Part shown: in pieces, positions 1-64,000 of the stretch
Layout of the letters: every line of letters starts with the position of its first letter
How positions within the stretch are numbered: the stretch's first letter is position 1
From: Escherichia coli
Lineage (GTDB): Bacteria; Pseudomonadota; Gammaproteobacteria; Enterobacterales; Enterobacteriaceae
Length of the DNA: 64,000 nucleotides
Strand: one strand, 5' to 3'
NCBI RefSeq assembly: GCF_003790525.1
Contig: NZ_CP033635.1
Notes under the pieces: model-generated
What the model was told of the DNA's origin: nothing
The model's input: the letters and a program-made list of their open reading frames with translations, nothing else
The model's database searches: none
Made by a program: the position numbers and the translations under genes

Positions 1-161
1 GGATGCTTAACGTAATGCGTGAAGTATGGACATACTTTATCAATTAGTGTTTTTTGCCGTTTCATAATGTTTCAGGTTGTGCATTATGTTTTTGATTATA
101 AACAAATTTGTGATTTTTCTTGTTCCAGCTTGTTTCACGTTGTAGCCCTTTGTGCAACGAT

Positions 162-187
162 CGGTGTAGTTAATGGTGTAGTTAATT
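162..187. repeat. attL core (CGGTGTAGTTAATGGTGTAGTTAATT)
   Basis: 26/26 identical to 10978-11003. It abuts the integrase gene start. Confidence 0.8.
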
Positions 188-1438
188 GTGATGACCGGAT
201 TCAAAATTATGAGCAGAGCACTTAACAAGCTGAGCGATACACAGCTAAGGAAAATCAACGGCACACCCGCCCAAAAAACAGCCTTTCTTAATGACGGTGG
301 AAACTTGAGCGTCAGGCATTCAACCAGCGGCCTTTTAACCTGGTATTTCACTTACAGGGCCGGAACGGGAAGGGGGGCATCACCGGAACGCATTAAGCTG
401 GGAAATTATCCTGATCTGAGCCTGAAATCAGCCAGGGAAAAAGCCGCCCAGTGTCGCGCATGGCTGGCTGAGGGGAAAAATCCACGTCATGAGATGAATT
501 ACACCGTACAGGAAGCGTTAAAGCCTGTAACGGTTGGCGATGCGCTCACCTACTGGCTTGAGTCGTACGCAAAGGAAAACCGTGTGGATTATGACCCACT
601 GAAAAAGCGGCTAAATAATCACGTAATACAGCACATTGGCCCTATGCCGCTGGATAAATGCGAGCTACGGCACTGGCTGGCCTGTTTTGATCGGGTGGCA
701 AAGCAAGCCCCTGTTTCCGCCGGGTTCCTGCTACAGACATGCAAACAGGCGCTTAAGTTCTGCCGGAAGCGGCGCTATGCAATCAGCAACGTTCTTGATG
801 ATATGAGTGTGGCTGACGTTGGGAAAAAACCGGATATAGGCGAACGTGTCTTAAGCACCAAAGAACTGGGCCAATTATTGCAGGCACTGGACAAAAAAAT
901 ATTTTCCCCTTACTACGTCGCACTAATCCGCCTCCTGATTGTCTTCGGATGCCGGACAGTAGAACTGAGGCTATCGGAGATCGGGGAGTGGGATTTTACC
1001 GAAATGCTCTGGACCGTTCCGAAGGAGCACAGCAAAACGAAGGTAGCCATATTCCGGCCCATACCGGAAGCGATACTGCCGTTCGTCACGCAGCTGGTGG
1101 AGCAGAACAGGCACACGGACTTATTGCTGGGGGAAGTGAAACAGGAAACCAGCGTGTCGCAGTACGGCAGATTAGTGCACAGGAGGCTTAAACACCCTCA
1201 CTGGTCACTGCATGACATCCGGCGCACCTTTACAACGATGCTGAACGATTTAGGCGTGGATCCTCACGTCGTGGAGCAGCTTACAGGCCACCAGATGCCA
1301 GGAATGCAGCGAGTTTATAATCATTCCCGTTATCTGGATGCGAAACGCAATGCGCTGGATATGTGGGTGGAGCGGTTGGAGATACTGGCGGGAGCACATG
1401 AAAACGTAACCACGCTACCAGTAGCCAGAAGAAAATAA
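188..1438 (+). CDS. P4-family tyrosine integrase (the real start may be the Met at 209)
   Basis: 416-aa ORF. The N-terminus (MSRALNKLSDTQLRK) resembles the DUF4102 arm-binding type. The C-terminus has HDIRRTF ... GHQMPGMQRVYNHSRY, the catalytic R/H-x-x-R/Y pattern. Confidence 0.9.
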   Translation: MMTGFKIMSRALNKLSDTQLRKINGTPAQKTAFLNDGGNLSVRHSTSGLLTWYFTYRAGTGRGASPERIKLGNYPDLSLKSAREKAAQCRAWLAEGKNPRHEMNYTVQEALKPVTVGDALTYWLESYAKENRVDYDPLKKRLNNHVIQHIGPMPLDKCELRHWLACFDRVAKQAPVSAGFLLQTCKQALKFCRKRRYAISNVLDDMSVADVGKKPDIGERVLSTKELGQLLQALDKKIFSPYYVALIRLLIVFGCRTVELRLSEIGEWDFTEMLWTVPKEHSKTKVAIFRPIPEAILPFVTQLVEQNRHTDLLLGEVKQETSVSQYGRLVHRRLKHPHWSLHDIRRTFTTMLNDLGVDPHVVEQLTGHQMPGMQRVYNHSRYLDAKRNALDMWVERLEILAGAHENVTTLPVARRK

Positions 1439-1486
1439 TTTTTTTCGTGTTTTTTCAGTATGCGCATACTGGATAAGTGCACAGAT

Positions 1487-1531
1487 ACAACGTGCAACAA
1501 TACACAACAACGTGAAACAACCACGAACAAG
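1487..1531. promoter_or_regulatory. Cluster of ACAACGTG(C/A)AACAA motifs (candidate integrase arm-type or AlpA sites)
   Basis: ACAACGTGCAACAA at 1487-1500 and ACAACGTGAAACAA at 1507-1520 are reverse complements of TTGTTTCACGTTGT at 130-143 and TTGTTCCACGTTGT at 10946-10959. Confidence 0.45.
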
Positions 1532-1619
1532 AGGTCAAAAAGTATACAGATTTATAAGTTGCTGATTTTTAATGCTCAACTGGTTTTTTATACATTAGCG
1601 AATAACGCTTTAAATAGTG

Positions 1620-1653
1620 AGAAAAAAGGCATAAAACGAGATTTTATGCCTTT
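1620..1653 (-). terminator. Rho-independent terminator reading on the minus strand
   Basis: Stem AAGGCATAAAA (1626-1636) pairs with TTTTATGCCTT (1642-1652). A plus-strand A-run at 1622-1627 gives a U-tract only on the minus strand. Confidence 0.5.
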
Positions 1654-1812
1654 GCATAATACTGAATTAAAATGATTTTTATTAAAATCACCCCGTTTCT
1701 GTAAAATACCCGCCACCAACATTTGCCAACTCTGAATCACCCTGACACAATCAGACACATCCCAACGCAATAGAACACGAAATAACTCTTTAAGAAACGA
1801 AAGGGGGCAATA

Positions 1813-2001
1813 GTGTTAAGCACTGATCGCTTTATACGTGAAAAAGAATGCGAAAAGCTAACAGGCCTTAGCCGCTCATGCCGCTACCGCCTGGAAAAGG
1901 CCGGACAATTCCCATCACGGCGTAAGCTGGGCGGTCGTTCCGTTGGCTGGTCTTTATCCGAAGTTCTGGCATGGAAGGAAAGCTGCGAGGCAGTTCACTA
2001 A
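1813..2001 (+). CDS. AlpA-family excisionase / transcriptional activator
   Basis: 62 aa with a GTG start after GAAAGGGGG. The motif LTGLSRSCRYRLEKAGQFPSRRKLGGRSVGWSLSEVLAW matches the AlpA helix-turn-helix family pattern. Confidence 0.85.
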   Translation: MLSTDRFIREKECEKLTGLSRSCRYRLEKAGQFPSRRKLGGRSVGWSLSEVLAWKESCEAVH

Positions 2002-2142
2002 AAAGACTGGCGGCACACAGCCGCCACCCATCCACTAATACAGAGATTTAACCATGAAGACTGGATATACGCCCGAACAGGGGCGGGGCTTCGTTCGGCC
2101 TGGTGAAACTGAAAAACAACAAAATCGCGGTTTTTCAGACAT

Positions 2143-2170
2143 AAAAAAAGCGGCCCCGATAAGGAGCCGC
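2143..2170 (-). terminator. Minus-strand terminator
   Basis: GCGGC (2150-2154) pairs with GCCGC (2166-2170). A 7-nt plus-strand A-run at 2143-2149 gives the U-tract on the minus strand. Confidence 0.45.
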
Positions 2171-2265
2171 CTTTCTGAACAATTTACCTGCCGCGCAAAA
2201 AATGAATATGAGCAGGGGAATTATATCAACCGTGTGACGAAGCGCCACTATTGCCGGATAACAGG

Positions 2266-2294
2266 CAAAGAAAAGGCCACCTGTCACGGTGGCC
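2266..2294 (-). terminator. Minus-strand terminator just downstream of the RHH gene
   Basis: GGCCACC (2275-2281) pairs with GGTGGCC (2288-2294). The plus-strand AAAGAAAA before the stem gives UUUUCUUU on the minus strand. Confidence 0.55.
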
Positions 2295-2325
2295 AATGTG
2301 ATCAGTGTGGTGGCTTGCTGGTGGG

Positions 2326-2505
2326 CTATTCCTGCTCTTTGGCCTTGCGCCGCTGGCGGCGTTTGATCTCGCCTTTTGCGGCAGTAACTAAAAAACCAGC
2401 GGTACTTTCGCCAGGTTCTTTAAGTTGCTCAATATCATCCATTACTTCATGTGGGATTCTGACAGTTGTCATTTGTGATTTTGCGTTCTTTGCACCAGTT
2501 GCCAT
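2326..2505 (-). CDS. Small ribbon-helix-helix-like DNA-binding protein (59 aa)
   Basis: Internal Met of the 156-aa minus ORF, with GGAG 8 nt upstream. The sequence MATGAKNAKSQMTTVRIPHEVMDDIEQLKE... has the beta-strand then helix pattern of Arc/CopG proteins and a basic tail. A terminator follows it. Confidence 0.6.
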   Translation of the reverse strand: MATGAKNAKSQMTTVRIPHEVMDDIEQLKEPGESTAGFLVTAAKGEIKRRQRRKAKEQE

Positions 2506-2571
2506 TTCTGGATCTCCTAAAAATTGGTGTATGTCAGTATACGCAAAAAAAATGATAAAAAAAGGCTTGAA

Positions 2572-2662
2572 GTGTATTTCACCAGTGAGTAAATTAAAAA
2601 GCAAAGGTGAAATACACCTGAAAGAGCAACGCCCCGCAGTGCTCGCAACACATGCAGGGCGT
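2572..2662 (+). ncRNA. Candidate structured leader / C4(CI)-like immunity RNA upstream of the Icd-like ORF
   Basis: Perfect 12-bp inverted repeat GTGTATTTCACC (2572-2583) / GGTGAAATACAC (2606-2617). A second hairpin pairs ACGCCC (2629-2634) with GGGCGT (2657-2662). The position is analogous to c4 upstream of icd in phage P1. Confidence 0.3.
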
Positions 2663-2692
2663 CTAACCAAACCGTTAAACGAGGTAACGATT

Positions 2693-2890
2693 ATGGCTGG
2701 AACACAGCATACCCCACGACTAGCGCACACACAAACCGCCTTTGTGTGGCGTTTTCTGGCACTGAGTGCCGGAGAATCCCAGATCATCCACGTCACCGCC
2801 TGGACGGAACGCGAAGCGCGTAACCGTTGCCCGTCCGGTTGTGTCGCTGTATTCGCCGCCCGTATTCGTCAGGGGGTGTGCCATGATTAA
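2693..2890 (+). CDS. Icd-like (P1/P4 cell-division-inhibitor family) small protein, 65 aa
   Basis: GAGG lies 8 nt before the ATG at 2693. FVWRF...TEREARNRCP...AVFAARIRQ resembles the Icd-like family as I recall it. It is the last 65 codons of the otherwise implausible 278-aa ORF. Confidence 0.55.
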   Translation: MAGTQHTPRLAHTQTAFVWRFLALSAGESQIIHVTAWTEREARNRCPSGCVAVFAARIRQGVCHD

Positions 2891-3251
2891 CCTGTCACTT
2901 ACCGATCTTAACCGCGTTCAGTTTCGTGAGAAATTTACCGGACAGCTACTCGTCAATGTGGAGAACGGGCGCATAGTGCGTAATTATCACCTGCCGGATG
3001 GTGCAATTGCCGGAAGCGTTGAAGCATTGCTTGAACTGGCGGAACGTGCGCGACTGATTAAGCCGTCAACGAGCCATCACGATGATGATCTGCATTTTAC
3101 CGGATGTATGGTGAGTCACTACGAAAACGGCGTCGAGGTATCCTGCGAACGGCTGCGTGATGATTGCTGTTTCGGCACACTGCCGGAATTTATCGAATTG
3201 CTGACCAGTTGCGGATATCAGGTTATTCAGGGGGTGCGCCATGTGCAATAA
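2883..3251 (+). CDS. Hypothetical protein (122 aa)
   Basis: The ATG overlaps the upstream stop and follows a GGGGG run. It lies in the co-directional operon. Confidence 0.55.
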   Translation: MINLSLTDLNRVQFREKFTGQLLVNVENGRIVRNYHLPDGAIAGSVEALLELAERARLIKPSTSHHDDDLHFTGCMVSHYENGVEVSCERLRDDCCFGTLPEFIELLTSCGYQVIQGVRHVQ

Positions 3252-3480
3252 CATCCGTCCGGACGCAGCCGCCGAAGCCATCATAACGCTAATGCACGCG
3301 CTGATTGATATTTCATGCACGGCAGCAACCGCAGAAAAACACATTACCAGAGAGCCGGAATATACAGGGGCAATAATCCCGCATTTGCTGGCCTACGCAC
3401 AGCTTACCGCTGATATGGCGCTGAATGAGGCCAAAGCTATCCTGATTGCTGATTGTGAAAATGGGGGGGGTTATGCGTGA
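3241..3480 (+). CDS. Hypothetical protein (79 aa)
   Basis: Overlapping start preceded by the same TCAGGGGGTG(C/T)GCCATG junction as the previous gene. Confidence 0.5.
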   Translation: MCNNIRPDAAAEAIITLMHALIDISCTAATAEKHITREPEYTGAIIPHLLAYAQLTADMALNEAKAILIADCENGGGYA

Positions 3481-3712
3481 TGATCGTTTTAATTCCCTGA
3501 AACAGGAATTTTCCGGCGTATCTGATGATGCGAGTGATGCGCTTTCGTCAATATCCGAACTGATAAGAGCGGCATTTTTCTTACTTGGCACGAAAGAAAA
3601 TAAAAAAACGGGGTTTGATGTACTAAATATCACCGCTGATTATGCGGAATATGTGTCAGAAGTCGATTTAAGAAAAATCCCGAATTGTCGCGGCATTAAT
3701 AACGCTTCTTGA
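3473..3712 (+). CDS. Hypothetical protein (79 aa)
   Basis: ATG at 3473 after a GGGGGGGG run, overlapping the previous stop. Confidence 0.45.
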   Translation: MRDDRFNSLKQEFSGVSDDASDALSSISELIRAAFFLLGTKENKKTGFDVLNITADYAEYVSEVDLRKIPNCRGINNAS

Positions 3713-3790
3713 ACCTGTAATAAATTAATTGCAGGAAATAGACCTATTGCACGACAGATATAAAGAACAGCACACCGGAGAATAAAAATA

Positions 3791-4078
3791 ATGAGACTTA
3801 AATATTCTGGCTTAACTGCCAGTGGCAAAACTCGCACTAAATTCATGCGCGGCGATATTTACCGCGATAAGTACGGCGGCACGGTAACGATTAAAGGCGT
3901 GGAGGAACGGCGCATCACTTACCGCCGTGAAGGCTACGAATATGACTGCGTTATGCCTGTTTATCAGTTCCGGCGTGATTTCACGCTGGTGGGCCATCGT
4001 AAAGCCGTTAATCAGAAACGTGCTGCAAGTTATATCCGCAAAATCCGTGAAATGCTGGTCGCAGGGGGTAAGAAATGA
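3791..4078 (+). CDS. Hypothetical protein (95 aa)
   Basis: GGAGA lies 10 nt upstream. The stop overlaps the replicase start (ATGA at 4075-4078). Confidence 0.5.
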   Translation: MRLKYSGLTASGKTRTKFMRGDIYRDKYGGTVTIKGVEERRITYRREGYEYDCVMPVYQFRRDFTLVGHRKAVNQKRAASYIRKIREMLVAGGKK

Positions 4079-5481
4079 AACTTGCACCGAACGTAAAACT
4101 GTTACCGAAAGATAAACACACTGAGGCGGTTATTTTTGCGGGTGATAATGCTCACTCCTTTGCAGAACATTACATGATTGCACAGGCCAAAAAAGCAGGC
4201 GATCCCATCCCTCCGGTTTATCTGGGCCGTTATCAGTTAAGCGAACTGGACAACTTACAGATTGTTGATGAAGGACGATACAGGGTAAAGGTCATACGCG
4301 CCGGAAACCTGGACGATATGCAGATGCTGACCATTGCCACAAAACTGGCGATCGCCGGAGTCCAGGAGGCGCGGCTACTTTCTGAAAATTTCGAACTGCT
4401 GGAGGACTGGAGCGACCAGCTACCACGACTACGGGAAACATGGGAGAGAGGGGAAAGCCTGGTCATGAATGGCGGAAAGCGAAAAATCACACTTCCCATC
4501 TCATGGGGTTCTGAGGGATTCGACGCGCAGCAAAGCTACGTAATTAAGGGGCTTATTCCGGCTGAATCATTATGCAGCACCTACGGGGCCAGCGGTTCCT
4601 ATAAATCGTTCCTCGCTATTTCCTGGTCGTGCCATGTTGCCACAGGTATGGCATGGGGAGGCCGCAGGGTAAGTAAGGGGGCGGTTATCTATATCGCTGG
4701 TGAAGGCAGCATGGGCGTAAAACGCCGCGTTAAGGCGTGGGAGATAACCCACGACAAGGTGGTTACAGATTTGTGCATCATTAACGCGCCTGTTTTCCCT
4801 GCATCGCCTGACTATGTGGAGCAGGTTATCAGGACTGCCGGACTTGTTAAGAGCAGAACGGGCGAAAATGTGCGGCTGATTGTGATCGACACACTGGCCC
4901 GTTGCTTTGGTGGGAATGATGAAAATGATTCCCGTGATATGGGCGCATTTATCCAGGGGTGTGACGCGATAAAGCAGGCCACAGGGGCCACGGTGCTGGT
5001 GGTTCACCATTCCGGCAAGGATGAAACAAAGGGGGCGCGTGGTTCCAGTGCATTCCGTGCCGCGCTTGATGCAGAGTACCGAATCAGCAGGGAAAATTCA
5101 GACGTTACAGCACTGGTGGCGGCGTGTACGAAGATGAAGGACGCAGAGGAGCCAAAAGAGAGTGCATACGACCTTAAAAGCGTGGAGGTGTTCACCGATA
5201 CAGATGGCGAAGAAATTGTGTCCATGGTGGTGATTGACGTTCCCCGCGCCCCTGCTGAACTGGAGCGCATCGAGGAGGCAGGCAACAAGACGGAAAACCA
5301 TACCGCGCTATGGGGGTGCATCCGTTCACGCACACAGAACGGCGACAAGTGCACGATCCCGCTGTTACGTGATGACATGAAACGGCTTGGGTATGACGTG
5401 AAAAATATGCGGCGATGGTTAGCCAAACTGGAAAAAGACGCCGTGATTTACATTGATGGTGATGATGTAGGACCACTGTAA
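4075..5481 (+). CDS. RecA-fold replicative ATPase (AAA_25/RepA-like helicase; island replicase)
   Basis: Walker A is GASGSYKS, Walker B is LIVIDTLARCFGGNDEND, and VLVVHHSGKDETKGARGSSA is also present. An iteron array follows immediately. Confidence 0.8.
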   Translation: MKLAPNVKLLPKDKHTEAVIFAGDNAHSFAEHYMIAQAKKAGDPIPPVYLGRYQLSELDNLQIVDEGRYRVKVIRAGNLDDMQMLTIATKLAIAGVQEARLLSENFELLEDWSDQLPRLRETWERGESLVMNGGKRKITLPISWGSEGFDAQQSYVIKGLIPAESLCSTYGASGSYKSFLAISWSCHVATGMAWGGRRVSKGAVIYIAGEGSMGVKRRVKAWEITHDKVVTDLCIINAPVFPASPDYVEQVIRTAGLVKSRTGENVRLIVIDTLARCFGGNDENDSRDMGAFIQGCDAIKQATGATVLVVHHSGKDETKGARGSSAFRAALDAEYRISRENSDVTALVAACTKMKDAEEPKESAYDLKSVEVFTDTDGEEIVSMVVIDVPRAPAELERIEEAGNKTENHTALWGCIRSRTQNGDKCTIPLLRDDMKRLGYDVKNMRRWLAKLEKDAVIYIDGDDVGPL

Positions 5482-5681
5482 AAAGTGAGTGGCAAAAGTG
5501 AGTAATGGTGAGGTTTTTACAAAATATTAACACAATTACTCACTTTCTCACCTGTATACATGCTCAAAAGTGAGCAGTGAAAAAACACTTATGAAACATG
5601 CACATACAAAACACAAAAATCTCAAGTGAGACGAAGCGAGACGCTTTAAAAAGTGAGTAGTAAAAGTGAGAGATGGTGAGC
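5481..5681. repeat. Iteron-type replication origin
   Basis: (A)AAGTGAG occurs at 5484, 5497, 5569, 5625, 5652 and 5664. GGTGAG occurs at 5507 and 5675. An inverted copy TTACTCACTTTCTCACC is at 5536-5552. AT-rich spacers lie between them. Confidence 0.7.
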
Positions 5682-5682
5682 A

Positions 5683-6051
5683 ATGAATAAAAATCGAACA
5701 GCAGGACAAAATACCGAAGGTAAATTTATGAACACTGAAATTGAAACACTGAGCATATCAACTGCCCTTCCTGGCTGGTGGGCTAAGTTCAAAGACGACG
5801 ACGGCACGGAATGGTATAGCCCAATTGCTGCATGGGCGCTTTGTGAGATCCACCATTTCGGTACCAGGGATACTTACCGCGAAATCTTACCCGTGCTGGC
5901 CAGTGAGCTGGGCATGAGTCCGCATAGTCCTGATGAGGGAATGTGCGAGTGCCTTTATCTGCCGGATAAGAAGTTTGTTCACTGTGGTGAATCGATGGTA
6001 TTTGCCTGGTATCCGGTTAACGACAGCAGCAATAGCGGTACTCTGGAGTAA
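5683..6051 (+). CDS. Hypothetical protein (122 aa; alternative start at 5728)
   Basis: ORF in the co-directional operon. No family recognised. Confidence 0.5.
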   Translation: MNKNRTAGQNTEGKFMNTEIETLSISTALPGWWAKFKDDDGTEWYSPIAAWALCEIHHFGTRDTYREILPVLASELGMSPHSPDEGMCECLYLPDKKFVHCGESMVFAWYPVNDSSNSGTLE

Positions 6052-6054
6052 ATC

Positions 6055-6297
6055 ATGAAGGTAAACCACAAAAAGACAGATCACCGCGCCATTGACCTTA
6101 CAGAGCACTGGCTGAGGGTGGCGATAAAAATCATCGACCGCAACACGGGGGAAGGATACGCGAAAGCGCATCCCGAACTGATTAGCGCATTCATGAGCAC
6201 AGCGGCGGCAAACTTTGCCACGCTGACAGAACGGGAGATTGCCGAAGCGGAACAGGTAACAACCATCAACGTTAAAACCGGAGAGCAGACAGCATGA
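6055..6297 (+). CDS. Hypothetical protein (80 aa)
   Basis: Tightly packed: 3 nt after the previous stop, and it overlaps the ssb start. Confidence 0.5.
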   Translation: MKVNHKKTDHRAIDLTEHWLRVAIKIIDRNTGEGYAKAHPELISAFMSTAAANFATLTEREIAEAEQVTTINVKTGEQTA

Positions 6298-6704
6298 CAG
6301 CACAGATAGCAGCTTACGGGCGGCTGGTGGACGACCCGCAGGTAAAACAGACCAGCAAGGGCACACCGATGACGCTGGCACGTATGGCGGTATCGCTGCC
6401 ATGCAGCCAGGCACAGGACGGACAGGCGACGTTATGGCTATCGGTCATCGCATTTGGTAAGCAGGCCGACTTCCTGGCTAAACATCAAAAAGGCGACGTT
6501 GCCAGCGTATCCGGCACGATGCAGGTCAGCCAGTGGACCGGACAGAACGGGGAAACGCGGCAGGGTTATCAGGTCATTGCAGACAGCGTAATCAGTGCCC
6601 GTGCTGCACGTCCTGGCGGGAGCAGACGCACAACCACAGGCACACAGGCTAATCAGCCACCAGCGGGAGGCGATGACCCTTACGGTGATGATATTCCGTT
6701 CTGA
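6294..6704 (+). CDS. ssb: Single-stranded DNA-binding protein
   Basis: 136 aa with an OB-fold-like N-terminus, a Gly/Pro/Gln-rich linker and the acidic C-terminal tip DDIPF typical of bacterial and phage SSBs. Confidence 0.9.
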   Translation: MTAQIAAYGRLVDDPQVKQTSKGTPMTLARMAVSLPCSQAQDGQATLWLSVIAFGKQADFLAKHQKGDVASVSGTMQVSQWTGQNGETRQGYQVIADSVISARAARPGGSRRTTTGTQANQPPAGGDDPYGDDIPF

Positions 6705-6714
6705 GGGGGTGACG

Positions 6715-6987
6715 ATGGTACATGACCGCATAGCGGAAGAACTGGAGGCTAAAGGGCTGTACCGGAGAGCGGCGGCACGTTGGGCTGATGTTATGTGGCT
6801 GGTGAGCACTGACAAGGAACGCGAACAGGTGGCAAAGCGTCGCGCGGAATGTATCCGTAAGGCACAGAGGCCACCGGAGCCGCCGGATGATTTAGGCGCT
6901 CTGAAAAGGTCAGTTAATCGCACTGAAAAACAAATGGGGATAGCTGGTATTGGCAAAGCAATATGGCGCAACTACCCGCAGAAGTGA
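6715..6987 (+). CDS. PerC/Pch-family transcriptional regulator-like protein (90 aa)
   Basis: GAGGGGG lies before the ATG at 6715. The N-terminus MVHDRIAEELEAKGLYRRAAARWADVM matches my recollection of the PerC-family signature. Confidence 0.6.
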   Translation: MVHDRIAEELEAKGLYRRAAARWADVMWLVSTDKEREQVAKRRAECIRKAQRPPEPPDDLGALKRSVNRTEKQMGIAGIGKAIWRNYPQK

Positions 6988-6994
6988 GCACACA

Positions 6995-7016
6995 GCCGGA
7001 GCAATCCGGCTTTTTT
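6995..7016 (+). terminator. Rho-independent terminator
   Basis: GCCGGA-GCAA-TCCGGC followed by TTTTTT. Confidence 0.8.
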
Positions 7017-7190
7017 ATGGGTCCTCCCGGTGGAGTGACCTGTCACGGGGCGGGAGCATCGCGGAAAAAGGCTGGTTTTTGCATTTTCATGGCGGCGGCA
7101 GCATGTGTGATAATTCATTGATAATTAAAAATTATTTCCGTTTTCACCTGTACAATTTTTTTTCTTCCCTGTCATTAGACCAGTTTGCAA
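7017..7190 (+). other. cos site copy A (lambda-like cosQ-cosN-cosB); cosN-like 12-mer GGGCGGGAGCAT at 7048-7059
   Basis: Aligns to the remembered lambda cos junction ACGGGTCCTTTCCGGTGATCCGACAGGTTACG/GGGCGGCGACCT/CGCGGG. It is about 170 bp and homologous to copy B. Confidence 0.7.
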
Positions 7191-7277
7191 TTAATTGAAA
7201 TATATAAATAAATCAGTTTTTCACCTGCCTGGTGGAGTTGCCTGTGTCAAAACGCGTTCAGATGGCGGGATATTTAT

Positions 7278-7300
7278 GCCGGATTTTTTCCGGCTTTTTT
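7278..7300 (+). terminator. Rho-independent terminator
   Basis: GCCGGA-TTTTT-TCCGGC followed by TTTTTT. Confidence 0.75.
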
Positions 7301-7401
7301 GTATCTGAATCTAATTAATCTGTTTTTATGATAAAAATATATTTATCTACCACTTTTATCGATCAATAATGTTTGTGGTTTAACCATTCAGGAGATTTTT
7401 A

Positions 7402-17890: not shown

Positions 17891-19141
17891 ATGGAAAGTA
17901 AAGTAGTTGTTCCGGCACAAGGCAAGAAGATCACCCTGCAAAACGGCAAACTCAACGTTCCTGAAAATCCGATTATCCCTTACATTGAAGGTGATGGAAT
18001 CGGTGTAGATGTAACCCCAGCCATGCTGAAAGTGGTCGACGCTGCAGTCGAGAAAGCCTATAAAGGCGAGCGTAAAATCTCCTGGATGGAAATTTACACC
18101 GGTGAAAAATCCACACAGGTTTATGGTCAGGATGTCTGGCTACCTGCTGAAACCCTTGATCTGATTCGTGAATATCGCGTTGCCATCAAAGGCCCGCTGA
18201 CCACTCCGGTTGGTGGCGGTATTCGCTCTCTCAACGTTGCTCTGCGCCAGGAACTGGATCTCTACATCTGCCTGCGTCCGGTACGTTACTATCAGGGCAC
18301 TCCAAGCCCGGTTAAACACCCTGAACTGACCGATATGGTTATCTTCCGTGAAAACTCGGAAGACATTTATGCGGGTATCGAATGGAAAGCAGACTCTGCC
18401 GACGCTGAGAAAGTGATTAAATTCCTGCGTGAAGAGATGGGCGTGAAGAAAATTCGCTTCCCGGAACATTGCGGTATCGGTATTAAGCCGTGTTCTGAAG
18501 AAGGCACCAAACGTCTGGTTCGTGCAGCGATCGAATACGCAATTGCTAACGATCGTGACTCTGTGACCCTGGTGCACAAAGGCAACATCATGAAGTTCAC
18601 CGAAGGCGCGTTTAAAGACTGGGGCTACCAGCTGGCGCGTGAAGAGTTTGGCGGTGAACTGATCGACGGCGGCCCGTGGCTGAAAGTTAAAAACCCGAAC
18701 ACCGGCAAAGAGATCGTCATTAAAGACGTGATTGCTGATGCATTCCTGCAACAGATCCTGCTGCGTCCGGCTGAATATGATGTTATCGCCTGTATGAACC
18801 TGAACGGTGACTACATTTCTGACGCCCTGGCAGCGCAGGTTGGCGGTATCGGTATCGCCCCTGGCGCAAACATCGGTGACGAATGCGCCCTGTTTGAAGC
18901 CACCCACGGTACTGCGCCGAAATATGCCGGTCAGGACAAAGTAAACCCAGGCTCTATTATTCTCTCCGCTGAGATGATGTTACGCCATATGGGTTGGACT
19001 GAAGCCGCAGACCTGATTGTTAAAGGTATGGAAGGCGCGATCAACGCGAAGACTGTAACCTATGACTTCGAACGTCTGATGGAAGGCGCTAAACTGCTGA
19101 AATGTTCAGAGTTTGGTGATGCGATCATCAAGAACATGTAA
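17891..19141 (+). CDS. icd: Isocitrate dehydrogenase (NADP), intact with no e14 insertion
   Basis: 416 aa, full length, ending [10 protein letters not shown]. Confidence 0.97.
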
Positions 19142-19164
19142 TCTCTACATGTGTTAAATATTGA

Positions 19165-19196
19165 AACGGGCGTATAACACGCCCGTTGTTTTATTT
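19165..19196 (+). terminator. icd terminator
   Basis: AACGGGCG (19165-19172) pairs with CGCCCGTT (19180-19187), followed by GTTTTATTT. Confidence 0.8.
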
Positions 19197-19305
19197 ATGT
19201 GGATATTATTAATAGCATGTCGAGAATATTTATATGAAGCCCATTACTTGGGTGATGCTGCCAACTTACTGATTTAGTGTATGATGGTGTTTTTGAGGTG
19301 CTCCA

Positions 19306-19581
19306 GTGGCTTCTGTTTCTATCAGCTGTCCCTCCTGTTCAGCTACTGACGGGGTGGTGCGTAACGGCAAAAGCACCGCCGGACATCAGCGCTATCTCTG
19401 CTCTCACTGCCGTAAAACATGGCAACTGCAGTTCACTTACACCGCTTCTCAACCCGGTACGCACCAGAAAATCATTGATATGGCCATGAATGGCGTTGGA
19501 TGCCGGGCAACCGCCCGCATTATGGGCGTTGGCCTCAACACGATTTTCCGCCATTTAAAAAACTCAGGCCGCAGTCGGTAA
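19306..19581 (+). CDS. insA: IS1 InsA
   Basis: 91 aa, [39 protein letters not shown]... Confidence 0.95.
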
Positions 19582-20003
19582 CCTCGCGCATACAGCCGGG
19601 CAGTGACGTCATCGTCTGCGCGGAAATGGACGAACAGTGGGGATACGTCGGGGCTAAATCGCGCCAGCGCTGGCTGTTTTACGCGTATGACAGGCTCCGG
19701 AAGACGGTTGTTGCGCACGTATTCGGTGAACGCACTCTGGCCACACTGGAGCGTCTTCTAAGCCTGCTGTCGGCCTTTGAGGTCGTGGTATGGATGACGG
19801 ATGGCTGGCCGCTGTATGAATCCCGCCTGAAGGGAAAGCTGCACGTAATCAGCAAGCGTTACACTCAGCGAATTGAGCGGCATAACCTGAATCTGAGACA
19901 ACATCTGGCAAGGCTGGGACGGAAGTCACTGTCGTTCTCAAAATCGGTGGAGCTGCATGACAAGGTCATCGGGCATTATCTGAACATAAAACACTATCAG
20001 TAA
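19500..20003 (+). CDS. insB: IS1 InsB reading frame (expressed as the InsAB' frameshift fusion)
   Basis: 167-aa ORF in the -1 frame relative to insA. The A-run TTTAAAAAAC is at about 19553-19562. Confidence 0.9.
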
Positions 20004-20020
20004 GTTGGAGTCATTACCCA

Positions 20021-20344
20021 TTACTTGAGTCCATATGGGCATATTTTTATAATGCAACTATTATGCAAACATTTATTTGTTATTTTGCTTTCTCCTGGAG
20101 GACACTCTTGACTGCTTTTGAGTAAACTCCATAAATCCTTGTTGAATGATGCGATGTTATAAATAGTAATAGGATATTCTTTATCCTTAAGGATAATACC
20201 AGACTTAACCGGTGTAAATATCCTGCCAGGAGGGAGAAATATAGTAGATTGATACCAGATGATCATTTTCATATCACCCCATATGGCTGAAAAAGATATG
20301 CCGCATGTAGGTTGAATTACCGTGTCAATTACTATCCACTTCAT
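20021..20344 (-). CDS. iraM: Anti-adaptor protein IraM
   Basis: 107 aa, [23 protein letters not shown]..., K-12 length. Confidence 0.9.
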
Positions 20345-20788
20345 TTGTTATGTCTTATCCCACGGTGCTTAATATAGTTCATTTGGATGTTCATTTCTTG
20401 ATTTTGCATATGTGTATATTACTCCCAAAAAAATAAATTAATTAAAAATTAATGTCATTATCTATATAAAACAAAATTTAAAGCAAGGAATCTCAATAGA
20501 GATTAAACAAAATGAGATTTAGTGAAAACATTAAATTATTCACTTCGTTTTAGATTTGTTTAGCTAAAATGTTATACATTCAAATGACTGAATATTCTGT
20601 AATTAAAACATAGCCTTTATGCTACTTTGAGCCAATTTGCTAAACATTATGGTTGGCCTTTTAATATAACGATAATGATGAATATAAGCATGACATGAGA
20701 ATAATGTTTCAATTTTTTAGTTATATAGGAATGGTTTGACCCATTCCTGGCTAAAATACATATAACCGGATGATGACTAAACCAAAAC

Positions 20789-20847
20789 ACATGTGCGTTA
20801 AGTATTGAAACGGGCGTATGGCACGCCCGTTGGTTTTATAAATATGT
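20789..20847. repeat. Second, diverged copy of the icd 3' flank and terminator
   Basis: ACATGTGCGTTAAGTATTGAAACGGGCGTATGGCACGCCCGTTGGTTTTAT compared with 19147-19200. Confidence 0.8.
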
Positions 20848-21046
20848 TAACCGTTATAAAATAACGTATAGAAAGTCAAGTGATCACATTTCAAATATCA
20901 AGTTGATAGTATTGATCTGGTGATTATTTATGGGTGGCAATAAAAAGATAGTATTACTCATCCATATGAATAGTCTCTGCACTTTTATTTCCATTATGCT
21001 AATGCCTTACTGAATTATGAAGCATTTTTTAAGCATCCAACTTTAG

Positions 21047-21451
21047 CTAGATTAATGGTTTATTGTTTTCTACATCTTCAATATATAAAAGCGTATTATC
21101 AATGGCGTAGTAACTGCGTTTGTTATGATTAACATCAGTAACCCACCGGAAAACGCCCGCGTCTGCCAGTGTTGAACAGTATTCCCGAAATGTAGATTTT
21201 CCGCAAATATGAAGCAATGCGGCCTCTTTTATTTTAGCAGGGTTCTTGGTCGTACTAACTTTTAACAGGTTCCTGGTTCCTCTTAATAACAAAACCGTGT
21301 CATCGTGAGTAATAATTCTGATGTTATCCGTAGCTAGATAATAAATGTAATGTGCAATACGGTGATGTTTTAATTCTGAATAAAACCAGGAGAAGTTTTG
21401 CTCTTTTCTCACTTGCTCAAACATCTTTTGAAAAACAACGACCTGATCCAT
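21047..21451 (-). CDS. ycgX: DUF1398-family protein YcgX
   Basis: 134 aa, K-12 synteny. Confidence 0.85.
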   Translation of the reverse strand: MDQVVVFQKMFEQVRKEQNFSWFYSELKHHRIAHYIYYLATDNIRIITHDDTVLLLRGTRNLLKVSTTKNPAKIKEAALLHICGKSTFREYCSTLADAGVFRWVTDVNHNKRSYYAIDNTLLYIEDVENNKPLI

Positions 21452-21671
21452 CAGGATAATAACCTCTTGTTAGTTGTGAGATTGCGTAGTGTGCACGATC
21501 GGTTTTACCACTTCAATCTGGTCTGTCCTTTGGCTGTGATATGTACAAAGTGTGAAAGGGGGATTACCTGAATTCTCCCGGTGAACATTTTGTAATGGAC
21601 CAGCTCCGGTACAAACGCTGTTGTGGGTTCAGATTATAACATTCTGTCTAAGGGGCGGGATAAAGGTGAAA

Positions 21672-22403
21672 TTAGGGGGCATGGAAGATGACTTTATAAC
21701 CTTGCTCACCCCAGTGTTGTAAAAGTTCGTTTTGCCTTCTCGTTGGTGCCATGCCTGTCCAGACAATCAATGTTTGCGTCGGGAACAGTTCCGGGCGCGG
21801 CGATTCAATGGGATCAGCAAGAACAGAAATGTGCCATCCTGACAATGATAAACGCCATGCTTCCAGCCACAATCGTGCTCTCTCTTCAACATTCCACGCC
21901 ATCAGAATGGCTTCTTTACCGGGCTTACGGCGCATTTCGAAAAGCGAGGCTGCTGCGTATTCAATTAATGCGCCGTCAAACATACTGCTCATAATGCGGG
22001 AGGTGTTGTGATCAAGCACGAGACGCTGGCGAACAGGAAGGTAAACATGATTAATCAATTGATCTACTGGGTACTCTCGGCCCAGTGAAATAATTCTCGC
22101 GCGTAGTTTGGCAGGATTAGCCATACGAAGAATTGACATCATCTCTTCTTGCAGGCGGCTCCAGTCATCTTCCGTATCCTGGCTGGTGGTTTCCAGTAAT
22201 GCTTTAACTTTGCCTACAGGGACGCCATTACTTATCCAACGCTTGATCTCTTCGATGCGTTGTATGTCTTCTTCATCAAAGAGTCGGTGTCCGCCTTCAC
22301 TGCGCTGTGGTTTTAACAAACCGTAGCGGCGTTGCCAGGCCCGGAGAGTGACAGGATTAATCCCGCAACGTTCAGCAACATCACCAATGCTGTAATAAGC
22401 CAC
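21672..22403 (-). CDS. bluR: MerR-family repressor BluR (YcgE)
   Basis: 243 aa. N-terminal MerR helix-turn-helix, [26 protein letters not shown]. Confidence 0.93.
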
Positions 22404-22454
22404 AATTCCTCCTTGCGGTCACAAATCTCCGTCGCCTGTACACGACCCAATAAT

Positions 22455-22488
22455 ACTTTGTACAATATACGCTAAAATTGTACAAAGT
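22455..22488. promoter_or_regulatory. 12-bp perfect inverted repeat upstream of bluR (MerR-type operator candidate)
   Basis: ACTTTGTACAAT (22455-22466) / ATTGTACAAAGT (22477-22488). Related TGTACA/GTACAA half-sites also lie at about 24058-24080 upstream of ycgZ. Confidence 0.5.
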
Positions 22489-22607
22489 ATAAATAAGATT
22501 TCAGCTAAATTGAATGAAACATTATTTTTAATGTGGATTAAATTTAAACATAACGTATTCATTTTCACGATGATTTTCAGAAATCATACGAAATAATGTG
22601 CTGAAAA

Positions 22608-23819
22608 TTATTTTTTCTCCGGCCACGCAACTGAAGGGATACCATTCAATTTAGCTTTCGCAAACAGATCTCCCTGAAACATCTCAATTCCTGCAGATTC
22701 AAGCCACATCCACTCTTCTGGTGTTGTCACACCCATAGCAGAGACTTGAATTTCAAGTGATGTACAGCATTTTATGATCGCTTGAATAATTGCCTGCCGT
22801 GGCCCGCTTTTATGAACATTGGTAATCAATTCCTGACTGATTTTAATTCTGTCAGGCTGGAAGCGTGACAGGAGTAACAAACCGGCAAAACCTGCGCCAA
22901 AATGATCAATTGCTACACTGATACCGGCAGCCTTAAGCGATTTAATCGCTTCTGCAAACTCATCAAACCGAGATATGACTTCACTTTCAGTAAATTCAAC
23001 GATGATTTGTTCAGGCACCAGAGCATTGGCCTTTATTTCATCAAGTAAAAAAGAGACTGCGTCAGGTTCGTTAACCAGGGTCATAGGTAATAGATTGATT
23101 GAAATCATTTTATCACCGAGCTCAAGTGCGTGTGCCATCGCGAATGCAAGCGCCTTACTTTTGAGATCCGCTTTGTAGATTTCCCCGTCTTTACGCTGCC
23201 CAACCGCTATAGCTGATGGGCTATCTTCATTTTTTTGCACAATGGCTTCAAAAGCGATTATCCGCCGCGATAAGGGATCGACAATAGGATGAAAGGCAAA
23301 GTGGTCATTTATAGTTGGTGAAAGGGTACAGGAATCAAGTTCTTTATCAGATCCGTCAGCGATAAAAAGCCAGGAGTCTTCGGCAGGGATCTCGAAATAG
23401 GTTGCTTGTTCGGTTGCAAGGACAAAAGTACGAAAAAATTGTAGCGCTCTGTCATCATAAGTTAGCTGAAATTTTGATGTGCCTTTGTCGAATACGGCCT
23501 GTAAAACGTCATCTCGCTCGTGCAGGCGCAAATCAAATAATTCCATTCCCGCTTTGCCAAAACGGCGAGCAGGCGCGTAATCGCACATCAGCTCAACAAT
23601 ATTATAGTGCCGTGGATCCTGGCATATAGCCCGATATATCATTTTAACCTGTTCTTCCGGACCTTCCAGAAGCTGGAAAAAATGAGAACCATTAAACAGT
23701 AAGATCCCTGTTACGTCAGACTGCATGTTCCTGCGATTTGCTATCGAAACCATTTCTTCGATTTTTTTGACAGGTTCGTCGTCACGTATATGGCTACGAT
23801 AAATAAGGGTGGTAAGCAT
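22608..23819 (-). CDS. bluF: Blue-light sensor BluF (BLUF domain plus degenerate EAL domain)
   Basis: 403 aa from MLTTLIYRSHIRDDEP. The ORF track extends 26 codons further upstream. Confidence 0.93.
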   Translation of the reverse strand: MLTTLIYRSHIRDDEPVKKIEEMVSIANRRNMQSDVTGILLFNGSHFFQLLEGPEEQVKMIYRAICQDPRHYNIVELMCDYAPARRFGKAGMELFDLRLHERDDVLQAVFDKGTSKFQLTYDDRALQFFRTFVLATEQATYFEIPAEDSWLFIADGSDKELDSCTLSPTINDHFAFHPIVDPLSRRIIAFEAIVQKNEDSPSAIAVGQRKDGEIYKADLKSKALAFAMAHALELGDKMISINLLPMTLVNEPDAVSFLLDEIKANALVPEQIIVEFTESEVISRFDEFAEAIKSLKAAGISVAIDHFGAGFAGLLLLSRFQPDRIKISQELITNVHKSGPRQAIIQAIIKCCTSLEIQVSAMGVTTPEEWMWLESAGIEMFQGDLFAKAKLNGIPSVAWPEKK

Positions 23820-24132
23820 TAACTGTCCAGGGTAATGGGAGAGGCGAGAGTAAGACGGTAACAGACATATCTTCCGGTGTCTTTCTTTTAATACCAAAAC
23901 ATAACTGTTTCTTTACATTGATAAAAAATGGAAAAAGTTGAAGATGAGTTGGCGAAAATTCTTGTATAGGTTGTTATCTAAATGATGCAATATTTTTTAT
24001 CATAACATGTTGTTTTGTATGTATTAGCACTAAATGCAAAAAATTAATTTATCATTCTGTACACATATTTCGTACAAGTTTGCTATTGTTACCTCACTTA
24101 ACATTGATTAACATTTTTAACAGAGGCGTAGC

Positions 24133-24369
24133 ATGCATCAAAATTCAGTGACTTCAGATTCTGCGGGAGCAATCACTCGTTACTTTGCAAAAGCTAACTT
24201 GCCTACTCAGCAGGAAACTCTCGGGGAAATTGTGACTGAGATTTTGAAAGATGGACGTAATCTGAGTCGAAAGTCGCTTTGTGCCAAACTTCTTTGCCGA
24301 CTGGAACAAGCGACAGGGGAAGAGGAACAGAAACATTATAATGCACTAATTGGGTTGCTTTTTGAATAA
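24133..24369 (+). CDS. ycgZ: YcgZ
   Basis: 78 aa, K-12 synteny. Confidence 0.88.
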   Translation: MHQNSVTSDSAGAITRYFAKANLPTQQETLGEIVTEILKDGRNLSRKSLCAKLLCRLEQATGEEEQKHYNALIGLLFE

Positions 24370-24411
24370 TGCAACAGCCTGATTATTTAACAGGTTAGCT
24401 ATGAAGTCGTT

Positions 24412-24684
24412 ATGAAGACATCTGATAATGAAAGTATAAAATATGAAATTACTGGCCAGGCGGTGCTCCATATACTGCGCATGAAGATAAATTTTTCGTT
24501 GCAGACTCTTATTAAGCAATTACTCGTAATGAAATCGGCTGAGGAAAATGCTTTCCGACGAGATTTAATTGACAGCATTATTCGTGATTTTAGCAACAGT
24601 GATACAGGAGGGCCAAACAGAAGAACAGCGATAGCTGACAATAAAAGTATGTTCAATGGTAAGAAAATAAACAGAATACATTAA
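24412..24684 (+). CDS. ymgA: YmgA (RcsB connector)
   Basis: 90 aa, K-12 synteny. Confidence 0.88.
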   Translation: MKTSDNESIKYEITGQAVLHILRMKINFSLQTLIKQLLVMKSAEENAFRRDLIDSIIRDFSNSDTGGPNRRTAIADNKSMFNGKKINRIH

Positions 24685-24712
24685 AATTTCATAAGTAAGA
24701 TGAGAGGTTACC

Positions 24713-24979
24713 ATGCTTGAAGATACTACAATTCATAATGCAATAACTGATAAAGCGTTATCAAGTTACTTTCGCAGTTCGGGTAATTTGTTAGAAGAAG
24801 AGTCAGCAGTGTTAGGGCAGGCTGTCACCAATTTAATGCTTTCAGGCGATAATGTTAATAATAAAAATATTATCTTAAGTCTGATACACTCCCTGGAAAC
24901 AACAAATGATATCCTCAAAGCTGATGTGATCAGAAAAACACTGGAAATCGTGTTGCGATACACAGCGGATGATATGTGA
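24713..24979 (+). CDS. ariR: AriR (YmgB), biofilm and acid-resistance regulator
   Basis: 88 aa, K-12 synteny. Confidence 0.88.
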
Positions 24980-25091
24980 CTTTTAATTATTAAGTATAAA
25001 TTTATAGAAAACTCATTCATCTTATTTTTGTCTGTCGCTTTAGACTATACACAGCATAATTTTATTGGGTTAATATTTCTACGAGGCTGAC

Positions 25092-25340
25092 ATGAATAAT
25101 TCAATCCCAGAGAGATTTATTTTGCAATGTGCTTTGTTTAAAAATCTCGAGAGGGAGGTGTTCATGACGCATGGGTATGTTGATAGTTATATTATTGATC
25201 AGGCTTTACGCTTGCGTTTAAAAGATGAAACCAGTGTGATTCTTTCTGATCTCTATCTGCAAATATTGCAGTACATTGAAATGCATAAGACTACACTAAC
25301 GGATATCATTATTAATGACAGGGAATCCGTGATCTCTTAG
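25092..25340 (+). CDS. ymgC: YmgC
   Basis: 82 aa, K-12 synteny. Confidence 0.85.
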   Translation: MNNSIPERFILQCALFKNLEREVFMTHGYVDSYIIDQALRLRLKDETSVILSDLYLQILQYIEMHKTTLTDIIINDRESVIS

Positions 25341-25671
25341 AACTTGAGTAAGGTTATAGAATAAACATCAGCTGTATTACCATGCTGGTGCAAAGTGAGC
25401 ATTTCAGGCGTTATGCTTTCTTAATATGTCCGCAATATCAGGTGCCAAGAATGGAGAGTTCTCGCTCTCCATTCTTGACACCTGATATCCCGCCTAATTT
25501 ATTTTATCCTATCTACATTATGCTCAATAATTAATGGGTTAGATCAAGATGGAGAAAATTTTATCTTCGGCGTGGATATTTCTTATGCTCTCTACCATGC
25601 TCTCTGTAGATGCCAGCGCGAGCGAATGAATGGCATTTTCATGTATTAAACCCTTTGGCCGGGACAAGCAA

Positions 25672-27195
25672 ATGCGCAATACACTCATACCCATCCTCGT
25701 TGCGATATGCTTGTTTATAACCGGTGTCGCTATTTTGAACATCCAGCTCTGGTATTCCGCAAAAGCAGAGTACCTGGCAGGAGCGAGATATGCCGCCAAC
25801 AATATCAATCATATACTTGAAGAAGCGTCACAGGCGACTCAAACAGCGGTTAACATTGCCGGGAAGGAATGCGACCTCGAGGAGCAATATCAGCTTGGCA
25901 CTGAAGCAGCTCTGAAACCTCACCTGCGCACAATCATCATTCTCAAACAGGGAACGGTCTGGTGTACATCCTTACCGGGGAATCGGGTCCTGCTGTCTCG
26001 TATTCCTGTTTTCCCGGACAGTAATTTACTGTTGGCTCCGGCAATCGACACCGTTAATAGATTACCTATCCTGCTCTATCAGAGCCAATTTGCAGATACG
26101 CGCATTTTGGTTACGATAAGTGATCAGCATATTCGCGGGGCGCTTAATGTACCCTTGAAAGGGGTAAGGTATGTATTACGCGTGGCGGATGACATTATTG
26201 GACCTACGGGTGATGTGATGACGCTTAATGGACATTATCCCTATACCGAGAAGGTTCACTCCACAAAATATCATTTCACTATTATCTTTAACCCGCCACC
26301 ACTCTTTAGCTTCTACAGACTTATCGATAAAGGCTTTGGGATATTGATATTTATTCTGTTAATCGCCTGCGCCGCTGCTTTGCTGCTTGATAGGTATTTC
26401 AATAAAAGCGCAACGCCTGAAGAGATCCTGCGACGGGCTATAAATAATGGGGAGATCGTCCCTTTTTACCAACCTGTGGTAAATGGTCGGGAAGGGACAT
26501 TGCGGGGAGTTGAGGTGTTAGCCCGCTGGAAACAACCTCACGGTGGATATATATCACCCGCGGCATTTATTCCACTTGCTGAAAAATCCGGATTAATCGT
26601 TCCGCTTACGCAAAGCCTGATGAATCAGGTTGCCAGACAGATGAACGCTATCTCGAGTAAACTGCCGGAGGGTTTTCATATTGGAATTAATTTTAGCGCC
26701 TCGCATATTATTTCGCCGACGTTTGTCGACGAGTGCTTAAATTACCGTGACAGTTTTACCCGCCGCGATTTAAACCTCGTTCTGGAAGTCACCGAGCGTG
26801 AGCCATTAAATGTTGATGAAAGTCTGGTTCAGCGGTTGAACATTCTGCATGAAAATGGTTTTGTCATCGCGCTGGATGATTTCGGTACTGGCTACTCAGG
26901 GCTTTCTTATCTGCATGACCTGCATATTGATTATATCAAAATTGATCACAGTTTCGTTGGCCGCGTCAACGCAGACCCAGAATCAACCCGAATTCTGGAT
27001 TGTGTATTGGATCTGGCGCGTAAACTTTCGATCAGTATCGTCGCTGAAGGTGTCGAAACGAAAGAACAACTTGATTATCTGAACCAAAATAATATCACAT
27101 TTCAGCAGGGTTATTATTTCTATAAACCTGTTACATACATCGACCTGGTCAAAATTATCCTTTCTAAACCGAAGGTGAAGGTTGTGGTTGAGTGA
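25672..27195 (+). CDS. pdeG: c-di-GMP phosphodiesterase PdeG (CSS-motif plus EAL domain)
   Basis: 507 aa from MRNTLIPILVAICL. The EAL domain contains EVLARW... Confidence 0.92.
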   Translation: MRNTLIPILVAICLFITGVAILNIQLWYSAKAEYLAGARYAANNINHILEEASQATQTAVNIAGKECDLEEQYQLGTEAALKPHLRTIIILKQGTVWCTSLPGNRVLLSRIPVFPDSNLLLAPAIDTVNRLPILLYQSQFADTRILVTISDQHIRGALNVPLKGVRYVLRVADDIIGPTGDVMTLNGHYPYTEKVHSTKYHFTIIFNPPPLFSFYRLIDKGFGILIFILLIACAAALLLDRYFNKSATPEEILRRAINNGEIVPFYQPVVNGREGTLRGVEVLARWKQPHGGYISPAAFIPLAEKSGLIVPLTQSLMNQVARQMNAISSKLPEGFHIGINFSASHIISPTFVDECLNYRDSFTRRDLNLVLEVTEREPLNVDESLVQRLNILHENGFVIALDDFGTGYSGLSYLHDLHIDYIKIDHSFVGRVNADPESTRILDCVLDLARKLSISIVAEGVETKEQLDYLNQNNITFQQGYYFYKPVTYIDLVKIILSKPKVKVVVE

Positions 27196-27326
27196 AAATT
27201 GATCAGTAAGGCCATGGTGCGGTGTAATTATAGACAGCTAATTAGCTCGTTGCCTCTTGTTACTATTGTTCATTATTTTGTTTGCTATAATTGTTTGAAA
27301 GTTTTGACAGGATTGCCATTAGTAGC

Positions 27327-27545
27327 ATGAACAATAGTAATAATCTGGATTATTTCACTCTCTATATCATCTTTTCCATTGCATTTATGCTGATCACTCT
27401 CCTGGTCATCCTTATTGCAAAACCCAGTACCGGGCTGGGAGAAGTGCTTGTGACGATAAATTTGCTTAATGCCCTTGTTTGGCTGGCGATCAATCTGGTT
27501 AATCGATTAAGGGAAAGACTCGTCAGCCACAGGGATCAGCACTAA
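27327..27545 (+). CDS. ymgF: Inner-membrane protein YmgF
   Basis: 72 aa from MNNSNNLDYFTLYII. Confidence 0.85.
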   Translation: MNNSNNLDYFTLYIIFSIAFMLITLLVILIAKPSTGLGEVLVTINLLNALVWLAINLVNRLRERLVSHRDQH

Positions 27546-27944
27546 TCTTTCAGTTTCTCACTGTCAGTATGCGGCTGAATGGGTTGCTGGCAGTGAACGC
27601 CTGGATCATTGAAGGAAAGGTATTATTGCGCAAATAGTTGTCAACCCTGGTGTTATCACAGTTGTTTTTATATATCATCGAAATAATTCTCATGGCAACT
27701 ATTAATAGTTTTGATGTCGAAGAGTTATTTGTTAAACAAAATCGTCACTCCAAAGTGATCAATGTCATGAAAATAAGGTGAAAAATGATAATGCTGACTT
27801 ATTTATCATTTATGCATTGTCGCTGTTTATCTATTTAAATTTCTTGTGCTTTTGTTTTTGTCTTTACCCTCCGTTTTGGTAATCTGAACTCATAGGTTAT
27901 TTGACCAGGAATGTTTGTTAATCCAATGAATGGATGGTTAATCT

Positions 27945-30593
27945 ATGAAACTGAAAAAACTCCCCGGGTTTAGTTTAGGACTTATTGCTTTGGCGGTGGG
28001 TAATGCATAAACTGGATAGTTTATTCAGCACGATGAACCTAAACATGTTGTTGAAATAAAAGATGGAGAAGTAAAAGATATTGATAATGCGCTAGTTATA
28101 ACAACGGGTAATGGAAGTTACGGTGTATCTGTTGCAGGAAAGGGTAGCAATTTAACCATTAACAATGGCGTCATTGTAACAACGGGTGGTTTATATCCTT
28201 CTGGCAATAGTCCTCTAAGCACAGTATATACAGCTAGCGCAGTCGTAAGTGAATATGGCGGTGCAGTTATTTTGCAGGGTAATAATACGATTGTCACAAC
28301 GGGGGATTACTCAATTGGTTTGCTAAGTCAAACGAATGGAAACCTGAATACTGATACCATAATAAGAGTCAACACTGACGGTTCGGTTAACCCCCATTTA
28401 TCTGACGAAGGTAATACTTTTATTGTTACTGCGGGTAATCACGCAGTCGGCGTTCTTGCTTGTGCATCTCCCGGAAGCGCGCGTGCGTGTGTATCTTCTC
28501 TTGATGAAGAAAGTACTGCCGATACAGGAAGTAATGAAAATAACGCCAAAGCAAAACTGGATATGGCAAAAGGGGAGATAACAACCCACGGAACAGAAAG
28601 TTATGCCGCTTACGCTAATGGCACTGTCGTCAAGGCGGGTAGCAAGCTTGATTATACCAATGCCAGCGTTACATTAACCGATGTTGATATTACCACGCAT
28701 GGGGACAATGCTCATGCCATCGCTGCTCGCCAGGGGACTGTTTCATTTAACCAGGGAGAAATTCATACAACGGGTCCTGACGCCGCGATTGCTAAAATTT
28801 ATAATGGCGGCAAGGTGACGCTGAAAAATACATCTGCAGTCGCGCATCAGGGGGCTGGAATTGTGCTGGAGTCTTCCATAAATGGTCAGGAAGCAACGGT
28901 AGATATTTTATCAGGTAGCTCACTACGGTCAGCAAATGAAATCCTCTACAATAAAAATGAGACGAGTAACGTGACCATTACGGATAGTGAGGTATCATCG
29001 GCTGCAGATGTTTTTATTAATAATATTAAAGGTCATTTGGTCATCGATGCATCTAATTCAAAAATAACGGGTTCAGCCAATCTTTCAACAGATGATAGCA
29101 CTCATACCTATCTGTCGCTTTCAGATAATAGTACCTGGGATATTAAAACTGACTCAACGGTGAGCAAGCTCACGGTTGACAATAGTACGGTCTATATTTC
29201 CCGGGCAGATGGAAAGGCTTTCGAACCAACAAGATTAACAATAACTGAAAATTACGTTGGTAATAATGGCGTATTGCATCTCAGAACTGAATTGGGTGAT
29301 GATAATTCAGCTACGGATAAAGTCGTTATTAATGGAAATACCTCTGGAACAACCCGAGTTAAAGTTACCAATGCTGGCGGCAGCGGGGCTTACACGTTAA
29401 ATGGGATAGAGATTATCAGCGTTGAGGGGGAATCAAATGGAGAATTTATTAAGGATTCGAGGATTTTCGCCGGTGCCTACGAATATTCATTAACCCGAGG
29501 TAATACCGAAGCGACCAATAAAAACTGGTATCTGACTAACTTCCAGGCAACGAGCGGCGGTGAAACAAACTCCGGAGGAAGTTCAGCGCCTACTGTTGCG
29601 CCTACCCCCGTCCTGCGCCCCGAAGCTGGAAGTTACGTCGCCAACCTGGCAGCCGCTAACACTCTTTTTGTTATGCGTCTGAACGATCGTGCAGGTGAAA
29701 CGCGCTACATCGATCCTGTAACTGAACAGGAGCGTTCAAGCCGACTTTGGCTACGTCAAATTGGCGGGCATAATGCCTGGCGTGACAGCAACGGACAGTT
29801 GAGAACGACCTCGCATCGCTACGTCTCGCAGTTAGGGGCCGATCTGTTAACCGGTGGTTTTACCGACAGTGACAGTTGGCGTTTGGGAGTGATGGCTGGT
29901 TATGCCCGCGACTACAACTCAACTCATTCCAGCGTGTCGGATTATCGTTCGAAAGGGAGTGTCAGAGGCTATAGCGCAGGGCTGTATGCCACCTGGTTTG
30001 CCGATGACATCAGTAAAAAAGGCGCATACATTGACGCCTGGGCGCAATATAGCTGGTTTAAAAACTCGGTGAAAGGGGATGAGTTAGCCTATGAATCCTA
30101 TAGCGCGAAAGGCGCAACCGTCTCGCTGGAAGCGGGTTACGGCTTTGCCCTGAATAAATCCTTTGGTCTGGAAGCGGCGAAATATACGTGGATCTTCCAG
30201 CCACAGGCACAGGCTATCTGGATGGGCGTCGATCATAATGTGCACACGGAAGCCAATGGCTCACGTATTGAGAATGACGCAAATAACAACTTCCAGACCC
30301 GACTTGGTTTCCGCACCTTTATTCGTACTCAGGAGAAAAACAGCGGTCCTCACGGTGACGACTTTGAACCTTTTGTTGAAATGAACTGGATCCATAACAG
30401 TAAAGATTTTGCTGTCTCAATGAATGGTGTGAAAGTCGAACAAGACGGGGCGCGTAATCTGGGGGAAATTAAACTTGGCGTAAATGGCAATCTGAATCCG
30501 TCGGCCAGCGTCTGGGGTAATGTGGGCGTGCAGCTGGGTGATAATGGCTACAATGACACCGCAATGATGGTGGGCCTGAAATATAAGTTCTGA
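27945..30593 (+). pseudogene. ycgH: Autotransporter YcgH, interrupted by in-frame TAA (28008) and TAG (28017) after the signal peptide
   Basis: MKLKKLPGFSLGLIALAVGNA is followed by a stop. The same frame reopens at 28020 and runs to a beta-barrel ending VGLKYKF. Confidence 0.9.
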
Positions 30594-30650
30594 TCCCGCC
30601 ATTAGCTAAAAAACCGCGTCGATTTCATCGACGCGGTAACATATGAAATA

Positions 30651-30980
30651 TTATTTTTTGCCGATAGCACGCATGGTGTCATCAATTGCCGTGATCAACA
30701 GCATTTGCGGGTCTTTAGCGCAAACCTGATTCAGTTTTTCTACCACTTTGGCGCTCAGTTCCGGAGATTGTTCAATTTTTAAATCACGGCTGGCAACGCT
30801 GGCATTACCCATTACCGCAACAATTTCTGCAACCTGTGCGCTGTCAGTTTTTGCCATTTCGTTGGCTTCTGCGCAAGTAATATAGGTTTCTGACGGCAAA
30901 CCGTTTTTAATATTGTAGTCCTGCGCCCAGGTCATTGGTGCGAAAACAAACAGACCCGCCAGTAAAGCAAATTTTTTCAT
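30651..30980 (-). CDS. ymgD: Periplasmic protein YmgD
   Basis: 109 aa with a signal peptide, MKKFALLAGLFVFAPMTWA. Confidence 0.88.
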   Translation of the reverse strand: MKKFALLAGLFVFAPMTWAQDYNIKNGLPSETYITCAEANEMAKTDSAQVAEIVAVMGNASVASRDLKIEQSPELSAKVVEKLNQVCAKDPQMLLITAIDDTMRAIGKK

Positions 30981-30989
30981 CATCATTCC

Positions 30990-31334
30990 TTATTTCATTT
31001 TACCCAGAATTGCACCACCCGTACCGCCAATCACGGCACCTTTAATCGCCCCTTCGAGGCCATTGCCGGTCAGAACGCCAGTGACAGCACCAACGGCGGC
31101 ACCCACTTTTGCACCTTTACGTGCATTTTTACCGTCGCGGCCTTTTTCTGTTACTGCACCAACACCAGCGCCAACAGCTGCACCTTTCAGTACGCCATTA
31201 ACACCATTGCCAGTAAGTAAACCAACGCCTGCGCCTAGCAATGCACCTTTCGTGGTGCGATTCATATCCGCCATCGCTGGCGTGGAGCAGAACAATGCTG
31301 AGATAAGCCCGAAGGCAAGTATTTTTTTCTTCAA
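30990..31334 (-). CDS. ymgG: Glycine-zipper protein YmgG
   Basis: 114 aa, Gly/Ala/Val-rich repeats. Confidence 0.88.
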
Positions 31335-31809
31335 CTTAGATGTCCGGTATTAAGTAAGTTGCACACACAATAATTTCGTCTTCAATTAAGATCTGCTTAA
31401 CTAAAGAACGCTCGCTATTATTCAGATAATTCAAAATGAGCGTGACTGTGATGATAGGAATTATGTTTTTTACGGGAATAAGAATAATCTCAAATGAGAA
31501 ATAACTCATTGATTGACAATATTTTTATTCAAGAAGTGTCATTGAGTGTTAATACAATGTTGTAAAGGTAAGATAATCTGATTTATGAATATTATTGTGT
31601 GATTTTTATGTGAGCAGAAAATATTCATCAGCAATGATTACATTAGTCATTTTATTTTGCCGACGGCCTCATTGTCGAAAAATAAGCGTACAACAGTATT
31701 ATCAGAAAAGAGTGATTTTTTATCCAACTACACTTCAGCGCACTGCGTTTAAAAAATGCCTTTTCTTATGCGGGATATCATTATTTCATCATGATGTCTT
31801 TGATGAGCG

Positions 31810-32253
31810 GTGAACACAATACACCTGCGCTGTCTCTTCAGGATCAATCCCCTGGTCTGGTGCCTGCGGGCTGATGTTGCAGCAGAGCTAAGGTCACTTA
31901 GACGCTACTATCATTTATCCAATGGCATGGGGTCGAAATCAGTCGATACCCGCAGTATATATCGTGAACTGGGCGCAACGCTGAGTTACAACATGCGTCT
32001 GGGTAACGGTATGGAAGTTGAGCCGTGGCTGAAGGCGGCTGTGCGCAAAGAATTTGTCGATGATAACCGGGTGAAAGTGAATAATGACGGTAATTTTGTC
32101 AATGATTTGTCGGGCAGACGTGGAATATATCAGGCAGGTATTAAAGCCTCATTCAGCAGTTCGTTAAGCGGGCATCTCGGGGTGGGGTATAGCCATGGTG
32201 CCGGTGTGGAATCCCCGTGGAACGCGGTGGCTGGTGCGAACTGGTCGTTCTGA
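31810..32253 (+). pseudogene. ycgI: Autotransporter beta-barrel remnant YcgI
   Basis: Only the C-terminal barrel strands are present, ending ANWSF. There is no passenger domain or signal peptide. Confidence 0.8.
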
Positions 32254-32322
32254 CCATCAACGATTAAACTGCGCTTCGGCGTAGTTTTCGTTTACAGGGT
32301 GTTAAAAGGGAAAATTCTGCGG

Positions 32323-32349
32323 CAAAAAAAGCCCGCCAGTGACGGCGGG
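32323..32349 (-). terminator. Strong minus-strand terminator with no obvious upstream gene
   Basis: CCCGCC (32332-32337) pairs with GGCGGG (32344-32349). A 7-nt plus-strand A-run at 32324-32330 gives the U-tract on the minus strand. Confidence 0.6.
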
Positions 32350-32565
32350 AAACCTCATCCTATGGGAGAACAATGAATAATGAAATTGCGGGGTTATCAT
32401 CTCCCAGTATACCCATACTAACAATAAGGTTATTTACTCAGCCAGGTATAAACATTTTGTTCTGTGTGGGGGGAACGGCATTAAGGTGTAAAGGGGGGGG
32501 AAGCAATGAGTAGCATCAGCAAGAATACTCGCCGCTCTTATCAAACGTGGATGAGGGGGATGAAA

Positions 32566-32596
32566 AACTCAAGGCAGAGATGACTCTGCCTTGAAG
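32566..32596 (-). terminator. minE terminator
   Basis: A TCAAGGCAGAG/CTCTGCCTTGA hairpin followed by GTTTTT on the minus strand. Confidence 0.7.
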
Positions 32597-32619
32597 ATAA
32601 ATGCGCTTTTACAGCGGGC

Positions 32620-32886
32620 TTATTTCAGCTCTTCTGCTTCCGGCAAGGTCACGTTCAGCTCAAGAATAGAAATATCGCCATCTTTTTGCTCAAGCTGTAC
32701 GGTTACCATCTCAGGATCAATTTGTACGTATTTACAAATGACCTCAAGAATATCTTTACGCAACTGCGGCAGATAGTGCGGTTCTGCATCGCTGCGACGG
32801 CGTTCAGCAACAATAATCTGCAGCCGTTCTTTTGCAATGTTGGCCGTGTTTTTCTTCCGCGAGAGAAAGAAATCGAGTAATGCCAT
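32620..32886 (-). CDS. minE: Cell division topological specificity factor MinE
   Basis: 88 aa, [28 protein letters not shown]. Confidence 0.97.
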
Positions 32887-32889
32887 AAC

Positions 32890-33702
32890 TTATCCTCCGA
32901 ACAAGCGTTTGAGGAAGCCTTTCTTCTCTTCTTCAATGAAGCGGAAAGGACGTTCTTCTCCCAACAGACGTTCTACGGTATCTGCGTAGGCTTTACCCGC
33001 ATCGGCGTTAATGTCGAGAATGACCGGTTCACCCTGGTTAGAGGCGCGCAATACTGATTGATCCTCAGGGATCACGCCGACGAGTTTGATGCGCAGGATC
33101 TCCAGCACATCTTCCATGCTCAGCATGTCACCTCTGCTTACGCGGCCTGGGTTATAGCGCGTTAACAGCAGGTGCTCTTTAATAGGCTCTTCGCCATTTT
33201 CTGCGCGGCGTGATTTCGACGCCAGAATGCCTAAAATACGGTCAGAGTCGCGTACTGAGGAGACTTCCGGGTTGGTGGTAATAATGGCTTCGTCTGCAAA
33301 ATAGAGTGCCATTAGCGCACCGGTTTCAATCCCTGCCGGGGAGTCGCAAACGATAAATTCAAAATCCATCGCTTTCAGATCATCAAGAACTTTGGCGACC
33401 CCTTCACGGGTGAGGGCATCTTTATCGCGAGTTTGCGATGCCGGAAGAATATAGAGATTTTCAGTACGCTTATCTTTAATTAACGCCTGATTTAGCGTTG
33501 CATCGCCCTGAATGACGTTGACGAAATCGTAAACGACCCGACGTTCACAACCCATAATCAGGTCGAGATTACGCAGGCCGATATCAAAATCTATCACGAC
33601 AGTTTTCTTTCCCTTCTGGGCCAAACCAGTGGCGATGGCCGCGCTGGAGGTTGTCTTACCAACACCCCCTTTGCCCGAAGTAACAACAATAATGCGTGCC
33701 AT
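32890..33702 (-). CDS. minD: Septum site-determining ATPase MinD
   Basis: 270 aa. Deviant Walker A, GKGGVGKTT. Confidence 0.97.
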   Translation of the reverse strand: MARIIVVTSGKGGVGKTTSSAAIATGLAQKGKKTVVIDFDIGLRNLDLIMGCERRVVYDFVNVIQGDATLNQALIKDKRTENLYILPASQTRDKDALTREGVAKVLDDLKAMDFEFIVCDSPAGIETGALMALYFADEAIITTNPEVSSVRDSDRILGILASKSRRAENGEEPIKEHLLLTRYNPGRVSRGDMLSMEDVLEILRIKLVGVIPEDQSVLRASNQGEPVILDINADAGKAYADTVERLLGEERPFRFIEEEKKGFLKRLFGG

Positions 33703-33725
33703 AGAAATTCCTTGTTAAAAAGGGA

Positions 33726-34421
33726 TCAATTTAACGGTTGAACGGTCAAAGCGTTTTCAACTAACTGCAGTCGTGCCGCTTTGCCATAAAATTCTGCTGG
33801 GATTTGATCACTCAGCCAGTATTCACCTGCGATGGACACCAGTTCCGCCATCAGGTTCGTACAAAATATTTGCGTTTCCCGGTCACCACTTGCCCCTGCC
33901 AGCGCACGACCGCGCATCATGCCATAGACATGAATGTTACCATCGGCAATCAATTCGGCCCCAGCGCTAACGTGGCTTGTAACAATCAGATCACATTGTG
34001 GAGCATAAATACGCTGACCGGAACGCACCGGGGTATCTATTAAACGCGTTTTTGTGACCGGCGTTGTATTTTGCGCTGGAGCCTGCGGTGCGGGAGCTGG
34101 ACGCGGCGCTTTTTCCTTTCCTTCCGTCAGGATAGGCAGCCCCATTTTTTCAATTTCGGCTTTAAGTTGCGCATCTTTGCAGCCACTTACGCCAATAACC
34201 CGCAAACCGGTTGCCGAAACCGCCTTATGCATCGCTGACCAGTTTACCGGGTCTTCCAGTGCACTGACGTTGAGTACAACGGGGGCATGTTTTAAAAATG
34301 CGGGGGCCTGAGCGATTTTGTCTTCCAGCGCCTGATGGATAACCTTAGGTTCTGCCTCATGCAGATGAACCACAGATAAAGTGAAGCTACTGCCTTTAAG
34401 CTCGATTGGCGTGTTTGACAT
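33726..34421 (-). CDS. minC: Septum site-determining protein MinC
   Basis: 231 aa from [20 protein letters not shown]. Confidence 0.96.
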
Positions 34422-34940
34422 CCTGGCCTTACTCAATTAGCTATTAATCATCGCCAGCGCGCGATGATGTTCCGAAGACTATAAGGCATGTTATAGTCTG
34501 GATTATATTGAGGCAAGTCACCCTCCCATTTATTCAGAGTAAAAGTCTATTCTGTGATAAATGGCGCTGATACATAGCTTAAAAAATACCCTTGTCAATC
34601 AACCCATTGCCGTCGTACTTTTGATTGTTCTTATTTACGCTTCCTTTTTCCGCACCCTAATCGTAACAGCATCTTCAGACCTGTTTAAATATCCAGTATT
34701 GAGGCGAGTGTATTTTTTCACCACGCCAGGCTTTCTTAACTTTCCATTTTTTGCGGCATCATTAAAGAACAGATACCCGTTATCTTAATATCCGCCACAG
34801 AATTGCTCTATCATAGAAACCGCAGAAGACGTCTGATACTTCTGTCAGGTCATCGTAACTCGTCCAGGTCAGCGGTTTTGATTACGGATTGATGATGAAA
34901 TGAGCATAAGTGTTGTACGGTTGGATTATCAGGATGTGCT

Positions 34941-35309
34941 ATGAATATGATGCGTATTTTTTATATCGGATTGTCAGGTGTGGGGATGATGTTCTCATCA
35001 ATGGCGTCTGGAAATGACGCTGGCGGACTTCAATCTCCGGCGTGCGGCGTTGTTTGCGACCCGTATATTTGTGTTAACTCAGATGGCATTTCCCCAGAGT
35101 TAACAAGGAAATATCTCGGCGAAAAAGCCGCTGAAAACTTACAATCAGTACAAGGTTACGATCCCAGCGAATTTACATTCTCTAACGGTGTATTTTGCGA
35201 TGTTAAAGAAAAATTATGTCGTGATGATCGTTATTTTGGTGTAGATGGTAAGCGGAGTGGAAAAATCAATCAAACCACCACAAAGATGTTATTTATGTGT
35301 CGTGAGTGA
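34941..35309 (+). CDS. ycgJ: Periplasmic protein YcgJ
   Basis: 122 aa, K-12 synteny. Confidence 0.85.
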   Translation: MNMMRIFYIGLSGVGMMFSSMASGNDAGGLQSPACGVVCDPYICVNSDGISPELTRKYLGEKAAENLQSVQGYDPSEFTFSNGVFCDVKEKLCRDDRYFGVDGKRSGKINQTTTKMLFMCRE

Positions 35310-35411
35310 TGTCTTGTTTACATGATGTTCTATTCGTCATTAACCTCTTGAGCGACAGAGAGGAGTGGGGCGTTAACGTTTATGACGGGGAGAGTCCCCG
35401 TCGGTTGACAT

Positions 35412-35813
35412 TTACTTAATTTGAATATCGACGTTATATTTTTTAGTTTTGTTTTTACGGGCGTCGTTTCGGGTTTGCAGCACTCGCAGCTCATATTTGC
35501 CAGAAGCAGGGAGTGAGTATTGTCCGTGACTATCGAGTTCTGGGGAATATCTGGATAAATCAACAGAATCATCGATTCCTGGCCCGAAGAGGTAAGTATC
35601 AGCGCCTTCATTAGAGATACTCACATGCACTTTCTGACCTTTTTTGGCATAGAAGGTATATGTATCGTAATCGTATCCCTTTATTTCGCCGGAGTACTGA
35701 GCGCTGCTATGGCCTTTTCTGAACTCAACATTGACATTCTTACCCGCAGCAAAGCTCGTGGAGGTTAGCAGTGCAAGTAACAATACAGCCTTACTGATGC
35801 CCTTAATTTTCAT
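35412..35813 (-). CDS. pliG: Inhibitor of g-type lysozyme PliG (YcgK)
   Basis: 133 aa with a signal peptide, K-12 synteny. Confidence 0.88.
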
Positions 35814-36022
35814 TGGTAGTCTCCTGTTCAGAATGAGTACGATGAACTGTTATAATATAACAATTCATCACAGGAGAATTCCAGTGGCTTTCCTGCGTTC
35901 GGTTAAATCCCGGCGCGGCATTTTTGCCGGGGGGGATTACTTATAAAGGGGGCATGGACTGAACAAACCGTAGGAATCTACAGCTGGCTGGCTTGTGGCG
36001 CGGGTTTCATTGATGTTAGCTT

Positions 36023-36349
36023 ATGCCAAAACCTGGCATCTTAAAGAGTAAAAGTATGTTTTGTGTGATTTATCGAAGCAGCAAGCGTGATCAGACCTAT
36101 TTATATGTCGAAAAAAAAGACGATTTTTCGCGTGTTCCTGAGGAACTGATGAAAGGTTTTGGTCAGCCTCAGTTAGCGATGATTCTTCCGCTGGATGGGC
36201 GGAAGAAACTGGTCAATGCCGATATTGAAAAGGTTAAACAGGCATTAACCGAGCAAGGTTACTATTTGCAGTTACCGCCACCACCCGAAGATTTGCTGAA
36301 GCAACATCTTTCCGTCATGGGGCAGAAAACAGACGACACGAACAAATAA
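36023..36349 (+). CDS. ycgL: YcgL
   Basis: 108 aa, K-12 synteny. Confidence 0.88.
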
Positions 36350-36420
36350 CCGATATCCGGCGGTGGCATTATCTTTGTCGGCGCGGGTTTTCATATCCAC
36401 GATAAGGTGAGGGGAACGTT

Positions 36421-37080
36421 ATGTATCAACATCACAACTGGCAAGGTGCGCTGCTGGATTATCCGGTGAGTAAAGTAGTCTGTGTTGGCAGTAACTATGC
36501 CAAACATATTAAAGAGATGGGCAGCGCAGTGCCCGAAGAGCCAGTGCTGTTTATTAAACCAGAAACGGCACTGTGCGATCTGCGGCAGCCATTGGCGATC
36601 CCATCCGATTTCGGTTCAGTTCATCATGAAGTCGAACTGGCGGTGTTGATTGGCGCGACGCTGCGTCAGGCTACGGAAGAGCATGTCCGCAAAGCCATTG
36701 CCGGTTACGGCGTGGCGCTTGATCTGACATTGCGTGATGTTCAGGGAAAAATGAAGAAAGCCGGGCAGCCGTGGGAAAAGGCTAAAGCGTTTGATAACTC
36801 TTGTCCGCTTTCCGGGTTTATTCCCGCGGCGGAATTTACCGGCGATCCACAAAATACAACGCTGGGCCTGAGCGTAAACGGCGAACAACGCCAGCAAGGT
36901 ACGACTGTGGACATGATCCATAAAATCGTTCCGCTGATCGCTTATATGAGCAAGTTCTTTACCCTCAAGGCCGGTGACGTTGTGCTGACAGGCACGCCTG
37001 ATGGCGTCGGCCCGTTGCAAAGCGGTGATGAGCTGACAGTCACTTTCGATGGGCATTCTTTGACAACTCGCGTTTTGTAA
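36421..37080 (+). CDS. ycgM: Fumarylacetoacetate-hydrolase-family protein YcgM
   Basis: 219 aa, FAH-fold motifs. Confidence 0.9.
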
Positions 37081-37156
37081 TACTTTTTGCCGCCTGAAAG
37101 CGGCGGCAAAACTTGCATCGCTGTGCCAGACTGGTTATAAGGTGCGTTTTAACGTA

Positions 37157-37618
37157 ATGGCGGAACACCTGATGAGCGATGTACCTTTCTGGCAAAGTAA
37201 AACCCTGGACGAAATGAGCGATGCGGAATGGGAGTCGTTGTGTGATGGTTGCGGTCAGTGTTGCCTGCATAAACTGATGGATGAAGACACCGACGAAATC
37301 TACTTCACTAACGTCGCCTGTCGCCAGCTCAATATTAAAACCTGTCAATGTCGGAACTACGAACGTCGTTTCGAGTTTGAACCTGACTGCATTAAATTAA
37401 CCCGTGAAAATCTGCCAACATTCGAATGGCTGCCAATGACCTGCGCTTATCGCTTGCTGGCGGAAGGTAAAGATTTACCTGCGTGGCATCCGCTGCTTAC
37501 TGGTTCGAAAGCGGCAATGCATGGCGAACGTATCTCTGTGCGTCATATCGCAGTGAAAGAATCAGAAGTGATTGACTGGCAGGATCATATCTTAAATAAA
37601 CCTGACTGGGCGCAGTGA
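37157..37618 (+). CDS. ycgN: UPF0260 Cys-rich protein YcgN
   Basis: 153 aa from [15 protein letters not shown]. Confidence 0.88.
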
Positions 37619-37824
37619 TAAATTTAATAGATGTTGATGGGGGCTTTCTTAATATACGTCTGGATACTCGCCATTTCGTAGCCCTGTTTTTGAAAGCGCT
37701 CTGTCATAATGAGAGTTACCCGATACCTTATTATCAACAGGTAACTCTCAATCTTTAAAAAACGTCTGTATTTTTAAATGTGATAAACTTTATACCTTGA
37801 GTACATGGAGAGAATAATCGCTTA

Positions 37825-38736
37825 TCAGACTTCAGGTACCTCAAAGAGTGTCTTCTTACCGTGTCTTTTCTGATACTCATTACAGGTGTTAATCATTTTT
37901 TTTGCCGCTTCTTTTAGCAAAGAAAGCATTAAATCATCATAATCAACGTAGAATCTGGTTGTTTCAGTTTCCGTTTTTATCTCCCCGATGGCGGCTATTT
38001 CGGTGGTTAATTTCAATTTGGCGGCATCGATATCTTTATTCGCTTGTTTAACCGTGTTAGACAGGGTGGTAAAGAAACTCTGCACAGATTTTAACTTGTT
38101 CTTCAATTCTGGAATCAGTTTCCCTTCAACTACGCCCGCAGCAATAGAATAGGAAATGATTAAACCAAATGGACCGGCGACGACACCGGCTGCGGCACCG
38201 GCATACGCTTCCTTCCTGATTTTATCTACCTGTGACTGGAAATAGCTGCTTTTTTCTGAAAAATCATTGGTTAACTGGCTATCTAACGCCAGCAGTTTCC
38301 CGGAAGCGTTGTTGAAACTTTGTGAGCTTACCAGCAGGGATTTTTGCGCTTCATTCAGCTTCGTGATACCGTCATCCAGTACCTTAATGAGAATGTCTTT
38401 CTGGGCGGATGCTTTCTTCTCATTGTACTCATCAAATAGCAAAATATACGCTGCGAGCAATTGCGTCGCAACACCACACCATTCATACACTGTTTGGGTT
38501 GCTTCAAAATACTTATCCTGGCTATCCATAAGTAAGGTTTTAATATCGCCAACTAAAACGGAGGCTGCCTGTGAATACTCCTGTTTAAAGCGACTTAACT
38601 CTTTTATGGTTTCATCAAAGGTCTGCCAGGGGATGACCTGATCGAGATATTTATTATAAAGATCTAATGCTCCATCTGCGGTTTCGATTGCGTTTTTAAC
38701 TACCTCTACCGTTTTATCTGCAACGATTTCAGTCAT
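37825..38736 (-). CDS. hlyE: Pore-forming hemolysin E (ClyA/SheA), intact
   Basis: 303 aa from MTEIVADKTVEVVKNAIETADGALDLYNKY, ending FEVPEV. Confidence 0.95.
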   Translation of the reverse strand: MTEIVADKTVEVVKNAIETADGALDLYNKYLDQVIPWQTFDETIKELSRFKQEYSQAASVLVGDIKTLLMDSQDKYFEATQTVYEWCGVATQLLAAYILLFDEYNEKKASAQKDILIKVLDDGITKLNEAQKSLLVSSQSFNNASGKLLALDSQLTNDFSEKSSYFQSQVDKIRKEAYAGAAAGVVAGPFGLIISYSIAAGVVEGKLIPELKNKLKSVQSFFTTLSNTVKQANKDIDAAKLKLTTEIAAIGEIKTETETTRFYVDYDDLMLSLLKEAAKKMINTCNEYQKRHGKKTLFEVPEV

Positions 38737-39068
38737 AATCATTCGCCTCTTTAAATATATAAATTGTAATGAAACTCCTGTTTTACAACTATTAAAGAAT
38801 TTTACATCATCTAATTCATAGTTAGCCGGGCGGGATGCGTCAATGTCTTTATTTCTATTAATATGATAAATATCAAACAATGTTTAATGTCATTATGGCT
38901 GATGCTTCTATTCTATTTTTTAGCCGGGTGATATTTTTCATTTCTGCTGGATGAGCGTCGTCGCCAGAAGGCGCGTGAGCACAGGATAAGATAACGAAAA
39001 ATCAGCAGTCTATGCAGCGACAAATATTGATAGCCTGAATCAGTATTGATCTGCTGGTAAGAACAGAC

Positions 39069-39088
39069 TACTGTATATAAAAACAGTA
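39069..39088. promoter_or_regulatory. LexA (SOS) box of umuDC
   Basis: TACTGTATATAAAAACAGTA (CTGT-N8-ACAG) ends 20 nt upstream of the umuD ATG. Confidence 0.9.
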
Positions 39089-39107
39089 TAACTTCAGGCA
39101 GATTATT

Positions 39108-39527
39108 ATGTTGTTTATCAAGCCTGCGGATCTCCGCGAAATTGTGACTTTTCCGCTATTTAGCGATCTTGTTCAGTGTGGCTTTCCTTCACCGGCCGCA
39201 GATTACATTGAACAGCGCATCGATCTGAATCAACTGTTGATCCAGCATCCCAGCGCGACTTACTTCGTCAAAGCAAGTGGTGATTCTATGATTGATGGTG
39301 GAATTAGTGACGGTGATTTACTGATTGTCGATAGCGCTATTACCGCCAGCCATGGTGATATTGTCATCGCTGCTGTTGACGGCGAGTTTACGGTGAAAAA
39401 ATTGCAACTACGCCCGACTGTACAGCTTATTCCCATGAACAGTGCGTACTCGCCCATTACCATCAGTAGCGAAGATACGCTGGATGTCTTTGGTGTGGTG
39501 ATCCACGTCGTTAAGGCGATGCGCTGA
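39108..39527 (+). CDS. umuD: UmuD
   Basis: 139 aa, S24 peptidase. Confidence 0.96.

Positions 39528-64000: not shown

What the first reader, a model, noticed from the sequence alone, without database searches (positions are those of the whole stretch)
2506..2890. Structured leader upstream of an Icd-like ORF: a possible C4/CI-type antisense-RNA immunity module
In phages P1 and P7 the c4 antisense RNA lies immediately upstream of icd-ant, and in P4 the related CI RNA lies in the leader of the replication operon. Both are processed structured RNAs that set immunity. Here a 65-aa ORF with an Icd-like signature (FVWRF...TEREAR...VFAARI) is preceded by a 188-nt leader. The leader holds a perfect 12-bp stem (2572-2583 / 2606-2617, 22-nt A-rich loop) and a second hairpin (2629-2662). 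A small RHH gene is transcribed divergently. The replicase and ori lie downstream in the same operon. This could therefore be the switch that keeps the island quiescent. I could not find the expected loop-to-target complementarities by eye, so the call is tentative.
Basis: inference. Interest (0 to 1): 0.55.

Follow-up and report, generated by a model that had tools for sequence, protein, structure and literature searches.

The report
Repressor operator plus antisense RNA switch
The supposed P1/P4-type "C4" leader RNA is not there; the region instead looks like a repressor-controlled promoter followed by a conserved, undescribed small RNA on the opposite strand that covers the ribosome-binding site of the first gene of a phage satellite's replication operon.

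Summary
The sequence features are real. The 65-aa ORF (2693-2890) is Icd-like (NCBIfam NF033153, 64.9 bits). The divergent 59-aa gene has a ribbon-helix-helix (RHH) fold.

The C4/CI reading fails. No C4, IsrK or c4-a1b1 match appears at E<=10, although the same Rfam scan finds true C4 RNAs in three related loci. No loop-to-RBS complementarity exceeds shuffles.

The "12-bp stem" is best read as two copies of a 13-bp operator flanking the -10 of a sigma-70 promoter. A third copy lies on the RHH gene's own -10. In relatives the operator sequence changes together with the divergent regulator.

The second hairpin is conserved and covaries, but it folds on the minus strand:
- Stem cells give 462 Watson-Crick plus 70 G-U pairs on the minus strand, against 1 G-U and 76 mismatches on the plus strand.
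- On the minus strand a U-rich tract follows it, as in an intrinsic terminator.
- A 5' hairpin precedes it, with the anti-Shine-Dalgarno sequence in its loop.
- Upstream, inside icd codons 5-14, lies a conserved TTGTGT-N17-TATGCT.

The inferred product is a ~80-nt cis-antisense RNA (about 2698 to 2620) that blocks icd-like translation. It is absent from Rfam and present in about 23% of complete E. coli genomes. Expression is untested.

The parts
2326..2505 (-). 59-aa ribbon-helix-helix gene (YlcI/YnfO family); the presumed repressor of the divergent promoters
2275..2294 (-). Terminator-like hairpin plus T run that ends the RHH gene's transcript
   Evidence: Scan. A weak isrD-like terminator hit also appears.
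2526..2538 (.). Operator copy O3 (GGTGTATGTCAGT). It overlaps a TATACT -10 (minus strand, 2541..2536) for the RHH gene, so autoregulation is likely.
   Evidence: The site is conserved as GGTGTATTTCAGT in L076/L072 while the flanks differ. The promoter is read from the sequence (inference).
2567..2595 (+). Predicted sigma-70 promoter of the icd-like operon: TTGAAG (2567-2572), 17-nt spacer, TAAATT (2590-2595). The start would be near 2602.
   Evidence: Read from the sequence. The same geometry, with TTGACA/TTGACG -35 boxes, recurs in about 20 related loci. It scores 8 of 12, below the threshold of the scan.
2571..2583 (.). Operator copy O1 (AGTGTATTTCACC), in the promoter spacer.
2606..2618 (.). 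Operator copy O2 (GGTGAAATACACC, the reverse complement of GGTGTATTTCACC), at about +4 to +16. This is the right arm of the 12-bp stem.
2612..2700 (-). Conserved antisense RNA element. The predicted ~80-nt RNA runs from about 2698-2700 down to about 2620.
   Evidence: Covariance model R1 gives 96.6 bits on the minus strand and only 17 bits on the plus strand. The element is found ending 8 nt inside the ORF in essentially every related locus. No Rfam family matches.
2628..2663 (-). GC-rich terminator hairpin of the antisense RNA (-24.2 kcal/mol), followed by the U-rich tract 2627..2620 (UUGCUCUUUC).
   Evidence: 96.6% of stem cells are paired, with 5-6 pairs showing compensatory changes. At true pairs the G-U to A-C ratio is 67:1.
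2665..2698 (-). 5' hairpin of the antisense RNA. Its loop (2684..2678, CCUCGUU) is the anti-Shine-Dalgarno sequence, and its stem covers the AUG.
   Evidence: a 5' hairpin is predicted in nearly all of the 30 variants (29 of 30), with the CCUC/CUCC anti-SD in its loop in most.
2706..2734 (-). Predicted promoter of the antisense RNA inside icd codons 5-14: -35 TTGTGT (2734..2729), 17-nt spacer, -10 TATGCT (2711..2706)
   Evidence: T, A and the final T of the -10 are invariant in 30 variants. The 17-nt spacer occurs in five unrelated sequences. The promoter is retained in icd remnants that end just past the -35. It scores only 7 of 12 against consensus and has not been tested.
2693..2890 (+). 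Icd-like ORF (65 aa), with SD GAGG at 2682-2685. Its stop overlaps the next ORF's start (ATGATTAA, 2883-2890).
   Evidence: NF033153 64.9 bits. phrog_29966, E = 1.6e-32. 111 homologues.

Best explanation
The region 2506-2734 is read as a two-layer switch at the head of the replication operon of a 10.8-kb phage satellite.

Layer 1 (DNA):
- The divergent RHH protein binds three copies of a 13-bp site, GGTGTATTTCACC.
- Two copies bracket the -10 of the icd-operon promoter. They form the '12-bp stem'.
- The third copy lies on the RHH gene's own -10. The protein would therefore repress the operon and autoregulate.

Layer 2 (RNA):
- A promoter inside the first codons of the icd-like ORF fires on the minus strand.
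- It would make a ~80-nt RNA with a 5' hairpin that shows the anti-Shine-Dalgarno sequence in its loop, followed by a GC-rich intrinsic terminator.
- This RNA is fully complementary to the SD, the AUG and the 5' leader of the icd-like mRNA. It would block ribosome binding.
- Because the downstream ORFs overlap (ATGATTAA), the block would be polar on the operon.

Shown: the sequence elements, the minus-strand structure and its covariation, and the co-variation of operators with regulators.
Inferred: transcription from the minus-strand promoter, DNA binding by the RHH protein, and the effect on translation.
For: RNA strand and structure:
- In 30 distinct variants the stems give 462 Watson-Crick, 70 G-U and 7 other cells on the minus strand, against 462, 1 and 76 on the plus strand.
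- The G-U to A-C ratio is 67:1 at true pairs and about 2.4:1 in slid controls.
- 97.1% of cells are paired, and 0 of 500 shuffles reach the observed covariation score.
- In 36 distinct model hits the terminator helix is 96.6% paired, with 6 compensatory pairs.
- The consensus fold is -24.6 kcal/mol on the minus strand and -11.0 on the plus strand.
- The minus-strand MFE (minimum free energy) is lower than the plus-strand MFE in all 30 sequences.
- A T-rich tract follows the hairpin on the minus strand in every variant.
- The anti-SD lies in the 5' hairpin loop in most of the three sequence variants' members.

Antisense promoter:
- The TAnnnT core is invariant. The 17-nt spacer occurs in five different sequences.
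- An icd remnant in L076-type loci keeps exactly the RNA plus this promoter.

Operator:
- There are three copies.
- In related loci a different repeat sits at the same place beside a different regulator. The window and L076 share both the protein and the sites but differ in the spacer.
- The protein has an RHH fold.

Distribution:
- The element is in 1235 of 5426 complete E. coli genomes.
- It is in 106 plasmids.
- It is present in the characterised cf-PICI (capsid-forming phage-inducible chromosomal island) EcCIEDL933.
Against: - There is no expression evidence of any kind.
- The minus-strand promoter is weak by consensus, 7-8 of 12, and is not reported by the scan.
- Its conserved bases lie in codons (His, Thr-Gln), so protein constraint is a partial confounder.
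- The icd-remnant argument rests on one lineage.
- In this window the terminator's U tract is interrupted (UUGCUCUUUC).
- The inner stem of the 5' hairpin changes register between variants, so column-wise statistics for it are poor (81% paired).
- The plus-strand promoter also scores only 8 of 12.
- RHH binding to the repeats is untested.
- Published work attributes induction of these islands to AlpA and describes no repressor (PMC6092414; 10.1101/2022.09.08.507074).
Confidence: 0.6

Rival explanations
1. First reader's model. The plus-strand leader encodes a C4 (P1/P7) or CI (P4) type processed RNA. Its loops pair with the icd-like RBS region of the same transcript.
For: - Icd-like genes elsewhere do have a C4 RNA just upstream. 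In L069 a C4 (72 bits) lies about 50 nt before a second Icd-like ORF.
- N-extended homologues hit Pfam Phage_ASH.
- The plus strand folds better than shuffles.
Against: - No C4, IsrK or c4-a1b1 hit appears at E<=10, with a positive control in relatives.
- The extended translation of this leader has no Phage_ASH hit.
- No loop-to-TIR complementarity exceeds shuffles.
- The left arm of stem 1 lies in a promoter spacer.
- Stem 2 has C-A and A-C mismatches on the plus strand in most variants.
Confidence: 0.03
2. The conserved minus-strand element is not a free antisense RNA. It would be a terminator or attenuator in a longer minus-strand transcript. That transcript would either insulate the repressor/operator region from antisense transcription, or serve as a leader that lets the promoter inside icd drive the RHH gene, as lambda P_RE does.
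For: - The RHH gene lies directly downstream on the same strand.
- The U tract in this window is imperfect, so read-through is plausible.
- In L076-type loci the element plus promoter persists upstream of an RHH gene without an intact icd.
Against: - The RHH gene has its own -10 with an operator copy on it.
- The 5' hairpin that places the anti-SD in its loop, and the exact end of the element 8 nt inside the ORF in all loci, are not needed for a mere terminator.
- In EDL933-type and other loci the U tract is strong: UUUGCUUUUUU.
Confidence: 0.2
3. The hairpin acts in cis in the plus-strand icd mRNA, for example as a stabiliser, an RNase III site or a binding site for a translational repressor. 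Alternatively it acts as a DNA palindrome bound by a protein.
For: The hairpin lies in the predicted 5' UTR. It still forms on the plus strand at -17.5 kcal/mol. Arms of DNA palindromes also co-vary.
Against: - The 67:1 excess of G-U over A-C at paired positions is specific to the minus-strand RNA. Neither a plus-strand RNA nor duplex DNA predicts it.
- The T tract is on the minus strand only.
- The stem sequence changes freely while pairing is kept, unlike a protein-recognition site.
Confidence: 0.07
4. The module is mainly a type I toxin-antitoxin-like safeguard, resembling symE/symR. The antisense RNA would only prevent leaky synthesis of a toxic cell-division inhibitor, and would not control the satellite's life cycle.
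For: - The architecture matches symR: a promoter inside the target's 5' codons and an RNA that covers the SD and AUG (own knowledge of symE/symR).
- The target belongs to the family named after P1 Icd, a division inhibitor.
Against: - icd-like is translationally coupled to a replication operon.
- The module also heads other cargo, such as a BrxR/BREX cluster on an IncY plasmid.
- Toxicity of this Icd-like protein is unknown.
- This reading overlaps with the best explanation and does not exclude it.
Confidence: 0.1

Closest known systems
Phage P22 immI region (Mnt and Arc RHH repressors, Pant, sar antisense RNA)
   Different: The target is an Icd-like gene at the head of a satellite replication operon, not an antirepressor. 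There is no sequence similarity. The antisense promoter lies inside the target ORF rather than in an intercistronic gap.
Phage P1/P7 immI (c4 RNA - icd - ant) and P4 CI RNA; Rfam C4 RF01695
   Same: An Icd-family ORF is the first translated gene, and its translation is the point controlled by an RNA. Downstream genes depend on it by coupling or polarity (own knowledge of P1).
   Different: C4 and CI are encoded on the same strand as the target, are processed from the leader and act through short loop complementarities. Here the RNA is cis-encoded on the opposite strand and fully complementary. The C4 model does not match, although it matches relatives.
E. coli symE/symR (type I toxin-antitoxin-like pair)
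   Same: The antisense RNA is about 77 nt, its promoter is embedded in the 5' codons of the target, and it covers the SD and AUG. The target promoter is additionally under a DNA-binding repressor (own knowledge).
   Different: There is no sequence relation. The repressor here is a locus-specific RHH protein rather than LexA. The target heads an operon.
R1162/RSF1010 plasmid countertranscript (Rfam RF00043)
   Same: A hairpin lies next to the RBS of a replication-operon gene. There is a weak model match at 2627-2700 (19.9 bits, E = 0.88).
   Different: The score is far below the gathering score of 55. The match is on the plus strand and is not significant.
Gram-negative PICI and cf-PICI regulation by AlpA (EcCICFT073, EcCIEDL933)
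   Same: The island type is the same: int, alpA, an Icd-like ORF, DUF4222 and a replicase. The element is present in EcCIEDL933 itself.
   Different: Published work describes only the AlpA activator. [quoted passage not shown] The RHH/operator/antisense module is not described there.

Membership tests
C4 antisense RNA (Rfam RF01695; clan with IsrK) / P4 CI RNA | Match to the family covariance model | tested here: not met
   There is no hit at E<=10 over 2200-3100 on either strand, and none at gathering score in the 64-kb window. As a positive control, C4 scores 71.6-72.7 bits in L068, L069 and L078.
C4 antisense RNA (Rfam RF01695; clan with IsrK) / P4 CI RNA | Loop sequences (a', b') complementary to sites at the target RBS on the same transcript | tested here: not met
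   RNAduplex of the plus-strand loops and hairpins against 2668-2710 is no better than 500 shuffles.
C4 antisense RNA (Rfam RF01695; clan with IsrK) / P4 CI RNA | Processed stable RNA released from the leader (RNase P dependent) | not testable with these tools
   This needs Northern blotting or RNA-seq.
Icd-like protein (NCBIfam NF033153) | HMM score above the curated cut-off | tested here: met
   64.9 bits against a cut-off of 25, E = 4.9e-18, residues 17-60.
Icd-like protein (NCBIfam NF033153) | Inhibition of host cell division | not testable with these tools
   The function is known only for P1 Icd. There are no data for this clade.
Cis-encoded antisense RNA (sar / SymR / ctRNA type) | Stem-loop(s) plus an intrinsic terminator that fold on the strand opposite the target | tested here: met
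   Pairing, covariation and G-U asymmetry are specific to the minus strand, and a U-rich tract follows the hairpin.
Cis-encoded antisense RNA (sar / SymR / ctRNA type) | Overlap with the target's SD and start codon | tested here: met
   The element spans 2612-2700. The SD is at 2682-2685 and the AUG at 2693-2695. The anti-SD lies in the hairpin loop.
Cis-encoded antisense RNA (sar / SymR / ctRNA type) | Own promoter and an actual transcript | tested here: inconclusive
   TTGTGT-N17-TATGCT is conserved, with variable spacers and an invariant TAnnnT. It is weak by consensus, lies in codons, and there is no transcript evidence.
R1162-like plasmid antisense RNA (Rfam RF00043) | Match to the covariance model at gathering score | tested here: not met
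   19.9 bits against 55, E = 0.88, on the plus strand.
Ribbon-helix-helix repressor with repeated operators (Arc/Mnt/CopG type) | RHH fold | tested here: met
Ribbon-helix-helix repressor with repeated operators (Arc/Mnt/CopG type) | Repeated binding sites overlapping the regulated promoters, specific to the cognate protein | tested here: met
   Three copies overlap the two promoters. The operator sequence co-varies with the regulator across about 20 locus types. Binding itself was not tested.
YlcI/YnfO family (NCBIfam NF041551) | HMM score above the curated cut-off | tested here: met
   64 bits against a cut-off of 30.

The most novel reading that the evidence does not exclude
The module would be the missing quiescence and immunity switch of Gram-negative PICIs and cf-PICIs. 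A family of small RHH repressors with type-specific operators would define satellite 'immunity groups'. A universal, undescribed cis-antisense RNA would gate translation of the Icd-like leader gene and, by polarity, the whole replication operon. The same cassette would have been recruited to head other cargo, such as BREX on P1-type plasmids.
Probability: 0.35. Interest if true: 0.75.

Novelty: new variant of a known kind. Interest (0 to 1): 0.6.

Why it matters
Published work on Gram-negative phage-inducible islands names only the activator AlpA. It states that a global repressor has not been identified (PMC6092414). A conserved repressor/operator pair plus an antisense RNA at the head of the replication operon would give that question a concrete, testable candidate. 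The module is present in the experimentally used EcCIEDL933 and in roughly a quarter of complete E. coli genomes.

The result also adds an RNA family that Rfam lacks. It shows that near-identical Icd-like genes are controlled by two unrelated RNA devices: same-strand C4 and opposite-strand antisense. In some relatives both occur in tandem.

In practice, genome annotation currently covers this region with spurious long ORFs and misses both the RHH gene and the RNA.

Tried and rejected
- Rfam at a permissive threshold gave only chance-level hits: isrD-like terminator 22 bits, R1162 19.9 bits, ToxI, SAM-II.
- Pfam gave nothing for the Icd-like ORF and only sub-threshold hits for the RHH protein.
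- The genome-contig scan with the Icd-like alignment returned only 2 loci. The IMG/VR scan supplied the comparative set.
- tblastn of the Icd-like protein against phages found one record, so P1 Icd itself is too distant to retrieve.
- Literature searches found no description of the RNA or of the regulator's function. The terms tried were Icd-like plus antisense, PICI plus antisense RNA, SpLE2 plus sRNA, and YlcI/YnfO/DUF3950.
- The consensus promoter scan reports neither of the two promoters proposed here, because both fall below its 9-of-12 rule.
- Column-wise covariation for the inner stem of the 5' hairpin is unreliable, because the bulge changes side between variants. I relied on per-sequence folds instead.
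- I considered reading the 12-bp repeat as an RNA stem and rejected it. Its left arm lies between the -35 and the -10. Relatives replace both arms together with the regulator and keep them when only the spacer changes.

Full report
CONTEXT

The window begins with a 10.8-kb integrated element. It is bounded by direct repeats of GGTGTAGTTAAT x2 at 163-190 and 10979-11002. Its genes, in order, are:
- a tyrosine integrase (188-1438) and AlpA (1813-2001);
- a small minus-strand gene (2505..2326);
- an operon of short overlapping ORFs that starts at 2693;
- a DUF4222 protein and an AAA_25 replicative helicase (4075-5481);
- an SSB and a ClpP-capsid fusion (7608-9524).

The chromosomal genes phoQ-phoP-purB...icd follow. 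This is the gene set of Gram-negative PICI and cf-PICI satellites. The same leader and Icd-like gene occur in the prototype cf-PICI EcCIEDL933 (10.1101/2022.09.08.507074).

THE OBSERVATION

- The 12-nt inverted repeat 2572-2583 / 2606-2617 is perfect.
- A second hairpin has arms at 2629-2638 / 2653-2662.
- The ORF 2693-2890 encodes 65 aa and is preceded by GAGG. It scores 64.9 bits on NCBIfam 'phage_ICD_like', whose cut-off is 25.
- The intergenic gap is 187 nt.

THE C4/CI HYPOTHESIS FAILS ITS OWN TESTS

- cmscan of the whole window at gathering score finds only C0299, far away.
- At E<=10 over 2200-3100 there is no C4, IsrK or c4-a1b1 hit on either strand.
- This is not a sensitivity problem. 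The same library finds C4 at about 72 bits in three related loci (L068, L069, L078).
- In those loci C4 lies downstream of the homologue of this ORF and about 50 nt upstream of a second, diverged Icd-like ORF.
- Some Icd-like homologues annotated with N-terminal extensions hit Pfam Phage_ASH, which is probably a translation of such an RNA region. The extended translation of this window's leader does not.
- Plus-strand loops show no complementarity to the RBS region beyond shuffles.

THE 12-BP 'STEM' IS AN OPERATOR PAIR

- The unit is a 13-bp site, GGTGTATTTCACC, itself of the form GGTG-N5-CACC. It occurs three times: 2571-2583, 2606-2618 (inverted) and 2526-2538.
- The first two copies bracket the -10 of a TTGAAG-N17-TAAATT promoter. 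The left 'arm' would therefore not be transcribed with icd.
- The third copy overlaps a TATACT -10 for the RHH gene.
- I collected 80 related loci from IMG/VR and others from E. coli genomes, phages and plasmids.
- In every one, a sigma-70 -35 (often TTGACA or TTGACG) sits at the same distance from the conserved leader. It is followed by two copies of a locus-specific repeat on either side of the -10.
- The repeat sequence changes whenever the divergent regulator changes. Most regulators are YlcI/YnfO-like; some are Arc/HicB-like.
- The window and L076/L072 share a near-identical regulator and identical sites, including the third, but differ in the spacer between them.
- This pattern is expected of repressor-operator specificity modules, not of an RNA helix.

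THE CONSERVED HAIRPIN FOLDS ON THE OTHER STRAND

- blastn shows that 2615-2714 is conserved far beyond the flanks, even in a Klebsiella and a Morganella phage.
- Thirty distinct variants align well, and RNAalifold predicts two helices.
- Counting the same pairs on both strands gives 462 Watson-Crick, 70 G-U and 7 other on the minus strand. The plus strand gives 462, 1 and 76.
- The G-U to A-C ratio is 67:1 at the true pairs, against about 2.4:1 when partners are slid. Base composition therefore does not explain it.
- On a trimmed alignment of 27 variants, 97.1% of cells pair, five pairs change on both sides, and none of 500 shuffles reaches the covariation score.
- With 36 distinct covariance-model hits, the 3' helix is 96.6% paired with six compensatory pairs.
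- The consensus energy is -24.6 kcal/mol on the minus strand and -11.0 on the plus strand.
- In each of the 30 sequences the minus strand folds more stably.
- On the minus strand the GC-rich hairpin (2663..2628, -24.2 kcal/mol) is followed in every variant by a T-rich tract. Examples are UUGCUCUUUC here, UUUGCUUUUUU in EDL933 and UUGUUUUUUU in the Klebsiella phage. This is an intrinsic terminator. No T tract follows it on the plus strand.
- Upstream of it on the minus strand, 2698..2665 forms a hairpin. Its stem includes the complement of the AUG, and its loop is CCUCGUU, the anti-Shine-Dalgarno sequence.
- Three sequence variants of this segment exist, with different SD spacers. A 5' hairpin is predicted in nearly all of the 30 sequences (29 of 30), with CCUC/CUCC in its loop in most.

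A PROMOTER FOR THIS RNA

- Six to eight nucleotides upstream of the 5' hairpin, on the minus strand, every variant has TATGCT, TATGAT or TAGACT. The T, the A and the final T are invariant across all 30 sequences.
- Seventeen nucleotides further up lies TTGTGT, in 18 of 20 distinct upstream regions.
- The 17-nt spacer occurs in five unrelated sequences.
- In six loci a second copy of the whole module sits about 750 nt upstream. There the icd ORF has been replaced immediately after the -35 (MAIKEHSLLFIHTQT|PRK...), so the RNA and its promoter are retained but the protein is not. These copies belong to a single lineage.
- The promoter is weak by consensus (7-8 of 12) and lies within codons. This step remains an inference.

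MODEL AND DISTRIBUTION

- A covariance model of the element (R1) hits the window once, at 2612-2700 on the minus strand (96.6 bits). The plus strand scores 17 bits.
- It finds the element ending 8 nt inside the Icd-like ORF in essentially every related locus, including those BLAST missed and those that also carry C4.
- Matches to 2612-2736 occur in 1235 of 5426 complete E. coli genomes, with up to five per genome.
- Matches also occur in 106 plasmids.
- On the IncY plasmid pECO-6dfa the same cassette heads an ORF with an Icd-like N-terminus, followed by a WYL (BrxR-like) gene and a BREX system.

HOW IT MOST LIKELY WORKS

- The RHH protein represses the icd-operon promoter and its own promoter through the three sites.
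- Any mRNA that is made starts near 2602. It is fully complementary to a ~80-nt antisense RNA over its leader, SD and AUG.
- Loop-loop contact between the SD loop and the anti-SD loop would seed pairing.
- Pairing would block initiation of icd-like translation. Because the ORFs overlap (ATGATTAA at 2883-2890, and again at 3241-3251), the block would be polar on the replication genes.
- This combines the logic of P22 immI (RHH repressors plus sar RNA) with the target of P1 immI (icd as the gate). It is laid out like symE/symR.
- These comparisons rest on my own knowledge of those systems, not on tests made here.

WHAT IS NOT SHOWN

Transcription of the RNA, binding by the RHH protein, any effect on translation, and any link to AlpA-dependent induction all remain untested. 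The literature searches found no report of this RNA or of a function for the regulator family. [quoted passage not shown]

VERDICT

The C4/CI interpretation is wrong. The 12-bp stem is an operator pair. The second hairpin belongs to a conserved, undescribed opposite-strand RNA that is very probably a cis-antisense regulator of icd-like translation.

Noticed in passing
L069 3001-3652 (also L068, L078): These relatives carry two Icd-like ORFs in tandem. The first is preceded by the antisense element. The second (about 3485-3652) is preceded by a true C4 RNA (RF01695, 72 bits, 3346-3433). Two unrelated RNA regulators therefore sit side by side.
   Followed up: partly
L076 2174-2262 and 2922-3008 (also L072, L010, L063, L069, L055): Two complete RHH/operator/antisense modules lie about 750 nt apart, each with its own operator type. 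The upstream module keeps only icd codons 1-15, which is exactly the predicted antisense promoter.
   Followed up: partly
L086 (IncY plasmid pECO-6dfa) 3262-7093: The same cassette sits upstream of an ORF with an Icd-like N-terminus (MAGSQHTQTRPEFTWRFL...), a WYL-domain gene and a BREX system on a P1-type plasmid. In all, 106 plasmid records carry the element.
   Followed up: partly
window 2728-2758, + strand: A terminator-like hairpin (CACACAAA-CCGCC-TTTGTGTG followed by GCGTTTTCTG) lies inside the icd-like ORF at codons 12-22 and overlaps the predicted antisense -35. It could be a translation-sensitive attenuator, or merely a by-product of the conserved HTQTAFVWRF codons.
   Followed up: no
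window 163-190 and 10979-11002: Direct repeats (GGTGTAGTTAAT x2) bound a 10.8-kb island. It has int, alpA, a helicase, an SSB and a ClpP-capsid fusion, but no obvious portal or terminase. It is thus smaller than the 15.4-kb EcCIEDL933.
   Followed up: partly
L003 (EDL933) 2310-3053 and 2753-2944; window 2054-2890: RefSeq annotates a 247-aa plus-strand 'hypothetical protein' (EDL933_RS32265) across the regulatory region. It is probably spurious. A divergent 63-aa Arc/HicB-like ORF on the other strand is not annotated. The window has an equivalent 278-aa open frame.
   Followed up: partly
L001 342-409; L020 1116-1182: The int-alpA RNA motif (RF02996) is present in two related loci but is not detected between int and alpA in the window.
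   Followed up: no
window 2605-2619, - strand: Operator copy O2 is itself a small palindrome. On the minus strand it forms a 5-bp hairpin followed by UUUGCUUUUU, which the scan flags as terminator-like. It could back up the imperfect U tract of the main terminator in this window.
   Followed up: no
window 2693-2890 (protein): PHROGs labels two Icd-like families (phrog_1743, phrog_6196) 'transcriptional repressor', and Pfam Phage_ASH matches N-extended homologues. Both labels may stem from the old protein reading of the P4 cI/ash RNA region rather than from any tested protein function.
   Followed up: no
window 38970-39048 and 17891-19141: The only Rfam gathering-score hit in the window is the sRNA C0299 (106.7 bits). 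A 416-aa ORF at 17891-19141, at the position of the chromosomal icd (isocitrate dehydrogenase) gene after the apparent phoQ-phoP-purB run, lies about 7 kb beyond the island (gene names inferred from ORF sizes and order only).
   Followed up: no
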